Shown here: positions 1 to 64,000 of the stretch, in pieces | How the letters are laid out: each line of letters begins with the position of its first letter | Position numbering within the stretch: the first letter of the stretch is position 1 | IMG/VR virus record: IMGVR_UViG_3300042879_003994 | Span: 9,793-73,792 of that record | Length of the DNA stretch: 64,000 nt | Direction: 5' to 3' (one strand) | Origin: a virus | Notes under the pieces: generated by a model | Database searches by the model: none | Told to the model about the DNA's origin: nothing | Seen by the model: only the letters and a program-made list of their open reading frames with translations | Made by a program: the position numbers and the translations under genes

Positions 1-229
1 CATTAATAACACAATTAGGTCCAATAACGCTAAGTTTATTTTGAAAAACTCCGCATGGGATAATATGAGTTTTATATTTCTTATCTCCTAAGTATACAGT
101 ATGCCCTGCATTTGGTCCACCATTCCAACGGCAAACTATATCGTAATTTCTGCTAATAGCATTACTTATCTTGCCCTTACCTTCATCACCCCAAGCTAGG
201 CCAAATATAATATCTACTGAGTTTATCAT
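1..229 (-). CDS. purA: Adenylosuccinate synthetase, N-terminal part (runs off window start; not in ORF track)
   Basis: Manual translation MINSVDIIFGLAWGDEGKGKISNAISRNYDIVCRWNGGPNAGHTV... contains the PurA motifs GDEGKGK and GGxNAGHT. Confidence 0.95.
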   Translation of the reverse strand, partial: MINSVDIIFGLAWGDEGKGKISNAISRNYDIVCRWNGGPNAGHTVYLGDKKYKTHIIPCGVFQNKLSVIGPNCVIN

Positions 230-240
230 TAATTTATATT

Positions 241-269
241 ATTATAATCAAAGTATAGCTAAAATACAA
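241..269 (-). promoter_or_regulatory. sigma70-type promoter for purA
   Basis: TTGTAT-17nt-TATAAT on the minus strand, 11 nt before ATG 229. Confidence 0.6.
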
Positions 270-275
270 GTGTAA
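270..275 (+). promoter_or_regulatory. GTGTAA motif, putative phage late promoter
   Basis: 9 nt before ATG 285; the same motif recurs at similar spacing before many genes. Confidence 0.6.
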
Positions 276-284
276 ATTATCAAT

Positions 285-1250
285 ATGTTTAAATATATAT
301 TAGGATTTTCAGCATTCATATTAGCGTCTTGTGCGGCTTTCTTTTCTGTGAAAGGAATAGCTCTTCTTTTCGCTGCAAGTTTCTGGAGCGTGGCAGTAAT
401 GGCTGGTAGCCTTGAACTTGCTAAATTAATATCTGCTAGTTATCTTTATCGTTATTGGAAAGATATAAATAAAATTCTTAAAAACTATATGTTAGCCGCG
501 ACTATTCTGCTTATGGGCATTACTAGTCTTGGTATATTCGGTTTTCTTTCGGATGCATTTCAAAGAAATTTCTCGCAATATAGTTTAAACTTATCAAAAA
601 TTAATAGTCTAAAATCTCAACAAACTTTTTTAACTTCTCAAATAGAATTTAATAAAAATAAATTAAAAGACTTAATAGAACTTCAAAAAACATATCAATC
701 ATCTTTAGACAATGCAGTAAAGCAAGATGTAACAACTACCAAAACTACTAGTGGTGGGTTATTTAGTAGTGGTCAAACTGAAAAAGTCACAGATATAAGA
801 TTAGTAGAAAGTCGAAATAAAATAGTAGAAGGATCTCAGCAAAATATTAATAATCTATTTTCACAAATATCTACTGTTACTACTGATCTTCAAAATCTAG
901 AGAAACAATCTTCTGAAAATGCTCAGACCATTATTCAGCTAGAAAGCGATAATACAAAGGGTGAGATAGGTACATTTAAATTTGTGGCAGAGGCTTTTGG
1001 TATGAATATAGAAACCGCTGTGAGAATATTTATTATATTGATAGTGATTGTGTTTGATCCATTAGCAGTTTGTCTTGTAATAGCTTACAACTCTTTAAAT
1101 AAAAAAGAATATAAAATAGAACCAAAAGAAATAATAAAAGAACAACAAATAGAAAAACCAATAGAAAAATTAAAAATTATATATAGAGACTTTAAAAGAG
1201 GAACGAAGGTAAAACATAATCCAGACTTTGCAGATCCTAATCTAAATTAG
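285..1250 (+). CDS. Membrane protein with long coiled coil (three N-terminal TM helices, one C-terminal TM)
   Basis: Hydrophobic N-terminal segments, Q/K/E/N-rich heptad middle, hydrophobic IFIILIVIVFDPLAV near the C-terminus. Confidence 0.75.
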   Translation: MFKYILGFSAFILASCAAFFSVKGIALLFAASFWSVAVMAGSLELAKLISASYLYRYWKDINKILKNYMLAATILLMGITSLGIFGFLSDAFQRNFSQYSLNLSKINSLKSQQTFLTSQIEFNKNKLKDLIELQKTYQSSLDNAVKQDVTTTKTTSGGLFSSGQTEKVTDIRLVESRNKIVEGSQQNINNLFSQISTVTTDLQNLEKQSSENAQTIIQLESDNTKGEIGTFKFVAEAFGMNIETAVRIFIILIVIVFDPLAVCLVIAYNSLNKKEYKIEPKEIIKEQQIEKPIEKLKIIYRDFKRGTKVKHNPDFADPNLN

Positions 1251-1255
1251 TGTAA
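1250..1255 (+). promoter_or_regulatory. GTGTAA motif, putative late promoter
   Basis: 8 nt before ATG 1264. Confidence 0.6.
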
Positions 1256-1263
1256 TACTCTCT

Positions 1264-2430
1264 ATGGCTAACTTATGCTCATCAAGTCAACTAAATGGTT
1301 GTGCTAATTGTGGATCAAATTTATCTTTATTCGCTATAAGTACAAGTGTTTCTCAGGCTAAATTTGGATATGCGTGTTTGGATGAAAGCGCTGGTGGCCC
1401 ATTTCTTGCTACTTCTACTAGTTCTAATCTAAACAGCCAAGGTATAGAAACTCTTATCTGTGGCGCAGATAATACACTTTGCTCATACTCCTTCTCATCT
1501 CGTTTAAATTATGGAGTAGATAGTTATGGTCAAATATTTATAGGAACAAACAGTAGTTTACTTTACTCGTATAATAGTTATTTTAAAGATGGATGTGGTT
1601 CTTGTTCTCCACCAAACGAATCTTTTAGTACAGACAATTACTCTAGCCAGACTATTTCTAAAAGAAATGCCTGTGAAGAAGATAAAACAACGTCTTCAGA
1701 TCCATTTGGACCACCCAATCTTTGCATGGTTCCTTGCGATAGCCCAGGATGCTCTAATTCATATTCATGTGAAAAAGTAATCAATACAGACTCTGATAGT
1801 ACTAATTTTGATGGCATATTTACACCTACTCCTCCATGTACTGATTGTGATGGCAATCCTATAATATGTCCACCTCCATTTGGTTATTCTGTAACATCTA
1901 ATTTATCTGCAAATATTATCCAATCCGTATCAAATATCTGCACCTTATCTCTCGTTTACGGCCTTTGTAAATCTTCAGCAGAAGTAAAAATTTCTCTTCT
2001 AGAATCTAACGGACCTCAAGATTGTCAAAACGGAAAATGTGGAGATGGAAAAAAAGACGATTGCTGGGGAAGTGCTTCGCCCTTTTCAATAGTTGATAAT
2101 AATCTTGACGATCCTAACGCAAATTCTACGACATCTCAGAAACTAAAGTTTAAAATTGCTGCTCCTAAAGAAGGTTTCGATAAAAAATATAAAAGTATCT
2201 CTGGAAGAGTTATTCTTTATTATGGTGGAACTGAAGGAAAGACTCCTTGCTGTGATGATGATTTTGATGGTACTGTAGTAGGAGAAAATTCATACTCAAT
2301 TTCAGCTGGACAAACATTTAAAGATGATTACTTTGCTGCTAATTGCGGAGCCTTTGATAACGATGATCAAAGTTCGGTAGGCGAAACTATAAATATTTGT
2401 TATACTATTGATAGAATAACATTTATTTAA
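1264..2430 (+). CDS. Cys/Ser-rich hypothetical protein, probably virion-associated; paralog of 44135..45271
   Basis: 25 Cys in 388 aa; C-terminal ~150 aa highly similar to the paralog; GTGTAA upstream. Confidence 0.75.
   Translation: MANLCSSSQLNGCANCGSNLSLFAISTSVSQAKFGYACLDESAGGPFLATSTSSNLNSQGIETLICGADNTLCSYSFSSRLNYGVDSYGQIFIGTNSSLLYSYNSYFKDGCGSCSPPNESFSTDNYSSQTISKRNACEEDKTTSSDPFGPPNLCMVPCDSPGCSNSYSCEKVINTDSDSTNFDGIFTPTPPCTDCDGNPIICPPPFGYSVTSNLSANIIQSVSNICTLSLVYGLCKSSAEVKISLLESNGPQDCQNGKCGDGKKDDCWGSASPFSIVDNNLDDPNANSTTSQKLKFKIAAPKEGFDKKYKSISGRVILYYGGTEGKTPCCDDDFDGTVVGENSYSISAGQTFKDDYFAANCGAFDNDDQSSVGETINICYTIDRITFI
2044..2159 (+). repeat. 116-bp perfect inverted repeat, copy 1 (partner 44406..44521)
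   Basis: GATGGAAAAAAAGACG...TAAAATTGC is identical to the reverse complement of 44406..44521. Confidence 0.9.
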
Positions 2431-2618
2431 TATTTCTTAATTTTATAGTTTTTATTAGAAGGATCTATCTTAAGGATGTGAGCTTTAGCTTTAGATAATC
2501 CCTCTTTTGATGGAGGAAATACTCCATAAAGAAAATTATCATTTTTACTAAAAATAGCGTAGTACTTATGTTTTAGTTTCTTCTGATTCTGATTTTTTGT
2601 CTTGGTTTTCTTTTTCAT
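2427..2618 (-). CDS. Small basic hypothetical protein
   Basis: 63-aa Lys-rich ORF; its stop overlaps the convergent gene (TTAA). Confidence 0.6.
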   Translation of the reverse strand: MKKKTKTKNQNQKKLKHKYYAIFSKNDNFLYGVFPPSKEGLSKAKAHILKIDPSNKNYKIKKY

Positions 2619-2829
2619 TTACTAATTTCATTAGATGTTCTTTTAAAGCGTCTCTAGCTTTATCGCAAAAATCTTGTCCCATTTGACCACAGCAATTTTT
2701 AAACTTTTTACCGGTATATGGACAAACTGTATTCCTTGGTATCTTAGGATATATTCTGACTATAGGACTAAATTCTGTAGCCCTAGCATATTCTATTGAA
2801 GTTAGTTTATCTACATTTTCTTTATCCAT
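2566..2829 (-). CDS. SEC-C (SecA metal-binding motif)-like protein
   Basis: IPRNTVCPYTGKKFKNCCG resembles the SEC-C motif GRNxxCPCGSGKKYKxCC; TTGATT-16-TATAAT upstream. Confidence 0.7.
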   Translation of the reverse strand: MDKENVDKLTSIEYARATEFSPIVRIYPKIPRNTVCPYTGKKFKNCCGQMGQDFCDKARDALKEHLMKLVNEKENQDKKSESEETKT

Positions 2830-2858
2830 AATATATTATATGTTATTTATTGAGTAAA

Positions 2859-3971
2859 TCAAATTTTTCCATGAGCAAAGCCTTCATACATGCTATTGGG
2901 GCTATTCCTAACGGCTTGAATCTTGTTAAGCCATAAACCGCCCCTCATATCCTTAAGATCTCTAAAACCTAAATAGCTCATTGCGCTTCTTAGTCCATTG
3001 GCAAAATCATAAACAACGTCTTCTAAAGATTTGTTCTCTATAATAGGAATTAAGGTGTTGTCTCCTTCTACAAATAGATTCTTTTTTGTGCCATCATATA
3101 ATTCGTAATCTTCGACAACATCTCTGCTTGCCATACCTCTGTATTTCGCGAATGTCTTACCATCTTTCTCAATTATGTCTTGATCATCAACAACATCTGA
3201 TAGTCCGGCAAATATTCTACCGCATATAACCGCATCACACCCACTAGCTATAGCTTTAACAAGATCCTTTGGATATCTAATTCCACCATCAGTTAGTATA
3301 CTTGGTCTATTTGATGGGTCGGGTTCATTTGAATTAAACAAATCTACTTGAGATAGTTCCCAATTCCTAACGGCTTTCCAAGCGTAATAATTACCAGTTA
3401 AACTTGGACATCCTATCCCAGTTTTTACTTGAGTTAAACACATTGAACCTGGACCAATTAAGTGTCTAAATCCATCTGCTTTTAATGTAGCTAGTCTATA
3501 AACGCTTTGTTTTGTTAGTGTATTTCCAACGATGATATCTTGCTTAAATCCAGCGGTTTTATACCATCTTAGAAAATCTTCTACATTTTTAGCTAAACCA
3601 TTTGCTGTATCTAGAAAATATATATCTGTATATGTACTGGTTGCTCTAATCCTGTTGTCTGCGTCTTTTAAACCGATAGCTGTAACGCAAAAATCACTTT
3701 CATCTTTAATAATTTTTGATTTACTAGCTTGATCATCAATAGACATAAATCTATGTATTACGCCCGCTCCACCCAATTTATTAATCTTAATACAAGATTT
3801 TACAGATGAAACTGTATCCATTGGAGATAAGATAATTGGTATTTTTATCTGGTGATTTTTTGAAATCTTAGTCTTTGTGCTTACTTCTTTTCTTGAATTA
3901 ATATCTGAAAAGTTTGGTAAAAGGGAAATATCATCATAACTTAAGGCTTCTTTAAATTCTTGTTTTTGCAT
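2859..3971 (-). CDS. IMPDH/GMP reductase family enzyme without CBS domains; more likely GMP reductase
   Basis: SPMDTV, catalytic IGPGSMCLT loop, DGGI and YRGMAS; the flap lacks the IMPDH Arg-Tyr and ends LFVEG. Confidence 0.85.
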   Translation of the reverse strand: MQKQEFKEALSYDDISLLPNFSDINSRKEVSTKTKISKNHQIKIPIILSPMDTVSSVKSCIKINKLGGAGVIHRFMSIDDQASKSKIIKDESDFCVTAIGLKDADNRIRATSTYTDIYFLDTANGLAKNVEDFLRWYKTAGFKQDIIVGNTLTKQSVYRLATLKADGFRHLIGPGSMCLTQVKTGIGCPSLTGNYYAWKAVRNWELSQVDLFNSNEPDPSNRPSILTDGGIRYPKDLVKAIASGCDAVICGRIFAGLSDVVDDQDIIEKDGKTFAKYRGMASRDVVEDYELYDGTKKNLFVEGDNTLIPIIENKSLEDVVYDFANGLRSAMSYLGFRDLKDMRGGLWLNKIQAVRNSPNSMYEGFAHGKI

Positions 3972-3977
3972 TTAAGT

Positions 3978-4043
3978 ATAGTATTAAAATTTTTCAAAAA
4001 AATCAAGCCAAATCTTGACTCTAGTATAAAAAAGATATATAAT
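3978..4043. promoter_or_regulatory. Divergent sigma70-type promoter pair
   Basis: Minus: TTGATT(4006-4001)-17-TACTAT(3983-3978), 6 nt before ATG 3971. Plus: TTGACT(4015-4020)-17-TATAAT(4038-4043), 6 nt before ATG 4050. Confidence 0.75.
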
Positions 4044-4049
4044 ACTTAA

Positions 4050-4124
4050 ATGGTCGAAACATTTATATGTGTTATATTAGGGTTCATGCTTTTAGCGTAT
4101 TGGCAATATAAAGATGCAAAATAA
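4050..4124 (+). CDS. 24-aa single-pass membrane peptide (not in ORF track)
   Basis: MVETFICVILGFMLLAYWQYKDAK*; ATG sits at the predicted +1 of a near-consensus promoter; overlaps the next start. Confidence 0.55.
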   Translation: MVETFICVILGFMLLAYWQYKDAK

Positions 4125-4530
4125 TAGAATCTCATTTATCGAAGCAGCAATGCTGACGGCTACTATTTGGTCTAATAGATCAGAAGACTTACATAAAAAA
4201 GTAGGAGCGTGTATCTTAAATGAAGAAGGCAGAGTGTTATCCGTAGGATACAATGGTCTAACTTCAAAATTAAATAAAGATATTTCTTTTTGGGAAAATA
4301 GAGATAATAGACGCGATTATGTCATTCATGCCGAAGTGAATGCTTTGGCTTTAATAAAAAAACAAGACAATCCATACTTAATTGCCACAACTCTTCTTCC
4401 TTGCTCTCATTGTGCGACTAATATAGCTTGCTATAATATTAAAAAGGTAGTATATACTGAAGAATATGAAAAAGATCAAAAAGCTAAGGAAATATTTAAA
4501 TTCTATAATATAGAACTAATAAAAATATGA
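4114..4530 (+). CDS. dCMP deaminase
   Basis: KVGA, GYNG, HAE and PCSHC zinc motifs. Confidence 0.9.
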   Translation: MQNNRISFIEAAMLTATIWSNRSEDLHKKVGACILNEEGRVLSVGYNGLTSKLNKDISFWENRDNRRDYVIHAEVNALALIKKQDNPYLIATTLLPCSHCATNIACYNIKKVVYTEEYEKDQKAKEIFKFYNIELIKI

Positions 4531-5015
4531 AATATATTTTCATCTCTATTTTACTTTTAAACGCTAATCTATATTCTCAATCTGGTCAGATATATGAAAC
4601 ATATAAGACAAAGGTTGATTCTACTGACGAGTCTCACGGAACTATTTTTCCGAAGCCATTCCAGACTTTCAATTATATAAAAACGCACAGGGGCATTGAG
4701 TTGTATGAGACGTATAAAACCACAACTGGTTCCACAAATGAATCTAAGGGTACTATTTTTTCAAAGCCATTCCCTAAATACATAATAATTGAAAATAAAA
4801 TATACGAAACATATAATAATAAGTCTTACAAGACAAACGAATCTCATGGAACAATATTTACTAAACCATTTGAGTCTAGCCAAATATTAGAAGATGTAGA
4901 TATATCTAAGTTTAAAACAAAAAATAAAGAGGATATAAAAATTACTTACCAAGTTAAATTTAAGGAAACACTTCCGAAATATAATGGTGAAGGAGACATA
5001 ACTTATGGAGAATAA
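4527..5015 (+). CDS. Exported protein with three YETY...ES(H/K)GTIFxKPF repeats
   Basis: Signal-peptide-like MKYIFISILLLNANLYSQ followed by three ~28-aa repeats. Confidence 0.7.
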   Translation: MKYIFISILLLNANLYSQSGQIYETYKTKVDSTDESHGTIFPKPFQTFNYIKTHRGIELYETYKTTTGSTNESKGTIFSKPFPKYIIIENKIYETYNNKSYKTNESHGTIFTKPFESSQILEDVDISKFKTKNKEDIKITYQVKFKETLPKYNGEGDITYGE

Positions 5016-5604
5016 TATGATTGGATTAACTGGAGTAGCAAGATCTGGAAAAGACACTTTCTACGCCATCTTAAAAAGATACCTAAAAGAGAAGAATATA
5101 GATTCTCAAAGAATAGCCTTAGCTGATAACCTAAAATATGAATTAGGAGATTTTGTTAAAGAAAAATTTAAGATAGATCTAAATAAATGTGATGGGTCTG
5201 ATAAAGAACTAATAAGACCACTAATGGTTGCTTATGGAAAATGCAGGAGAGTTCAAACCGAAGGCAAATATTGGACATCATTAGTTGAAGCGAAAATAAA
5301 AGAATTAAATAAAAATAATATACTTCCAATTATTACCGACATCAGATATATTGAATACAAAGAAGATGAATATTCTTGGCTTAAAAGCCATAATGGTATC
5401 TTGGTGCATATATCAAGAAAACTAGATGATGGAAGTTTAATTCCGCCAGCGAATATTGAAGAGAAATCTAATGACAATAAATTAAAAGCTGTTGCAGATT
5501 ATTCTATATCTTGGGAAACTTGTCAAGATGTTAATTTTCTTTACGAGTTGATGCAAAAAAATTTAAAAAATATATACGAGAAATTTCTGGAGAATAAAAA
5601 ATAA
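5005..5604 (+). CDS. Deoxynucleoside monophosphate kinase
   Basis: IGLTGVARSGKDT P-loop, ALADxLK and ITDIRY..E typical of phage dNMP kinases. Confidence 0.8.
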   Translation: MENNMIGLTGVARSGKDTFYAILKRYLKEKNIDSQRIALADNLKYELGDFVKEKFKIDLNKCDGSDKELIRPLMVAYGKCRRVQTEGKYWTSLVEAKIKELNKNNILPIITDIRYIEYKEDEYSWLKSHNGILVHISRKLDDGSLIPPANIEEKSNDNKLKAVADYSISWETCQDVNFLYELMQKNLKNIYEKFLENKK

Positions 5605-5606
5605 TT

Positions 5607-6200
5607 ATGAATATAACATTAGACGACAATACATTAGTAAAAAATGTTCAAGAGAAAAATGATGAAGAAGCATTAAAAATGCTTATAGACCGTCATTCTG
5701 CTCTTTGTAATTCATTATATAAGAAATATTCTAATTCTATGATTAATTCTGGAGTACATCTTCAAGATGTGGTTGATCAAAAGGATTACATCGTATATAA
5801 ATCTGCAATGTCTTTTGATCCTTGCAAAAACTCAAAGTTTTCAACTTGGCTATATAATCAAGTAAGATATCAGTGTTTAAATTGTATTAATGAAAACTCT
5901 CATTATTTAACCTTAGAGGCAGATAAATTAAACTATCTAGTAGAAAAATATAATTCACCAGAAAAAGAATACAAGAATATTAATGATTATATATTTAATA
6001 TAATTGATTCTTGCTCTGATCAAAGAGTTAAAAATATATTTGAAATGAGATATTCCAATAATTCAAGCAAAAAAATGCCTTGGAATAAGATAGCTAAAAA
6101 ATTAAAAATAAGCACACAAACTGCAATAAATATACACAATAAGGCATTAAAGCTATTAAAGAATAAAATTGAAAGTAAAAATTGTTTTGACAAAATATAA
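5607..6200 (+). CDS. Phage sigma70-family sigma factor
   Basis: Region 2 (SFDPCKNSKFSTWLYNQVRY) and region 4 HTH (WNKIAKKLKISTQTAINIHNKALKLLK). Confidence 0.85.
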   Translation: MNITLDDNTLVKNVQEKNDEEALKMLIDRHSALCNSLYKKYSNSMINSGVHLQDVVDQKDYIVYKSAMSFDPCKNSKFSTWLYNQVRYQCLNCINENSHYLTLEADKLNYLVEKYNSPEKEYKNINDYIFNIIDSCSDQRVKNIFEMRYSNNSSKKMPWNKIAKKLKISTQTAINIHNKALKLLKNKIESKNCFDKI

Positions 6201-6215
6201 TATAAGTCATACAAT
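6187..6215 (+). promoter_or_regulatory. sigma70-type promoter
   Basis: TTGACA-17-TACAAT, 9 nt before ATG 6225. Confidence 0.75.
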
Positions 6216-6224
6216 ATTAAAATT

Positions 6225-6539
6225 ATGAATAACAACAATCAAAACCAACAAAATAAGAATCAAGAGCTAGGCGCTCTATGGAAGAAAAAAAGCAAAACTG
6301 GAATGTCATTTCTATCTGGATATATCAACGATAATGATGGTCAAAGAATTGACGTTGTAGTATTTGCTAATGGCAATAAGAAAAATGAAAAGGCTCCAGA
6401 TTATAGACTTTACATTTCTAAACCGTTAGAAAATAGACAGGCTAATTCTACGCCTACTCGTCAATCTGCCACAAAGCAAGTAACCCCACAAAAGAAAGTA
6501 GTTCAACAAGTTCAAGAAGACGAAGACGATATTCTATGA
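6225..6539 (+). CDS. DUF736-like small protein, possible ssDNA-binding protein
   Basis: GALWKKKSKTG..FLSG..., KAPDYRL and an acidic tail EDEDDIL. Confidence 0.6.
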   Translation: MNNNNQNQQNKNQELGALWKKKSKTGMSFLSGYINDNDGQRIDVVVFANGNKKNEKAPDYRLYISKPLENRQANSTPTRQSATKQVTPQKKVVQQVQEDEDDIL

Positions 6540-7621
6540 GTTTAAGTTTCAATTTGCCCATTAACACTGTAAGTTTTGGACAAATCTCTACTTTAATTCT
6601 TAGAGAATTATTTGCTTTAGATAAAAATATCAATCTGTTACCGATAGGTAATCCAGATCTATCAACTCAATCTGATATAACTCCCCAATTTGGGGAATGG
6701 TTGCAGAAAAATATCAACCAAGCACTAGTTAATTATTCTAGAGAAGATAAGATATTTAAGCTATGGCATATCAATGGCTCTTTTGAGAGTTACTCAAATA
6801 AACAAATTCTTCTTAGTTTTTACGAACTAGACCAGCCTACTAAGGTTGAATTAAATACAATAAGAAATAATTATAAAGTTCTATTCTCTTGTAAAGAGAC
6901 TGTTGATCTATATAATAATCTTGGATGTAAAAATGTAGAGTATATTCCTCTTGCGTTTGATAAATACAATTTTACTAGAATTGATAAGACATATTTTACT
7001 GATGATAGAATAGTGTTTAACCTTGTAGGAAAGTTAGAAAAAAGAAAGCATCATTTGAAAGTTTTACAGCTATGGGCTAATAAGTTTGGTAATAATAGAA
7101 AATACGCATTACAATGCTCTATCTTTAATCCTTTTATGAAGCCAGAAGATCAAAACTCTTTGGTGTCTCAAGCTTTAAATGGTAAAAGTTATTTTAATAT
7201 TAATTTTCTCCCATTCATGGGTCAAAATAAAATTTATAATGATTTTCTCAATAGCAGTCATATTGTTATTGGTATGAGTGGTGGTGAAGGCTGGGGATTA
7301 CCAGAATTTCATTCTGTAGCTATGGGTAAACATGCTGTATTAATGAATGCTCATGGATATAAATCTTGGGCTAATAAAGATAATAGCGTATTAATTAATC
7401 CAAGTTCTAAAATTGAAGCTTATGATGGTATCTTTTTTCATAAGGGACTCCCATACAATCAAGGAAATATCTATGATTTTAATCCAGATGACTTTATTTC
7501 TGCATGCGAAGAAGCTATCAAAAGGGTAGAAAATAATAAAGTTAATAAAAATGGTTTAGAATTACAAAATACTTTTTCTTCTGAAAAGTTATTTAAAAAT
7601 ATAATATCTCATTTAGAATAG
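6536..7621 (+). CDS. GT-B (GT4-like) glycosyltransferase
   Basis: VGKLEKRKH and EGWGLPEFHSVAMGK nucleotide-sugar-binding motifs. Confidence 0.8.
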   Translation: MSLSFNLPINTVSFGQISTLILRELFALDKNINLLPIGNPDLSTQSDITPQFGEWLQKNINQALVNYSREDKIFKLWHINGSFESYSNKQILLSFYELDQPTKVELNTIRNNYKVLFSCKETVDLYNNLGCKNVEYIPLAFDKYNFTRIDKTYFTDDRIVFNLVGKLEKRKHHLKVLQLWANKFGNNRKYALQCSIFNPFMKPEDQNSLVSQALNGKSYFNINFLPFMGQNKIYNDFLNSSHIVIGMSGGEGWGLPEFHSVAMGKHAVLMNAHGYKSWANKDNSVLINPSSKIEAYDGIFFHKGLPYNQGNIYDFNPDDFISACEEAIKRVENNKVNKNGLELQNTFSSEKLFKNIISHLE

Positions 7622-7623
7622 AT

Positions 7624-7974
7624 ATGCCTCTGTATACTTATATAAATCCAGAAACAGAAGAAACTATAGATGTAATTCAATCTGTTCATGATCAGCATGT
7701 TTATATTGATGAAAATGGATTAGAATGGAAAAGAGTTTTTACTGTACCAGAAGTTAATACGCAAGGTTCATTAAAAGCTGATTGTTCTCCTAGAGAGTTT
7801 TCTGAATTTACTAAAAATAAAAAAGGAACTCTTGGAGATATGTTTGATCGTAGCTCAGAGCTTTCTGAAAAAAGAAAGAAGCTTTATGGTAAAGATCCTG
7901 TGAAAGAAAAATATTTTAATGATTGGTCAAAAAAACGCAAAGGAAAGATACACCCAAAAAGTAAGTCGGATTAA
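7624..7974 (+). CDS. FmdB-like small protein lacking the Cys ligands
   Basis: MPLYTY start and KRVFTVP typical of the FmdB zinc-ribbon family, but no CxxC pairs. Confidence 0.55.
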   Translation: MPLYTYINPETEETIDVIQSVHDQHVYIDENGLEWKRVFTVPEVNTQGSLKADCSPREFSEFTKNKKGTLGDMFDRSSELSEKRKKLYGKDPVKEKYFNDWSKKRKGKIHPKSKSD

Positions 7975-8044
7975 TTTGTTTATAACTTCTTGTTTTTTTC
8001 TTTTTTAATTCTAAAAACTAATGTAATATTATACTCATAGTGTT

Positions 8045-10300
8045 ATGAGTATAAAAGTAAAAAAAAGAAGTGGTTCAACTGAAAATTTTAATATAGAAAA
8101 AATTCATAGAGTAATCAACTGGGCAATTAAAGATTTGTCTAATGTAAGCTTAACCGACGTAGAGATTAACGCAAAGATTAGTATCAATGATGGTGTTACT
8201 ACTAAAGAGATTCATAAACTCTTAATTGAATCTGCAGCAAATTTGATATCAATAGAAAAACCTAATTATCAATATGTAGCCGGTAGACTTTTAAATTATC
8301 AATTGCGTAAGGATGTTTGGAAAGGTAAACATGCTCCCAGACTATTAGAATTTATTAATCAAGGTTTAAAAAATAAAATATATGATTCTATTATTCTAGA
8401 AAAATATGACGAAGATGAATTAAATAAGATGGGAGAATTTATAGATCATGAAAGAGACTATAATTTCACCTATGCTGGTATAAAACAATTATGCGATAAG
8501 TATCTTATTAAAGATCGCGTCACAGGTAAAATATATGAAACTCCGCAATTCGCTTACATATTAATTTCTGCCTATGCTTTTATAAATTATCCAAAAGAGA
8601 ATAGATTAAGTTATGTTCGTAAGTTCTATGACGCAATCAGTAAACATAAAATAAATCTTCCAACTCCTGTAATGGCTGGAGTAAGAACTCCAAGTAAAAA
8701 TTATGCAAGTTGCTGTTTAATTGGAGTAGATGATAGTAGGGATAGTATAACTGCTAGTGCTACAGCTGTAAGTATGGCTACTGCTAGTAGATGTGGGATT
8801 GGAATTGATGTATCAAAGATTAGAGCTATCGGTTCTCCAATTAAGAATGGGGAAGTCGTTCATACTGGTTTGATCCCATTTCTTAAAATTTATGAAAGTA
8901 GTGTTAAGGCGTGGCAACAAAATGGTCTTCGCGGAGGAAGTGCTACTTGCAATATTCAATGGTGGCATTATGAGATCGAAGACATTGTAGTGTTAAAAAA
9001 TAATGCAGGTACAGATGATAATCGCGTCCGCAAATTAGATTATACAGTCGGTATGAGTAAACTATTTTATGATAGAGTATTAAAAGATGAAGATGTTACA
9101 TTATTTAATACAGCTGAAGTTCCAGAACTATATGAAGCTTGGGGAACTAAAGACTTCGATAAGTTGTATAAAGAATGCGAATCTAAAAAACTAAAAATCA
9201 AGAAAAAAGTATCTGCTCGTAAATTATTCTCTTTAATTATCAAAGAAAGAGTAGAAACTGGTAGAATTTATATTCTTAACGTAGATCACGCTAATAATCA
9301 TGGAGCTTGGTTAGATAAAGTCACAATGAGTAATCTTTGTACTGAAGTTATCCACCCAACTACTCCATTAAATGACTATCACGACAAAAATGGCGAAATT
9401 GGTATGTGCATTCTTTCGGCAGTGAATATGCTAGAAATTAAAAACTGGCAGGATCTTGAAAAGACTTGCGATCTTATCGTAAGATTTCTAGATGAAATCA
9501 TTGAAATTCAAGATTACTTCAATATTGCTGCTGAAAATTTTGCAAAAAAACGTCGTAGTCTTGGAATTGGTATAACTAATTTGGCAGCCTATCTTGCTAA
9601 AAATGAATTAAAATACACCTCAGATAAAACACTTCCAATTCTTGATGAATGGATGGAACATTTTCAATACTACCTTTTAAAGTCAAGTTTAGAACTTGCT
9701 AAAGAAAAAGGTAAATGCGAAAAATTTGACAGGACAAAATACTCGAAAGGAATTCTACCTATTGATACTTACAAAGATAAAGTAGATGAATTATGTAAAA
9801 GGAAATTATCTCTTGATTGGGAAAAATTAAGAAAAGAAATAAAAGAATTTGGATTAAGACATTCTACATTATCATCTTGTATGCCATGCGAAAGTAGTTC
9901 TGTAATTCAATCTTCAACTAATGGCGTAGAACCAATTCGTAGTTTAATTACTTATAAAATGAGCAAGATGGGTAAGTTACCAGTACTAGTTCCTGGAGTT
10001 GGAAAGTATGATGAGAATTATGAATTAGCGTATGATTTTAAAGATAACTCAGGTTTATTAAAAATTAACGCTATTATTCAAAAGTATATTGACATGGCGA
10101 TATCAACTAATGTATACTATAATTATTCTCATTATGAAAATAATGTTCTTCCAGACGCAAAAGTAATGAAAGAAATTATGCAAGCATATTCTCTTGGTCT
10201 AATTAGTCTTTATTATAATAATACTGACGATGGCGATAAGGAGCAGCTAATGAATCAAAAAGAAGATCGCGATTGTTCTTCTGGAGCGTGTAAATTATAA
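8045..10300 (+). CDS. nrdA: Ribonucleotide reductase class Ia alpha subunit
   Basis: ATP cone (VKKRSG), ASCC, SNLCTE, CILSA, C-terminal SLYY and CSSGAC. Confidence 0.97.
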   Translation: MSIKVKKRSGSTENFNIEKIHRVINWAIKDLSNVSLTDVEINAKISINDGVTTKEIHKLLIESAANLISIEKPNYQYVAGRLLNYQLRKDVWKGKHAPRLLEFINQGLKNKIYDSIILEKYDEDELNKMGEFIDHERDYNFTYAGIKQLCDKYLIKDRVTGKIYETPQFAYILISAYAFINYPKENRLSYVRKFYDAISKHKINLPTPVMAGVRTPSKNYASCCLIGVDDSRDSITASATAVSMATASRCGIGIDVSKIRAIGSPIKNGEVVHTGLIPFLKIYESSVKAWQQNGLRGGSATCNIQWWHYEIEDIVVLKNNAGTDDNRVRKLDYTVGMSKLFYDRVLKDEDVTLFNTAEVPELYEAWGTKDFDKLYKECESKKLKIKKKVSARKLFSLIIKERVETGRIYILNVDHANNHGAWLDKVTMSNLCTEVIHPTTPLNDYHDKNGEIGMCILSAVNMLEIKNWQDLEKTCDLIVRFLDEIIEIQDYFNIAAENFAKKRRSLGIGITNLAAYLAKNELKYTSDKTLPILDEWMEHFQYYLLKSSLELAKEKGKCEKFDRTKYSKGILPIDTYKDKVDELCKRKLSLDWEKLRKEIKEFGLRHSTLSSCMPCESSSVIQSSTNGVEPIRSLITYKMSKMGKLPVLVPGVGKYDENYELAYDFKDNSGLLKINAIIQKYIDMAISTNVYYNYSHYENNVLPDAKVMKEIMQAYSLGLISLYYNNTDDGDKEQLMNQKEDRDCSSGACKL

Positions 10301-10303
10301 CCT

Positions 10304-11368
10304 ATGAAAAGTGTTTTAAATCTTAAAAATATAGATTATACAAAGCAACCATTATTCTTTGGAGAAGACCTTAATCTTCAAAGATATGATCGTTTTAAGT
10401 ATCCTATCTTTTTTGAGCTTTTTAAAAAACAAGAAGAATTTTTCTGGTGGCCTCACGAGATCGCTCTAAATAAAGATCGAAGCGACTATAAGGACCTAGC
10501 TGGTCAAGAAAGATTTGTATTTGATACTAATCTGAAATTTCAAACCCTTGGAGATAGTATGCTTTCTAGAAGTATTCATTCTCTTAAAGATTATGTAAGT
10601 AATCCAGAGCTTGAAATATGCATGAACACTTGGCAAAGATTTGAAGGAATTCATAGTTATTCTTACTCATATTTACTCAATAATGTTCATCCAGACGCTA
10701 GTAAGTTCTTTGATAGCATTATGGAAGACAAAGAGATTGTATCCCGCGCCGAATTAATAAGAAATAATTTTGATAAAATACTTGGAGATGATGATAAGAA
10801 AGATCTAAAACAGAAAATCTTTGATTGTATTCTTTCCGTTAATGTTATGGAAGGACTTGTGTTTTATGTATCATTTGCCTGTTCTTTTTATTTTGGATAT
10901 CGTGGAAAAATGGAAGGAAATGCTAAAATAATTAAATTTATTCAAAGAGATGAAGCGTTACATTTTGCTACAACTCAAAATCTAATTAAAATTCTAAAAG
11001 AAGAAGATAAGGAAGGTTTTACTTCTATAGTTAAGAAGAGCGAAGATAAAGTATACGCTTTTTATGAACAAGCTGCTAAAAATGAGATCGAATGGGCTGA
11101 ATATCTATTCAGTAAAGGTTCATTATTAGGTTTAAATGCTGAAGTATTAGGTGGTTATTCTAAATGGCTTTGTGATGCTCGTTTACGATCATTAGGATAT
11201 AAGAAAATTTTTAATCAAAAAGATAACCCAATATCTGGCTGGCTAGACAGTTATCTTGATAGTAGTAAAGTTCAAGTGGCTCCACAGGAAACAGAAATCT
11301 CAACTTACAAGATCGGAGCAAGAAAAACTGATATATCTGATGACGATTTCGGAGATATGAAGCTATAA
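10304..11368 (+). CDS. nrdB: Ribonucleotide reductase class Ia beta subunit
   Basis: FWWPHE, EGIHSYSY (radical Tyr), EGLVFYVSF, RDEALH, APQETE. Confidence 0.97.
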   Translation: MKSVLNLKNIDYTKQPLFFGEDLNLQRYDRFKYPIFFELFKKQEEFFWWPHEIALNKDRSDYKDLAGQERFVFDTNLKFQTLGDSMLSRSIHSLKDYVSNPELEICMNTWQRFEGIHSYSYSYLLNNVHPDASKFFDSIMEDKEIVSRAELIRNNFDKILGDDDKKDLKQKIFDCILSVNVMEGLVFYVSFACSFYFGYRGKMEGNAKIIKFIQRDEALHFATTQNLIKILKEEDKEGFTSIVKKSEDKVYAFYEQAAKNEIEWAEYLFSKGSLLGLNAEVLGGYSKWLCDARLRSLGYKKIFNQKDNPISGWLDSYLDSSKVQVAPQETEISTYKIGARKTDISDDDFGDMKL

Positions 11369-11380
11369 TATAATACAAAA

Positions 11381-11386
11381 GTGTAT
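11381..11386 (+). promoter_or_regulatory. GTGTAT variant of putative late promoter
   Basis: 8 nt before GTG 11395. Confidence 0.5.
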
Positions 11387-11394
11387 TATATAGT

Positions 11395-11595
11395 GTGAAC
11401 GAAAATAAGAAGAAAAAGAAAGTAAATCAACTTACAGTAAAAGAATGTGAAGCTATCCTAAATAGACTAGCTGGACAAGTAGAATGTAAGTACTATCAAC
11501 ATGTTTTAAATCACTATAGAAAGCTTTTACCTTCTCACGCGATGGCTATTGAATTATCCAATGTCCCAAGTGATAATAATGCAACTTTACCATAA
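11395..11595 (+). CDS. Hypothetical protein
   Basis: 66-aa ORF with the GTGTA motif 8 nt upstream. Confidence 0.6.
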   Translation: MNENKKKKKVNQLTVKECEAILNRLAGQVECKYYQHVLNHYRKLLPSHAMAIELSNVPSDNNATLP

Positions 11596-11621
11596 TTTAT
11601 ATAAAAAAATATAATCTATAA

Positions 11622-11627
11622 GTGTAA
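11622..11627 (+). promoter_or_regulatory. GTGTAA putative late promoter
   Basis: 8 nt before GTG 11636. Confidence 0.6.
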
Positions 11628-11635
11628 ATATATGT

Positions 11636-11974
11636 GTGAATTTAGATATCACAACAGTATTTAATCTTGTAATAGGAGCGTTATCATTCCTAGGCGGATG
11701 GCTTTTTACTAGAGTATTTTCTATATCTGATAGGCAAGAGAAGCTCATTAAAGATTTAAATGATAAAACTTTTAGTGATTTTATAGCTTTAAGAAAAGAA
11801 GTAGAAATTGAAAGTAGAAAACATCAGCAAGAGATAGCAGATTTAGCTCTAAAAGTCAGTACTACATATGTTACTAAAGAATCTTTTGAAGCATATTTTG
11901 ATAGAATTGAAGCAAAGCTTGATCGTAATTTTGAGACAATACAGCAATATTTAATGAATAAAAATAAAAATTAA
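11636..11974 (+). CDS. N-terminal TM plus coiled-coil protein (holin/lysis-associated candidate)
   Basis: Single TM (FNLVIGALSFLGGWLF), YVTKESF motif and amphipathic C-terminus. Confidence 0.55.
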   Translation: MNLDITTVFNLVIGALSFLGGWLFTRVFSISDRQEKLIKDLNDKTFSDFIALRKEVEIESRKHQQEIADLALKVSTTYVTKESFEAYFDRIEAKLDRNFETIQQYLMNKNKN

Positions 11975-11988
11975 CTGTAATAGTTAAT

Positions 11989-12504
11989 GTGACGGTTTCG
12001 GAAAGAGATATAGATTTTTTTGCTAAAAAGCTTGGCTTATCACCAGAAAAGACTTTTTTGCTTCTGCAAGATCCAGATTGCTTACCAGAAATACTAGAAA
12101 AAGTATCAGAAGATAATATAGATGGAATCGTAGACATTAGTTTTCCAGTCTTTACAGAATTAACTATAATAAAATATAGCAAAGATTTAGATTACTCATT
12201 TGAAGAAAAGGAATATATATCAGAGACTGTTGGCACAAAATTTTATGATCTTATAGAATATCCACTTCAAAATAAGTATTTTTTTACATTAGAACATAAT
12301 GAAGATACAGCGAGGTCTGTGTTGGTATTTCTTGGATTCTTTTATAAGAGTTTACATAAAACTAGAAGATGTTATCCTTCTGAAAGTATATACTTTAATA
12401 TAGCAAAAAATGGATTTATAAATTCAGATAAAGAAGAGATATCTTATCATCTAAAAGATTGGATTAAAGTATTAAGAATCATACATAATGAAGTTTGGTT
12501 TTAA
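11989..12504 (+). CDS. Conserved hypothetical helical protein, probably host-derived
   Basis: 171-aa ORF; CTGTAA 8 nt upstream; pattern recalls a bacterial uncharacterised family (see findings). Confidence 0.65.
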   Translation: MTVSERDIDFFAKKLGLSPEKTFLLLQDPDCLPEILEKVSEDNIDGIVDISFPVFTELTIIKYSKDLDYSFEEKEYISETVGTKFYDLIEYPLQNKYFFTLEHNEDTARSVLVFLGFFYKSLHKTRRCYPSESIYFNIAKNGFINSDKEEISYHLKDWIKVLRIIHNEVWF

Positions 12505-12509
12505 TACGA

Positions 12510-12836
12510 AATCCTCAAATTATTTAACTTTTCTTTGATATCCAAAAGGGCTTTACCTCCAGATTTTATATATCTGAAGTTGGGTATTATCAATCCAACT
12601 TTTCTTTTGACTCCAAATTTACCGCAATCTCAGCGATAAACGGGCCATCGCACTTATGGGTCAGAGGTAGCTTCGACCACTACATTCTGCGATGCCTATA
12701 GCTACATTCCCTTCAAAAGCCATATTATGTACAAAAGAAGGTTTTAATAGTTGTCAGCCCTTTAGACATTGCTATCTCAAGGATTGATAGTTGATTATTT
12801 GACATCAACAAACTGCTCTAATTGGAAGCTATGTTA
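12510..12836 (-). ncRNA. Candidate large structured ncRNA, family not recognised
   Basis: Large gap with no ORF; GC higher than the flanks; many helices, including a GCAA-capped hairpin; near-consensus promoter just upstream. Confidence 0.65.
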
Positions 12837-12842
12837 ATTTAT

Positions 12843-12871
12843 ATACTATTATTTTTTTATTTTTTTGTCAA
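12843..12871 (-). promoter_or_regulatory. sigma70-type promoter driving the candidate ncRNA
   Basis: TTGACA(12871-12866)-17nt-TAGTAT(12848-12843). Confidence 0.75.
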
Positions 12872-12890
12872 ATCTTTTTATAATATATAA

Positions 12891-13100
12891 ATGGAAATAA
12901 TTAAAAGTAAAGCCAAATGGTCGGTTTATTCTCAAAAGTGCGTAAAGCATTATAATATAAACAATGAGAATATTTATGATGAACCTACTGAATATCCATG
13001 TATTGCTATTCCTCAATTAATATCAGATATAAATGGTTCAAGAGTTAAATTCAGTTTTGTTTATAAAAAAGATTGCCAAAAACTTTTAAAAGCTTTATAA
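12891..13100 (+). CDS. Hypothetical protein
   Basis: 69-aa ORF; TATAAT 6 nt upstream. Confidence 0.6.
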   Translation: MEIIKSKAKWSVYSQKCVKHYNINNENIYDEPTEYPCIAIPQLISDINGSRVKFSFVYKKDCQKLLKAL

Positions 13101-13101
13101 T

Positions 13102-13107
13102 GTGTAA
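13102..13107 (+). promoter_or_regulatory. GTGTAA putative late promoter of tmRNA
   Basis: 22 nt before the predicted mature tmRNA 5' end. Confidence 0.5.
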
Positions 13108-13129
13108 AATATATAAGTTCTTTCTCATT

Positions 13130-13519
13130 GGGCCTGAATTTGGTTTCGATTTTAGTAATAGGAATTAGAATGCAAGTAGAGGTTTAGGTGGGTCTCTTTA
13201 AAAAACCTTAAAAGTATTAACTGCCAAAACAGCCAAATACAAAGGTCATATCTCTGCTAGAGTTTCTCTAGTCGAGGAGACCGTTTCTGTAGCTTAAGTT
13301 CTACAGCGTGATTACCATGACACATCTATTGGATAATTGCGTATTTAGATGTCTCTGATTATAAAGTTTTTTTATTCTTTATTGTCATTGTATTCAAAAT
13401 AAACTCGCTTAGTATGTTTGTTCTTTTCCCTATACAAAGCTAAAAATAAAAAGAAATAAACTTGTAGTATTTTAATTTAAATTATCTAAAAGACCTCGGT
13501 TCAACTCCGAGCAGGTCCA
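13130..13519 (+). ncRNA. ssrA: tmRNA; tag ORF 13223..13297, (A)AKTAKYKGHISARVSLVEETVSVA*
   Basis: 5' GGGCCTGAATTTGGTTTCGA; acceptor stem GGGCCTG/CAGGTCC-A with G3:U; T-arm CTCGG-TTCAACT-CCGAG; TAACT-GCC resume context; CCA not encoded. Confidence 0.92.
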
Positions 13520-13571
13520 AGTAAACTTATGATAAATTCACATAATAATATGTGTATATATATTATAGATT

Positions 13572-14873
13572 ATGATCATAGAAAATGATAAAGTAGTATT
13601 AGTAGATTTAGATGATGTATCTAGCGCTACTTTTGCCGGTACATGTACTTCATGCGGTGGAGAAAATAGTTATTTCTCAAGAAAAATGGGAGATTTATAT
13701 TATATAAATGTATCAGCAAATAATTCGGGACCATTTACATCAAATGCAAAGGCATCTTTTGATCCAAAAGGTAAAATATTGCCAGGAACTGTAAAAGTAT
13801 ATACATGCAGAAAAGATGAAAAACCTCCAGTATTTGTTTCAAATACCTTATCTGAAGTTGAACAAAATATTACATTTTTCTATAACGCTTTTAGAACAAC
13901 AGATACAGCGCTAGATGCAGATTTAGTCTCAAAAATGGCTTTAGCAATGAAAGAGTATTATGTATTTGGAGATACTAAGAAAAAATGCGAAGAACAAATG
14001 TATAAAGATTTTCCAACCAAAATCTATCAATCAAAAGCATTTGGACCATTATTAGAAAAATGGACGAATCTTAGATTTCCAGTTTCATTTTATAAGCAAG
14101 CAATTAAAGATATTAGAACTGTTTATACTCCAGATATAAACATTACATGTAAGCCAATGATTTCAATGTGCCCAGATGGTTCAAATGCAACGATAACAGT
14201 AGTTAAAAAAGATGGAACAACTGAGACTTATTGTAAATCTGCACTTATAGTAATTAATAGAAGTTCAGATTTTGGTTATCGTATTAATAAAATTGTAACA
14301 GGTGACGATTTAGAAAATACCGCTTTATCAAACTGGTCTGAGTATCTATCAGCAAATAGTTCAGCGTATCAACAAGGCATTTTAACTAGGGCGGAGGCAG
14401 CACTTAATAGTACGCTTCCAAATAGAGTAATTACTTATAAACCAGCCGGTGAAAATGGAGCAATATTTAGATTTAGACTCTCAAATAGTTTAAGTAATGT
14501 ATTTAGTATACAAGTTGCAATTCCAATTGGTTCTGGTCCAGAATTTGGTCAAAATTGGTTTTATACACCAGTTACAACATTTGCTGTTAGCATACCTGCC
14601 ATCGCTCGAATGTATAATCAATATCAAAATTTATTAGCCAATCAAAGAGCTTTAGCTGAAGCACGAAGAACGGCGAATAATGCAGCAATTATAAATCCAG
14701 ATCCACAAGTTACAACGCCCCCAACAACGATAGATTACAACGTGGATAATCCAGTAAATACTCCCCCAGAGTTTCCAGTAAATCCAAATATAACAGATCC
14801 TATAAATAATGCAACCCCAGATGGAACTTACGGCGGAAATTCTGGAGCTTTTGATATAGGCGCTGACCAATAA
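13572..14873 (+). CDS. Hypothetical protein with Pro/Thr/Asn-rich C-terminus, possibly virion-associated
   Basis: 433 aa; CTSC near the N-terminus; GTGTAT at 13552-13557. Confidence 0.7.
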   Translation: MIIENDKVVLVDLDDVSSATFAGTCTSCGGENSYFSRKMGDLYYINVSANNSGPFTSNAKASFDPKGKILPGTVKVYTCRKDEKPPVFVSNTLSEVEQNITFFYNAFRTTDTALDADLVSKMALAMKEYYVFGDTKKKCEEQMYKDFPTKIYQSKAFGPLLEKWTNLRFPVSFYKQAIKDIRTVYTPDINITCKPMISMCPDGSNATITVVKKDGTTETYCKSALIVINRSSDFGYRINKIVTGDDLENTALSNWSEYLSANSSAYQQGILTRAEAALNSTLPNRVITYKPAGENGAIFRFRLSNSLSNVFSIQVAIPIGSGPEFGQNWFYTPVTTFAVSIPAIARMYNQYQNLLANQRALAEARRTANNAAIINPDPQVTTPPTTIDYNVDNPVNTPPEFPVNPNITDPINNATPDGTYGGNSGAFDIGADQ

Positions 14874-14923
14874 TAAATATTATTTAATTTAGATTATATA
14901 TTTATTAGTTCAATAATACATTA

Positions 14924-15889
14924 TTGAACATACTTTGGCCAGATATTCATAAAAATCTCACAAGAAATATAGCAAAAGCATTCTCCTTGCTTGGACATAA
15001 TCTCATTTTACCAAGCGATGAATATATACCAACAAATTTACCACCAAAACAATTTAATCAATGGGTTTGGAATACTTCTTGGACTCAAGAAAAAATAAAC
15101 CTAGAATTCTCCACTAATAATATTAAAGTATTAAATAAAGAACAAATCCTTGATCTTAAACCAGAAGTAGTATTTATTACAAGTTTTGAGAGCCAGTTCG
15201 AAATTCTAAATGAGATTTGGCCGCACCTTAAAGATAAAAGTAAACTAGCTTGCTATAGCGGAAATGATTATTGGGATGGAGCGTACCCATTTTATATTAT
15301 TAAAAATTATTTATGTGCAGATTATGTTGGTTATATACTAGCCAACAAATATAAAGTAAATCATCTTTATTACAAACCTTGGATAGATTATGATAGATGT
15401 ACTTTTGATGGACCAACGGATGGCAATATAATTGGGGTCTATATCTCAGAATATGAAAAGAACTTTAATCAAGAATATAATATGAGTCGCGAATTACAGA
15501 AAATAACACCATATATAGATTATCATTATCATACGAATAGTTCTCAAGAAGAGCTTACTAAAACTTTAAAATCAAGTATAGCTACCCAACATATCAAACA
15601 TCTCGAAGGATATGGGATAGCAATTATTGAAAGTATGGCTTGTGGAAAACCAGTATTTATGCATCGTAAAATGGCGCAAAATAAAAGTCTTATGCAGTGG
15701 AGCATAGAGAATGTAACAGCCTTATTTTTTGAAAGTGAAATTGAATATATCGCTAAATTAAAAGCTCTATACGAAAGCAAAGACTATAGATATTTTCTAC
15801 AGAATACCACGGCTTATGTAATTCGTCAAATTATAGATAACCAAAGAGAAACGGAAAAGCTTGGACATTTTCTTAATAATCTAGTATAA
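14924..15889 (+). CDS. GT-B (GT4-like) glycosyltransferase
   Basis: EGYGIAIIESMACGKPV motif. Confidence 0.85.
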   Translation: MNILWPDIHKNLTRNIAKAFSLLGHNLILPSDEYIPTNLPPKQFNQWVWNTSWTQEKINLEFSTNNIKVLNKEQILDLKPEVVFITSFESQFEILNEIWPHLKDKSKLACYSGNDYWDGAYPFYIIKNYLCADYVGYILANKYKVNHLYYKPWIDYDRCTFDGPTDGNIIGVYISEYEKNFNQEYNMSRELQKITPYIDYHYHTNSSQEELTKTLKSSIATQHIKHLEGYGIAIIESMACGKPVFMHRKMAQNKSLMQWSIENVTALFFESEIEYIAKLKALYESKDYRYFLQNTTAYVIRQIIDNQRETEKLGHFLNNLV

Positions 15890-15897
15890 TTTTCATA

Positions 15898-16734
15898 GTG
15901 AAAATTTGGCTCTGCGGTATCACTCAAGATGAAAAGCAGAATATTGATGATATGACTAAAGATATATATCAATATTTTGATGGTCTTATTTTTGTAGATG
16001 GAGGATCAAAAGACGGGACGTTGGAAGTATTAAATGCAAGAAAAGGACAAGGAAAGATCATAAATAGAGAATGGTCAAATGACCACGATCTTCAAATGAA
16101 TGGCTTCTTAAGATCAAATGTAATGCAAAATGGTGATTGGTTTATTATTCGCGATAGTTGTGAAAGATTGAATATTGATTGGACTAAAAATTTACGTAAT
16201 TTTATAGAAAATTTCTTGGATAAAAATAAAATAAATAGCTGCGTTGATAGACAAAAAGCTTTTCTTGTTAAGTATTTTGATGATATGATATTCCAAGGTA
16301 GCCCACATTGGGGATTGCAAGGTATGCGGCCAGGTTACATTGATCTTTATGAATATTATGGTAAAAATCAGCAGTTATTTGCATGGGAAGAAAGACCATC
16401 TCAAAGAAAACACTATATTGATAGCGATATGAAGTATTACTTTGTTTATGGAAGATCAAATCATTGCGTACTTCATTATTATGACAATGGCAAAACTCCA
16501 GAAAAATATCAACAGCAAGAAGAAATTAGACAAACATTTAGAAGATATTGTGAAAGTTTAAATATTAAATTTAGCCTAGAGTCATTAAAAAATTTTTGGA
16601 GAAAGAATTCAATTGATGAAAAAATGAAGTTCTTTATCAATAACGAAAGGCTTATTAGAAGATTCTATAGATTAAATATTTTAAACCATTCGCTAGATCT
16701 AATTGATTCATCAGAAGAATGGAAGCTACAATGA
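15898..16734 (+). CDS. GT2-like glycosyltransferase
   Basis: IFVDGGSKDGT and WFIIRDSCE. Confidence 0.8.
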   Translation: MKIWLCGITQDEKQNIDDMTKDIYQYFDGLIFVDGGSKDGTLEVLNARKGQGKIINREWSNDHDLQMNGFLRSNVMQNGDWFIIRDSCERLNIDWTKNLRNFIENFLDKNKINSCVDRQKAFLVKYFDDMIFQGSPHWGLQGMRPGYIDLYEYYGKNQQLFAWEERPSQRKHYIDSDMKYYFVYGRSNHCVLHYYDNGKTPEKYQQQEEIRQTFRRYCESLNIKFSLESLKNFWRKNSIDEKMKFFINNERLIRRFYRLNILNHSLDLIDSSEEWKLQ

Positions 16735-17630
16735 AGCTTATAGATTGTTTTATGTATTTTAATGAAAAGGATATAGCCTATCTTAGAATTAAGGAATTAT
16801 ATGATGTTGTAGACTATTTTATAATTAACGAAGCCACAAGAACTCATCAAGGGCAAGATAAACAGATATCTTTTTGGAAAGACGACAGACTCCAAGAATT
16901 CAAAGATAAGATAATTTATTCATCAATAGAGCTGGACGGAAGATTTGATGATTTTATGCCTAAATTTTTCCCAGACGCAAAGATTGGCGCAAAAGAACAC
17001 GAGCAGAGAATAAGGCTTTTTGAGCAAATTGAAAAATTAAATTTATCAAATCTAGACACAATAATGATATCAGACTGCGATGAAATACCTAATAAAAATG
17101 TATTTCAAGAAATGATTAATTACCCAATAGTAGCATTGAATCAAATGTTTTTTGTTCACTACATTGATGTCTATACAAATAAAAATGTAACTGGAACAGT
17201 AGCATGTAAATACGAAGGACTAAAACATCTTAATAGTTTATCTAATAATATGGGTCTTCAAATATTAAGAAGAGATAAAGATTTTATGCCAAGGATAGAG
17301 AATGGAGGCTGGCACTATTCTTACATGGGAGGAGCCAAATCAGTTAGTCAAAAAGTAGTATCAACATACGATGGTAATTTAAATTCTCAATGGAAAACGG
17401 AAGAAGCATCTCAAAAATTAATCGATGATAGCATTAAGAATAAACAAAGCCCATTCTCTCAAGAACCAATTAGTATCTTAGATTTTAAGTACGCAACATT
17501 TGCCGAGTTAAACTTTATAACAGCAAAACAAGGAGGATGGCAAAAAGCTTCAGCAAGATGTCAGTTACATCCTAAAGTTTTAGAGTTAGATTTTAATGGA
17601 GATTTTGAGCATCTAAGATATAAAAAATAA
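16731..17630 (+). CDS. GT17-family (beta-1,4-GlcNAc transferase-like) glycosyltransferase
   Basis: IDCFMYFNE, VVDYFIINEA..THQG, EQR, ISDCDEIP, GGWHYSY; start moved to the ATGA overlap. Confidence 0.85.
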   Translation: MKLIDCFMYFNEKDIAYLRIKELYDVVDYFIINEATRTHQGQDKQISFWKDDRLQEFKDKIIYSSIELDGRFDDFMPKFFPDAKIGAKEHEQRIRLFEQIEKLNLSNLDTIMISDCDEIPNKNVFQEMINYPIVALNQMFFVHYIDVYTNKNVTGTVACKYEGLKHLNSLSNNMGLQILRRDKDFMPRIENGGWHYSYMGGAKSVSQKVVSTYDGNLNSQWKTEEASQKLIDDSIKNKQSPFSQEPISILDFKYATFAELNFITAKQGGWQKASARCQLHPKVLELDFNGDFEHLRYKK

Positions 17631-17631
17631 A

Positions 17632-18336
17632 ATGAATAATCCTTTTGATTTTTTTGAAGAAATTTATTGTATCAATCTTTCATATAGAACCGATAAATGG
17701 AAATCTTGTTTAGCGCAATTTGAAAAATTAGGCATACATAATAGAGTTGAAAGATTTAATGCTATAAAATTTGAAGGCGCACACCCAAATGTTAATATAC
17801 GTTCAGCAGGATGTTTTGCTTCTCATAGAGCCGCAATTAATTTAATTAAAGAACGTAATTTAAATAATGCTTTAATTTTTGAAGATGATGTTGAATTTGT
17901 AAATGATGTAAATAAATATTTACCATTATCGATAGAAGAATTAAAGAAACAAAGCTCATGGGATATATTTTATTTAGGCATGCATGTCGGATATGGATTT
18001 GATATCTCTAGGCCAAATGATATTCCATTACAAAGAGTTAGTCAAAATCTATTACAAGTAAATGTAGCTTTATGCGCTCATGCTCAAGCCTATAGTAGAG
18101 AAGCCGCGGAGATTATTAGTTCAAATATTCCAGAAGGACAGGAGATTATACCTTGGCTTCAAAAAAATGAAAGCGTAGATGGATGGCTAATGAGAAATAT
18201 CTTGCCTAGGAAAAAATCATTTTCTACAAATGAAATACTCGCGACTCAAAAAGAATGTTTTTCAGATAATAACCTAGTGGTTACGAGATTAGACAAACAT
18301 TTTATTAATGAGTTTAATAAGCTTAGACCGCTATGA
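17632..18336 (+). CDS. GT25-family glycosyltransferase
   Basis: YCINL..RTDK, ERFNA, GCFASH, LIFEDD, WDIFYLG. Confidence 0.85.
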   Translation: MNNPFDFFEEIYCINLSYRTDKWKSCLAQFEKLGIHNRVERFNAIKFEGAHPNVNIRSAGCFASHRAAINLIKERNLNNALIFEDDVEFVNDVNKYLPLSIEELKKQSSWDIFYLGMHVGYGFDISRPNDIPLQRVSQNLLQVNVALCAHAQAYSREAAEIISSNIPEGQEIIPWLQKNESVDGWLMRNILPRKKSFSTNEILATQKECFSDNNLVVTRLDKHFINEFNKLRPL

Positions 18337-19145
18337 TTACTTTTTCTAAATTAGGTTATTACGGAGCCATTGGAAATCAATTGTTTCAATATTCTACATT
18401 ATATTCAATAAGTAAATTAAATGGTTATGATATAAAAATTCCAAACACACAAGAACATTTTGAAGAAGCCACTCGAAGAGTTCAACACTATTTCTTAAAT
18501 TGTTTTAAGAATATATATGCCGAAATTTTAAATGAAAGCGATTTGAGCCTGATTAAGCATAAGGCCCATTGGGGATATCCAGCCCTTTTTAATCCAGAAG
18601 TACTTAGGATACCAGATTATACGGATTTAGAGGGTTATTTCCAATCTTATAAATTTTTTGAGGACTTTAAAAGTGATTTACTAGATCAATTTCAGTTTAA
18701 AGATTCCATAGTAGATTCAGTTTCTAATAAATATAATTTTAATTTTGATAACCTTTCTTCAGTTCATCTTAGATGTGGAGATTATATAGGAAGAGATAAT
18801 CATCATCCAATAATGAATAAAGCTTATTACGAGAAAGCTTTTGAAATAGTGAATGTAGAAAATTATTTAGTATTTTCAGATACAATTGATTACGCAAAAC
18901 AAATCTTTAGTAAATTTAAAGATATTAATTTTACATACATAGAGAATAATCATGCATTCGAGGATATGTACATTATGTCTAATTGCCAAAATAATATCTT
19001 AGCAAATAGTAGTTTTGCTTGGTGGTCGGCGTATATAAATAAAAATAATAAAAAAGTAATAGCTCCATCTAATTGGTTTGGACCAGCTTATAATGGTCAA
19101 TGGAAACTCGATGACCTCATTCCCCAAAATTGGACAATATTGTGA
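18333..19145 (+). CDS. GT11-family alpha-1,2-fucosyltransferase-like
   Basis: GNQLFQY, GYFQS, VHLRCGDY, VFSD, NSSFAWWSAY. Confidence 0.9.
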   Translation: MITFSKLGYYGAIGNQLFQYSTLYSISKLNGYDIKIPNTQEHFEEATRRVQHYFLNCFKNIYAEILNESDLSLIKHKAHWGYPALFNPEVLRIPDYTDLEGYFQSYKFFEDFKSDLLDQFQFKDSIVDSVSNKYNFNFDNLSSVHLRCGDYIGRDNHHPIMNKAYYEKAFEIVNVENYLVFSDTIDYAKQIFSKFKDINFTYIENNHAFEDMYIMSNCQNNILANSSFAWWSAYINKNNKKVIAPSNWFGPAYNGQWKLDDLIPQNWTIL

Positions 19146-20011
19146 ATAAAAAAATATGGAACATACTTGATGGTCATTTTGCTCATGAAAAATATTCTGT
19201 AGCTGGAAGAGATTCAGAATATATAATTTGGGATAGGAATCTAACTAATTTAAATAATCCAACGTTTTATTCTCATATGGAGATGTTTAAAATAGACAGC
19301 CTTAATACATTAAGAGACAATTCATATGGTTTAATTTTTGAATCAAGAGGGATTGATCTACAAACATATAATTCTGTAGAACAGTTGATATCAAAGTTTA
19401 ATAAAGTCTTTACTCATAATTCGGAGTTTCTTAAAAAATATCCAAATTGCAAATGGATTCCAGGCGGGGGTATTTGGGTCGGAGGAAGAAAAGACACACC
19501 TCACGCAGAAGGCGAAATAGCCATACAAGAAAAAAGCAAACTCTGCTCAATGGTTTCATCTAACAAACAAATGTGCCAAGGACATATGACAAGATTAGTA
19601 ATCATGTCAGTCTTGAAAGATAATCCCAAGGTTGATAAATTTTTTGGTATAGGTAGTCATCAAGATAATAAAGGATGGATACCTATATTTAGGTCATTAA
19701 AGGATTATATGTATTCTATAGTAGTTGAAAATTTTGTTGATGAACTATACATAACAGAAAGAATATTAAATTGCTTTGCCACGGGTACAATTCCAATATA
19801 TCTAGGAGCATCAAATATAGGCGAAATATTTAATATAGATGGAATTATCCATTTGAATTCATTAAGAAGTGTAGAAGAACTTAATAATTTAATTGATAAT
19901 TTAACTCCAGAATATTATTATAATAGAATGGATGCAATTAAAGACAACTTTGAAAGATGCCTAAAATATAAATCTATAGAAGATTATATATATTCAAACT
20001 ATTTAAAATGA
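19142..20011 (+). CDS. GT10-family alpha-1,3/4-fucosyltransferase-like
   Basis: KDYMYSIVVEN...YITERILNCFATGTIPIYLG; probable GTG start at the GTGA overlap (ORF track start 19130). Confidence 0.85.
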   Translation: MNKKIWNILDGHFAHEKYSVAGRDSEYIIWDRNLTNLNNPTFYSHMEMFKIDSLNTLRDNSYGLIFESRGIDLQTYNSVEQLISKFNKVFTHNSEFLKKYPNCKWIPGGGIWVGGRKDTPHAEGEIAIQEKSKLCSMVSSNKQMCQGHMTRLVIMSVLKDNPKVDKFFGIGSHQDNKGWIPIFRSLKDYMYSIVVENFVDELYITERILNCFATGTIPIYLGASNIGEIFNIDGIIHLNSLRSVEELNNLIDNLTPEYYYNRMDAIKDNFERCLKYKSIEDYIYSNYLK

Positions 20012-20775
20012 GCAAGACAAGCATTAGCGATACTCAGAAATATAAAAATGCATGTAAAATGGCAACGATAAGTGATTTTCATTTTGATTTCTTTAAAAAA
20101 GATCAAGCTTATACAGAAATATTAGAGCATGTAAATCAAGAGCAAGGACAGATGTATAAAGATTATTTAGATATACATTTTTCTGACTATAAAACCAAGC
20201 TAGATAAATTTAAAGAAAACGATATACATGGTAGTCCAGCGGTTTTTAATTATAATGATATAGGATTAATATCGCCAACAACACTAAGATACATTAAGGT
20301 ATTATCAGATCTAAAGAATTTATATGGATCTCTAGATAATTTTAATATCGTAGAGATAGGAGTTGGTTATGGTGGACAATGTAAAATTATAACTGACTTC
20401 TTTAATATTAGCAAATATTATCTAATTGATCTTGATGAGGCGACAGATTTAGCTTTAAAATATCTTAATAAACTTAATGTTAGTAAAGCAGAGGCAATGA
20501 GATTTGATGAAATAGACACAGTAAATTTAAAGTTTGATCTAGTTATAAGTAATTATGCATTTACAGAATTAAATAGAGATATACAAGATATATATTTAAA
20601 AAATATAGTCACACAATCTAGTAGAGGTTATATAACTTGTAATTTCATTAGTCAATATTGCAATATAAATTCTTATTCATTACAAGAGCTAGAACTAAAA
20701 TTAAATCAATTTAATCTTAAAAAGTTTCAAGAATTTCCTTTAACACACAAAGATAATCTTATACTTTGTTGGTAA
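20008..20775 (+). CDS. Putative sugar O-methyltransferase (SAM-dependent)
   Basis: IVEIGVGYGG motif I, LIDL, DLVISNYAFTE. Confidence 0.8.
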   Translation: MSKTSISDTQKYKNACKMATISDFHFDFFKKDQAYTEILEHVNQEQGQMYKDYLDIHFSDYKTKLDKFKENDIHGSPAVFNYNDIGLISPTTLRYIKVLSDLKNLYGSLDNFNIVEIGVGYGGQCKIITDFFNISKYYLIDLDEATDLALKYLNKLNVSKAEAMRFDEIDTVNLKFDLVISNYAFTELNRDIQDIYLKNIVTQSSRGYITCNFISQYCNINSYSLQELELKLNQFNLKKFQEFPLTHKDNLILCW

Positions 20776-20777
20776 AT

Positions 20778-21479
20778 ATGAATTTTACTTTTGGTATTAT
20801 AACGACCAAACAAAATCCAGAATTAGAATTGGAGTCAATTATTAATTCTATTAAAGACTTATCCATACCAAATTATGAAATTATAATAATAGGTGGAAAT
20901 ATTAGTAAGGAATCAGAAAACTTGCAGATTTTTGCGTTCCAAGAGAGCGCAAGCGGAGCATGGATTACAAAGAAAAAAAACTTAATAACAGAAAAAGCTA
21001 AATACGAGAATGTTGTCTATATGCATGATTACATTTTATTTGATAAGGATTGGTATTCAAATTTTATAAAATTTGGAAATGACTTCAACTTATGCATGAA
21101 TCAAATCTTAAATGAAGATGGAAGGAGATATAGAGATTGGACTTTATGGGCAGAATCAGCAGATCAGATTGGAGTACAGAATCCATACTACTTATTACCT
21201 TATGAGATAAAATATCTTTCAAAATTAATGTATTTTTCTGGGGCATATTGGGTAGCTAAAAGAGATGTCATGAAAGAGTTTCCCTTAAATGAAAATTTAT
21301 TTTGGGGGCAAGGCGAAGACGTTGAATGGTCAAAAAGAATCAGAGAAAAATATAATTTTAGTATAAATAAAGATTCGATTGTTAAATTAAATAGATATAA
21401 AGATCCAGCCTTTTTAGCCTGCAATAGACTCGACCACATTAATCAGCTTGATGCCTCAAGAAAATTTCATAATCTATGA
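20778..21479 (+). CDS. GT2-like glycosyltransferase
   Basis: FTFGII, YEIIIIG, KKN...AKYENVVYMHD, GEDVEWS. Confidence 0.75.
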   Translation: MNFTFGIITTKQNPELELESIINSIKDLSIPNYEIIIIGGNISKESENLQIFAFQESASGAWITKKKNLITEKAKYENVVYMHDYILFDKDWYSNFIKFGNDFNLCMNQILNEDGRRYRDWTLWAESADQIGVQNPYYLLPYEIKYLSKLMYFSGAYWVAKRDVMKEFPLNENLFWGQGEDVEWSKRIREKYNFSINKDSIVKLNRYKDPAFLACNRLDHINQLDASRKFHNL

Positions 21480-22417
21480 ATAAGAAAATAACTATAAATT
21501 ATTTTCCGCATTCTAGATTTTACTATGTATTTAGTCTAATTAAAGAACTAGCAAAATTAAGAGATGAAACAAAGTCAATCATCAAAATAAACCTTTTATT
21601 TTCTCATATAGATAATGAAGTAATGCGTATTAGAGACTTGTTTCAAGAGCGTAACATAGAAGCGGAATTATTCGGTATAAATGGTGGAGATTATATGGCA
21701 AAAGTAAATACCGCAATAACTAATACGCAGACTGATTTCTTTGTCAAATTAGATGAAGATGTTTTTCTTTCTAGCGACGTATGGGAATATTTCTTTAATA
21801 ATTATGAGAAATTAAATGATAGTAACGTAGCTTTTATGACTCCTATTTTAAGTACTGGAATACCAACCACAGATAGTTTTATAGAACAATTCTTCAAAGA
21901 AGAAGATAAAAAGAAAATATATGATATTTTTTTAAAAGTTACTTTTGGAGAAATATGGGGAGTAGACTATTCTATATTAAATAAATTTACCATACAAGCC
22001 TCTAAATGGGATTCAAAAGCCTTCTATAAAGAGGTAGCGAATATAAATCATTTCTATAAAGGAATTCATCCAGTAAGATTATCTTCTGAAGCTCAAATCT
22101 TTATAACAGATTATATAATCAATAATATACATAAACTTTTTGAAAATAAAGATTTATCTATATCAAAAGAAAAATTTCCATATCTTTGCAATAATATAGT
22201 CATGCTCAAGACAGATACATTTAAAAAAATCGTAGATGATAAGTCTTTATTTAAAGATGGATTTGATGAAGTGCCAATTAATCTCTATATGCAAAATAAT
22301 AATTTAAATATGTTAATAATTAATAATGGATTTGGAGTACACCCTTCCTATAATACAATAGGCCATCATTATAAACTGATATCAGATAGATTTTTTGAAC
22401 GAATAAATACCCTATGA
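21476..22417 (+). CDS. GT-A fold glycosyltransferase-like
   Basis: FFVKLDEDVF DxD-type motif; cluster context. Confidence 0.6.
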   Translation: MNKKITINYFPHSRFYYVFSLIKELAKLRDETKSIIKINLLFSHIDNEVMRIRDLFQERNIEAELFGINGGDYMAKVNTAITNTQTDFFVKLDEDVFLSSDVWEYFFNNYEKLNDSNVAFMTPILSTGIPTTDSFIEQFFKEEDKKKIYDIFLKVTFGEIWGVDYSILNKFTIQASKWDSKAFYKEVANINHFYKGIHPVRLSSEAQIFITDYIINNIHKLFENKDLSISKEKFPYLCNNIVMLKTDTFKKIVDDKSLFKDGFDEVPINLYMQNNNLNMLIINNGFGVHPSYNTIGHHYKLISDRFFERINTL

Positions 22418-23790
22418 TAAAATTAATTATATTTGATTTAGATGGAGTTTTAATAGACGCAAGAGAAATTCATTACGAAGCTTTAAATAGAGCTATAGCT
22501 TTAGTTGGCAGCGAATTTATTATAAATAAGAAAGAACACTTGTCTACATATGATGGATTGCCAACAAAGAAAAAGCTAGAACTATTAACAAAAAATAAAC
22601 AATTACCACTAGAAAAACATCAGATAATTTGGGACAATAAACAAAAATTTACCATTCAAGTAATAAATGAAACAGTTTCATTTGATACTAGAATTCAAGA
22701 TATATTAAGAAAGTTAAAAGATAAAGGCTACAAAATATATGTTGCATCAAATTCAATAAAAGAAACAATTAAGACAATTCTTCTTAAAAAAGGATTTATG
22801 GAATATATTGATAACTATTATTCCAATGAAGATGTGAAGAATCCAAAACCTAAAGCTGAAATATATCTAAAGTGCATGATAGACGCTGGAGTAGATCCAG
22901 ATGAATGTCTAATAGTCGAAGATTCAATAGTTGGCAGGAAAGCGGCTTTAAAATCTGGAGGAAATCTGCATCCAGTATTAAATACAAGCGATATAGATTT
23001 TGACAAAATAGTAGATAATATTGATAAAATTAACAATAATAAAGTAATGAAGCCTAAATGGAAAGACGATAAAATGAAAGTATTAATTCCAATGGCTGGA
23101 GCAGGAACTAGGTTTGAGAAGGCGGGCTATACATTCCCTAAACCTCTTATAGAAGTAAGAGGAAAGCCTATGATTCAAGTAGTTATTGATTGCATTGGTA
23201 TTGACGCAAAACATGTATTTATTGCTCAAAAAAGTCATTATGAAAAATATAATTTAAAGGATACATTAAATTTAATTAGTCCAAATTGTGAGATAGCATT
23301 AACAGATGGATTAACTGAAGGTGCAGCCTGTACAACTTTATTAGCTAAACAATACATTAACAATGATCAGCCATTACTTATCGCGAACTCAGATCAATAT
23401 GTGGACTGGGATAGTAATGAATTCATGTACTCTATGATGGCAGATAATATTGACGCTGGTATTCTCGTATTTGAATCAACTCATCCTAAATGGAGTTTTG
23501 CTAAATTAGACGAAAATGGATTTGTGTCCAAAGTCGCAGAAAAAAAACCAATAAGTAATTTAGCCACAGTTGGAATCTATTTTTGGAGAAAAGGCTCTGA
23601 TTATGTAAAGTACGCAGAACAAATGATACGTAACAATATTAGAGTAAATAATGAATTTTATGTATGTCCTGTATTTAATGAAGCCATCGCAGACGGCAAA
23701 AAAATAAAAATATTTAAGATAGAAAATGATAAGATGTGGGGTATAGGCACTCCAGAAGATTTAAACTACTTCCTAGAAAATCATAAATAG
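22414..23790 (+). CDS. HAD phosphatase fused to a nucleotidyltransferase-like domain (BcbE-like)
   Basis: FDLDGVL, KP and EDS HAD motifs; IPMAGAGTRF...PKPLI; GTPEDL. Confidence 0.85.
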   Translation: MIKLIIFDLDGVLIDAREIHYEALNRAIALVGSEFIINKKEHLSTYDGLPTKKKLELLTKNKQLPLEKHQIIWDNKQKFTIQVINETVSFDTRIQDILRKLKDKGYKIYVASNSIKETIKTILLKKGFMEYIDNYYSNEDVKNPKPKAEIYLKCMIDAGVDPDECLIVEDSIVGRKAALKSGGNLHPVLNTSDIDFDKIVDNIDKINNNKVMKPKWKDDKMKVLIPMAGAGTRFEKAGYTFPKPLIEVRGKPMIQVVIDCIGIDAKHVFIAQKSHYEKYNLKDTLNLISPNCEIALTDGLTEGAACTTLLAKQYINNDQPLLIANSDQYVDWDSNEFMYSMMADNIDAGILVFESTHPKWSFAKLDENGFVSKVAEKKPISNLATVGIYFWRKGSDYVKYAEQMIRNNIRVNNEFYVCPVFNEAIADGKKIKIFKIENDKMWGIGTPEDLNYFLENHK

Positions 23791-24614
23791 TGAAAGAGTC
23801 TTGTATTATTGCGCCTATTCATGCGCCACATTTCATACCATATGGTATAGACTTTGTACAAAGCTATAATAAATATTACGATGACGGAGATGTATTCTTA
23901 ATATTCTCATCAGAACAAGAAGCTAATATATTTAAAACCATCGCTGGTAATTTAAAATACCAATCTATTATATGTAATGAGGAAATTGGGCCAAGTCCAA
24001 TAACTCAAAAGAAAATCTTTGGATTAAAGTATATATTTAATAATACCAACTTTACTAAAGTTGGAGTTATAGATGTAGACACGGCTTTTATTAAAACAAT
24101 TGATTATGATAGATGCTTTGATGATTTTATAAACAATAAAAAAATATATGCATGTTATTCAACAAAACATCCACATGTTAATTCAATTATAAAAAGCCCT
24201 CTTAAATTTTTTAATCAACAAGATAGTTTACTATTGTCAGAGTTAACTCACAACTTTAAAGGGTATTTCTGGTTTAATGACGTACCAGTTTACAGCAAAG
24301 AATATTTCTTAAATTTTATAGAATATATAAATTATGAAGAAAATAAAAGCAAGCTCGAATATATTGATTTTGATTTTATTATCTATGGATATTATTTATT
24401 AATTAATAATTTAGCTCAGATAGAGTATTTAAAAATTAATGATCAGATCATTGATCTTCCATATGGTTTTTTAGAGCAACAACATCTGGTAAATAATATT
24501 GAATTTGAAAAAATAATTGAGACCTATAAACCCATGTGGCTAAAAATAGACACTCGCCCAGAAACAATGGAAAATGTCTTTATTAGGCTTCATATACATT
24601 CACCATACAAATGA
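23790..24614 (+). CDS. Putative glycosyltransferase
   Basis: VIDVD DxD motif; cluster context. Confidence 0.5.
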   Translation: MKESCIIAPIHAPHFIPYGIDFVQSYNKYYDDGDVFLIFSSEQEANIFKTIAGNLKYQSIICNEEIGPSPITQKKIFGLKYIFNNTNFTKVGVIDVDTAFIKTIDYDRCFDDFINNKKIYACYSTKHPHVNSIIKSPLKFFNQQDSLLLSELTHNFKGYFWFNDVPVYSKEYFLNFIEYINYEENKSKLEYIDFDFIIYGYYLLINNLAQIEYLKINDQIIDLPYGFLEQQHLVNNIEFEKIIETYKPMWLKIDTRPETMENVFIRLHIHSPYK

Positions 24615-25045
24615 AAATTATTTCTCATCGAGGCAATTTAAATGGCCCAGATAACAACAAAGAAAATTCAAAAGAAGCAATAATTGATGCAATGAATCAT
24701 GGTTTTGATGTAGAGATAGACGTATGGAATAAAAATAATAATTGGTATCTAGGTCACGATGAACCTACCTATAAAATAGATCAAAAATTTTTAGAAAATA
24801 AGAAATTATGGTGTCATGCTAAAAATCTAAACGCATTAAATTTAATGTTAAAAAATAAAAAGATACATTGTTTTTGGCATCAAAATGATGATTATACGAT
24901 CACCTCTAAAGGATACATCTGGACATATCCCAAGAAGAATGTCACAGATAGATCGGTAATTGTGTTAATAAGTAAAAACAATAAATTACCAAAATCTTTT
25001 GGTATATGCACGGACTTCCCTTTATTATATCTTAAGTTGATATGA
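24611..25045 (+). CDS. Short glycerophosphodiester phosphodiesterase-like protein
   Basis: ISHRG, ENS, VEIDV, GHD, GICTD. Confidence 0.8.
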   Translation: MKIISHRGNLNGPDNNKENSKEAIIDAMNHGFDVEIDVWNKNNNWYLGHDEPTYKIDQKFLENKKLWCHAKNLNALNLMLKNKKIHCFWHQNDDYTITSKGYIWTYPKKNVTDRSVIVLISKNNKLPKSFGICTDFPLLYLKLI

Positions 25046-26016
25046 ATATCCTTTTAACTGGTGGACATGGCTTTATTGGTTCTAATTTTATTGAATTAAT
25101 AATTAATTTACCACAAGTTAAAAATATAGTTAATATAGATTGTCCCAGCAGATATAACAGCGCAGCAAATAGAAGAAATGTTGAGCCATTTGATAATAAT
25201 CCTAAGTACCATTTTTATGACATGTGGCTTGAGATGCTTAACACACCGGATGATACTAAGAAATTCATTCAAATATTAAAGCAATTTGATATAACTCATA
25301 TTATACATTTCGCTGCAGAAACACATGTAGATACTTCTATAGATGATCCTATGAGATTTATAAAATCAAATATATTAGGGACTTTTAATCTATTAGAGGT
25401 TTGTAAAATATTTCCACACATAAGATTTCATCATATTTCTACAGATGAAGTCTATGGAAGCTTGGGTTTAAATGGCAAATTTACAGAAAAAACTCCATAC
25501 GCACCAAATTCACCCTATTCAGCTTCTAAAGCTTCTAGTGATATGCTTGTCAGAGCTTACTATCATACATATAAAATTCCTATAACAATATCTAATTGCT
25601 CTAACAATTATGGTCCAAATCAAAATTATGAAAAATTCATTCCAGTTGTCATAAGCTCAATTTTGAATAATAAGAAAATACCAGTATATGGAAATGGCAA
25701 GAATATAAGGGATTGGATATATGTCAAAGATCACTGCGAGGCTATTTGGGAAATAGTTATTAGAGGTAAGATTGGAGAAACATACAATGTTGGAGGAGAA
25801 TGCGAAAAGGACAACTTACAGATAATTGATGATATCTGTAAAGTCATGAAAGTAAATCCAAAGGACTATATATCTTTTGTAGAAGATAGGAAAGGTCATG
25901 ATTTTAGATATGCTATAGATAATACCAAGATAAATAAAGAGTTAAGTTGGTATCCTACAACTAAATTTGAGGATGGGCTAAAACAAACTATTGATTTTTA
26001 TAAAAGAATATACTAA
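25042..26016 (+). CDS. rfbB: dTDP-glucose 4,6-dehydratase
   Basis: GGHGFIG, HFAAETHVD, STDEVYG, YSASK, SNNYGP, RDWIYV, DRKGHDFRY. Confidence 0.92.
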   Translation: MNILLTGGHGFIGSNFIELIINLPQVKNIVNIDCPSRYNSAANRRNVEPFDNNPKYHFYDMWLEMLNTPDDTKKFIQILKQFDITHIIHFAAETHVDTSIDDPMRFIKSNILGTFNLLEVCKIFPHIRFHHISTDEVYGSLGLNGKFTEKTPYAPNSPYSASKASSDMLVRAYYHTYKIPITISNCSNNYGPNQNYEKFIPVVISSILNNKKIPVYGNGKNIRDWIYVKDHCEAIWEIVIRGKIGETYNVGGECEKDNLQIIDDICKVMKVNPKDYISFVEDRKGHDFRYAIDNTKINKELSWYPTTKFEDGLKQTIDFYKRIY

Positions 26017-26024
26017 AATAACTT

Positions 26025-27164
26025 ATGAGCATCAATATTCAAGAGACCTATTATGGTAAAAAAATAGATACTTGTAATATATTAAATATCGAAGATGCAA
26101 GTAAATTAATTAAAAACAAGAATGTAATTGTTATAACTGGTGTTACTGGGCAAGATGGAAGCCATATGGTAGATTTTCTACTTAAGAATACTGATTATCT
26201 CATATTTGGTGGAGTTCGAAGATTAAGCGTATATAATCACGAAAACATTAGACACATTAAATCTGATAGATTTCATTTAATAAATTTTGATTTAACAGAT
26301 TCTCACGCCATAGCTAGAACAGTAGAAAAATTAAAACCAGATTACTTTATTAATTTTGCTGCACAAAGTTTTGTAGCTAGTAGTTGGGACTTTGCTCGTC
26401 AGACTTGGGCAACAAATTCAACCGCTGTTTTAGATATCTTAGAAGCGATTAGATTATATAAACCTTCTTGTAGACTTTATCAGGCTGGATCAAGTGAGGA
26501 ATTTGGAAATGTTCAATATACTCCTCAAGACGAAAATCATCCACTTAAACCAAGAAGTCCATATGGAGCAAGTAAAGCTGCCTCTAGACAATTAGTTAAA
26601 GTATATAGAGAGTCTTATAATATCTATGCAATTCAAGGTTGGCTTTTTAATCACGAAGGTATTAGAAGGGGCGAGGAATTTGTAACAAGAAAAATAACAA
26701 AAAATGTAGCTAGAATCTACCACGCAATAAAAAGTAATAAACAATTCGAACCATTAGAACTTGGAAATATAGAAGCTAAAAGAGATTGGAGCGATGCGGA
26801 GGATTTTGTAGAGGGAGTATGGATGATGTTAAACCAAGATAAATATAATTCAAATTATGATGGTATACCAAAAGAATATATATTCTCATCAAATGAAACA
26901 CATACGATTAAAGAATTTGCAGAAAAAGCATTTAAATTTGCAGGAATAGAAGGCGAATGGATTGGTAAAGATGAACATACTGTATTCGTAGATCGCAGCA
27001 AGAGAATATTAATACAAATAAATCCTAAATTCTACAGGCCAGCAGAAGTAGATATTCTATTAGGAAATTCTGATAAAGCAAGACAAGAGTTAAATTGGAA
27101 GCCAAAGATTTCATTTGACAAACTAATCAAAAAGATGGTAGAATGGGATATATCTAATGTCTAG
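26025..27164 (+). CDS. gmd: GDP-mannose 4,6-dehydratase
   Basis: TGVTGQDGS, AAQSFV, PRSPYGASK, FNHE, FVTRKI, GNIEAKRDW, YRPAEV. Confidence 0.95.
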   Translation: MSINIQETYYGKKIDTCNILNIEDASKLIKNKNVIVITGVTGQDGSHMVDFLLKNTDYLIFGGVRRLSVYNHENIRHIKSDRFHLINFDLTDSHAIARTVEKLKPDYFINFAAQSFVASSWDFARQTWATNSTAVLDILEAIRLYKPSCRLYQAGSSEEFGNVQYTPQDENHPLKPRSPYGASKAASRQLVKVYRESYNIYAIQGWLFNHEGIRRGEEFVTRKITKNVARIYHAIKSNKQFEPLELGNIEAKRDWSDAEDFVEGVWMMLNQDKYNSNYDGIPKEYIFSSNETHTIKEFAEKAFKFAGIEGEWIGKDEHTVFVDRSKRILIQINPKFYRPAEVDILLGNSDKARQELNWKPKISFDKLIKKMVEWDISNV

Positions 27165-28461
27165 AAAAGAAAAAATACTAAATTTCTTGCTTTCTCTTGA
27201 GAATGAGGAGAATCTATTCATACCTCAATTCTGTCATAATTTAAAAGATGTTAAAAATAAAGTATACTATGGTGGACCATCATATACAAAAGAAGAAATT
27301 GTAGAAGCAATAGACACATTGTTATTTGGAAAATGGCTTGCTAGTGGCGAAAATGTAGCCAAATTTGAAAAAGAATTCTCTAAAAAAATTAATCAAAAAT
27401 ATTCTGTAATGGTAAATTCTGGAAGCTCTGCCAATTTAGTTATGATCGCAGCACTTAAGAAGCATCTCAATTGGAAAGACGAGGATGAAATATTAATATC
27501 TGTAGTCGGTTTTCCTACAACACTAAATCCAGTTATTCAGAATAATTTAAAGCCAGTATTTGTAGATATTGAATTTGAAACGTTAAATTTTGATCTAAAT
27601 CAATTAGAAGCAAAAATTACAAAAAACACTAAAGCAATATTTATATCGCCAGTATTAGGAAATCCGCCAGATTTTGATAAACTAATTGAAATTTCAAAAA
27701 AGCATAATATACATTTAATACTTGATGGATGCGATAGTTTTGGAAGTAAATGGGATGGTAAACATTTAAATGAATATTGTATAGCTTCAAGTTGTTCTTT
27801 TTATCCAGCGCATCATCTTACTACTGGAGAAGGTGGCATGGTCTCTTCTGATATAGAAGAAGTAGTAAATCTAGCGAGGAGTTTTGCGTGGTGGGGCAGA
27901 GACTGTTATTGTATAGGTAGTTGCAATTTATTAAAGAATGGAAGCTGTAATCAAAGATTTTCGAATTGGATTAAGGAAATTCCATATAACATTGACCATA
28001 AATACTTCTTTACGCAAATTGGCTACAATCTAAAACCTCTTGATTTACAAGGAGCTATAGGTCTAGTTCAATTAAAAAAGATGCAAGAATTTCATCTAAA
28101 AAGAGTCTCCAATAAAGATAAAATTCAAAATATTCTTAGTAGATTAGATGGACTTAAGTTTCCCTCTTTTTTTCCTAAAGCAGACATATCTTGGTTTGGA
28201 GTCCCAATTATTTGTAGCGATTATCTATCAAAAAATAAACTAGTTAATTACTTGGAAGAAAATGGTATACAAACAAGAAATTACTTCGCTGGAAATATCT
28301 TGGTGCATCCAGCATATAAGCATCTAGAAAATTGGGAAAGCTATACGAATGCAAATGCGGTGCTAGAAAAAGTATTTTTTGTTGGATGCTCTCCAACTAT
28401 AAGCGAAAGCAATATAGAGTATTTGGCAAGTGTTATTGATAGATATGATACCAAAGATTGA
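27157..28461 (+). CDS. rfbH: NDP-4-keto-6-deoxyhexose 3-dehydratase (RfbH/DdhC-like)
   Basis: SFYPAHHLTTGEGG (His in place of the PLP Lys), GRDCYC...C Fe-S motif, HKYFF..GYNLK. Confidence 0.85.
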   Translation: MSRKEKILNFLLSLENEENLFIPQFCHNLKDVKNKVYYGGPSYTKEEIVEAIDTLLFGKWLASGENVAKFEKEFSKKINQKYSVMVNSGSSANLVMIAALKKHLNWKDEDEILISVVGFPTTLNPVIQNNLKPVFVDIEFETLNFDLNQLEAKITKNTKAIFISPVLGNPPDFDKLIEISKKHNIHLILDGCDSFGSKWDGKHLNEYCIASSCSFYPAHHLTTGEGGMVSSDIEEVVNLARSFAWWGRDCYCIGSCNLLKNGSCNQRFSNWIKEIPYNIDHKYFFTQIGYNLKPLDLQGAIGLVQLKKMQEFHLKRVSNKDKIQNILSRLDGLKFPSFFPKADISWFGVPIICSDYLSKNKLVNYLEENGIQTRNYFAGNILVHPAYKHLENWESYTNANAVLEKVFFVGCSPTISESNIEYLASVIDRYDTKD

Positions 28462-29266
28462 TCTTTTTGGTGGAACAGGTTTTGTAGGTAGTAATTTTTA
28501 TAGTCTATATAAATCAGATACATATATTCATCCTAGAGAACATAACGTTCCTTTCTATAAGAATATATTATATATGATTAGCACAACTGATAACTATAAT
28601 GTTCTTGAAGATCCATATAAAGATATAAATGTTAATTTAACTAAACTGATTAATGTATTAGAAAATTGTAAAAATAAGGATATTGTTTTTAATTTTGTGA
28701 GTTCTTGGTTTGTTTATGGAGATGTAGAGCTTCCGGCTAAAGAAAGTTATTGCTGCAATCCCAAGGGCTTCTATTCAATTACAAAAAAATGTGCAGAAGA
28801 TTTACTTATAAGTTATTGTAAAACATTTAATATAAGATATAGAATACTACGGCTGGCAAATGTATACGGAAACAAAGACTGCGGTGTCTCAAAAAAAAAG
28901 AATGCTCTAACATATTTAATTAATCAGATAAAAGATAATCAAAATATTAATTTATATTTTAATGGAAAATTTATAAGAGATTACATTCATGTCGAAGATG
29001 CCTGTAGAGCTATAAAGCTTTGTATTGATAAAGGAAGTCTAGATGAAATATATAATATTGGAAATGGCGAACCTTTAATATTTAAAGATATTATAGACTA
29101 TACTATTAAACAAACTAATTCAAAATCAACAATAACTGCCATAGATCAACCAGAATTTCATAAGATTGTACAGGTTAAAGACATGTATTTAGACAATGAA
29201 AAGATTAAAAAATTAGGATTTAAAAAAGAGATTGACATTTATCAAGGAGTTGATAGACTTATATAA
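28445..29266 (+). CDS. NAD-dependent NDP-sugar epimerase/reductase (extended SDR)
   Basis: GGTGFVG, YSITK, RLANVYG, RDYIHV. Confidence 0.85.
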   Translation: MIPKIDLFGGTGFVGSNFYSLYKSDTYIHPREHNVPFYKNILYMISTTDNYNVLEDPYKDINVNLTKLINVLENCKNKDIVFNFVSSWFVYGDVELPAKESYCCNPKGFYSITKKCAEDLLISYCKTFNIRYRILRLANVYGNKDCGVSKKKNALTYLINQIKDNQNINLYFNGKFIRDYIHVEDACRAIKLCIDKGSLDEIYNIGNGEPLIFKDIIDYTIKQTNSKSTITAIDQPEFHKIVQVKDMYLDNEKIKKLGFKKEIDIYQGVDRLI

Positions 29267-29604
29267 TGTCCAAACATAAGCTTTGTCAGTTGATAGTAAA
29301 AAAATTTATAAGAGGTAATATTAATTGGGCAAGAGAAATAAAAATTGCACAGAAATTAATTAAAAAGTTTAATTGTTTTGAATTCTGGAATAATTTAAAA
29401 GAATTAGGTAGTCCGCCTCCTTCATTAGCTTGGTTTCTTAAACCAGAAGGCAAAGCATTTCTTTTAAAAGAATATGAAGCATTTAAATTAAATTTAAATA
29501 AAGAAGAAGTTATATTAAGCAAAAATAAAATCGGAGAAGATAAAAATGTTTGTCAAAAGCCTAAAACTTTGGTACAATTTATAAGATATGGGAAGAAAAC
29601 CTAA
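29266..29604 (+). CDS. Hypothetical protein
   Basis: 112-aa ORF after TTGACA-16-(TG)TAGACT. Confidence 0.65.
   Translation: MSKHKLCQLIVKKFIRGNINWAREIKIAQKLIKKFNCFEFWNNLKELGSPPPSLAWFLKPEGKAFLLKEYEAFKLNLNKEEVILSKNKIGEDKNVCQKPKTLVQFIRYGKKT
29550..29578 (+). promoter_or_regulatory. sigma70-type promoter for recA
   Basis: TTGTCA-17-(TG)TACAAT, 9 nt before ATG. Confidence 0.65.
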
Positions 29605-30730
29605 AGAAGAAGCCGTCCAATCTACTGGTCCATCTGCATCAGATAGATTATTATCCTTTTTAAAAGACAATAAAGAAGATCATTATAATTTTGAAGACGA
29701 GATTTATTATAAAGTATCTACAGGCAGTTTAAACCTTGATATTGCTACTAGCGGAGGACTATGTCCTGGATTACATAGATTTATTGGTATGAATGAAGGT
29801 GGTAAAACTTCTGAAGCATTAGAAGTTGCTAAAAATTTTCTAAAAACAGTAGAAAGTTCTAGAGCGTTGCTTTTTAAAGCAGAAGGCCGACTCAGTAAAG
29901 AAATAAAAGAAAGGTCTGGAATTAAATTTGTAACTGACCCTAAAGAATGGGTTGATGGGACCTGTTTCGTTTTTGAATGTAATGTATTTGAGACAGTATC
30001 GGAATTGATGAAAGACTTGATTCAATCCAATGATGAAAGTAAAAGATATATTTTTATACTTGATTCAGTTGATGGTCTTATCACCAAAGGCGATAAGGAA
30101 AAAACTTTAAGTGAAGCAACAAAAGTAGCTGGTGGAGCAGTTATATCTTCTATGCTTATGAAAAAAATCTCACTTGCATTGTCCAAACGTGGTCATATGG
30201 CAATCTTTATTAGTCAAGTTCGCTCCGACATTAAACTTGACCCATATGCAGCTAACAAAGAAGTTAGGCAGACCACGGCAACAGGCGGTAATGCTTTATT
30301 GCATTTTGCGAACTGGATTCTTGAATTTGAACCAAGATATAATAAAGACCTTATTCTTGAGAAGCCAAATGAAAAGTACGATCCAGTAAAGAATAAAATT
30401 ATCGGTCATAATGTAAAGATCGCTATTAAAAAATCCACAAATGAATCAACAAATTCAAAGATTCAGTATCCCATAAAATATGGTCGTAAAGAAGGTTCTT
30501 CAGTATGGAAAGAATACGAAATAATAGATCAAATTTTGGCTTGGGAATTTGCTACAGCAAAAGGAGCTTGGGTAACCTTTTCTGATGAGATCATAGAAGA
30601 ACTTAAGAAATCCAATATAGAATTAAAGAAGCAACATCAAGGGATAGATAATCTCAGATTGTATCTGGAAGAAAATAAACCAATTACAGACTATTTCTAT
30701 ACTAAATTTATTAATACTCTTGCATCATGA
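29588..30730 (+). CDS. recA: RecA-family recombinase
   Basis: STGSLNLD, GMNEGGKTS, ILDSV, FISQVR, TGGNALLHFA. Confidence 0.9.
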   Translation: MGRKPKEEAVQSTGPSASDRLLSFLKDNKEDHYNFEDEIYYKVSTGSLNLDIATSGGLCPGLHRFIGMNEGGKTSEALEVAKNFLKTVESSRALLFKAEGRLSKEIKERSGIKFVTDPKEWVDGTCFVFECNVFETVSELMKDLIQSNDESKRYIFILDSVDGLITKGDKEKTLSEATKVAGGAVISSMLMKKISLALSKRGHMAIFISQVRSDIKLDPYAANKEVRQTTATGGNALLHFANWILEFEPRYNKDLILEKPNEKYDPVKNKIIGHNVKIAIKKSTNESTNSKIQYPIKYGRKEGSSVWKEYEIIDQILAWEFATAKGAWVTFSDEIIEELKKSNIELKKQHQGIDNLRLYLEENKPITDYFYTKFINTLAS

Positions 30731-31146
30731 GATTGTTAAATATTAACGGCAAACTCGTTAATAAAAATGTAAGAAATTATCTTGTAGATTGGGAAGGTAA
30801 AAGTCGCAGTAAACTACAATTTAAATTTAAACAATTCTTCTATCCATATTGGAAAAATCATATTGTTTATGAAGAATTTCCAGTTTACGGAACAATGCTT
30901 AAGGTTGATATATTAAATGCAACAAAAAGAATAGCAGTTGAGATACAAGGAAATCAACACGAATCATTTAATCAATTTTTTCACGATAATTCTAGACTTA
31001 AATATCTTCAAAGTATAAAAAGAGATGTAAAGAAAGAAAAATGGCTAGAAATGAATAATTTTAAGTTTTTAGAATTGTATGAAAATGATTTAAAAAATTT
31101 ATCACCACAATATATAGAAGAAAAGTGCGGAATTTTAATTATTTAA
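30727..31146 (+). CDS. DUF559/Vsr-like PD-(D/E)XK endonuclease
   Basis: VDIL...IAVEIQGNQH, RDVKKEKW. Confidence 0.75.
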   Translation: MRLLNINGKLVNKNVRNYLVDWEGKSRSKLQFKFKQFFYPYWKNHIVYEEFPVYGTMLKVDILNATKRIAVEIQGNQHESFNQFFHDNSRLKYLQSIKRDVKKEKWLEMNNFKFLELYENDLKNLSPQYIEEKCGILII

Positions 31147-31161
31147 GTGTAAAAGTTTTTG

Positions 31162-31437
31162 GTGACAAATAAAAGAAAAAGTTTTAAAATACCAGATTCT
31201 CTCTTAAAACAAATTGACGAATGCAGTTTTGGTGGATATATACTTTTTAACTTTTCTAGTAAAGGTGAGCCTCAAGTCTTTACAAAATTTGATAATCAAA
31301 TAAATGCTATGGCACTTTTATACTATGTAAATACTTGGAGTCAAAGCGTAGATCAACTAAATCTAGAAGCTACCACAGATCAGATAGCAAGAACCAATCA
31401 AGAAGACGATTTTGATAATCCAGAAGACAAAGATTAA
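31162..31437 (+). CDS. Hypothetical protein
   Basis: GTGTAA at 31147-31152, 9 nt before GTG 31162 (ORF track start 31159). Confidence 0.65.
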   Translation: MTNKRKSFKIPDSLLKQIDECSFGGYILFNFSSKGEPQVFTKFDNQINAMALLYYVNTWSQSVDQLNLEATTDQIARTNQEDDFDNPEDKD

Positions 31438-31440
31438 AAC

Positions 31441-31469
31441 TTGACTTTTATTTTTTGTTTTGGTATTAT
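31441..31469 (+). promoter_or_regulatory. sigma70-type promoter for dnaB
   Basis: TTGACT-17-(TG)TATTAT, 9 nt before ATG 31479. Confidence 0.7.
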
Positions 31470-31478
31470 ATATATTGG

Positions 31479-32963
31479 ATGATTTACTCCTTACAAGTAG
31501 AAAGACACGTATTAAGCGGCTTACTTAAACATCAAGATCTTTTCGCAGATATTGATGTATTTTTAACCGAGAATGACTTCTATAATGATGTTCATTCTTC
31601 TATATATACCGTCTTTAAAAATATTAAACATAAAGGTGAAAACGTAGACAAAGTATTGTTAGCAGAAAAGATTAAAAACCTTGGAATTACATTTAAGGAT
31701 GAAATTAATATTTTTGATTATATTGATAATTTAAGCTTCTCTCAAATTACGGAGGAAGCCACAGTAAATGCTTGTAAGGAATTAATTAAATTAAGGATTC
31801 GTAGAGAAATATCTCAAACAGCAGATAAATTAAAAGATTATGTTAATAAAAACTCAGAGGACTCTGTAGATCAGATTATTGGTAAAATAGATCAAATCTA
31901 TAATAAAAAAATATCGGCATATTCAGAAAATGATATGCCTATTAATATTTTTGCCGAGGTCGAAGATCTTGTAGAAGAGATAGGAAATGCACCAAAGGAT
32001 GATACAGGATTAATAACTCCCTATTCTGAATTTAACAGAATGTATGGTGGACTAAAGAATGGAAATATTTACGCTATTGCAAGTCGTCCAGGCCAAGGAA
32101 AATCTACGTGGCTAAATGATATATGTTTTAAAACTTCTATTAACCCTAAGAACAAAACCAAAACTTTAATTCTCGATACTGAAATGCAAACAGTAGATAT
32201 TCAATTAAGAATGGTTGCATCATTAACTGATGTACCCGTTTGGTATCTTGAAACTGGTAATTGGCGTAAAAATGAAGAGATGACAAAGAAGGTTAGAGCT
32301 GCTTGGGCAAAAGTCAAAACGTATGAGTATTTTCATTATCATGTAGGTAATAAAAATATTGACCAAGTATGTTCTATCATTCGTAGATGGTATCTTTCTA
32401 AAGTCGGTCGTGGAAATCAAGCGATGATAGCATATGATTATATTAAATTAACTGGGGAAAAAGTTAGCCAAAATTGGGCAGAGCATCAAGCGATTGGTGA
32501 AAAAATTGATAAACTTAAAAGAATCTCAGAGGAAATTCATTGTCCAATTATTACAGCGATGCAGTTGAATAGAACAGGAGAAAATTTTAATCGTAATTCA
32601 AATAATGTAGTTGATGATAGTTCAGTTATTTCACTATCCGATAGACTACAATGGTTTGCATCGTTTGTTGCAATATTTAGAAGAAAAACTCTTGATGAGG
32701 TCACTTTAGACGGACAAGCATTTGGAACTCATAAATTAATTCCAACTAAGACTAGGTTTCAAGGAAAGGATGCTGCTGGTCATCAAGACTTGGTAAGAAG
32801 ATTAGACTCTGCTGGCAAAGAGATCTGGGCTCAAAATTATCTTAATTATCAAGTAACAAATTTTAATATTGAGGAACGAGGCTCCTTAAGAGATGTCGCT
32901 GAAAGGCAAAGAGAACAGTACGAACTCACCGATCAAAATGCAAACGATGGAGAACTATTATGA
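31479..32963 (+). CDS. dnaB: Replicative DNA helicase
   Basis: ERHVLSGLL N-domain, ASRPGQGKST, TEM, DYIKL, QLNR, KTR; start placed at the ATG downstream of the promoter. Confidence 0.92.
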   Translation: MIYSLQVERHVLSGLLKHQDLFADIDVFLTENDFYNDVHSSIYTVFKNIKHKGENVDKVLLAEKIKNLGITFKDEINIFDYIDNLSFSQITEEATVNACKELIKLRIRREISQTADKLKDYVNKNSEDSVDQIIGKIDQIYNKKISAYSENDMPINIFAEVEDLVEEIGNAPKDDTGLITPYSEFNRMYGGLKNGNIYAIASRPGQGKSTWLNDICFKTSINPKNKTKTLILDTEMQTVDIQLRMVASLTDVPVWYLETGNWRKNEEMTKKVRAAWAKVKTYEYFHYHVGNKNIDQVCSIIRRWYLSKVGRGNQAMIAYDYIKLTGEKVSQNWAEHQAIGEKIDKLKRISEEIHCPIITAMQLNRTGENFNRNSNNVVDDSSVISLSDRLQWFASFVAIFRRKTLDEVTLDGQAFGTHKLIPTKTRFQGKDAAGHQDLVRRLDSAGKEIWAQNYLNYQVTNFNIEERGSLRDVAERQREQYELTDQNANDGELL

Positions 32964-33616
32964 ATGTAGAATTAATATCAATTACAAAACCAGAGATTAA
33001 AGGAATAAAAAATGCAGAAGATCTAGTAGCTTATTGCGCTAGAGTAAGTAATCCCTCTAATCAAATGAATATAGAGACTGCACCAAAATTATTAAGATTC
33101 CTAATAAAACACAAACATTGGAGTCCATTTGAACTAGTAGACATGTGCGTAGAAATAAAAACTAGTAGAGCTATCGCAGCTCAGATCTTACGTCACAGAT
33201 CTTTCTCATTTCAAGAATTTAGTCAAAGGTATAGTCTTGCTAATGAATACGAAGATGTTGAATTAAGATTACAAGGAGATAAAAATAGACAAGTTGGAGA
33301 AAAATTATTGCCAACAGGTACAGAAGCTTATGATAAGATTAATGAACTCTTAATAGAATCTTTATCAATATCACAACATTGTTATGAAACCATGATAGAA
33401 AATGGCGTAGCAAAAGAAGTCGCTAGAATGATACTACCTTTAACTACCCAAACCACAATGTATATGAAAGGATCTCTAAGAAGTTGGATTCATTATATCG
33501 AATTAAGAACCGAACAAAATACTCAGAAAGAACACAGAGAAATTGCCGAAAGATGCAAGAAAATATTTGTGAAAGAGTTCCCTACTATAAGTGAGGCTTT
33601 GGAATGGAACAAGTAA
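32960..33616 (+). CDS. thyX: Flavin-dependent thymidylate synthase
   Basis: HWSPFE, QILRHRSFSFQEFSQRY, ARMILP, LR....TQKEH. Confidence 0.95.
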   Translation: MNVELISITKPEIKGIKNAEDLVAYCARVSNPSNQMNIETAPKLLRFLIKHKHWSPFELVDMCVEIKTSRAIAAQILRHRSFSFQEFSQRYSLANEYEDVELRLQGDKNRQVGEKLLPTGTEAYDKINELLIESLSISQHCYETMIENGVAKEVARMILPLTTQTTMYMKGSLRSWIHYIELRTEQNTQKEHREIAERCKKIFVKEFPTISEALEWNK

Positions 33617-34509
33617 ATGTTTATCAAATCTTGACTGATCTTGGCTATAAGCTAAAAGACTATGGCAAGGAGTTTAGAGCGAAACCACTATATAGAGATA
33701 GTGATAATGATACAGTTCTAAAAATCTACAAAGATACAGGTCATTGGTTTGACTTTAAGGAAAATATAAGTGGAGACTTTAGCTCGCTTGTTGGAATGAC
33801 TTTAAAGATAGAAGACCCAGATAAGGCAAAAGAATGGCTTAAGAATAAAAATTTTACGTTTCATCAGCCTCAAGAACATTTAAAACCACTTTTAAAATCA
33901 TCAAAGAAATTTGATTTGAATTTATTATCTAATCTAGAGAAGAATCATTCATATTGGAATAGTAGGGGCATAGACACAGACACCTTAATAAGGTTTAAAG
34001 GCGGAATAGGTAAAGCTGGAAAGATGAAAAATAGATATGTATTCCCAATATTTGATATTAAAAATAATATTATAGGATTTTCTGGTAGAGATATCACTAA
34101 TCTTTCTAAGATAAAATGGAAACATCTAGGAGAAAAGAATGACTTTCTTTATCCTTTATTCTTAAACTCCAAGGCGATAGAATATCAGAAAGAAGTCATC
34201 CTTGTGGAGAGTATTGGTGACATGCTAAACCTATATCAATCTGGCGTTGAAAATACTCTAGTAACATTTGGAACAACAATTAGTTTATCAATTTTAAATT
34301 ATTGCTTAAAGATTGATCCTAAGAAAATATATATTAGCCTAAATAATGATTCGAATAAAAACAATGCCGGTAATATTGGGGCAGAAAAAGGTTATGCAAA
34401 ATTAAAAAGATATTTTGATGATAAACAATTACAAATATCTTTGCCAACAAAAAAAGACTTTGGTGAAATGACTAAAGAAGAAATATTACAATGGAAAGCA
34501 AATCTTTAA
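33604..34509 (+). CDS. DnaG-like primase
   Basis: RYVFPIFD...IIGFSGR, TOPRIM ILVESIGD, KDFGEM; degenerate Zn-binding domain. Confidence 0.85.
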   Translation: MEQVNVYQILTDLGYKLKDYGKEFRAKPLYRDSDNDTVLKIYKDTGHWFDFKENISGDFSSLVGMTLKIEDPDKAKEWLKNKNFTFHQPQEHLKPLLKSSKKFDLNLLSNLEKNHSYWNSRGIDTDTLIRFKGGIGKAGKMKNRYVFPIFDIKNNIIGFSGRDITNLSKIKWKHLGEKNDFLYPLFLNSKAIEYQKEVILVESIGDMLNLYQSGVENTLVTFGTTISLSILNYCLKIDPKKIYISLNNDSNKNNAGNIGAEKGYAKLKRYFDDKQLQISLPTKKDFGEMTKEEILQWKANL

Positions 34510-35435
34510 AAGTATTATCTGCATCTAGAATTAAGACTTTAGAGACTTGCTCTTGGGTTTATTGGAATAATTACCATGCCAAAATACCCCAGAGTCAAAA
34601 TGATGGAGCCTTAAGAGGAACTATTTGTCATACTATATTTGAGCTACTTTTAAATCCAAGACATAAAGCTCACTATGATCAAATTATAAAAAGTAATTCA
34701 ATTAGTGGCAGTAAAGCTATAACAAGATTAGTAAAAAAATTAAAATCTAAGGTTGGTTTAGATGCTTCTAATTTTGAGATTTTAGATCAGATGATTATGG
34801 TAGGTTTAAAACATGATTTTTTTGGTGAAAAAGATGGTAAAATTGTATCTCCCGAATACGCCTTTGAAATTAAGAATGATGAGCCAAAATATCATATCAA
34901 GGGCTTTATTGATAAGCCTATTAAATCAAAGAATAAAATGGTTATAATTGACTATAAAAGCTCTAAAGCTAAGTTTAGGGGAGATGACTTAGAAGCAAAT
35001 ATTCAGGCTATGATGTATAGTTTAGCAAGTAAAAAACTCTGGCCTAAATTGAAACCTATTATAAGATTTTTATTCTTGAGGTTCCCAAAACAACCCATAC
35101 AAGAACTCGAATTTACAGATGATCAAATCAAGGGGTTTGAATATTATCTTGAACATATTAATGATTATATTAATAAATTTGATGAAGACTCAGCTAAAGC
35201 AAATTTTGCGATAGATAATGATAAAAACAAGTGGATGTGTGGGATAGGCAACTGGAGATGTCCATATAGAGATTCTTATGAATATTATGTAAAATTAAAT
35301 GAAAAGGGTGAAGCTATAGAATCTAGTCTGACTAGTGATTTTAAAAATACCGAAGGATACACGATAGAGAAAAGAAAATATTATGGTTGTCCCAAATTTA
35401 ATACTCAAAAAACTAAAGATGACTTTTTAGATTGA
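34491..35435 (+). CDS. Cas4/RecB-like PD-(D/E)XK nuclease with 4-Cys staple
   Basis: SASRI...C, RGTICH, GFID, IIDYKS, Q...Y, and C-terminal C..C...C. Confidence 0.85.
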   Translation: MESKSLKVLSASRIKTLETCSWVYWNNYHAKIPQSQNDGALRGTICHTIFELLLNPRHKAHYDQIIKSNSISGSKAITRLVKKLKSKVGLDASNFEILDQMIMVGLKHDFFGEKDGKIVSPEYAFEIKNDEPKYHIKGFIDKPIKSKNKMVIIDYKSSKAKFRGDDLEANIQAMMYSLASKKLWPKLKPIIRFLFLRFPKQPIQELEFTDDQIKGFEYYLEHINDYINKFDEDSAKANFAIDNDKNKWMCGIGNWRCPYRDSYEYYVKLNEKGEAIESSLTSDFKNTEGYTIEKRKYYGCPKFNTQKTKDDFLD

Positions 35436-35460
35436 TTCTTGAAGATAAGTGTGTTATACT
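35432..35460 (+). promoter_or_regulatory. sigma70-type promoter
   Basis: TTGATT-17-(TG)TATACT, 7 nt before ATG 35468. Confidence 0.7.
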
Positions 35461-35467
35461 TAAGAAA

Positions 35468-36214
35468 ATGATACCTTTATTTAAATCTCACTATTCTCTA
35501 GGAAGATCAATTTTGACTTTAGAAGATAAGAGTGAAGTAGATGACTACCCAGACTCAATAATTCAAATAGCTAAAGAGAATAAATTAAAAGAGATATATT
35601 TAGTAGAGGATAACATGTCTTCTTTCTTAGAAGCTTATACCAATACAAAATCTAACAATATTAAGTTAAATTATGGATTAAGACTTTCAGTTACCGAATC
35701 AATGAATGATAAGACAGATGAATCTAGACAAAAAACATCTAAAATTGTAATATTTTTTAAGAATAAAAAAGGTCATGAGTCCTTGACTAAACTATTTAGT
35801 ATAGCAGCGAAAACTGGATTCTATTATGAACCAAGACTAGATTACGAGACTATTCAGAAGAATTGGTCTGATAATTTAATATTATGTATACCTTTCTACG
35901 ATTCTTTTATATTTAATAATACTTTAAGAAATTCTATATGCATTCCACAGTTTAATTTTACTAAACCAGTAGCTTTTGTAGAAGAAAATGATTTGCCATT
36001 TGATTCTATCGTTCATAATAAAATGCAGAAATATGCCGAACAAAATAATCTAGAGATCTATAAGACTAAAAGTATTTACTATAAGAAAAAGAAAGATTTT
36101 AAAACATATTTAACATTTCGTTGTATTAATAATAGAAGCATACTAAATAAGCCAGAACTTGAGCACATGTCTAGTAATGATTTCTGTTTTGAAAGTTACT
36201 TGGAGAAAAAATAA
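35468..36214 (+). CDS. Stand-alone PHP domain of DNA polymerase III alpha (degenerate metal ligands)
   Basis: FKSHYSLGRS, IKLNYG, FFKNKKGHESLTKL, FYYEPRLD match the DnaE PHP pattern. Confidence 0.8.
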   Translation: MIPLFKSHYSLGRSILTLEDKSEVDDYPDSIIQIAKENKLKEIYLVEDNMSSFLEAYTNTKSNNIKLNYGLRLSVTESMNDKTDESRQKTSKIVIFFKNKKGHESLTKLFSIAAKTGFYYEPRLDYETIQKNWSDNLILCIPFYDSFIFNNTLRNSICIPQFNFTKPVAFVEENDLPFDSIVHNKMQKYAEQNNLEIYKTKSIYYKKKKDFKTYLTFRCINNRSILNKPELEHMSSNDFCFESYLEKK

Positions 36215-36852
36215 TGGACGAACACCTTTTAAGATATGATAAGAAAAAGAATCTCGTATTTATTGATTGCGAGACATTTAATCTCTGTTTAAACTTTTGC
36301 CATAATTTACCTTGGCAAATTGCTATGATAAAAGTTAAGGGCGATCAAAAGATTGATGAAAAGAATTTTTATCTTAAATGGCAAACTGATTTAAAAATTA
36401 GCCAAGACGCAGCAAGAATTACTAGATACGATCATAAGAAAGTTCAAAAAGAAGGACATGATCCAAAAGAAATATTTCCAACTATTAAAGATTGGTTAGA
36501 CCATGCAGACTATATTATAGGTCACAATACTATTGGATTTGATATTTACTTAATAAAAGAGTATTATAAATTTATGGGATGCAACTGGAGTCATTTAGTC
36601 AGTAAATTTATTGATACAAATACAATAGCTAGGGGTATAAAATACGGAATACCTTATAGCCCAAAAGAAAGTTTAATTGAGTATCAATATAAAATATACC
36701 ATACAAAAAGAAAAAATGTAAAGAGTTCTCTAACTACTCTAGGTAAAGAGAATGGAATCGATCATGATTACGATAGACTTCATGATGCAATAAACGATCT
36801 TGACTTAAATATAAAAGTATGGAATAAATTGAAATGGCAAATAGAGGTATAA
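36214..36852 (+). CDS. DEDDh 3'-5' exonuclease (DnaQ/epsilon-like)
   Basis: FIDCET, GHNTIGFD, IDT, HDAINDL. Confidence 0.88.
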   Translation: MDEHLLRYDKKKNLVFIDCETFNLCLNFCHNLPWQIAMIKVKGDQKIDEKNFYLKWQTDLKISQDAARITRYDHKKVQKEGHDPKEIFPTIKDWLDHADYIIGHNTIGFDIYLIKEYYKFMGCNWSHLVSKFIDTNTIARGIKYGIPYSPKESLIEYQYKIYHTKRKNVKSSLTTLGKENGIDHDYDRLHDAINDLDLNIKVWNKLKWQIEV

Positions 36853-36853
36853 C

Positions 36854-37069
36854 ATGGCTTCATTAGACGATATTTATGATATGATTCAAAAATTAGACGA
36901 CTCTAATATTGAGTATCTTTTGATTACAGTACAGAAAGGTAAAAAGATCGGTAAAGCTGATGTATTTTATTCTTTAAAAGATAGAAATTCTATGAAAATC
37001 TTAACAGAAGGACTAAATAGATTTACAAAAGAAGTTGATAGACTAGACGATGAAGGCAAATTTGAATAA
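36854..37069 (+). CDS. Hypothetical protein
   Basis: 71-aa ORF with GAGG SD, tightly packed between neighbours. Confidence 0.65.
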   Translation: MASLDDIYDMIQKLDDSNIEYLLITVQKGKKIGKADVFYSLKDRNSMKILTEGLNRFTKEVDRLDDEGKFE

Positions 37070-39644
37070 TTTCTTAGAAGACAAAAATTTTTCTTCTAAA
37101 TTTGAAGATGTAGATTTAGGCCTACATGGAGTAAGGCTTCCAGAATTTACTATCGAATCTTCATCTAAAAGACATCTTAATCTTAGTGAAGATGTTACAA
37201 ATTACGACTTTCTTAGAGCCTTGTCATTAAATGGGTTTAAAGAACTAAAAATAGATAAATCTTTACCAGAATATAAAAAATATGTAGATCGCGCAAAGTA
37301 CGAGTTGGAAACTCTAAGAGAGCTAGGCTTTATTGATTATATCCTTTTAGTTTGGGACGTAATTAATTTTTGTAAAACTAATAATATACCAATTGGATTA
37401 GGTAGAGGTTCTGCCGCTGGTTCATTAATTTTATATCTCATTGGCGTGACAAGAATTGATCCAGTTAAATATAACCTTTATTTTGAAAGATTTATATCTA
37501 AGATTCGTGCTAAAAAGCAGGTTATTGATGGAATAACCTATCTAGATGGCAGTTTAATGTGTGACGTAGATCTTGATATTTGTTATTATAATCGCCACAA
37601 AGTATTAGAATATCTTGAGAATAAATTCAGAGGTAAAACAAGTAAAATTCTTACTCTGAATACTTTAAGTGGAAAACTATTAATTAAAGAGTGTGGAAAA
37701 ATTATTGGTGAAAAAACCGAAGAAGAAATGACAATGATCTCCTCTTTAATTCCAAAAATATTCGGCCAAGTTAAAGATATTACAACTGCCTATGAGGAAG
37801 TACCAAAATTTAAAGAATGGTGCGATGAAAATAAAGAGGTATATGAAATTGCTTTAAAGCTAAGAGATCTAATTAAAAATAAAGGCGTACATCCATCTGG
37901 AGTTTTGCTATCATATGATGATTTAGAAAAAGTCTGCCCTACAGAATTTTCCTCAGATAAAGAACCAGTATCAAGTTTTGATATGAATTGGGTTAGTGTT
38001 TTTAATATTAAGCTTGATATTTTAGGTTTAAGAAGTGTGTCGGTAGTTCATGACGTATGCAAAAATATTGGAATAAAAATTCAAGACATTGATCTAAATC
38101 ATGAATCAATTTATAGAAATCTTCAAGACTTGAAATCTCCTCATGGACTTTTTCAAATCGAAGCAGATACAAATTTTAAAGTCTGTCAAAAAGTAAAACC
38201 AAAGAACTTAGAAGAACTAAGTGGAGTTCTTGCTCTTGCGAGACCTGGAGCTTTACAATTCGTAGATAAATATGCAAAATACACAAATACTGGAGATTAC
38301 GAAGGAATTCATCCTTTCTTTGATGACACCTTAAAACATACTGGTGGAGTTGCACTTTATCAAGAGCAATTAATGCAAATGGCTCATAAGATCGGATTTA
38401 CTCTTGATGAAGCAGAAATTTTAAGGAGAATCGTTGGAAAGAAAAAGATTGATGAAATTAAAGCTTGGCAAAAGAAAATTGAGTCCAAGATTAAGCAGAA
38501 TAAATTACCAAAAGAAGTCGGAGAAATTCTATGGAAAATTATGGAAGATTCTGCGAACTACTCATTTAATAAGTCTCATTCTCTTGCCTACGCAGCTTTA
38601 GCAGCAGTAACAATCTATCTTAAATTTAACTATCCCCAACAATTTTTCTTATCTTTACTCAAGATGAGTAGAAATGAACCTGATCCAATTGGAGAAATTT
38701 CCAAGATTCAGAAAGAAATGCATGAGTTTGGTATAGAATTATTACCACCTCATATCATTAAATCGGATATGGATTTCTCTATCGAAGATAAAGACATAAG
38801 ATTTGGACTTCTATCAATTAAAGGTATTTCGGATAAGTCTATAGAAAAACTAAATAGTTTTCGTAATAAATATTCTAATAAATTTGAAATTTTTCAAGCA
38901 GCAGAAGAGGCTGATCTTAATATTGGAGTATTATCAGCTTTAATTCAAGCTGGCGCTTTAAGTGGATTTAATCAATCTAGAAGTAAAATAGTATTGGAAG
39001 CTCAACTTTGGAATGTCTTAACCTCAAAAGAAAAGAAATACGTAATCTCTTTCGCTGAGAAATTTGATTATGACTTAATTAAGATAATTAAACATTTAAA
39101 TAAATTTACTGACGAAAAGAATCATATAGTAATTAAAGATACTAGATTAAATACAATTAAAAATAAGTATGACCCATATCTAAAAATCTATAATCAAAAT
39201 AGTAAAAGTGAAAGTTTCGCTAATTGGTATTACGAGAAAAAGCTACTAGGTTATACTTATAATAAAAATCTAAAAGAGATATTTTCTGAGAAAAGAGAGA
39301 ATTTAAAATATATTTATGATTTAGCTGAAGAACCTATTAATTCTAAGATTGCTTTTGTAGGTCAAATAGAAGAAGTTTACTCTGGCGTATCTAAAAACGA
39401 AAAGAAGACTAGGTATGTTAGGTTAAAGATATCCGATGAAACTTCATCAATCAATGCTCTTATATTTAATGATAATATTGAAAATAATAAACTATTAAAT
39501 AATAAAGCTTTCGAAGAAGGTAATATTGTAATAGTTAAAGGATTAAAGAAAAATGATTGTATATTTGCAGACTTAGTAGCCATTCAAGATCACGAAATAT
39601 ACATGAAGTTAAATGATTTAAAGAAAATAGATAAAAATAATTGA
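37050..39644 (+). CDS. dnaE: DNA polymerase III alpha, catalytic part without PHP
   Basis: GRGSAAGS, FERF, DVDLD, HPSG, KLDILGL, YSFNKSH, C-terminal OB fold. Confidence 0.95.
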   Translation: MKANLNNFLEDKNFSSKFEDVDLGLHGVRLPEFTIESSSKRHLNLSEDVTNYDFLRALSLNGFKELKIDKSLPEYKKYVDRAKYELETLRELGFIDYILLVWDVINFCKTNNIPIGLGRGSAAGSLILYLIGVTRIDPVKYNLYFERFISKIRAKKQVIDGITYLDGSLMCDVDLDICYYNRHKVLEYLENKFRGKTSKILTLNTLSGKLLIKECGKIIGEKTEEEMTMISSLIPKIFGQVKDITTAYEEVPKFKEWCDENKEVYEIALKLRDLIKNKGVHPSGVLLSYDDLEKVCPTEFSSDKEPVSSFDMNWVSVFNIKLDILGLRSVSVVHDVCKNIGIKIQDIDLNHESIYRNLQDLKSPHGLFQIEADTNFKVCQKVKPKNLEELSGVLALARPGALQFVDKYAKYTNTGDYEGIHPFFDDTLKHTGGVALYQEQLMQMAHKIGFTLDEAEILRRIVGKKKIDEIKAWQKKIESKIKQNKLPKEVGEILWKIMEDSANYSFNKSHSLAYAALAAVTIYLKFNYPQQFFLSLLKMSRNEPDPIGEISKIQKEMHEFGIELLPPHIIKSDMDFSIEDKDIRFGLLSIKGISDKSIEKLNSFRNKYSNKFEIFQAAEEADLNIGVLSALIQAGALSGFNQSRSKIVLEAQLWNVLTSKEKKYVISFAEKFDYDLIKIIKHLNKFTDEKNHIVIKDTRLNTIKNKYDPYLKIYNQNSKSESFANWYYEKKLLGYTYNKNLKEIFSEKRENLKYIYDLAEEPINSKIAFVGQIEEVYSGVSKNEKKTRYVRLKISDETSSINALIFNDNIENNKLLNNKAFEEGNIVIVKGLKKNDCIFADLVAIQDHEIYMKLNDLKKIDKNN

Positions 39645-39669
39645 CTTTTTTAAAAGTATCTGCTAACAT
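39641..39669 (+). promoter_or_regulatory. sigma70-type promoter
   Basis: TTGACT-17-(TG)TAACAT, 8 nt before ATG 39678. Confidence 0.7.
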
Positions 39670-39677
39670 TAGATAAT

Positions 39678-40220
39678 ATGATATCATTTTATAAACCAAA
39701 TAGTAAAAATACAGGCACAGCTTGTAGTTTCAGCGTAAATTCAAAAGATGGCTCCGTCTGGAGTTCATTAATTAAACAAAGCTCTTGGAATGAAGCAACA
39801 AAAACTGGTTCGTTCTCAGATAATAAAGATAATCCACAAAAGAGCGCAAGAGTAAAATTCTCAATGACAGAAGTAGCTGGCCTTTTAGAAGCGCTAGATA
39901 AAAATGTAGAGTTTTCAGCTTATCATTCTTCTGATAAACAAATAACAAAAATTAAATTCTCTCCATATATTAAAGACGATAAACAAGTCGGATTTTCTTA
40001 TAGCGTAAATAAAGAAAGCAAAGATAATATAGAGAATAAACAATCATTTTTACTTGGCTTTTATTTTAATGAAGCTCGTTTATTGAAAGAATTTCTTACC
40101 CACGCACTAAACTCTATTTTTAAGGCTCAAGAGGTTGAAGCGATTAAGAAAATAAAAAATTCAAAATCAGCCCAAAATTCAGATAAATCAGATTCACAAG
40201 AAGATAGCGAACTTTGGTAA
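39678..40220 (+). CDS. Hypothetical protein, candidate ssDNA-binding protein
   Basis: Beta-rich, aromatic and basic body, acidic tail DSQEDSELW; follows dnaE. Confidence 0.5.
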   Translation: MISFYKPNSKNTGTACSFSVNSKDGSVWSSLIKQSSWNEATKTGSFSDNKDNPQKSARVKFSMTEVAGLLEALDKNVEFSAYHSSDKQITKIKFSPYIKDDKQVGFSYSVNKESKDNIENKQSFLLGFYFNEARLLKEFLTHALNSIFKAQEVEAIKKIKNSKSAQNSDKSDSQEDSELW

Positions 40221-42136
40221 TTGTGAGAAAAAAGAAAATATTATTTCAAAGTGATTTTTCTTTAGCCAAGACAGGCTTTGGTAGAAATGCCAAAGCTTTG
40301 TTAAAATATCTATATTCTACCAATAAATATGATATAGTTCAATATTCATGCGGAATGACTTATGATCATCCAGAATTTAGAAAAACTCCTTGGAGATCGG
40401 TTGGATCTTTACCAAATACTCAGCAAGAATTAGAACAAATTAATAGAGATCCAAATTTAGCTCGCATGGCAAGTTATGGAGCGCATCTTATAGACAGAGT
40501 AATAAATGAAGAAAAGCCAGACATTTATTTTGCAGTCCAAGACATATGGGGCGTAGATTTTGCTATCGAGAAGAATTGGTTTAATAAAATAACATCAGTT
40601 ATTTGGACGACTCTAGATTCTTTGCCTATTCTAGAGTCGGCTATTAAAAATGCCTCAAAAATAAAAAATTATTGGATATGGAGTAATTTTGCTACAAAAG
40701 CGCTCCATAAACTTGGGTATAGTCATGTTAAAACTGTTCATGGCGTACTAGAAGATAAGGATTTCTATAGGCTATCTGATTTCGAAAGGAATCAACTTAG
40801 AAAAAAACATAATATCCCTCAAGATGCATTTGTAATAGGGTTTGTATTTAGAAACCAGTTAAGGAAAAGCGTCCCTAATCTTTTGCAGGGCTATGCACTC
40901 TGGAAAAAGCAAAATCCAGAGATTAAAAACTCATACCTTTTATTTCATACGCATTGGGGAGAAGGCTGGAATATACATAAGCTTGCAGCAGAGATAGGCG
41001 TTAATCCTCAAGAGATATTAACAACTTATGTATGTAAAAATTGTGGTGAATATGAAATTAAACCATTTAATGGTCAAGATTTAAATTGTAAATATTGTGG
41101 AGCAGAGAAAAGTCAAACAACTACTAATGTTGGACTAGGAGTTACAGAAAATCAATTAAATGAAGTATATAATCTTATGGATGTCTACTGTCATCCTTTC
41201 ACTAGCGGTGGACAAGAAATACCAATTCAAGAAGCAAAATTAACAGAATTAATTACTTTAGTTACAAATTATTCATGCGGAGAAGAAATGTGTGAACCAG
41301 AGGCAAATTCGCTTACATTAGATTGGTCAGAATATAGAGAGCATGGGACTGAATTCATTAAGGCTTCTACTTCTCCAGAGTCTATAGCAAAACAAATAAA
41401 TATTGTATATAAGATGCCAGAACATAAAAGACTTGAGCTGGGCAAAAAGGCTAGAGAATGGACTATTAAAAATTTTGGAGTAAAGAATATAGGTAAGATT
41501 ATAGAAGATTTTATAGATGCGCAACCATTTGTAGATTGGGATAAAATAAAAGAGAACCCAGAAGATAAGAAAGATCCTTATTTTCAAATACCAAATATTA
41601 TTGATGATTCTGAATGGCTAACATGTATGTATCATAATATTCTAAAAATGAAGAATATTGACTCAAATGACGCTGGACATAAATACTGGATGTCAGAATT
41701 ATCTAAAGGAACAAAAAGACAAGATATAGAAAATTATTTTAGAAATGTAGCTTTAAAAGAAAACGAAAATAAAAAACAAATAAAGTTCGAAGATCTTCTT
41801 GATAAAAACGATAAGGGTAGAATCGTATATGTAATGCCAGAGAGCGCGGGTGATATATTTCTAAGTACCGCTTTATTTAAATCTATAAAAAATAGATATC
41901 CAGATTATAGCTTATATGTAGCTACAAAACCTCAATATAAAGATATACTAGAAGGTAATCCTTACGTCCATAAATGGATTGAATATAATCCTATAATGGA
42001 TAATCTAATTTGGCTAGAGGGAAATAATCAACACAATGGATATTTTGATATAGCTTATTTGCCTTATACATGTACTCAAAGAAATTTAAATTATTTGCAT
42101 AATGGATTAGATAAAATAGATTTTAATTTAGTATAA
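40214..42136 (+). CDS. Multidomain glycosyltransferase: GT4 (with CxxC/CxxC insert) + DUF4214-like + GT9 N-terminal lobe
   Basis: TGFGR, RNQLRK, GGQEIPIQEA; CKNC..CKYC; YHNILK...G.KYW...L; AGDIFLSTALFKSIK...NPYV. Start may be GTG 40223. Confidence 0.75.
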   Translation: MVIVRKKKILFQSDFSLAKTGFGRNAKALLKYLYSTNKYDIVQYSCGMTYDHPEFRKTPWRSVGSLPNTQQELEQINRDPNLARMASYGAHLIDRVINEEKPDIYFAVQDIWGVDFAIEKNWFNKITSVIWTTLDSLPILESAIKNASKIKNYWIWSNFATKALHKLGYSHVKTVHGVLEDKDFYRLSDFERNQLRKKHNIPQDAFVIGFVFRNQLRKSVPNLLQGYALWKKQNPEIKNSYLLFHTHWGEGWNIHKLAAEIGVNPQEILTTYVCKNCGEYEIKPFNGQDLNCKYCGAEKSQTTTNVGLGVTENQLNEVYNLMDVYCHPFTSGGQEIPIQEAKLTELITLVTNYSCGEEMCEPEANSLTLDWSEYREHGTEFIKASTSPESIAKQINIVYKMPEHKRLELGKKAREWTIKNFGVKNIGKIIEDFIDAQPFVDWDKIKENPEDKKDPYFQIPNIIDDSEWLTCMYHNILKMKNIDSNDAGHKYWMSELSKGTKRQDIENYFRNVALKENENKKQIKFEDLLDKNDKGRIVYVMPESAGDIFLSTALFKSIKNRYPDYSLYVATKPQYKDILEGNPYVHKWIEYNPIMDNLIWLEGNNQHNGYFDIAYLPYTCTQRNLNYLHNGLDKIDFNLV

Positions 42137-42150
42137 TATAAAATATTTAA

Positions 42151-43302
42151 ATGAGACTTCTAGACACATATGCTACTAATACAGGATCAAAGATTGACAA
42201 GCCATTTATATATACAAAATTCTTTCCTTTACCAAAAGAAAGCTACATAACTTTCCAAGCACAAACGCCTTATGATTCTAGAAATTATTCTTACTGGCAA
42301 GAAGTAATAGCTATTATACATCCATATTTATTGAAAGAAAATATACATATTTTACAAGTTGGCACGAAAGAAGAGAAAGCCGTAAATGGCACAATGAGTA
42401 TTTTAGGTCAAACTACTTTAAATCAATTAGCATATGTCATAGAGAATGGTATTTTACATTTTGGAGCGGATAGCCTCTCAGTGCATCTAGCTTCTCATTT
42501 CAATAAACCCATAGTCTCACTTTACAGTATAAGTAATCCAAATGTAGCCGGACCACATTTTGGTGATAAAAATAAGCATGTACTTTTAAAAGGCTATGAA
42601 AGAGTTGGTAATAAAAAACCCTCCTATTCTCAAGTAGAATCTCCTAAATCAATAGATACAATAAAACCAGAAGAGATTGCAGAATCAATTTTAAAATTAT
42701 TAAATATAAAACATTCAAAATTACCTACGACAATATATTTTGGTTTAGATTATAATGTTAAAAGTTTTGAAATTATACCTGATGAAAATATTAATATAAA
42801 TACTATACCAATCGAAAATCCAATCATCAGAATGGATTATTTTTTTAATGAAAAGTCTTTTGAGAGTATTGTGTCTTTAAGAAAATCAATTGTCTTTACG
42901 AATAAACCAATTAAAAAAGATCTTATACAAAAATATCGCAAAAATATCAATCAATTAATCTATATTATTGATGAAAATAATGATGTTAATTTTGTTAAAA
43001 CTTTAAAAAATAATTCAATAAATTATGTCCTACTTTCTTTCCTAGAAGATAATATATTAAATAAATATAAATTAGATTACATGGACTATAATTTAATAGT
43101 AAATAAAAAGCATAAAACAAAAAAAGATACAAATATTGAAACCGTAGATAATCTTTATTATAAATCTTCAAGAGTACTACACTCTTCAGAAGGTCAATTT
43201 ATATCAAGATATGATTGGCTAAATAGAACTGGAAATAAAGTGGTCGATGATCCAGAGTTTTGGAAAGAAAGTGATAATTTCTATATTTTTAAGTTGACTT
43301 GA
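42151..43302 (+). CDS. GT9 (heptosyltransferase-like) C-terminal lobe protein
   Basis: GQTTLNQLAYVI...HFGADSLSVHLASHFNKPIVSLY. Confidence 0.75.
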   Translation: MRLLDTYATNTGSKIDKPFIYTKFFPLPKESYITFQAQTPYDSRNYSYWQEVIAIIHPYLLKENIHILQVGTKEEKAVNGTMSILGQTTLNQLAYVIENGILHFGADSLSVHLASHFNKPIVSLYSISNPNVAGPHFGDKNKHVLLKGYERVGNKKPSYSQVESPKSIDTIKPEEIAESILKLLNIKHSKLPTTIYFGLDYNVKSFEIIPDENININTIPIENPIIRMDYFFNEKSFESIVSLRKSIVFTNKPIKKDLIQKYRKNINQLIYIIDENNDVNFVKTLKNNSINYVLLSFLEDNILNKYKLDYMDYNLIVNKKHKTKKDTNIETVDNLYYKSSRVLHSSEGQFISRYDWLNRTGNKVVDDPEFWKESDNFYIFKLT

Positions 43303-43322
43303 AATATAAAGCATGCTATCAT
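43294..43322 (+). promoter_or_regulatory. sigma70-type promoter
   Basis: TTGACT-17-(TG)TATCAT, 6 nt before ATG 43329. Confidence 0.7.
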
Positions 43323-43328
43323 CATAAA

Positions 43329-44138
43329 ATGAGCCCAAAAATTAAAGATAACGAAGAGACAATTTCAATTGGTAGTTCTGAATTAATTAATCATGTATCT
43401 CAGACTTTTGAATTGACTAGTAAACCAGTCACTCAAACACCTCCTAATATTATCACAAGAAATCAATACGGTCTATTAGAGAATAATAATATTACTTATA
43501 TATATAACGAAGATGGTACGATTAATTGGAGAAAGATGGTTAAAACAGAGTACCTTGTTCCAAATCGTCAAAAGACTCAAGAGACAGATGTTTCAAAATT
43601 AGAAGATAAAGATCTTCTCATACTCCTTGGTGGAATTAAAGAATTAGCTCAAATTAGAGGCTATACAACTGTAGAATACAAAGTTGTTGCTGCAACAGAA
43701 AATTATTTTGCTACAAGCTGCAGAATTATATGGATTCCTAATTACGAGACCGGTGGCAGAGAGATAGCATTTGAAGCTCTTGCCGATGCCACTTCTAATA
43801 ACACTAAATCTTTCGCCAGATTCTTTCTAGCTGCAATCGCGGAGAATCGAGCATTTGTTCGTTGTGTCCGTAATTTTCTTAAAATTAATATCGTCTCTCA
43901 GGAAGAGCTTGGTGATGCTAAATTACTGGATGATTCTAGTACTACGATAGAAAATCCAACATCTCCACAAAATCTTTTAGAAAAGACAATGAAAGATAAA
44001 GGGATTACATTTGATATTCTTAAAAAGAAATTGATCAAAGAAAAGTTTGATGGAGCAGAAAACTTTAATGTTATTACCGATATCCCAAAAGTAAAAATAT
44101 TCGAACTAATTGATAGAATTAAAAAAATTAAAGATTAA
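43329..44138 (+). CDS. Rad52/Sak-like single-strand annealing protein
   Basis: GIKELAQIRG, beta strands, ADA, AIAENRAFVRCVRNFL helix; start placed at the promoter-adjacent ATG. Confidence 0.6.
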   Translation: MSPKIKDNEETISIGSSELINHVSQTFELTSKPVTQTPPNIITRNQYGLLENNNITYIYNEDGTINWRKMVKTEYLVPNRQKTQETDVSKLEDKDLLILLGGIKELAQIRGYTTVEYKVVAATENYFATSCRIIWIPNYETGGREIAFEALADATSNNTKSFARFFLAAIAENRAFVRCVRNFLKINIVSQEELGDAKLLDDSSTTIENPTSPQNLLEKTMKDKGITFDILKKKLIKEKFDGAENFNVITDIPKVKIFELIDRIKKIKD

Positions 44139-45271
44139 ATAAAATATATATTATCAATAGTGTAGCAGATATTTATAGTTTCGCCTACCAAACTTTGGTC
44201 ATCATTATCAAAACCGCCACACTCTACGGCAAAATAATCGTCTTTAAAAGTTGGCCCAGATGAGATAGAATATGATCTTTCCTCTACTATCGTACCATCA
44301 AAATCATCATCGCAACAAGGCGTTTTTCCTTCAGTTCCACCATAATAAAAAATGACTCTTCCAGAGATACTCTTGTATTTTTTGCCGAATTCCTCTTTGG
44401 GCGCGGCAATTTTAAACTTTAGTTTCTGAGATGTCGTAGAATTTGCGTTAGGATCGTCAAGATTATTATCAACTATTGAAAAGGGCGAAGCACTTCCCCA
44501 GCAATCGTCTTTTTTTCCATCGCCGCATCTTTCATTTTGACAGTTTTGTGGACCATTAGACTCTAGAAGAGACATTTTCTTTTCAACAGAAGATTTGCAA
44601 AGATTATAAAAAAAAGATAAATTTTTATTTTCGTTTAAAGAAAATCGAATATATTCACTTAAGCTACTATTAGCCCAATATGTAAATCCACTTACATCTG
44701 TTGAAGCATCGCATTGATTTGTATATTGAGAACTTGAAATTGTGCAAGTATCTATATTATTACAACTTTCACTACAATCTGGCGAAACAGGACCAGGATT
44801 AGGAGTGCAATATAAATTACCAGGCACACTACCTAAATTCCCGTCCTGAGTTATTCTATCTTCTTCGCATGAATTTTTTTTAGCTACACTTTGATAAAAA
44901 TAAGAACCAACAGCTGTTCCGTCAATATATATATCACAACCATCCCCTGCGTAATCTGAAAAATTCATACTAATTACAGCATTTAATCCTATAGCAATTA
45001 TTCCAAATTCATCAATAGCATAAGAATATTTTTCATTATGCGAATAATTTAGACTTGTATTCGATGAATAACATATAACATTATCGGCTGCATTACGACT
45101 TTTCCCACCTGAACCAATTTTTGATCCAAATGGATCATTAGAAAAATCTCCATTTAAACATCCAAAACCAACTTTTTCTTGAGAAGTACTAGCATTTAAA
45201 ACAAATAAATTTAAATTTGGTCCGCAAGACGCGCAACCATTTAACTCACTTGATGAACACGATCCTGGCAT
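44135..45271 (-). CDS. Cys-rich hypothetical protein, paralog of 1264..2430
   Basis: 20 Cys in 378 aa; shared N-terminus CSSSxLNGCAxCG and near-identical C-terminus; GTGTAA 9 nt upstream (45281-45286). Confidence 0.75.
   Translation of the reverse strand: MPGSCSSSELNGCASCGPNLNLFVLNASTSQEKVGFGCLNGDFSNDPFGSKIGSGGKSRNAADNVICYSSNTSLNYSHNEKYSYAIDEFGIIAIGLNAVISMNFSDYAGDGCDIYIDGTAVGSYFYQSVAKKNSCEEDRITQDGNLGSVPGNLYCTPNPGPVSPDCSESCNNIDTCTISSSQYTNQCDASTDVSGFTYWANSSLSEYIRFSLNENKNLSFFYNLCKSSVEKKMSLLESNGPQNCQNERCGDGKKDDCWGSASPFSIVDNNLDDPNANSTTSQKLKFKIAAPKEEFGKKYKSISGRVIFYYGGTEGKTPCCDDDFDGTIVEERSYSISSGPTFKDDYFAVECGGFDNDDQSLVGETINICYTIDNIYFI
44406..44521 (-). repeat. 116-bp perfect inverted repeat, copy 2
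   Basis: Reverse complement of 2044..2159. Confidence 0.9.
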
Positions 45272-45303
45272 ATAAGGATATTACACAATTATAATAACAA
45301 TAA

Positions 45304-45600
45304 TTAAAGATCTTTATATTTAATTAAACCATTTCTTACAAAATATAAATTGATAAAAAATCCGCAAAACGCACTTAAAATATTACTTAAAAATCCATAA
45401 GTTAATCCAGATAATGGATTAATAAAAGAACTAATAGCTAAAGAGATCCAAAAGCTAGAGCACTCATGGCAAAGAAGCGGTTTATGAATATATGGAATCT
45501 TTGCTATAAAATTACGAAAAGGCCTTGCAACTTCAGTGTCACTCCAAGCATAAGTAATTCCTAGACAAAGAAAAAGATAAACTAGAAATCCGTAAAACAT
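45304..45600 (-). CDS. Small membrane protein with CxxC (DUF1360-like)
   Basis: Three hydrophobic segments; PFR...LLCHECSSFW. Confidence 0.7.
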   Translation of the reverse strand: MFYGFLVYLFLCLGITYAWSDTEVARPFRNFIAKIPYIHKPLLCHECSSFWISLAISSFINPLSGLTYGFLSNILSAFCGFFINLYFVRNGLIKYKDL

Positions 45601-46070
45601 TATACAAAGTAAACTATTAACTTATCTTCTTTTTCTACTACAGAGAAAGACTTAAACACTATCTTCTCTAGCTCAAGTTTTTTACAGAGACTCTTCCAAT
45701 CTTCTTCGGTTTTACCAATTTCAAAAACTCTACCGCCACTATTCTTAAACATATTTTCGCGCATCATTCTCATATGTTCTTCCATTGGATCTTTAAATTG
45801 AGTAGCTTGGATCTCTTGGTTTTTCTCTTGAATGATTTTTTTAACCTCTTCATTATTTAAGAGATTATTAAAATATTCTGTTTCTGTTTGTAATTTGGAT
45901 TGAAGATGAGCCTTAACTCTATTTTTACAAGAACAGTTTGGATTATTTCTTGAGCTAGTTAAATCTGCTAAAATTTCTGGAAACTTCTCTTTTAAAGAGT
46001 TAAATACTGTATCATTCTTTATAAAAATGCTAAAAAATAATGGGGTATTAAGTAATTCTTGAAATGTCAT
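45600..46070 (-). CDS. Hypothetical protein with NPNCSC motif
   Basis: 156-aa ORF coupled to the CxxC membrane gene. Confidence 0.7.
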   Translation of the reverse strand: MTFQELLNTPLFFSIFIKNDTVFNSLKEKFPEILADLTSSRNNPNCSCKNRVKAHLQSKLQTETEYFNNLLNNEEVKKIIQEKNQEIQATQFKDPMEEHMRMMRENMFKNSGGRVFEIGKTEEDWKSLCKKLELEKIVFKSFSVVEKEDKLIVYFV

Positions 46071-46113
46071 ATATTTATATTATATATAATAGATTATATA
46101 TTTCAAATATTTA

Positions 46114-46920
46114 TTATACCCCACTTAGTATATATGTATTAAAATTAAGTGTTAATTTTGCGTCATCATTGACGCTATAGTTTAATTGTGTTTGAGAATT
46201 TACCAAATTAGATAGATTAAAAGTCAATAATTTTTGATCTGTATCATATTTTTTAAAAGATAAAGCTAGATTTTTATTAAGAATACCTGTAAATATATTT
46301 GTTACTTTTTGTTGATTGTACTCACTCATAGAAAATTCAAAATTTAAATTTATATTAATTGGATACTTTATAATAACATTATCTGGTAAATAATTTCCGA
46401 TAGTATAGACTGTTTCTCTTGGAACATCTATATTTATACCAAAAGACTCTAGTCTATTAAAGTTTGCTTCATCTAAGTTTAAATCTACATAGCAATTATC
46501 AGTAATTTGAAAATCATTTAATAATTTTGGTTGGTAAGAAAATGTACCAGATGTATTTCCTAATTCTCCTAATATTAGACTTCTAATACTAACTTGTGGA
46601 TATTCTCCAAACCTATAACTTAAAGAATAGTTAGTTAAGTATCCACTAGAAAATGTAAAATAATTACTTCCATATTCTAATTTTCCAGAAAAAGAGCTAG
46701 ATCCAGTATAGTTTATAAACTGATCACTTGTGCTTAGAAGATAATTTAAATCTAAATTTGCTACAACTGGTCTTGATACAAAGTAATTAATATTTGGATC
46801 AGATATAGCTAAAGATGGGTCAATGTTATTATCGTAAGATATGCCAACGGTTTGCACTCCAGAAATAATAGAATTATTTAGATAAAAATTTTGATTTTCT
46901 ATAGAATATACATTAAACAT
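46114..46920 (-). CDS. Tail-tube paralog (baseplate tube-like)
   Basis: GYLTNYSL...GEYP and LESFGINIDVPRETVYTIG...YPININL align with the tube protein at 63062. Confidence 0.65.
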   Translation of the reverse strand: MFNVYSIENQNFYLNNSIISGVQTVGISYDNNIDPSLAISDPNINYFVSRPVVANLDLNYLLSTSDQFINYTGSSSFSGKLEYGSNYFTFSSGYLTNYSLSYRFGEYPQVSIRSLILGELGNTSGTFSYQPKLLNDFQITDNCYVDLNLDEANFNRLESFGINIDVPRETVYTIGNYLPDNVIIKYPININLNFEFSMSEYNQQKVTNIFTGILNKNLALSFKKYDTDQKLLTFNLSNLVNSQTQLNYSVNDDAKLTLNFNTYILSGV

Positions 46921-46924
46921 TAAA

Positions 46925-46956
46925 TATAATTACACTTCTTTTAAGTGTAAATTATA
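46925..46956. promoter_or_regulatory. Back-to-back GTGTAA motifs forming an inverted repeat
   Basis: TATAATTACACTT-CTTTT-AAGTGTAAATTATA between divergent tail genes. Confidence 0.65.
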
Positions 46957-46971
46957 CGAGGTAAAAGGTAT

Positions 46972-47520
46972 ATGGCTAGTATTTATGATACGATTCTATC
47001 TTGGAATCAAAGTAGTACTTATAATAAGTACGATATAGTCTTAGGTAGTGATAATAGATATTATTATTCAATTATAGATTCTAATACAGGAGCAGGAAAT
47101 AATCCAGTGACTCCCGCAAATCTTCAAGTTGACTGGGATGGTTATATTTCTTTAAATGGCAACTTAATACCAAACTTTTGGTGGAAATCCTCTTATAATG
47201 CAAATATCACTAATAAACCAAGAGTTAAAATTAATCAATTTGGAAATGGTTATCAACAAAGAATAAACGATGGAATAAATAATAATTTAATTGAATTTTC
47301 TTTAAATTTTGAAAATAGAAACGAAAAAGAAACAGTATCAATTCTTCATTTCTTAAGACAAAGAAATGGTCAAGAAAGTTTTATATACAATGTACCAACA
47401 ATCTACTCAAAGTCGAATAATAGTTTATCTACTAGATATGTTTGCCCAGAATGGACTTCTAATTATATTTCTTACAATAACTATTCAATAGAAGCAAAAT
47501 TTATAGAAGTGCCTGTATAA
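46972..47520 (+). CDS. Minor tail protein M-like (distal tail) with N-terminal carbohydrate-binding-like module
   Basis: FGNGYQQRINDGINN and YVCPEW...FIEV as in lambda gpM; WNQSSTYNKYDIV..YYYS module. Confidence 0.8.
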   Translation: MASIYDTILSWNQSSTYNKYDIVLGSDNRYYYSIIDSNTGAGNNPVTPANLQVDWDGYISLNGNLIPNFWWKSSYNANITNKPRVKINQFGNGYQQRINDGINNNLIEFSLNFENRNEKETVSILHFLRQRNGQESFIYNVPTIYSKSNNSLSTRYVCPEWTSNYISYNNYSIEAKFIEVPV

Positions 47521-47524
47521 GATT

Positions 47525-48895
47525 ATGCCAACATCAAGAGAGATTTATGATTTAATTGTAAGCGGTAATCAATCTTTAAATACCGAATTAAGTTCTTTAA
47601 CGCCCTCTACTCAAGTCTTACTTTACGAAATAGATTTGTCCGAGATTGCGCCAACTATGATTAATTATAATTATAACGGCGAGCAACCTATAAATAATGG
47701 AATCTTCAGAATATATAATGATTATAATATATATAAATTATCCACAAATCCATATGGTACAATAAAATGGCAGCAAAATTATTATTATCCATTTCCAATT
47801 TTTGCAGAGGGATTTGAATATTCATCCGCTGGAAGTTTGCCAACTCCAAGAGTTGCTATATCTAATTTATCTCCAGATTATTCCTCTAATTCTTTCTATA
47901 GATACATTAGAATGCAGATGCAAAGTCTAGGTGATATTGTTGGCGCAAAATTTAGTAGAATTAAAACCTTTTTAAAATATCTAGATGGTGCAAATTTTTC
48001 TGGAAACGTAAATCCATTTAATCCAAATACAGGTCTATATGAAATAGAATTACCAAGGGATATATATTATATTGATAGAAAAACTGTAGAAAACAAAAAT
48101 ATTATTGAATATCAATTAAACACAATACTTGATGTCGAAAATTTAACTCTCCCAGCTAGAACGCTTTATGCTCAAAAATGTCCATTTCAATATAGAGGTG
48201 AAGGATGTGTTTACGAATATAATAGTAGATTAACAGACATACATAGTGGAGTTTATGCTTATACAGTTAATCCAGGATATACAGTTAGTGGGTTACAGAC
48301 TGCTCCACCAGTTGCCACAGATAATGATCAATTATTTATTGGAGGCGTATTTGCCACAGGCGCTGCTGGAACAGCAACAAATACTGCTATCTTTAGGATC
48401 ACTGGTGGATTAGGAAATTCGGGACTTTGGAGAGAAACTTCTCAATACGTATCTGGAGATTTTATATTTTTACAAAATAGAGGTTTAAAATATTATTACG
48501 TTTGTATAAATAACCACACGGCAGACGTATTTAATGCTCCACCAAATATAAATTATTGGGCTTCTGATTCATGTGCGAAAAGTATTAATTCTTGCAGGCT
48601 AAGATGGCTTAAGAACCCAGCCTTCAGACCAGTTATTTGGCCAGCTAATAGGAACGGAGAAAATTTTGTTCAGACAAGAAATCGAATTGAATCTCTTTAT
48701 GGTACAGGAGAAAGATTAAATCTTTGGGTTACTGGTATAAATGGAGTAGCAGTAAATTTCCCAAGAAGACCAGGATGCGAAGATCCTTCTTCTACTAGAG
48801 CGCACGGACTACCAAAAGATGCTTTTGGCAACTATCTAAATGGATTTTTACCATTTGGAGGATTTCCAGGAACAAACCAACCAGCTTCTCAATAA
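47525..48895 (+). CDS. Minor tail protein L-like
   Basis: YPFPI.AEGFE...GSLPTP, YYIDRK..E, CPFQYRGEGC, CAKSINSCRLR, FGGFPG. Confidence 0.88.
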   Translation: MPTSREIYDLIVSGNQSLNTELSSLTPSTQVLLYEIDLSEIAPTMINYNYNGEQPINNGIFRIYNDYNIYKLSTNPYGTIKWQQNYYYPFPIFAEGFEYSSAGSLPTPRVAISNLSPDYSSNSFYRYIRMQMQSLGDIVGAKFSRIKTFLKYLDGANFSGNVNPFNPNTGLYEIELPRDIYYIDRKTVENKNIIEYQLNTILDVENLTLPARTLYAQKCPFQYRGEGCVYEYNSRLTDIHSGVYAYTVNPGYTVSGLQTAPPVATDNDQLFIGGVFATGAAGTATNTAIFRITGGLGNSGLWRETSQYVSGDFIFLQNRGLKYYYVCINNHTADVFNAPPNINYWASDSCAKSINSCRLRWLKNPAFRPVIWPANRNGENFVQTRNRIESLYGTGERLNLWVTGINGVAVNFPRRPGCEDPSSTRAHGLPKDAFGNYLNGFLPFGGFPGTNQPASQ

Positions 48896-48896
48896 A

Positions 48897-49622
48897 ATGA
48901 TCGATAAGAAAAATAAAAATTTTATAAGAAATAAATCATTAGAAGATTTTCCTAATGAGACTTGCGGGTTTATAGTAAAAAATGAAAATAGATTTGAATG
49001 TATTCCATGCAACAACATAGCGGAAAATCCAAAAGAAAATTTTAAAATTTGTTCTAAAGAATATTTACAAATTAAAAATAGATATAAGAATATATTATAC
49101 CTATATCATAGTCATACAAATGGAAATGATAATTTTTCAGAAATGGATAAGAATTGTGCAGAAAATCTATGTTTACCTATCATATTATATAATACAGAAA
49201 GAGATAGTATTAAAATATATGAACCATCAAATATTAAGAAAGAATATATAGGAAGATTTTATCAGCACGGAAAATATGATTGCTTTAAATTAATAGAAGA
49301 ATTTTATAAAAAGGAAAAATCTATAGAATTTAAATATAATAAAGAATTCTATACAAAGACTTTAAAAGAGATGGATATAAAAAGTGAGGTTATTAAATTT
49401 TACGAACATAATAATTTTGTAATTATTAATAAAAACGAAGAATTAGAATTGCACGATATTTTATTAATTGATGCTTTTGGAGAAAACAAACCAAAGCATT
49501 TTGCGCTTTACATAGGAGATGGAAGAATTTTACATCAGCCCATGTTTGGTTTCTCAAAAATTGAAAATTATTGTAATTTTTATAGAAGGCGTACTGATTC
49601 AGTATTTAGGTTAAAGGTATGA
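48897..49622 (+). CDS. Tail assembly protein K-like (JAB/MPN + NlpC/P60)
   Basis: PNETCG, YHSH...S.MD JAB motif; YDCF...HFALY.G...LH NlpC/P60. Confidence 0.88.
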   Translation: MIDKKNKNFIRNKSLEDFPNETCGFIVKNENRFECIPCNNIAENPKENFKICSKEYLQIKNRYKNILYLYHSHTNGNDNFSEMDKNCAENLCLPIILYNTERDSIKIYEPSNIKKEYIGRFYQHGKYDCFKLIEEFYKKEKSIEFKYNKEFYTKTLKEMDIKSEVIKFYEHNNFVIINKNEELELHDILLIDAFGENKPKHFALYIGDGRILHQPMFGFSKIENYCNFYRRRTDSVFRLKV

Positions 49623-50383
49623 TAAGAGTAAATTTACATGGTAAATTGGGTGAAGATTTAGGAGAATCTTGGGACCTTGATGTATCAAGCGTCGCAGAAG
49701 CTTTAAGAGCTATAGACGCTAATACCAGAAGACTAAGGCAATGGCTAATAAACTATAAAGATCAGTATGAATATGAAATTTTAGTAGATAACCAAGAACT
49801 TTTTACTGAAAAACCAGAATACAAAAATATAGAAGAAATAAAAAATTCAGAATTTTGTTTAAACTTAAAAGATAAAATAAAAACAATAGATATTGTTCCA
49901 TCGATTATAGGATCTGGCGCAGTTGCAAAAATTTTTGTTGGTGCAGCAGTAATTATTGGCGCTGTAGCTTTAGCAGTATTTACTCCGTTTATTTTACCTG
50001 CTATAGCATTAGGTTTTGCAGGTTTAGGATTAATCGCAGCAGGAACCAGCGAATTACTTTCAAAGCCCCCACCATCTGTTCCATTTACAGCACAGCAAGT
50101 AAATCCAATTGATGGAGAAGGAGAATCTGGAGGACCTACTTCGTATTTATTCAATGGTCCTGTAAATACAGTTGGAGAAGGCGGACCTGTTCCAGTTGGA
50201 TATGGACAATTAATAATTGGTGGTAATAATGTATTTAGTAATTATGAAATTATTTATAGAGCTTATAAATCAGATTTCAGTGATACAACTTTACAAATTG
50301 ATTATCAAGGAGATACTCAATATCTATTTAATTCTAAATGTTACCTTATTAATCAACAATCATTACAGTCCTCACCTTTTTAA
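49619..50383 (+). CDS. Tail assembly protein I-like (ubiquitin-like + hydrophobic segment)
   Basis: VNLHGKLG...SVAEALRA...IVPSIIGSG, SYLFNGPVNT, PVPVGYG. Confidence 0.85.
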   Translation: MIRVNLHGKLGEDLGESWDLDVSSVAEALRAIDANTRRLRQWLINYKDQYEYEILVDNQELFTEKPEYKNIEEIKNSEFCLNLKDKIKTIDIVPSIIGSGAVAKIFVGAAVIIGAVALAVFTPFILPAIALGFAGLGLIAAGTSELLSKPPPSVPFTAQQVNPIDGEGESGGPTSYLFNGPVNTVGEGGPVPVGYGQLIIGGNNVFSNYEIIYRAYKSDFSDTTLQIDYQGDTQYLFNSKCYLINQQSLQSSPF

Positions 50384-50386
50384 TTT

Positions 50387-53300
50387 ATGGGTAATGCAAA
50401 TAAATATGCAGATGGTTTGAGTTTTGTCCTGTTTCCAGGAAATATAGCTTATGGAACAGTTGGATATAACTTTCCAGAAAGTACAGCTCAAGATGATGGC
50501 GGTGGAGCAGGTGGAAACATATCGTTAAGTTTTAGTGGATCAAGAATACCTTTTACTAATAGTCCAACGTTTCTTTATTATAGAGGACCAAGCGGTTATG
50601 CGGCAAATTATACTCCACTAGCAGTAATGACCGGTGGTTTAATACAAAGATTCTTTGAACGAGGCCCATCATTTCCTGGTTCTACATTCACTGGAAATGT
50701 GTTCGGTGCACCAGATTTAAGAACAATATTTGGAGTTAGTCCTAATACAGGCGTAGAAGGCGGTGTATTTCCACAAACAAATGGAGTCTTCATAAATGAA
50801 AGAACGAGAAATGGTCGAGCTTTTAATTCTATATCTCAGGTTAATATATTAGATTTAATTTGTGAAGGACCAATAGAAGGTTTTGTGACTGGAATATATG
50901 TGCCTAATTTGAGTGGTAAAACTACTGGTGACATTGGATATACAAGTGTTACTTTTCAACCATACGAACAAACTTATAGCAATCCAGAAACAAGATCTAT
51001 ATTCTGGGACGATGTACCAATAACAGATTTACAAGGTTTTTTTAATTTCCAATTTGCAGATTATAAATATACATATGGAGAAAAAACAAATGATCATACT
51101 ATCTATAATCCATATTTAAATCTTTACGAAGATAGAAGAGATTATTTTGGTAGACAAGTAGATAGAAATAAAATACCACTACAAACATCTGTTACTAAAG
51201 CAGTTGGAGATACTTTGTATGGATTTTATTTAATTAGTGGAAATAATCAAGTAATTTCACCAAAAACATATTACATATATAATACAGATGTGTCTTCAAT
51301 AAGAATTAATTTTAAGATAAATAGTCTTTATGAACAAATATTAACTGGAATAAATGCTGGTGACGTAGAGAAACATCTACAAATATTTAGGATCATAGTG
51401 TCTAGACTATTAAAAAATGGAGAGACTGTTCTATTGGATACTTCTAAATACTCTCCTTATATTAAGGACTATTATTCTAGGGATGAATTTGGCGCTCAAG
51501 GAAAAATCGCAAATAGCCCAGTAATTGTTCCATACGAAATTACATTAAGACCATATGCTGAAAATTCTCCTTGGTTTGAACTTTTCCCAAATCAAATAGG
51601 ATGGGCAATAGACGTAGTAAAAATGAGTAGAGAAGGCGTTGGTGGAGGATTTTCAACATCTACAACTGTAGATAGCATAACAGAAATTTATTCAGACAGA
51701 TTTACATATCCAGATGCAGCTTTAGTTTATTCAAAATTTGATGCAAGATATTTTAATCAAATACCCACAAGAACATACAAGGTAAGACTACTTAAGGTAA
51801 AAATACCAATTAATTATGATCCAATAACAAGAAATTATAATGGTCCGTGGAATGGACAATTTAAAGTTGCGTGGACAGATAATCCAGCTTGGTGCTTCTA
51901 TGATCTTATAACTAACAATAGATTTGGATTGGGGAAATATATAGATTCAAGTCTGACAGATAAATGGACGCTATATGAGATTGCTCAGTATTGTGATGAA
52001 CTTGTTTCTGACGGAACAGGTGGACTAGAGCCAAGATTTAGATGCAATGTTTATATTGCAAATAAAGAAGAAGCTTACAAAGTATTAAATGATATGGCAA
52101 GTATATTTAGAGCAATTATTTATTACTCAGCAGGACAAATTACTGTTTCTCAAGATTCATTAAAGCAACCTATCTATTTATTTAATAATAGCAATGTAAT
52201 TGAAGGAACGTTTAATTATTCTGACGCTTCAAAGAAATCAAGAAAAACTGTTGCATCAGTTAGATTTAATGATGAAAATGATAATTTTAAACCAGCTATA
52301 GAATATATTGAGGATAAAAATTCAATATTAAAATACGGCATAAGAGAAACAGATATTGTTGCATTTGGTTGCACAAATAAAAATCAAGCTAGAAGAGTCG
52401 GTAAATGGTTATTAACCACACAAAATACTGAAACTGAATTGGTAGATTTCCAAGTCGGTCTAGAAGGTAACTATATAAGACCAGGCGATGTAATATTAAT
52501 TCATGATCAGTATAGAAAAAATGCAGCCTACGCAGGTCGAACTGTAGAACTAACTACTGGCTACGCAGTTTTAGATCTGCCATATAATTTTACTAATACC
52601 TATGCAATAACTGGAGTCAACGCAAATAATTCATTTGTATTTAATATATTAACTCCTACTTATAATTTGAATTTAGGTACAACTTTAGGAGATCTTTATA
52701 GTACCGGATTTGTTGATATAACTTCATCTGGGGTCACAGGATTAAATAGCTCCTTCTTCAGAAGAGGTCAGATTCAAACTATAACAATTAATAATCCTCA
52801 AAATTATTTAACTAGTGGATCTGGTATATATACAAATAATATAAGAATAAATTTCCCATCAAGATTGTCTAATTCTGGGTATAGCTTACCTCAAAATACA
52901 GTCTGGGCAATAGATATTAATCCATCTGGTTATCTGGCAGCTGGCATTGATACAAGATCTCCTATCAATAATCCTTCAAATGCCTTATATCCAGGATATT
53001 ATTTAGAGCCATATCTAAATGAACCTAAAAAATATAGAGTCCTAACAATCTCAGAAAAAGAGCCAGAACTTTTTAACATTAATGCTCTAGAATATAATGA
53101 TCAAAAATATTATGACATAGATAATGTTGCAACTCTAGTCAATGTTCCTGTCAAACCAGGTTTACCAGTTGCGCCAAGTCTTTTCTTGAGCGGAATATTT
53201 AGAAGTCCAACTACAAATTCTTATTTAAGTAACCCAGCTGGAGCGCATTTTGTTACAAATCAAGGTGGAATAAATAGCATAATGTACAACATACAGCCAC

Positions 53301-53617
53301 CAAACAATAATGCTAATAATAGTTTATATTATGTCTATGTAAAGCCAACTTCTAATTTTACAAATTCAACAACTCCAGAGATCTATCTTGCAGATGTTGT
53401 TTCTCCTTTACTAATAAGAACTGGCCTAACCCCATTCAATTGGGCAAGTAATTTGATTCCTCCATTCTTGACACCAACAGGTTCGGGTTTTTACTACTTT
53501 AGGGTATTCGCTGAAAATGCCCTTGGCGAAAGAAGTTCTCCAGCTACAGGCCTATACGTCTTAACTGCCCAAGCTTCTGTTTTTAGCGTTATAGCTTCTG
53601 GATACAATATATATTGA
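50387..53617 (+). CDS. Tail tip / host-specificity protein J-like
   Basis: DLICEGPIEG, W.G.FK.AWTDNPAWCFYDL..NRFGLG, EPRFRCN, GCT...QARR.GKW, FN3-like C-terminus. Confidence 0.9.
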   Translation: MGNANKYADGLSFVLFPGNIAYGTVGYNFPESTAQDDGGGAGGNISLSFSGSRIPFTNSPTFLYYRGPSGYAANYTPLAVMTGGLIQRFFERGPSFPGSTFTGNVFGAPDLRTIFGVSPNTGVEGGVFPQTNGVFINERTRNGRAFNSISQVNILDLICEGPIEGFVTGIYVPNLSGKTTGDIGYTSVTFQPYEQTYSNPETRSIFWDDVPITDLQGFFNFQFADYKYTYGEKTNDHTIYNPYLNLYEDRRDYFGRQVDRNKIPLQTSVTKAVGDTLYGFYLISGNNQVISPKTYYIYNTDVSSIRINFKINSLYEQILTGINAGDVEKHLQIFRIIVSRLLKNGETVLLDTSKYSPYIKDYYSRDEFGAQGKIANSPVIVPYEITLRPYAENSPWFELFPNQIGWAIDVVKMSREGVGGGFSTSTTVDSITEIYSDRFTYPDAALVYSKFDARYFNQIPTRTYKVRLLKVKIPINYDPITRNYNGPWNGQFKVAWTDNPAWCFYDLITNNRFGLGKYIDSSLTDKWTLYEIAQYCDELVSDGTGGLEPRFRCNVYIANKEEAYKVLNDMASIFRAIIYYSAGQITVSQDSLKQPIYLFNNSNVIEGTFNYSDASKKSRKTVASVRFNDENDNFKPAIEYIEDKNSILKYGIRETDIVAFGCTNKNQARRVGKWLLTTQNTETELVDFQVGLEGNYIRPGDVILIHDQYRKNAAYAGRTVELTTGYAVLDLPYNFTNTYAITGVNANNSFVFNILTPTYNLNLGTTLGDLYSTGFVDITSSGVTGLNSSFFRRGQIQTITINNPQNYLTSGSGIYTNNIRINFPSRLSNSGYSLPQNTVWAIDINPSGYLAAGIDTRSPINNPSNALYPGYYLEPYLNEPKKYRVLTISEKEPELFNINALEYNDQKYYDIDNVATLVNVPVKPGLPVAPSLFLSGIFRSPTTNSYLSNPAGAHFVTNQGGINSIMYNIQPPNNNANNSLYYVYVKPTSNFTNSTTPEIYLADVVSPLLIRTGLTPFNWASNLIPPFLTPTGSGFYYFRVFAENALGERSSPATGLYVLTAQASVFSVIASGYNIY

Positions 53618-53619
53618 TT

Positions 53620-55035
53620 ATGAAAGTAAAAAATTTAAATTTAACCTTAGAGTGGCATACAGTTAGAAATATACCAAACTTTATAGACGTTAGTTCTAAT
53701 TTTCCTTCTTATAACGTAAAAGTTAAAAACAAAGAAGGAACTTTAATACATCAAAATCTAAATGTAGAAGATTATGAACCATTAATCGAATTACAATGTG
53801 ATCATTATGAATTTGCAAAGAAACCAAAGTTTCATATGGAACTTTTAAAAAATAAAGCTAAGAATACATTTAAATATAATTTTGAAAACAACTATTTAAA
53901 ATATAAAGAATTAAATAACAAACTAGGATTTTTTAAAACCCTAATATTTGAAGTAGATTACAATAATGATGGTAAAGGAGACTTTCAATTAGAAGCGGAA
54001 TATTCTGCTTTAGAGAATATAAATAAAGATCTATTATTCAATAAAATATATAGAAGTAGCGATTACTTAACTGTAAAATTTTTAATAAACAAAGAGTATT
54101 TCAAGCAAAATGAAATATATTCTTTATTAATTATAAGTGAAGCTTCTAATAAATTAATTAAAAATAAAAAACTAAATAATTTATTCACAGAAAATGTACA
54201 AGAAAAGTGGCTTGATGTTAATGAAACTACAGCACTACTAACTGTTCCCTTCATAGAAAGCGATATAGTTGAGATATCTGAAAATGTAAATATTAAAGTA
54301 ATACCATTAAACTATCTGCAATCTGAGATGTATAATTTCTTAAAAGTTAGAGAGTCCGAAGATAATATAAATGCATTTTATCATGAATTCTTTTCTAATC
54401 AATTATTCAACATCGGTAAAATATATAAACAAACAGTTAATAATGAGATGTTAATATTTTATCAAAATTATATATATTTATTTAATAACGAGAGTCTTAC
54501 ATCAAACTCTCTACAAACAGATATAAACATAAATGATATTACATTTAATAGATATTTTCCTTTACTAAATAAAGATAATATTAATAGAACAATCTGTTTA
54601 TCTGATGATTTAAATACTGACGATGTTTTAGATAATATATATAATATACAAAAAGACTATCTAGGCTATTATTCAAAGAATCTAACTGATTATGAAGATG
54701 TAGCTATAGACCTTGATTATCTACAAAATCAAGGTATAAAGAGGGTAAATATAGTTGAAATCGAGGAATTAACCGATACTTGTAATATTTATATTGAATT
54801 TATAACCAATTTTTATAGTAATGAGAAGTTCTATATTGAGACCAGTAATAACCTCAAATTCTATGAGAAATATAAGACAGTAATAGATGGTAAAGAATAT
54901 ATTACATTCTTATTTAAATATTCATATAATTTAGATACCCTAAATCAATATTTATCAGAGAATCCAGATAAAAGCAAGAGTCAAATAATTACTGATAAAG
55001 ATCTTATTAATTTTTCAGCAAAATTAATACTTTAA
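53620..55035 (+). CDS. Hypothetical protein (N/I/K/Y-rich)
   Basis: Long ORF following J. Confidence 0.7.
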   Translation: MKVKNLNLTLEWHTVRNIPNFIDVSSNFPSYNVKVKNKEGTLIHQNLNVEDYEPLIELQCDHYEFAKKPKFHMELLKNKAKNTFKYNFENNYLKYKELNNKLGFFKTLIFEVDYNNDGKGDFQLEAEYSALENINKDLLFNKIYRSSDYLTVKFLINKEYFKQNEIYSLLIISEASNKLIKNKKLNNLFTENVQEKWLDVNETTALLTVPFIESDIVEISENVNIKVIPLNYLQSEMYNFLKVRESEDNINAFYHEFFSNQLFNIGKIYKQTVNNEMLIFYQNYIYLFNNESLTSNSLQTDININDITFNRYFPLLNKDNINRTICLSDDLNTDDVLDNIYNIQKDYLGYYSKNLTDYEDVAIDLDYLQNQGIKRVNIVEIEELTDTCNIYIEFITNFYSNEKFYIETSNNLKFYEKYKTVIDGKEYITFLFKYSYNLDTLNQYLSENPDKSKSQIITDKDLINFSAKLIL

Positions 55036-58000
55036 CCTATCTTTTTATATACCGCGCTACTTAATAAACCGCCAGGTCTTTGCTGTTCTGTAATAACCCT
55101 AATAACCTGTGTCCTAACTTTCTCTGCTAGTTCTTTAGTTCTTTCGGCCTCTTGCCTTTGTTCTTCAAATACATTTGTCTGAGTCGTCTCACTCGTAACT
55201 CTATCTTGATTTAAATTAACTGTAACACTAACATTATTAACTGGAGAATAAGCACTAGTTTGGTCTTGAGAGTCCATATTTCCAACAGATCCGCCATTGG
55301 CAAATCTTTTAACTCTTCCAGAATTTAAATCATCAAAGAATTTTTTACCATAAAGATTGACGGCTTCTCTACGCATCACAAATTCTCCACCCATTAACAT
55401 CGCTGGTACATTATCTGTGTTTTGACCACCGCCAGCAAATCGTCTTATTTCTCCTCCATTCTTTGCGAAGGCCAATCCAGCTGCGCCAGCACCTAATAAA
55501 GCCTGATACCATCCTCCTCTTGATCTTGCGCTCGTTTGAGTATTATACTGATCTTGAATTTCTCTATTTAATCTAATATTTTCTTCTAGGGCTTCTTTAT
55601 TGGCAATATTTACACCCTCAACATAATTAAGATAATTCATTAAATTTGATTCTCTATCTTCTCTTATCTTATTTTGTGGATTGTTTGGATCAAGGATAGC
55701 TCTAAGACTTAATCTTGGATCAATCATATTTGCTCCACCAGTAGGATAAAGCGGATCGTTATATCTATAAACATTCTGTCCTAAAAATTGAAGTTCGCCA
55801 CCGCCAGCAAATTTTGGTATCATACCTCCATTTATCATCCCTAATAAGCCTGTGCCATATTTATTAACTGCACTTTTTCTAATTACATACTCCCCAGCGT
55901 TGAGCATCGCTGGTACATCGTCTCTTGTTCCAGAACCTCCTGTTACAGATCCACCAGAAGAATAGCCTTTGACTTTTCCTCCTTTATTAAAACCAAATAG
56001 GTTGCCTAATAGTCCACCTCCTCCACCACCACCGCCAAAGATATTACTTGTACTACCAAACAATTTTCCAAATATAAGATTTGTTGAGAATTCTAATGCA
56101 AGCTGCTGTACTTTATTGGCAATATTATTAGCAAATTGAGTAAAGGCATCACTAGCTGTAGCTGTGCCATTAGCAAAAGATAAGAAAGCATTATTAAATT
56201 CGCTTTTAATTGTTCTAGCGGTTTCTTTGGCTCCAAGTTGGGCTTCTCTAAAAGAATCCTCTGTTCTATAATCGAACTCATCAAAGAATGCAGCAGGAAA
56301 ATCTTCAAGTTGAGTTTGGCCACCTAATATTCTATTTTCTCTAGCAGTTTGTCTAGTTCCTCTAAAATCTTCGGCAAACATTAATCCTCTAGCTCTTTGA
56401 TTTAGAGCTATTAGTTCTTCCTGAGTGCCTTGAACTGTAAGAATGAATTTATCTAAATCTTTTACTCCGTTTTGTAGTAAATTATTAGTTTGTTCTATAA
56501 ATTTAGCATTTACTTTTCTTCTTTCTGTTTCATTAAGTATTGTCTTGTATATTCCTTCTTGAGTATCTAAGACCTTTCCAGCAACAATACGATTTGCATT
56601 TAAATCTTTATTTGTATCTAATACTGTTCTTGCATATTCATTTAATGCCTCTGGATTTAATGATTGTGCAAATTTTAGAGCTGCTTCATTTGAAGAAGAT
56701 ACATCACCAGCTAATTGTGCTCGTCTTAAAATATCGGCTTTTGTAAATCTTAGTGTTTTTTCTAATTCTTTATTATAGCTTTTTGTTGTTACGCCTAATT
56801 GCTTTAATACATCAGCTAAAGCTTGACTACCTGAATCTGCACTTTCGAAAGAAAGTTTTTCTAATTCGGTTAAAACTTCTACTACATTTTCTAGTGGAAC
56901 TCCTGCTCGAACTAATAAATTTCTTATTGGATTTAAAATTAAATTTGTTTCTTTTACTAGCTCTTCTTCGGCTGGGCTTGCTGCTCCAGATGGTCTTCTA
57001 GTAATACCAAGAGCTAGATCTTCTTCTGATATCCCGCCAACAGATCTTCCAATTACAGGAGTACCAACGCCTAACCTTTGATTTCTTTCGATTAAAGATG
57101 TTAAGGCCTGAGATAAATCTTGACTGAATTTTTGTCTTAATTCTGGTCTTTCTAGAATCTCTGTTCTTAGCGCTGTACCTCGACCAGTTCTTAACTCAAG
57201 TATAGCATTAGTAAATTTATTTAATTCATCTCCAGTTAATTGTTTATCTTTTGTCAATTCCAATATATTAGATAAACTTTCAGTATTTGATGCATTTGTT
57301 TGAAGCGCAACTTGAACTGCTCCAATCTTTTGTTGAATATCTTGTAAATTGCCTCCTTCAATTGCTGATTTTAATCCTCCTAATAATTTCTCTGGAGTAT
57401 TGGCTAATATTGTCGCTAAAGCTTCATTACTTTGAGTTAATACTCTTTGCCTCTCATTATCTTCTAATTCATCTGATTTTAATTTTTCTAAAGAAGTATT
57501 ATAGTCTACAACAGCAGAAGAAAATACTTGTAGTTTATCTTTATTTTCCTCAATACTTTTATCTAATTTATCTTGCGTTTGATTATTTTTATTTAAAATG
57601 TTATAGAGGGCAAGGGCTGCGCCAGCCAAAGTAGCTAATATACCAGCTTTTTTACCAAATATGCTTCCACTTAATCCAAAAGATAAAGCTTTAGTAGCAA
57701 CATCTAGCGCGTCAGTAGCTTTATTTTGACCACCAACTAATTCTTTTAAAGTTTCATTTATTATTGGAACGCCTATAGAGAGAGCCAATAAAGCTCTGCT
57801 TCCAATTACAGCGCCACCAGCTAATAATGGTGCAACAAAGTTTGGAATAAAACCACCAGCTGCGCCAGCAGTTTTAGCTTTCCCGCCATATCTTCCTATC
57901 CCTTGGCCTAAACCTAAAGGTTCATCTTTTGTATTATATACTCCCAAACCAAGTGGATTTGAAGCAGAAGTTAATCTGCGATCTTGACCAATTCTTACTT

Positions 58001-60632
58001 TAGCTGGAGATACTCCTGCCATAATTTCTCTATCAATAGCTTCATTTAATGCAGAAAAATTAGGAATAAATCCTCCAGATTTATTTTTATAACGAGCGAT
58101 TTTATCATTTAGAAATCCAGATAAGAATGCTTTTCTCGCTACGTCATTAAGTAAATCTTGATTTACAGAACCTTTAGCTTCATACCCACCAGGCATGAAG
58201 TTAAATAATTCTTTAAGATTTCTATTTGGAAATGGAAAATCTATTAGAGCAGATTGACCACCTTCGCGAGGCTTAAAACTTTTCGTAGCGAAAGCTACGG
58301 CAGTTTCAAAAACTGTTCCCACAATAGATTTAAATGATCCTGCATTAGCTAATTGATTGATACTTGTAATTTTTGGAAACTGACCATTTGATAATTGAGA
58401 GATATAACCATTGACAAATTGAACAATATTTTTTGCTAAAGATTCTTCTAGTACGGCATCTTCTGGTCTAATCGCAGTCTTTTCATTGAAACCAGATTTA
58501 TTAAACGAAACACGATACCTATTTCCTTGAGGATCTGTAAATGCTCCAGTGCCTATTGAAACTCCAGTTTTTGCTGGATATATCATAGATAATTTTGAAG
58601 TAAATCCTAAATTTCTTTCTTGTTTTAATGATTGAACTCTTGCTGGTCCCAAAGCTTTATCTATAGCAGTTTTTCCATATCTGTTAGATAGTACCGATCT
58701 ACTATAATTTCTTTTTAGCGCCTCTTCTAATGGTAAATTAGGTGGTATTCTAGCAAAATTTGGTATAAATCCATTACTTGCATATGGATTAAAACCATAT
58801 ACTGAACCAAATGCATCCTTGTAATTTTTTCCAGCCATACTTTGACTAGGAGGCATAATCGCTGGTTGAGATAATCCTGGAAATCTTCTTACTTTTTCCG
58901 CAGAATTATAAGTTATAGAGCCTTCTCCAGGTATGTTCATTCTACGAACATATCCAGGAGAATAACCACCAGCTAATGCTCCTAATATTTCTGAACTTGC
59001 AAAATTTGGAATAAAACCTTGGCTTTTAGCTTTTAATGTTCCACCTCTTGTAGTAACTCCTCTCCCAGCAAGACCTCCGGCTATCGTGGCGGAAAGAGCA
59101 GCAGCTCTTTCTCTTTCTATAGTCTGTTGTCTAATAATATTTAAAATTTTATTCTCAACATCTAAAACACTAATTTGTTTATTATAAACAGCCTGAACAA
59201 GAGCGGGCTCTTGAGCAAGTACTTGATTTATTTTGGTTTGTATTTGAGCACGTTCCTGAGCTTTTACATTAATATTTAAAATAGTTTGTAATGAATCTGC
59301 AGCAAATTTTCCTAAATTGATTAATAATTTTCCTAATACTGCAGTAGCCAATACTACTCCAGGACCACTTATAAATTCCCCGATTCCCTCTAAGATGCCT
59401 CTTCCAATTCTACCTCCAGTAGTCTTTGAGTCAACGTCTAATTGTTCTAATCCTCTATTTAATAACTCCAATAGATTTTCAAATGTAGGTTGAAATGATA
59501 TCCTTCCTATGTCTGCTCCAACTTTAGTTAGATTTACAAATGTTTTATTAATTAAAGCTGATAATGTTTGATTTAAGGCTTCGTTTCTGAGGACGGCTTC
59601 ATTTGTTGAACTAGATGAAACTTTTAGTGCATTATTATATACAGAATATTCTTTACCTAAATCAGCCAAAGCAGCTCTTAAAATGTTTATCTGGAAGACT
59701 CCACCAACCTGCTCCGCAACTTGCGACCTTTGCGTATCACCTAAAGTGTTAAATGTTGTTGCGAGATTAGATAATATCTGAATTGCAGGTAAAGTATTAC
59801 CTTCTATAGTTCTGACTTGAATACCCAATTCTTCAAGCGCATCTAACGTATCCGTTCTTTGAATTCTAGTGAAAATTGTTTTAAGAGAGTTTCCAATTAC
59901 AGCACCACCTCTAGCAGTAGTTTGCTGAACGCTTGTTACGATAGCTAATAGTTCATCAAAATCAACACCTACGTCTTGTGCAGAACTACCGACTCGTTTA
60001 ATAGCTTCTGCAAGGTCAGCGCTACTTACAGCAAATGCAGCGTCAACATTAGCTAATTTATTAATAATGATGGTTGAATCTAGAGCAGCATTACTAAAAC
60101 TGTTAATTGTAGCTGTAAGAGCTTCTACTGATGCAATTGTATCTAAACCACTTAAACGAGTTAAAATTAATGCATCTCTAGTTCTTTTTAAAGTTTCTTC
60201 TAAGCCTAAACCTTGACGAGAGAATTCGGTGGCAGCTTGTGCAACTGTATCAAATGTTTGAGCTGTATCTCTAGCTACAGAAAATAAACCATTTCCAAAT
60301 TTTTGTAAACTATCTGTACTAACATTTAAAATAACATTAATGTCTGTTAGTGATTTTTGTACTTCTATTGTGCTTCTAACTAATGATGTAAAAGCTCTTT
60401 CTACTCCAAATATTAAACCTGCACTTGCACCGAAGGCAATAACACGAGCATTAGATGCGTCTAATGATTTTTGAAATTCATTTGCTGCTCCAGTAATTCT
60501 ACCAAGAGGCTGAGTAAAAGCTTTCTCATTTAGACCTTTAAATTTAAAGTCTCTACCCAAGGCCCTTTGAATATCTCTTTCGAGTTGCCTTGTATCTGCA
60601 CCTACAGAAATTGTAGCCGAAGTCCTAGCCAT
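55032..60632 (-). CDS. Tape measure protein with internal repeat-bounded modules
   Basis: TP901-like TMP N-terminal region (GNSLKTIFTRI), helical A/L/E-rich body, DxVPAMLxxGE motifs, 4x GFIPNF; GTGTAA at 60657-60662. Confidence 0.9.
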   Translation of the reverse strand: MARTSATISVGADTRQLERDIQRALGRDFKFKGLNEKAFTQPLGRITGAANEFQKSLDASNARVIAFGASAGLIFGVERAFTSLVRSTIEVQKSLTDINVILNVSTDSLQKFGNGLFSVARDTAQTFDTVAQAATEFSRQGLGLEETLKRTRDALILTRLSGLDTIASVEALTATINSFSNAALDSTIIINKLANVDAAFAVSSADLAEAIKRVGSSAQDVGVDFDELLAIVTSVQQTTARGGAVIGNSLKTIFTRIQRTDTLDALEELGIQVRTIEGNTLPAIQILSNLATTFNTLGDTQRSQVAEQVGGVFQINILRAALADLGKEYSVYNNALKVSSSSTNEAVLRNEALNQTLSALINKTFVNLTKVGADIGRISFQPTFENLLELLNRGLEQLDVDSKTTGGRIGRGILEGIGEFISGPGVVLATAVLGKLLINLGKFAADSLQTILNINVKAQERAQIQTKINQVLAQEPALVQAVYNKQISVLDVENKILNIIRQQTIERERAAALSATIAGGLAGRGVTTRGGTLKAKSQGFIPNFASSEILGALAGGYSPGYVRRMNIPGEGSITYNSAEKVRRFPGLSQPAIMPPSQSMAGKNYKDAFGSVYGFNPYASNGFIPNFARIPPNLPLEEALKRNYSRSVLSNRYGKTAIDKALGPARVQSLKQERNLGFTSKLSMIYPAKTGVSIGTGAFTDPQGNRYRVSFNKSGFNEKTAIRPEDAVLEESLAKNIVQFVNGYISQLSNGQFPKITSINQLANAGSFKSIVGTVFETAVAFATKSFKPREGGQSALIDFPFPNRNLKELFNFMPGGYEAKGSVNQDLLNDVARKAFLSGFLNDKIARYKNKSGGFIPNFSALNEAIDREIMAGVSPAKVRIGQDRRLTSASNPLGLGVYNTKDEPLGLGQGIGRYGGKAKTAGAAGGFIPNFVAPLLAGGAVIGSRALLALSIGVPIINETLKELVGGQNKATDALDVATKALSFGLSGSIFGKKAGILATLAGAALALYNILNKNNQTQDKLDKSIEENKDKLQVFSSAVVDYNTSLEKLKSDELEDNERQRVLTQSNEALATILANTPEKLLGGLKSAIEGGNLQDIQQKIGAVQVALQTNASNTESLSNILELTKDKQLTGDELNKFTNAILELRTGRGTALRTEILERPELRQKFSQDLSQALTSLIERNQRLGVGTPVIGRSVGGISEEDLALGITRRPSGAASPAEEELVKETNLILNPIRNLLVRAGVPLENVVEVLTELEKLSFESADSGSQALADVLKQLGVTTKSYNKELEKTLRFTKADILRRAQLAGDVSSSNEAALKFAQSLNPEALNEYARTVLDTNKDLNANRIVAGKVLDTQEGIYKTILNETERRKVNAKFIEQTNNLLQNGVKDLDKFILTVQGTQEELIALNQRARGLMFAEDFRGTRQTARENRILGGQTQLEDFPAAFFDEFDYRTEDSFREAQLGAKETARTIKSEFNNAFLSFANGTATASDAFTQFANNIANKVQQLALEFSTNLIFGKLFGSTSNIFGGGGGGGGLLGNLFGFNKGGKVKGYSSGGSVTGGSGTRDDVPAMLNAGEYVIRKSAVNKYGTGLLGMINGGMIPKFAGGGELQFLGQNVYRYNDPLYPTGGANMIDPRLSLRAILDPNNPQNKIREDRESNLMNYLNYVEGVNIANKEALEENIRLNREIQDQYNTQTSARSRGGWYQALLGAGAAGLAFAKNGGEIRRFAGGGQNTDNVPAMLMGGEFVMRREAVNLYGKKFFDDLNSGRVKRFANGGSVGNMDSQDQTSAYSPVNNVSVTVNLNQDRVTSETTQTNVFEEQRQEAERTKELAEKVRTQVIRVITEQQRPGGLLSSAVYKKIG

Positions 60633-60690
60633 TCCTTATTCCTTTGCTATAAGAAATTACACGAAATATTGATAAATTATGATAGTATTA

Positions 60691-61698
60691 CTAATTAATT
60701 CCATGAAGCTTCATTAGATCGGCCATGCTTAATGTGCCTCCCATTTTTTCTGCTTCCTTATGCAAGCTTACGTTTTGATCGTCTGCCCCGATTTTAGCTA
60801 AGTCTTCTTTTTTTGCTCCAACTATAGAAGTTCCCACTGCTCCTTCATTGTTTTTACTTTTAGATTTATTTAATACTTCTTCGACATTTTTACTACTTTC
60901 TAACCAATCTATTAATCTTTCTGGATCATCATAATACTCATCAGCGGGTTTATGTTTTGCTTCAGATAACGCATTTTTGAAATATCTAGCGTAACCAAAA
61001 ACTTCCATTTGGTAGAATGTAAGATTAACAATTGGCTTTCCATAAAGATAATATGGGTTATCATTACATATATTAAATAGACTAAGAAAATAAGATGAAA
61101 GAGCTATTCTTTTTAAATTCTTTTCACTAAATTTTTTATTTATAATTCCATATATATTTACAATTTCTGATAAGTCTTTATTTTCTAATTCATCGAATTC
61201 TGTCTCAGAGAAGAAACGATCTATAAGGGATATATCCTTGAATAAAGAATTAAACATATAATATTCATTAATTTTTTTATTAGCATAATCTTCAACAGTA
61301 AAGCCAAGTAAATCTTTTCTTTCCGTTAACAGTGAGATTAATTTAAAATTTTCTTCTTTTATCTGTTTATTGATGTAATCGATATCATCGTTCTTAAATA
61401 ATTTTGATTTTGTAGTCTTTAGTGACAATACATATGACTTTATGTTAGCTATCTCTTTATTCTTTTCGTCAGACCAAAGTTTTTCTTTGATCAAATATTC
61501 TTCTTTTTCTTTTTCAGTAGGCAAACCATTATTTTTAGCTTTTCTTACAAAATCTTCTCTTCTATAATCAACATCTCCGGAATCAAAACTAGTATTATGT
61601 TTATAGTAGATCTTTTGATCTTTAAAAAAAGATAAGGTATATCCATTTAATATATCAATGAAAAGAAGCCTTAATTGGTTTTTATCTTGAGTTTCCAA
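60691..61698 (-). CDS. Tail assembly chaperone-like protein
   Basis: Directly upstream of the TMP; LTFYQ motif; TTG start with GGAG SD. Confidence 0.55.
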   Translation of the reverse strand: METQDKNQLRLLFIDILNGYTLSFFKDQKIYYKHNTSFDSGDVDYRREDFVRKAKNNGLPTEKEKEEYLIKEKLWSDEKNKEIANIKSYVLSLKTTKSKLFKNDDIDYINKQIKEENFKLISLLTERKDLLGFTVEDYANKKINEYYMFNSLFKDISLIDRFFSETEFDELENKDLSEIVNIYGIINKKFSEKNLKRIALSSYFLSLFNICNDNPYYLYGKPIVNLTFYQMEVFGYARYFKNALSEAKHKPADEYYDDPERLIDWLESSKNVEEVLNKSKSKNNEGAVGTSIVGAKKEDLAKIGADDQNVSLHKEAEKMGGTLSMADLMKLHGIN

Positions 61699-61701
61699 TC
61701 A

Positions 61702-62463
61702 TTATTTCTCCGAAGTAGTCTCATCTTTTTGAATCAAAGCGAGTAATTTAGAGAATTCTTCTTCTGTTGCGGCCCTGCCAATATACCAGAAGCTAATAAG
61801 ATATAATAGTTTTTGCAAAGCTATCTTCTCTATATTAAATTCTGATTCTTCAATCTCATCGTATCTCTTAAGTTTTTCTTCATAAGAACCTTCTCCGAAA
61901 AGCTCTTTTAGTTTTTTATCTTCACCTTCGATTAAGCTTAATTGTAAAACCCACCACATGATTGTTTTATTTCTTGCTCTGTTCTCGGCGGTTTGCTCGA
62001 ATAAATTAGCTTGAGCCATTTCATACTTTTGCAACAAATCTCTAGCGTCATTCATTTCATTTATAACTTTTTGTAGAGCCTCTTTTTCCTCACTGTTTCT
62101 AAGAGCTTCCTCTTTCATAGAAAGCTTTTGGAATTCACTTTGAAGATTAAAGAAATTATTGTATAAATTATTATACTCTTTTTGCTCTTCATCGCTCAAA
62201 ACTCCACCATCATTATTAAATCTTTTAGCCAATAGAGCCCTAGTTAATAGACCAGCCTTAATACCCTCTGATAGTTTAACGCCATAAAATAATTCAGCTT
62301 CATCAAACAAGCTTCTTGTTGGTTTCTTAATACCAAGTTTTACTGGTACTGTAGTTTTAACTTTAGATGTTACTTTAACTTCCTCTCCTTTTTCATTAGT
62401 AGAGACATCTACTTTTTCTATTTCCTTCTCATGGTAAACATCGAATGTAAACATTGTTTTCAT
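61702..62463 (-). CDS. Tail assembly chaperone-like protein
   Basis: Between tube and TMP; acidic coiled coil, IKKPTR. Confidence 0.55.
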   Translation of the reverse strand: MKTMFTFDVYHEKEIEKVDVSTNEKGEEVKVTSKVKTTVPVKLGIKKPTRSLFDEAELFYGVKLSEGIKAGLLTRALLAKRFNNDGGVLSDEEQKEYNNLYNNFFNLQSEFQKLSMKEEALRNSEEKEALQKVINEMNDARDLLQKYEMAQANLFEQTAENRARNKTIMWWVLQLSLIEGEDKKLKELFGEGSYEEKLKRYDEIEESEFNIEKIALQKLLYLISFWYIGRAATEEEFSKLLALIQKDETTSEK

Positions 62464-62735
62464 ATTTTTTCTCCATTATTCTCAATAATTTCATTTAAAT
62501 ACTTCTTTATCTTTCCATAATAAACAACGCCGCCAATTGTTTTAATAAATAGGTGTCTTTTCTCATCGTTCCAATCTCTATAACTCTTAATAAAGTTAGG
62601 ATTTTTGAAGATAGTTAAACTTGGATTAGAGATACCGAATTTATCCTTAAGATTTTTCTGTATGCTTTGAACAGAGAGGCTATTCTCTAAAATCTGATCA
62701 ATGCTAAAATTATAATTTATTTTTTTAATTTTCAT
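62460..62735 (-). CDS. Hypothetical protein
   Basis: ATGA-coupled ORF. Confidence 0.65.
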   Translation of the reverse strand: MKIKKINYNFSIDQILENSLSVQSIQKNLKDKFGISNPSLTIFKNPNFIKSYRDWNDEKRHLFIKTIGGVVYYGKIKKYLNEIIENNGEKI

Positions 62736-62956
62736 TTTATTGATATGTTTAATTTGGTGAAACTTTCTTCTATTTCTCTTATAGCGTCATTTGCGTTATC
62801 AAGGACTCTTTTACGTATTTTTTGATAAGTTTCATCATTTATATTATAACCAGAATCACTTAAATCTTCAAGAATAAAAAAGAAATTCTTGTAAATATTC
62901 GTAATTTTTCTCTTTATTTGAAAAAGAGTAATATCTTTAATTGGATCATTCTCCAT
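62732..62956 (-). CDS. Hypothetical protein
   Basis: AAGGT SD; GTGTAA at 62995-63000. Confidence 0.65.
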   Translation of the reverse strand: MENDPIKDITLFQIKRKITNIYKNFFFILEDLSDSGYNINDETYQKIRKRVLDNANDAIREIEESFTKLNISIK

Positions 62957-63002
62957 AATTTTACCTTTATTTTAACCTTTAACCTTAACTTAAGTTACAC
63001 CT

Positions 63003-63039
63003 AAAAAAAAATAACCCCCGCAAAACGCGAGGGTTATTT
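63003..63039 (-). terminator. Rho-independent terminator after the tail tube gene
   Basis: Minus strand AATAACCCTCGC-GTTTT-GCGGGGGTTATT followed by a T run. Confidence 0.85.
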
Positions 63040-63061
63040 CATTTATAATATAATTTAAATA

Positions 63062-64000
63062 TTATGCAAGACCACTAATGAATAATCCATTTAGAGTATC
63101 TTGAGGACCACCTACTTGAGTACTGAATGTCAATGTTACTGATTTATTAGTTCCGATATCGGAGCTAAATTCTTGACTATCAAGCTTGGCGCCCTTTAGT
63201 TTGAATTGTGCTACTGTAGCTCTTGAGGTTTCGCAACCTGGAGCCTTAATTGTAACAGTTGGATTATATGTTGCAGTATCATTACATACTAATTCAGCAA
63301 TATTACCAGTTATGATATCTGTTACTTGAGCATCTACGCTTAATGTTACTGTTAGTGGGAAATCAATTGGACGAGCGAAAGCAAATTTGCTTCCGAGCTT
63401 CTCAATTGGAGTACGAGCCAAGTCAAAGCTCAATGTGTAGCTTTGAATATTCATTGTTGTTACGTCGGCTCCTCCACCAGTTGTTTGAGGAATACTTAGG
63501 GTAATATCTCCTGGGCGAAGTGCGCTAATACCACTAGCAGAACTTCCACCAACATTTTGAAGGGCTACTGGTAATTGATAATAATTTGGTAGTGAACTAC
63601 CATCAGCAGGATTGACTGCTGGAACAAAGTTACCACTAATTCCCTTTTGGAAATTCATGTTAAGACCTTCAACATTAATTGTTGTTGTTGGGAAGTTACC
63701 AACAGATCCTTCTGTTGAATAAGAACTAATGAATCCGTTTCCTACACCAATAACGCCGTTGCTGGCTGCACTAGAATCAGTAAAGCCTACAGCATCACTT
63801 CCTTCTGGTACTGTGCGGATAAAGTAATTTCTCTCGTCTTGAGTTGCATTCAAGAATCCGGAGATTGCAGAAATTTCGCTAGGAGATCCACCGCTTGCAA
63901 TTGTAAATCCTAAGAGATTTTCATTAGCAAGATTAGCGAGAACATAACTAAAATCTAAAGCAACAGTTGGATTTGTTAGGATTACGCGATCAATTGCTGC
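63062..64000 (-). CDS. Major tail tube protein (5' truncated by window end)
   Basis: Frame is open to 64000 (AAIDRVILTNPTVALDFSY...); S/T/G-rich beta protein upstream of chaperones and TMP, followed by a strong terminator. Confidence 0.75.
   Translation of the reverse strand, partial: AAIDRVILTNPTVALDFSYVLANLANENLLGFTIASGGSPSEISAISGFLNATQDERNYFIRTVPEGSDAVGFTDSSAASNGVIGVGNGFISSYSTEGSVGNFPTTTINVEGLNMNFQKGISGNFVPAVNPADGSSLPNYYQLPVALQNVGGSSASGISALRPGDITLSIPQTTGGGADVTTMNIQSYTLSFDLARTPIEKLGSKFAFARPIDFPLTVTLSVDAQVTDIITGNIAELVCNDTATYNPTVTIKAPGCETSRATVAQFKLKGAKLDSQEFSSDIGTNKSVTLTFSTQVGGPQDTLNGLFISGLA

What the first reader, a model, noticed from the sequence alone, without database searches (positions are those of the whole stretch)
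12510..12871. Previously unrecognised ~330-nt structured RNA with its own near-consensus promoter, next to tmRNA
Seen on the minus strand, downstream of TTGACA-17-TAGTAT: hairpins GTTGAT/ATCAAC, AGATA-GCAA-TGTCT (GNRA loop) and CCTTC/GAAGG; a nested domain CATCGCA/TGCGATG enclosing CAGA/TCTG and GTAGT/GCTAC; further hairpins TTTATCGC/GCGGTAAA, AGTTGG/CCAACT and CAGAT/ATCTG; long-range closures AAAGGGCT/AGCCCTTT and AATCCTTGA/TTGAGGATT; and an imperfect 21-nt direct repeat (TTTGGA-G-TCAAAAGAAAAGTT at 12617-12597, TTTGGA-TA-TCAAAGAAAAGTT at 12546-12526). G-U pairs and the GNRA loop agree with the promoter strand. It lacks RNase P and group I signatures and does not look like 6S or SRP. Inference: an early, abundant phage ncRNA, such as a ribozyme, scaffold or protein sponge with two repeated binding sites.
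Basis: partly seen in the sequence, partly recalled or inferred. Interest (0 to 1): 0.8.

Follow-up and report, generated by a model that had tools for sequence, protein, structure and literature searches.

The report
New knotted RNA gene, lake phages
The gene-free gap beside this uncultured lake phage's tmRNA is a real, separately transcribed gene for a roughly 310-base, triple-pseudoknotted non-coding RNA that fits no catalogued family. It is more conserved than its neighbours and carries two identical purine-rich tracts, but its job is still unknown.

Summary
The finding is real. Window 12835-12526 (minus strand) is a stand-alone gene for a ~310-nt ncRNA. Its promoter is TTGACA-17-TAnnAT.

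- **Relatives:** I found 87 copies (53 distinct) in three clades of uncultured freshwater phage contigs.
- **Conservation:** the RNA is more conserved than the flanking ORFs and the tmRNA.
- **Structure test:** on a plain MAFFT alignment, a hand-curated structure is 98% paired, against 32-49% when partners are slid. 26 of 55 pairs show compensatory changes.
- **Strand:** G-U pairs outnumber A-C cells 217 to 24, which fixes the minus strand.
- **Fold:** two 5' hairpins, then a long-range helix closing a five-way junction, plus three pseudoknots. The fold exposes two invariant purine-rich tracts.
about half of its helices hold; five do not, and it missed the main long-range helix and two pseudoknots.
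- **Known families:** no Rfam family matches. RNase P, two-piece tmRNA, glnA riboswitch and ROOL/GOLLD membership were tested and not met.
- **Function:** untested. My best guess (about 0.4) is a folded platform that presents the twin tracts to a partner.

Other agents of this scan already reported this same family from other genomes. I found no public description.

The parts
12866..12871 (-). -35 hexamer TTGACA
   Evidence: Found in all 52 untruncated upstream regions, while the spacer sequence drifts.
12843..12848 (-). -10 hexamer TAGTAT
   Evidence: The spacer is 17 nt in all 45 relatives that could be parsed. Eight different hexamers occur, all of the form TAnnAT. Conservation of the RNA body starts 6-10 nt downstream.
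12526..12835 (-). Conserved ncRNA body (about 310 nt; both ends inferred from where conservation starts and stops)
   Evidence: Conservation begins at ACATAG (12834-12829) and ends after AAAGAAAAGTT (12526) in three clades. CM R1 scores 391 bits here and 126-175 bits in clades 2 and 3.
12815..12829 (-). Hairpin H1: GCUU (12829-12826) with GAGC (12818-12815). Loop nucleotides CCAA (12825-12822) form PK3.
   Evidence: 100% of cells paired; 3 of 4 pairs change on both sides.
12790..12809 (-). Hairpin H2: GUUGA (12809-12805) with UCAAC (12794-12790)
   Evidence: A hairpin is predicted at this place in all three clades, with different sequences. 99% paired in clade 1.
12781..12789 (-). Long-range helix LR, 5' strand UAUCAAUCC
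   Evidence: Pairs with 12596-12588. Cofolding recovers this helix in every sequence of all three clades, at 9-19 bp and with different sequences. Within-clade compensations occur in L082, L049, L078, L021 and L023.
12747..12775 (-). Hairpin H3: AUAG/CUAU plus UGUC/GACA. Its loop carries the PK1 5' strand AAGGGCU (12762-12756).
   Evidence: 96-100% paired, with U-A to C-G and A-U to G-C swaps.
12710..12741 (-). Hairpin H4: CCUUC (12741-12737) with GAAGG (12714-12710), with a large loop
   Evidence: Stem variants seen: CCUUU/AAAGG, CCUUA/UAAGG, CCUCA/UGAGG, UUCCC/GGGAA, AUUGC/GCAAU, GUCAC/GUGAU (read from the alignments).
12700..12705 (-). PK2 5' strand GUAGCU
   Evidence: Pairs with AGCUAC (12672-12667) inside the HC loop. 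98% paired; 2 pairs change on both sides.
12646..12694 (-). Long hairpin HB-HC: CAUCGCA/UGCGAUG, AUG/CAU and GGUCG/UGACC. Its loop carries the PK2 3' strand (12672-12667).
   Evidence: 98-100% paired; 7 pairs change on both sides.
12642..12646 (-). 'Site 1' GGCCC, a second sequence complementary to the H3 loop
   Evidence: 98% of cells can pair with columns 87-91; 2 pairs change on both sides, probably in one evolutionary event.
12618..12640 (-). Hairpin H7: UUUAUCGC/GCGGUAAA
   Evidence: 6 of 8 pairs change on both sides.
12598..12614 (-). Purine-rich tract 1: GGAGUCAAAAGAAAAGU
   Evidence: Invariant in 52 sequences except for one C/U position.
12588..12596 (-). Long-range helix LR, 3' strand GGAUUGAUA
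12555..12580 (-). Hairpin P3L: ACUUC-AGAU / AUCU-(G)-GAGGU
   Evidence: Predicted in all clades with variable sequence. The outer 4 pairs are 98% paired.
12546..12552 (-). PK1 3' strand AGCCCUU, preceded by the invariant GAGGUAAAG
   Evidence: 99.5% paired with 12762-12756. 4 of 7 pairs change on both sides, including changes within clade 3.
12527..12545 (-). PK3 3' strand UUGG (12545-12542), overlapping purine-rich tract 2 GGAUAUCAAAGAAAAGU (12543-12527)
   Evidence: CCAA/UUGG in clade 1, CCUA/UAGG in clade 3 and UCUA/UGGG in clade 2; 99% paired. The tract is invariant except for the same C/U position as tract 1.
12576..12612 (+). Terminator-like hairpin plus T-run on the opposite strand. It could end the ORF171 transcript inside the RNA gene.
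   Evidence: Consensus scan only. The hairpin is lost in L069 and L083 and absent in clades 2 and 3.

Best explanation
Window 12835-12526 (minus strand) is a self-contained gene for a trans-acting ncRNA of about 310 nt, belonging to a new family.

**Shown**
- It has its own sigma-70-type promoter.
- It starts with two hairpins, H1 and H2.
- A long-range helix (LR) then closes a five-way junction holding H3, H4, HB-HC and H7.
- Three pseudoknots are present: H3 loop to 3' region, an upstream junction strand to the HC loop, and H1 loop to 3' tail. They tie the 3' end back onto the 5' domain.
- Two purine-rich 17-mers stay unpaired in this model and invariant.

**Inferred**
- It is made early by the host RNA polymerase.
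- It folds into a compact body whose role is to display the twin tracts.
- It works by binding two copies, or a dimer, of one partner. The most likely partner is a single-strand RNA-binding protein of the host or the phage. In that case the RNA is a scaffold or sponge rather than a base-pairing regulator or an enzyme.

I am about 0.9 sure that this is a real structured RNA gene, and about 0.35-0.4 sure of the scaffold/sponge mechanism.
For: **Gene and strand**
- The gap has no ORF and is richer in GC than its surroundings.
- In relatives the gap is 86-99% identical, while ORF171 protein is 73-94% identical. For example, L026's gap is 89% identical, against 80% for the tmRNA, 80% for ORF69 and 76% for ORF171.
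- TTGACA and the 17-nt spacing are kept while the spacer letters change.
- There are 217 G-U cells against 24 A-C cells, so pairing is 98.0% on the minus strand and 91.2% on the plus strand.

**Structure**
- On a MAFFT alignment not fitted to any structure, 98.0% of cells are paired against 32-49% for slid partners. 26 of 55 pairs and 278 cells change on both sides, and 0 of 500 shuffles reach this.
- LR, H2 and P3L are recovered by cofolding in all three clades with unrelated sequences.

**Trans action**
- In clade 1 the gene converges on ORF171.
- In clade 3 it sits upstream of nrdA in the same direction.
- It always carries its own promoter.

**Twin tracts**
- They are invariant in 52 sequences while the helices around them covary.
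- Their single variable base is C,C or U,U and never mixed. This needs at least two separate joint switches on the tree.
- The window holds no complementary target for the tracts.

**Weak expression hint**
- Metatranscriptome contigs from two studies lie inside the RNA body, at 12588-12808 and 12630-12843.
Against: - No partner has been identified, and no protein gene is consistently adjacent. ORF69 is missing in L079, L082, L111 and L113, and the flanking ORFs have no informative family.
- A three-pseudoknot fold is more elaborate than known protein sponges need.
- Part of tract 2 (its GG) is used in PK3, so that tract is not wholly free.
- Depth in RNA libraries is low, about 4 against 100-250 for the tmRNA. 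One contig continues into the promoter, so it may be DNA.
- The joint C/U change rests on only about two events.
- A second complement to the H3 loop fits self-association or a conformational switch better than a simple platform does.
Confidence: 0.4

Rival explanations
1. An RNA-only homo-oligomer, like OLE, ROOL and GOLLD. Copies of the RNA would bridge each other. One bridge would be the H3 loop of one molecule kissing 'site 1' (GGCCC) of another, while PK1 holds the loop's cis partner. A second bridge would be a symmetric purine-purine helix between the twin tracts. The assembly, not a protein complex, would be the working form.
For: - Two separate sequences are complementary to the same H3 loop, and both track it between clades.
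- The twin tracts change to the same letter together. That is the signature of like-with-like pairing, not Watson-Crick pairing.
- Precedent: OLE has a conserved symmetric bridge of four A-A pairs. ROOL and GOLLD are phage RNAs that assemble through kissing loops and A-minor contacts (bioRxiv 10.1101/2024.12.08.627333).
- Like ROOL and GOLLD, this RNA has several pseudoknots and no known protein partner.
Against: - The site 1 covariation is probably a single event on the clade 2 stem, and in clade 3 one of its five pairs is A-A.
- At about 310 nt the RNA is much smaller than ROOL or GOLLD.
- Nothing here tests oligomeric state.
- Site 1 could equally be a co-transcriptional folding intermediate.
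Confidence: 0.2
2. A base-pairing regulator. The twin purine tracts would be two copies of a seed that pairs with pyrimidine-rich sequences in host or phage RNAs, with the folded body serving for stability.
For: - The single-stranded segments are invariant while the helices covary.
- Duplicated seeds are known in bacterial sRNAs; this rests on my own knowledge and was not tested here.
Against: - There is no complement to the tract in 64 kb of the phage. The only hits are the gene itself and one 3-mismatch site at chance level.
- Pairing with the neighbouring tmRNA is no better than for shuffled sequence.
- A 310-nt triple pseudoknot is far more than an sRNA needs.
- The host is unknown, so host targets could not be searched.
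Confidence: 0.15
3. A ribozyme, possibly with an RNase P-like core. The invariant GAGG(U/G)AAAG(U)C, preceded by a hairpin and followed by a long-range helix, would recall the P3, CR-I and P4 elements of RNase P.
For: - The motif is invariant.
- A P4-like pseudoknot (PK1), a P3-like hairpin and a P2-like helix (LR) are all supported.
- The fold complexity is typical of large ribozymes.
- The phage carries tmRNA and tRNA genes that need 5' processing.
Against: - No RNase P model gives even a weak local hit at E<=10.
- The strand order is permuted relative to RNase P.
- The bases before the P4-like 3' strand are variable, where RNase P has conserved adenosines.
- No specificity-domain motifs were recognised.
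- The resemblance is 11 nt recalled from memory.
Confidence: 0.07
4. Not an RNA gene in its own right, but a cis element such as a convergent or bidirectional terminator, an antisense to the 3' end of ORF171, or a DNA-level site.
For: - A plus-strand terminator-like hairpin with a T-run lies inside the gene at 12576-12612.
- The RNA strand has no intrinsic terminator.
Against: - Covariation and the G-U bias fit a folded minus-strand RNA.
- The plus-strand hairpin is not conserved.
- The gene moves to another place and orientation in clade 3 with its promoter intact.
Confidence: 0.03

Closest known systems
ROOL (RF03087) and GOLLD (RF01998) RNAs
   Same: All are phage- or prophage-encoded stand-alone ncRNAs with several pseudoknots. 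None has a known protein partner or known function, and all are often found in 'RNA islands' near tRNA-type genes.
   Different: There is no sequence or covariance-model similarity. This RNA is about 310 nt, against about 580 nt for ROOL and over 800 nt for GOLLD. The helices are different, and oligomerisation is untested here.
OLE RNA
   Same: Both are large conserved folds built on a multi-way junction. OLE has highly conserved adenosines in a symmetric A-A bridge. The twin A-rich tracts here change together to the same letter.
   Different: OLE is bacterial, about 600 nt, and has known protein partners (OapA/B/C). There is no model match, and no A-A pairing has been shown here.
Bacterial RNase P RNA (RF00010/RF00011)
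   Same: Both show a GAGG-AAAG-(U)C motif after a hairpin, leading into a long-range pseudoknot helix. This gives a P2/P3/P4-like local topology.
   Different: The strand order is permuted, the J2/4-type conserved adenosines are absent, no S-domain is recognised, and there is no CM hit. This RNA is not a member.
Protein-sequestering RNAs (CsrB/RsmZ type, 6S RNA)
   Same: Both have repeated, invariant single-stranded sites displayed on a folded RNA and act in trans. This is the working model proposed here.
   Different: There are only two sites. The motif is A-rich, not GGA in hairpin loops. The fold is far more knotted, and no partner is known.
Phage tmRNA and its glutamine (glnA) riboswitch in Melnitz-type and pelagimyophages
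   Same: Both are structured RNA genes that lie beside a phage tmRNA in aquatic phages of streamlined hosts (PMC9004378).
   Different: No tRNA-like domain or tag frame was found. There are no tmRNA-clan or glnA hits in the gap. HTVC008M has no copy, and Mosig gives only a chance-level 7.8-bit match.

Membership tests
Any Rfam 15 family | Covariance-model score at or above the family's gathering threshold | tested here: not met
   The only hit in the window is the tmRNA at 13130-13520. Over 12300-13100 at E<=10 there are four junk hits of 15-19 bits.
Bacterial RNase P RNA | Match to RF00010/RF00011 | tested here: not met
   No hit even at E<=10 with lax filters.
Bacterial RNase P RNA | P4 helix formed between CR-I (GAGGAAAGUCC) and CR-V | tested here: inconclusive
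   A covarying long-range helix (PK1) follows the invariant GAGG(U/G)AAAG(U)C. The likeness to CR-I is recalled from memory, not scored.
Bacterial RNase P RNA | Conserved A-rich J2/4 before the P4 3' strand, and the canonical 5'-to-3' order P2-P3-P4 ... P2'-P4' | tested here: not met
   The bases before AAGGGCU vary (UCUA, UCCC, UCAU, CUGU, UCUUCG). The order here is LR5'-PK1 5' ... LR3'-hairpin-PK1 3', which is permuted.
tmRNA, including two-piece permuted forms | tRNA-like acceptor and T-arm domain plus a tag reading frame | tested here: not met
   ARAGORN finds only the neighbouring one-piece tmRNA. There is no tmRNA-clan hit in the gap.
ROOL / GOLLD | Match to RF03087 or RF01998 | tested here: not met
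ROOL / GOLLD / OLE kind (RNA-only homo-oligomers) | Defined homo-oligomer formed by the RNA alone | not testable with these tools
   There are only indirect hints: a second complement to the H3 loop and same-letter co-change of the twin tracts.
Glutamine (glnA / Downstream-peptide) riboswitch next to phage tmRNA | Match to the Rfam models | tested here: not met
   The lead came from PMC9004378.
Cis-regulatory leader or riboswitch in general | Constant position upstream of one regulated gene | tested here: not met
   In clades 1 and 2 the gene converges on ORF171. In clade 3 it is upstream of nrdA.
Protein-coding gene | A conserved open frame | tested here: not met
   The longest ORF is 34 aa. 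Hairpin lengths differ between clades by amounts that are not multiples of three, and no start codon is shared.

The most novel reading that the evidence does not exclude
The RNA may be the smallest natural RNA-only homo-oligomer yet seen. In this reading, the H3 loop pairs in cis with the 3' strand (PK1) and in trans with 'site 1' of a neighbouring copy. The twin purine tracts would form a symmetric like-with-like (A-A, G-G, Y-Y) helix. That would explain why both tracts are invariant and switch C to U together. It would be a new building principle, related to but distinct from OLE, ROOL and GOLLD.
Probability: 0.12. Interest if true: 0.85.

Novelty: new variant of a known kind. Interest (0 to 1): 0.62.

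Why it matters
Large, intricately folded RNAs of unknown function are rare. Historically they have turned out to be ribozymes, sensors or, recently, self-assembling cages.

This one has several practical advantages:
- At about 310 nt it is small enough for probing and cryo-EM.
- It has a clear promoter.
- Its three pseudoknots are backed by covariation.
- The twin tracts, which change in step, give an unusually sharp handle for experiments.

It is more conserved than the tmRNA and the protein genes around it, in phages that are widespread in lake metagenomes. So it probably matters for infection of an abundant freshwater host. Finding its partner or activity would add a new functional RNA class to phage biology.

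Tried and rejected
- **Single-sequence folding:** both strands fold about equally well (z -2.0 and -2.5), so it is useless for strand or reality.
- **RNAalifold alone:** it forced PK1 in as a nested helix and so lost H3 and LR. I replaced it with a curated structure.
- **Naive pairwise covariation:** swamped by the three-clade phylogeny.
- **CM R1:** built with a mis-typed P3L helix. I used it only for searching. Its alignment A3 misaligns H2 and LR between clades and was not used for counts.
- **Pairing with the neighbouring tmRNA:** -96.6 kcal/mol against a shuffled mean of -99.5, so no signal.
- **Targets complementary to the tracts in the window:** none.
- **ENE-like U-rich clamp in H4:** the U-runs are not conserved; most relatives have AUUU/AAA there.
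- **Short peptide from UUG or AUG after GGAGGU:** not conserved across clades.
- **Type III antitoxin mimic or anti-CRISPR repeat mimic:** only two 17-nt repeats, not tandem full units. I did not pursue this.
- **GenBank phages by blastn:** no match. HTVC008M has no CM hit, and Mosig has only a 7.8-bit match at E 0.7.
- **Genome contigs pattern scan:** the pattern was too loose. 119 of 120 loci are chance matches. The one real hit (L183/L266) is a high-GC Actinomycetota MAG contig whose last ~95 nt are clade 1 RNA. It is probably an assembly chimera and says nothing about the host.
- **Second motif probe in viral contigs:** it found only known members, three truncated clade 1 copies and coding-sequence chance hits. 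No fourth clade turned up.
- **RNA libraries:** no cover over 12300-12587 or over ORF171 in any of the four runs. Cover of the RNA body is thin, and one contig reaches the promoter. This is neither proof of expression nor of its absence.
- **csRNA catalogue of IMG/VR (PMC10690425):** its models are 29-151 nt and its supplements are not held. A fragment of this RNA could be listed there; I could not check.
- **Link to tmRNA:** relatives G001-G004 have a tmRNA but no copy of this RNA in their partial contigs. The adjacency is therefore not obligatory.

Full report
**Observation**

The stretch 12505-12890 lies between ORF171 (11989-12504, +) and a small ORF69 (12891-13100, +). ORF69 precedes a one-piece tmRNA (13130-13520, +; Rfam 106 bits). 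The gap has no ORF above 34 aa. Its GC rises to 38-46% in a genome of about 30%. On the minus strand sit TTGACA (12871-12866), a 17-nt spacer and TAGTAT (12848-12843).

Folding one sequence does not help. Both strands fold somewhat better than shuffles (z -2.0 and -2.5). Promoter-like hexamers are common in this AT-rich DNA, with 23 found against 14.8 expected. Whether this is more than chance had to be settled by comparison with relatives.

**Relatives**

- ORF171 brought in 37 related viral contigs.
- A motif scan with GGAGTYAAAAGAAAAGT brought in more.
- nhmmer then found 87 full copies, 53 of them distinct, in three clades.
- A second, independent motif probe on the H3 region found no further clade.
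- The runs that hold this DNA are lake and other freshwater metagenomes from many studies.
- GenBank phages have no copy by blastn. HTVC008M gives no CM hit, and Mosig gives only a chance-level match of 7.8 bits at E 0.7.

The gap is more conserved than its surroundings. It is 86-99% identical where ORF171 protein is 73-94% identical. In L026 the gap is 89% identical, against 80% for the tmRNA, 80% for ORF69 and 76% for ORF171.

**Promoter, ends and strand**

- TTGACA is present in all 52 untruncated upstream regions.
- In the 45 I could parse, the spacer is always 17 nt, but its letters drift.
- The -10 takes eight different forms, all TAnnAT.
- Conservation of the body begins 6-10 nt later, at ACATAG.
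- Conservation stops after AAAGAAAAGTT, at 12526.
- The RNA is therefore about 310 nt (12835-12526). Both ends are inferred from conservation, not mapped.
- In the curated structure there are 217 G-U cells against 24 A-C cells. Pairing is 98.0% on the minus strand and 91.2% on the plus strand.

**Structure**

I derived helices from stacks of consistent column pairs, per-clade folds and cofolding of the variable segments. In 5'-to-3' order, in window coordinates:

| Element | Coordinates |
|---|---|
| H1 | 12829-26 / 12818-15 |
| H2 | 12809-05 / 12794-90 |
| LR, 5' strand | 12789-81 |
| H3 | 12775-72 and 12768-65 / 12755-52 and 12750-47 |
| H4 | 12741-37 / 12714-10 |
| PK2, 5' strand | 12705-00 |
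| HB | 12694-88 / 12652-46 |
| short helix within HB-HC | 12685-83 / 12658-56 |
| HC | 12678-74 / 12663-59 |
| PK2, 3' strand (in the HC loop) | 12672-67 |
| H7 | 12640-33 / 12625-18 |
| tract 1 | 12614-12598 |
| LR, 3' strand | 12596-88 |
| P3L hairpin | 12580-72 / 12564-55 |
| PK1, 3' strand (pairs with H3 loop 12762-56) | 12552-46 |
| PK3, 3' strand (pairs with H1 loop 12825-22) | 12545-42 |
| tract 2 | 12543-27 |

I tested 55 of these pairs on the plain MAFFT alignment A1 (52 sequences, not fitted to any structure). I left out H2, LR and H4, whose registers differ between clades.
- 98.0% of cells are paired, against 32-49% when partners are slid by 1-3 columns.
- 26 pairs and 278 cells change on both sides.
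- 0 of 500 shuffles reach these values.

LR is 9 bp in clade 1, up to 19 bp in clade 2 and about 12 bp in clade 3, with unrelated sequences. It also has within-clade compensations, for example UAUCGAUCC/GGAUCGAUA in L082. PK1 also covaries inside clade 3 (GAAGGCU/AGCCUUC, CAGGCU/AGCCUG, AUAGGCU/AGCCUAU). PK3 changes from CCAA/UUGG to CCUA/UAGG in clade 3.

- Six hold: GTTGA/TCAAC, CCTTC/GAAGG, CATCGCA/TGCGATG, TTTATCGC/GCGGTAAA, CAGAT/ATCTG, and AAAGGGCT/AGCCCTTT as a pseudoknot.
- Five do not: the 'GNRA' hairpin AGATA/TGTCT, CAGA/TCTG, GTAGT/GCTAC, AGTTGG/CCAACT and AATCCTTGA/TTGAGGATT.
- It missed H1, LR, PK2 and PK3.

**Twin tracts and a second loop complement**

GGAGUYAAAAGAAAAGU and GGAUAUYAAAGAAAAGU are invariant in all 52 sequences except for Y. 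Y is C in both tracts (41 sequences) or U in both (11), and never mixed. The tree needs at least two separate joint switches, one of them on a short branch inside clade 1.

A Watson-Crick partner would not give same-letter co-change. A shared reader or like-with-like pairing would.

Separately, GGCCC at 12646-42 is complementary to the same H3 loop that forms PK1. It changes with that loop between clades (98% paired, two pairs changed on both sides), though probably through a single event.

**What it is not**

- Rfam 15 gives nothing in the gap at gathering threshold, and only 15-19-bit noise at E<=10. RNase P, the tmRNA clan, glnA riboswitches, ROOL, GOLLD and cobalamin riboswitches are therefore not matched.
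- The invariant GAGG(U/G)AAAG(U)C, sitting after a hairpin and before a long-range helix, recalls RNase P CR-I, P3 and P4. However, the order is permuted and the bases before the partner strand vary.
- I followed a lead from related marine phages that carry two-piece tmRNAs and glutamine riboswitches (PMC9004378). Neither is present here.
- It is not a cis leader. In clades 1 and 2 it converges on ORF171. In clade 3 it sits upstream of nrdA in the same direction, 6.5-16 kb from the tmRNA, with its promoter intact.
- Some relatives have the tmRNA but no copy of this RNA in their partial contigs.

**Expression**

Four metatranscriptome runs were laid on the locus as contigs only.
- One study has a 221-nt contig at 12588-12808.
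- Another has a 248-nt contig at 12630-12843, but it continues into a relative's promoter.
- Depth is about 4, against 100-250 for the tmRNA.

This is a weak hint at best. DNA carry-over is not excluded.

**Mechanism**

Shown: a conserved, independently promoted, minus-strand RNA with a five-way junction and three pseudoknots that tie the 3' tail to the 5' domain, and two invariant purine tracts left unpaired.

Inferred: it is made early by the host polymerase and acts in trans. The fold exists to present the twin tracts to two copies, or a dimer, of one partner (about 0.35-0.4).

Rivals:
- an RNA-only oligomer in the manner of OLE, ROOL and GOLLD (0.2; precedent in bioRxiv 10.1101/2024.12.08.627333);
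- a base-pairing regulator (0.15);
- a ribozyme (0.07);
- a cis or DNA element (0.03).

**Novelty**

I found no public description. The IMG/VR catalogue of candidate structured RNAs holds only 29-151-nt models, and I could not search it.

Within this scan, the same family was already reported from other genomes by other agents. They described it as a roughly 310-nt, multi-pseudoknotted RNA beside the tmRNA, with ROOL and GOLLD as the closest known. Their notes led me to look for the third pseudoknot and for the co-change of the tracts, and I tested both here.

Several of those notes call the phage 'T4-like'. That is not shown for this window. The tail genes here hit lambda-type minor-tail and J families, and only nrdA points to pelagimyophages and cyanomyophages.

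Noticed in passing
window 13130-13520 (+): One-piece tmRNA with a 24-residue tag, AKTAKYKGHISARVSLVEETVSVA. Contigs over it in four freshwater metatranscriptomes have depths of about 8-250. Clade 2 phages carry a different tag, AKPAKLKGSFSLRVSHKK....
   Followed up: partly
window 12576-12612 (+): A terminator-like hairpin with a T-run on the plus strand lies inside the RNA gene. It is the antisense of tract 1 and the bases after it, and it could end the ORF171 transcript. It is not conserved outside part of clade 1.
   Followed up: partly
window 12891-13100 (+): ORF69, a small ORF with no family, lies between the RNA promoter and the tmRNA. It is kept at 77-92% nt identity in most clade 1 relatives. 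It is missing in L079, L082, L111 and L113, where the tmRNA lies about 70-85 nt from the end of the RNA match.
   Followed up: partly
L266 (G008:C416:7756-9512), contig RGER01000055.1: A high-GC contig of an Actinomycetota MAG ends in about 95 nt that are near-identical to the 3' part of the clade 1 RNA. This is most likely an assembly chimera at a contig end, not a host clue.
   Followed up: partly
window 47525-48892 and 50387-53614 (+): The tail genes match lambda-type 'minor tail protein' and 'central tail fiber J' PHROGs (E 2e-41 and 1e-140). Relatives' contigs reach about 172 kb. The phage is therefore large, but 'T4-like' is not shown.
   Followed up: no
L264 (G006:C1:43808-47124) and L044: In clade 3 the RNA gene lies about 135 nt upstream of nrdA on the same strand. 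In the window it lies downstream of the nrdAB-ORF171 block on the opposite strand. So the gene has moved from one end of that block to the other, with its promoter.
   Followed up: partly
L010, L011, L014, L015 (positions about 4513 onward): In these relatives, minus-strand protein genes directly follow ORF171. Their contigs hold a tmRNA elsewhere but no copy of the RNA. The end of ORF171 is thus a recurrent rearrangement point.
   Followed up: partly

Follow-up and report, generated by a model that had tools for sequence, protein, structure and literature searches.

A mid-protein array of modules bordered by the GFIPNF peptide in an uncultured siphophage's tape measure protein

The tape measure protein (TMP) described here differs from known TMPs in having, halfway along the chain, a conserved array of modules that fold on their own and are swapped, added or removed whole at a single junction peptide, GFIPNF. 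Comparison of related loci shows that phages exchange the middle module of this array through recombination precisely at junctions 2 and 3. TMPs measure out the length of the tail and provide the conduit by which the DNA enters; a few of them carry wall-degrading motifs, and cutting is known for two (those of T5 and lambda).

Results

The window analysed, a 64-kb stretch of viral DNA, encodes on its minus strand (the strand of all the parts of this gene located below) an ORF of 1,866 aa (P0001; 55032..60632) that an earlier note, made from the DNA letters, had taken for a TMP. This identification is borne out by Pfam, in which PF10145 (PhageMin_Tail) matches the core of the protein at aa 121-311 (59700..60272) with 96.7 bits (cut-off 33.2; E 2e-27), and by the many PHROG TMP families that match it (best E 3e-55). 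The protein is classified by its sequence as a TP901-family tape measure protein, and shows the traits of this type, being long, encoded among tail genes, and provided with hydrophobic segments as well as a C-terminal region rich in Gly. The window has lambda-like L, K, I and J genes at 47525-53617, the K-like protein being encoded at 48840-49622, and the source phage is an uncultured AT-rich siphophage with a lambda-like tail tip. No peptidase family was detected in P0001 by Pfam at E values up to 1.

A search with a degenerate DNA pattern found GFIPNF exactly four times in the window, always on the minus strand and in this one ORF, while 100 shuffles of the window yielded no chance match; the four exact copies that had been reported at aa 539, 621, 854 and 927 are therefore real. 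They correspond to junction motif 1 (aa 539-544; 59001..59018), motif 2 (aa 621-626; 58755..58772), motif 3 (aa 854-859; 58056..58073) and motif 4 (aa 927-932; 57837..57854). Together they divide an insert of polar and strongly basic character (aa 530-932), located between two hydrophobic stretches, into three separately folding modules. With a Kyte-Doolittle threshold of >1.4 in a 19-residue window, hydrophobic segments were called at aa 418-446 (59295..59381), about 100 aa ahead of motif 1, at aa 933-957 (57762..57836), directly after motif 4, and at aa 988-1014 (57591..57671).

The first module, unit A (aa 545-620; 58773..59000), is a small conserved domain with many invariant alignment columns (AGGYxPG...YNSAE...QPAIMPP...GFNPY), for which a small beta structure is predicted with a modest pLDDT of ~70. 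The last one, unit B (aa 860-926; 57855..58055), is also small and holds invariant columns (RE..AG...NPLGLGVYNTKDEPxGLxQG). Sequence searches gave no family match for either unit A or unit B. The two had been described as resembling each other, but an hhalign comparison with the motifs removed (Prob 0.4%, E 0.17) aligned only about 10 columns (AG..P..vR), a similarity that is not significant, and the idea that they are paralogues was dropped. Between them lies the middle module (aa 627-853; 58074..58754), a basic alpha/beta domain according to alignments and a structural model.

TMP relatives number in the hundreds, and this architecture is conserved across the closest 120 examined. Every one of these has three or more of the motifs in an unchanged order, with a unit of 74-78 aa followed by a middle module of 211-337 aa, and most of them add a unit of 57-69 aa closed by a fourth motif. 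In 186 full-length relatives the array is flanked by hydrophobic peaks, and the spacing from hydrophobic segment 1 to motif 1 is kept in 182 of these 186. Some IMG/VR loci hold as many as seven motifs, separated by other modules. One relative (L053) contains a HIGH-type nucleotidyltransferase-associated region (Pfam, E 6e-8), and another (L052) a ParB_N-like DGNHR module, the latter with a sub-threshold Pfam match (E 0.005). Most modules of the relatives have no recognisable enzyme family; for seven multi-module relatives, Pfam returned PhageMin_Tail only. Some modules of L063 and L067 look GNAT-like by eye, a reading that was dropped for want of Pfam support at E values up to 0.1.

The junction peptide has the consensus [A/K][S/A]xG[F/Y][I/V]PNF[A/S]. 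In a logo of 419 distinct instances, G, P and F are invariant and N is present in 98%. The 152 instances of GFIPNF in relatives are encoded by 35 distinct 18-mers with varying synonymous codons, and the four copies of the window also differ among themselves at synonymous sites. This variation indicates that the peptide is conserved as protein and not as DNA. In a model of the whole insert, computed with no partner included, all four motifs fall in stretches with pLDDT <50 between folded parts, and hence they are predicted to be disordered linkers. GFIPNF, GYIPNF and FIPNFA are not mentioned in the literature searched, where a single match to GFVPNF came from an unrelated human serum proteomics paper.

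The proposal that the motifs are the borders of a swappable cassette is upheld by both protein and DNA comparisons. In the homologues, the middle modules sort into six exchangeable types, the window carrying one of them. P0015 and P0016 are 99% identical at the N-terminus and 96-97% in unit B, with only 20-24% identity in the middle module. At the DNA level, identity drops from ~0.9 to 0.49 between the motifs. In blastn, the homology of the window to three related loci (L001, L039 and L040) stops at 58750-58755 and returns at 58073-58077, so that the breakpoints are located 0-5 nt from motifs 2 and 3, which are respectively the 5' and the 3' border of the swapped cassette. No further non-homologous island exists across 12 kb in the comparison with L001, and no co-swapped immunity-like neighbour gene was found within that distance. 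The cassette type of the window was found, at 59-64% identity, on a more distant backbone as well, one that shares just 55% identity.

The enclosed domain is thus polymorphic in the homologues, as had been anticipated; this part of the earlier claim stands, while the variants turn out to be divergent alleles of one TMP-restricted family instead of unrelated cargo. The family comprises 347 clusters among 1.84 billion representatives, of which the best 150 are TMPs, or TMP fragments at contig ends that still hold the motif. Stand-alone versions were looked for and none was present in these best 150 clusters. By sequence, the middle module is an allele of a domain family restricted to TMPs. This family is absent from INPHARED, PHROGs and Pfam; the 50,697 phage records searched (INPHARED, GenBank) yielded no match by tblastn or megablast, a host and prophage scan of 185,579 species genomes returned two short MAG contigs only, and a cluster look-up for the host of the family returned no organism.

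The middle module has a pI of 9.99, and values of 9.6-10.3 are found in all 120 variants. It is basic, as the earlier note stated, and it contains the quoted GTVFE (772-776), D798 and EAK (818-820). The E...D...(D/E)xK residues that had been singled out prove to be invariant across all types. In an alignment of 37 sequences covering the six types, with a mean identity of ~20%, the residues G, F, E, D, F, K and K do not vary. These include G772-x-x-F775-E776 (58305..58319), placed on a predicted helix (model helix 138-156), D798 (58239..58241), E818-A-K820 on a predicted strand (58173..58181), in which the Lys is invariant and the first position is always Asp or Glu, and K834 (58131..58133) on the following predicted helix. 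AlphaFold2 models the module as a mixed alpha/beta domain (pLDDT 80, pTM 0.66), which sets it apart from plain helical TMP. The model is elongated, with strands of 10-16 residues and long helices, its structural similarity to globular folds is unusually low, and the loop holding D798 is modelled at low confidence.

The order and spacing of these residues, as well as the basic character of the domain, are shared with PD-(D/E)xK nucleases (Mrr_cat PF04471; Bse634I, Cfr10I): a helix with GxxFE is followed after ~22 aa by D and after a further ~20 aa by (D/E)xK, with a conserved Lys on the next helix. However, no profile or structural match of the module to these enzymes was found, and its strands are predicted in an order other than that of the canonical alpha-beta-beta-beta-alpha-beta core. 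The PD-(D/E)xK fold suggested previously was not recognised by Foldseek, VIA-align, Pfam, PDB profiles or hhalign against Mrr_cat. In Foldseek, the best hit of the model in PDB and BFVD had an E value of 0.03 (PDB, TM 0.16), and hhalign against an Mrr_cat profile built from 25 sequences of proteobacterial loci gave a Prob of 0.15%. Searches with the 37 members retrieved no nuclease family from Pfam at E values up to 1, nothing from PHROGs and, as a profile against PDB, chance rows only; lectin rows in that search (E 0.02) were dismissed as chance hits through a GxxFE-like word. Nothing meaningful was obtained either when the module and the whole 412-aa insert were compared with Pfam, PHROGs and PDB chains.

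The C-terminal region of the TMP holds FAxGG / VPAML..GE.V repeats in common with lambda gpH. Repeat 1 (aa 1553-1612; 55797..55976) reads GYSSGG...DDVPAMLNAGEYV...GGMIPKF-AGGG, and repeat 2 (aa 1724-1781; 55290..55463) reads GGEIRRF-AGGG...DNVPAMLMGGEFV...GRVKRF-ANGG. Repeat 1 includes a fifth, related motif missed earlier, GMIPKF (55809-55826) followed by AGGG (aa 1603-1612). The repeat aligns with FHFATGG...GEFVF...GYATGG of lambda gpH and with the region of T5 pb2 in which this TMP is cut after R1127 (PMC10038345), where its sequence is NSFVPR/AEGG, the slash denoting the T5 cut and, in what follows, the position aligned with it. The alignment puts FVPR/AEGG on EIRRF/AGGG and KVKGY/SSGG of the window, whereas GMIPKF/AGGG is a hybrid with the junction peptide. 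The likeness to T5 spans 4-5 residues only, and such an alignment is too short for it to be statistically significant. KFHF/ATGG of lambda gpH aligns with the FAGGG motifs of the window, both proteins share a ..VPA.L..GE.V.. unit, and gpH also has GGMIPMF directly ahead of its hydrophobic stretch.

Discussion

The reading preferred here, to which slightly less than an even chance is given, is that the middle module is a polyanion-binding enzyme delivered by the TMP, with the junctions acting as hinges and probable processing sites. The TMP would be ejected, its hydrophobic stretches would enter the inner membrane, and the basic insert would come to lie on the cytoplasmic side by the incoming DNA, where the module would most likely act as a divergent metal-dependent nuclease or phosphodiesterase. 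The junction peptides would provide hinges and probably also the sites at which modules are freed, a role suggested by the analogy with T5 pb2, whose cut at FVPR/AEGG aligns with ..RF/AGGG and GMIPKF/AGGG of the window. Against this reading, the searches above recognised no nuclease fold or family in the module and no peptidase domain in the TMP. Size is a further point, as the lumen of a tail tube (~3-4 nm) would be too narrow for three to six copies of a 25-kDa domain in folded form. A more ambitious proposal, regarded as unlikely, is that a large clade of uncultured aquatic siphophages may possess a plug-and-play TMP delivery platform, in which the junction (A/K)(S/A)xGFIPNF(A/S) would be a self- or host-catalysed, possibly Asn-dependent, cleavage site that frees interchangeable enzymes at the cytoplasmic face during DNA entry, including a new TMP-restricted nuclease-like family.

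The module might instead be an interface with the host, contacting inner-membrane entry factors or being the target of host defences or superinfection exclusion, so that a swap would change the route of entry or permit escape; the invariant residues would then be structural and the junctions mere hinges, with neither enzyme nor cleavage. A determinant of host range or escape would be expected to show just such a replacement of a single module among phages that are otherwise nearly identical, the module adjoins membrane-type hydrophobic segments, no partner gene is co-swapped with it within 12 kb in L001, and it has no recognisable enzyme fold. There is also published precedent, since dependence on ManYZ is determined by regions of the TMP, and siphovirus TMPs are bound by the membrane nuclease SNIPE, with susceptibility tracked by variable TMP regions (PMC13190303). 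Nevertheless, the invariance of E, D, D/E, K, K and GxxF at ~20% identity is what a catalytic or ligand pocket typically shows, and not a diversifying surface, all alleles share the same extreme pI, and the near-invariance of the junction peptide is left unexplained. This explanation is considered somewhat doubtful. Lower in probability is a structural role as conduit or plug, in which the insert would be stored extended in the tail tube and would refold after ejection into a trans-envelope channel or plug, the motifs being docking strands for the tube wall or the tail assembly chaperone. The elongated model, with its long strands and helices and its low similarity to globular folds, agrees with this, and so do the fixed position of the array relative to the hydrophobic segments, the location of GGMIPMF directly before the hydrophobic stretch of lambda gpH, and the proposal that gpH* forms a periplasmic channel (PMC12617516). 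A purely structural piece would, however, hardly tolerate alleles that are 20% identical or the addition of nucleotidyltransferase-like and ParB-like modules, and the motifs are predicted to be disordered, not packed, in the model without a partner.

The position of the breakpoints within 0-5 nt of the motifs could also mean that the feature is the 18-nt repeat as such, a hotspot of recombination whose peptide has no function. This is very improbable and largely refuted by the codon variability of GFIPNF: the four window copies differ at synonymous sites, and 35 18-mers encode the 152 instances, yet G, P and F are invariant and N is nearly so. Moreover, homologous recombination requires a longer match than 18 nt with mismatches, and selection for intact modules would be expected to leave its breakpoints at the motif.

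Among the systems to which the array can be compared, T5 pb2 (processed to pb2* and pb2C) and lambda gpH (processed to gpH* and gpHC) are cut in a Gly-rich region beside a hydrophobic stretch, which frees a functional C-terminal piece. In both there is one known cut near the C-terminus, whereas in the window TMP a related peptide appears four more times in mid-protein, fencing exchangeable modules as a putative cleavage site; exact GFIPNF is absent from T5 pb2. The TMP of mycobacteriophage TM4 reportedly carries an embedded functional motif. Together with the metallopeptidase motif of T5 pb2 and the TMP peptidoglycan hydrolases cited in PMC12617516, it resembles the present case in that a non-coiled-coil domain within a TP901/lambda-type TMP is carried through the tail. 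Those inserts are cell-wall hydrolase motifs, while the middle module shows no signature of a wall hydrolase; it is strongly basic, bordered by the repeated junction peptide and swapped as a cassette.

Polyvalent proteins (Iyer et al. 2017, PMC5512222) offer a similar concept, in which a single large polypeptide enters together with the DNA and is divided into separate activities, and the ParB-like and nucleotidyltransferase-like modules of TMP relatives add to the likeness. They typically carry a zincin-type processing peptidase, however, and none was found in P0001, which has one candidate enzyme module, no domain of a recognised family and no MPTase domain. TMPs are not mentioned in that work (PMC5512222). 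In the Sle1-type effectors of contractile injection systems (PMC13277306), as here, a TMP-related scaffold with transmembrane parts bears an exchangeable functional domain, which varies from one relative to another. Those effectors are nevertheless the cargo of intracellular actinobacterial tail-like particles and their functional domain is C-terminal, in contrast to the motif-fenced mid-protein array of a true phage TMP.

If processing does take place at the junction, changeable proteins could reach the host through siphophage tails before the DNA does, a counterpart in the tail to the polyvalent proteins carried in the head, and the peptide with its flanking units could be a natural scaffold for cargo loading. 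With either this reading or that of an interface with host factors or defences, an uncharacterised family of 347 clusters becomes open to experiment. In the latter case, the middle module would mark an inner-membrane determinant of host range, which would be timely given the recognition of TMPs by SNIPE at injection.

The tape measure gene and its junction motifs

The tape measure protein (TMP) is encoded by one long ORF (55032-60632, minus strand; 1,866 aa), whose identity rests on a Pfam PhageMin_Tail domain (E 2e-27, aa 121-311) and on the matches of its N- and C-terminal parts to many PHROG tape-measure families. The window, with a GC content of 30%, is the final 64 kb of a 73.8-kb virus record (IMG/VR). 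Lambda-like tail-tip genes L, K, I and J (47525-53617, plus strand) converge on the TMP gene, whereas in lambda the TMP precedes the tail-tip genes on the same strand. A 473-aa ORF that follows the J-like gene and ends this plus-strand block (47525-55035) overlaps the TMP stop by 4 nt. Upstream of the TMP, where genes for the tail tube and the chaperone are expected, lie five ORFs (335, 253, 91, 74, and 263 aa; 60691-63853, minus strand), all of them without a PHROG match at E values up to 0.001.

An earlier note described four GFIPNF motifs in this protein, and a degenerate DNA pattern indeed finds four matches across the window, against none in 100 shuffles. All four matches lie inside the TMP ORF (aa 539, 621, 854, and 927), where they separate unit A (aa 545-620), a middle module (aa 627-853), and unit B (aa 860-926). 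At aa 1603, there is a fifth motif of related sequence, GMIPKF, with AGGG directly after it.

A conserved array of modules

A search limited to aa 530-940 of this protein retrieved 908 TMPs. In all of the best 120, three or more G[FYH][IV]PNF motifs recur in a common order, enclosing a unit of 74-78 aa and then a middle module of 211-337 aa, and in most of them a unit of 57-69 aa closed by the fourth motif follows; two (P0067 and P0102) carry an additional 155-aa module with its own additional motif. In IMG/VR, 68 related loci have been found. More distant TMPs contain five to seven motifs separated by other modules, the whole array still being bracketed by unit A first and unit B last. Within the insert, conservation is highest in these two units, whose alignment has dozens of invariant columns; they have no family match, their model confidence is only modest (AlphaFold2), and the mutual resemblance once proposed for them is unsupported (hhalign Prob 0.4%).

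The junction logo, built from 419 distinct instances, reads [A/K][S/A]xG[F/Y][I/V]PNF[A/S/V/T]; its G, P, and F never vary, and its N is present in 98%. The four copies of the window differ at synonymous sites, and 152 GFIPNF instances are encoded by 35 different 18-mers; conservation acts on the peptide, not on the DNA. A DNA-level recombination signal is rejected on the basis of this codon variability. AlphaFold2 modelling of the complete insert places each of the four motifs in a stretch with pLDDT below 50 between better-predicted parts; the motifs behave as linkers. The motif is a module fence within a conserved architecture.

Some modules of the relatives resemble known families. A motif-fenced module of 662 aa in a distant TMP (L053:7480-9465) holds a P-loop-like GTAGIGKT sequence and matches Pfam PF16581 (HIGH_NTase1_ass, a HIGH-type nucleotidyltransferase-associated region) above the cut-off (E 6e-8), and is therefore a nucleotidyltransferase-type module inside a tape measure protein. 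Another, of 105 aa (L052:7057-7371), contains a DGNHR motif and gives a sub-threshold match to ParB_N (E 0.005). A third locus (L063:4423-6261) encodes three paralogous modules of ~200 aa in a row, with the junction peptide fencing every one of them; they show a tandem duplication of one module in one TMP, and have no Pfam match. Since no family was found for most other modules in the relatives, the picture of a row of enzymes is only partly documented; in the window, there is one candidate domain.

Exchange of the middle module

Among the 120 middle modules of the best relatives, six clusters are formed at 40% identity or more. Two of these relatives, P0015 and P0016, match the window TMP at 99% identity in the first 538 aa and at 96-97% in unit B, and their middle modules share only 20-24% identity with that of the window; protein identity extends through the final residue of motif 2 and returns with the first residue of motif 3. 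The same is observed in the DNA. Codon-level nucleotide identity between the window and the related locus L001 is 0.90 in the N-terminus, 0.79 in unit A, 0.49 in the middle module, and 0.87 in unit B. Blastn homology to three relatives of differing divergence (L001, L039, and L040) is lost at 58750-58755 and returns at 58073-58077, 0-5 nt from the motif edges. Over 12 kb, blastn detects no further non-homologous island in L001, so that no neighbouring gene is co-exchanged with the cassette. Conversely, the cassette type of the window occurs at 59-64% identity on a backbone that is only 55% identical. The proposal of a swappable cassette bounded by GFIPNF therefore holds, the enclosed domain being polymorphic and homology breaking at motifs 2 and 3, and module exchange at the conserved junction peptide is solidly supported.

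A basic domain restricted to tape measure proteins

All six middle-module types are homologous. In 37 sequences with ~20% mean identity, G772, F775, E776, D798, F810, K820, and K834 are invariant, and position 818 is always D or E. The module of the window is basic, as had been noted (computed pI 9.99), and so are all 120 variants (pI 9.6-10.3). AlphaFold2 predicts a confident domain (pLDDT 80, pTM 0.66) with three long N-terminal strands and two long helices, in which E776 lies on the second helix, D798 on a poorly modelled loop, E818-x-K820 on a strand, and K834 on a helix.

The earlier note had quoted GTVFE, D, and EAK from this module and likened them to the pattern of restriction-endonuclease-fold toxins. 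These residues are all present, and their pattern, E...D...(D/E)xK, and spacing are those of PD-(D/E)xK nucleases; membership of this superfamily found no other support. There was no meaningful match in Pfam, PHROGs, or PDB sequences, Foldseek of the model against PDB and BFVD returned nothing better than E 0.03, and when profiles were compared with hhalign, an Mrr_cat alignment constructed for this analysis gave a Prob of 0.15%.

The domain profile matches 347 clusters among 1.84 billion representatives, and the best 150 of them are long TMPs or contig-end fragments still carrying the motif. The domain has no match in 50,697 deposited phage genomes and almost none in 185,579 species genomes, where only two short MAG contigs match; it is confined to TMPs. 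These two contigs (L071 and L072, 2-3.5 kb), assigned by binning to one Proteobacteria and one Flavobacteriaceae MAG, are probably phage fragments, and therefore provide no reliable host assignment. Given the residue pattern, the lack of a family or fold match, and the confinement to TMPs, the middle module is read as a new basic domain, restricted to TMPs, whose invariant residues make up an enzyme-like set and for which "nuclease-like" is no more than the best guess.

Position in the protein and possible processing

The array starts ~100 aa after a hydrophobic stretch (aa 418-446) and is directly followed by two others (aa 933-957 and 988-1014). In 186 full-length relatives, the spacing from the upstream hydrophobic stretch to the array is nearly constant (median 103 aa), the last motif lies a median of 100 aa before the next hydrophobic peak, and such a peak occurs within the array in only 10. 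These stretches may span the inner membrane after ejection of the TMP; the positive-inside rule would then predict a cytoplasmic location for the insert, which is strongly basic.

In phage T5, the cut in pb2 follows R1127 (PMC10038345), and lambda gpH is cut in a Gly-rich region (PMC12617516), where KFHF|ATGG is located. The sequence around the T5 cut (...NSFVPR|AEGG...) aligns with EIRRF|AGGG and KVKGY|SSGG from the C-terminal repeats of the window and with this lambda peptide, and in GMIPKF|AGGG of the window both motif types are combined in a single peptide. Lambda gpH also holds GGMIPMF (aa 105-111; J02459) immediately ahead of a hydrophobic stretch (116-140), mirroring motif 4 of the window, GGFIPNF followed by a hydrophobic stretch, in a likeness that is short and not significant. 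All these resemblances between T5, lambda, and the window are short and not statistically significant; they make processing of the window TMP at the motifs no more than plausible. No peptidase domain was found in this TMP; host involvement in the T5 cut is reported in the title of reference 36 in PMC10038345.

The two C-terminal repeats (55797-55976 and 55290-55463, minus strand) follow the pattern [FY][AS]xGG ... D(D/N)VPAML..GE(Y/F)V ... G..(I/V)..F-A-x-GG and align with FHFATGG...GEFVF...GYATGG of lambda gpH. This repeat appears to represent a unit shared widely among TMPs, in the region of the lambda gpH and T5 pb2 cuts.

Interpretation

The cassette could be a host-interface or escape determinant instead of an effector, since siphovirus TMPs, while being injected, contact inner-membrane proteins of the host as well as the defence nuclease SNIPE, and susceptibility tracks variable TMP regions (PMC13190303). 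Its charged residues are invariant and its pI is constant across alleles, features that argue for a pocket with a fixed ligand and are also compatible with the interface reading. It is also possible that the insert is a structural part of the trans-envelope conduit.

Among known systems, the closest are the T5 and lambda TMPs, which are processed; TMPs in which wall-hydrolase motifs are embedded; polyvalent proteins, described in a paper without any mention of TMPs (PMC5512222); and recently described CIS effectors that are related to TMPs and whose functional domains are exchangeable (PMC13277306). Among the papers of the library searched, none has the junction motif in a phage context. Enzyme activity, delivery, and cutting are putative, unproven functions of the array; the module array itself is a real, widespread, and undescribed variant of tape measure protein architecture.
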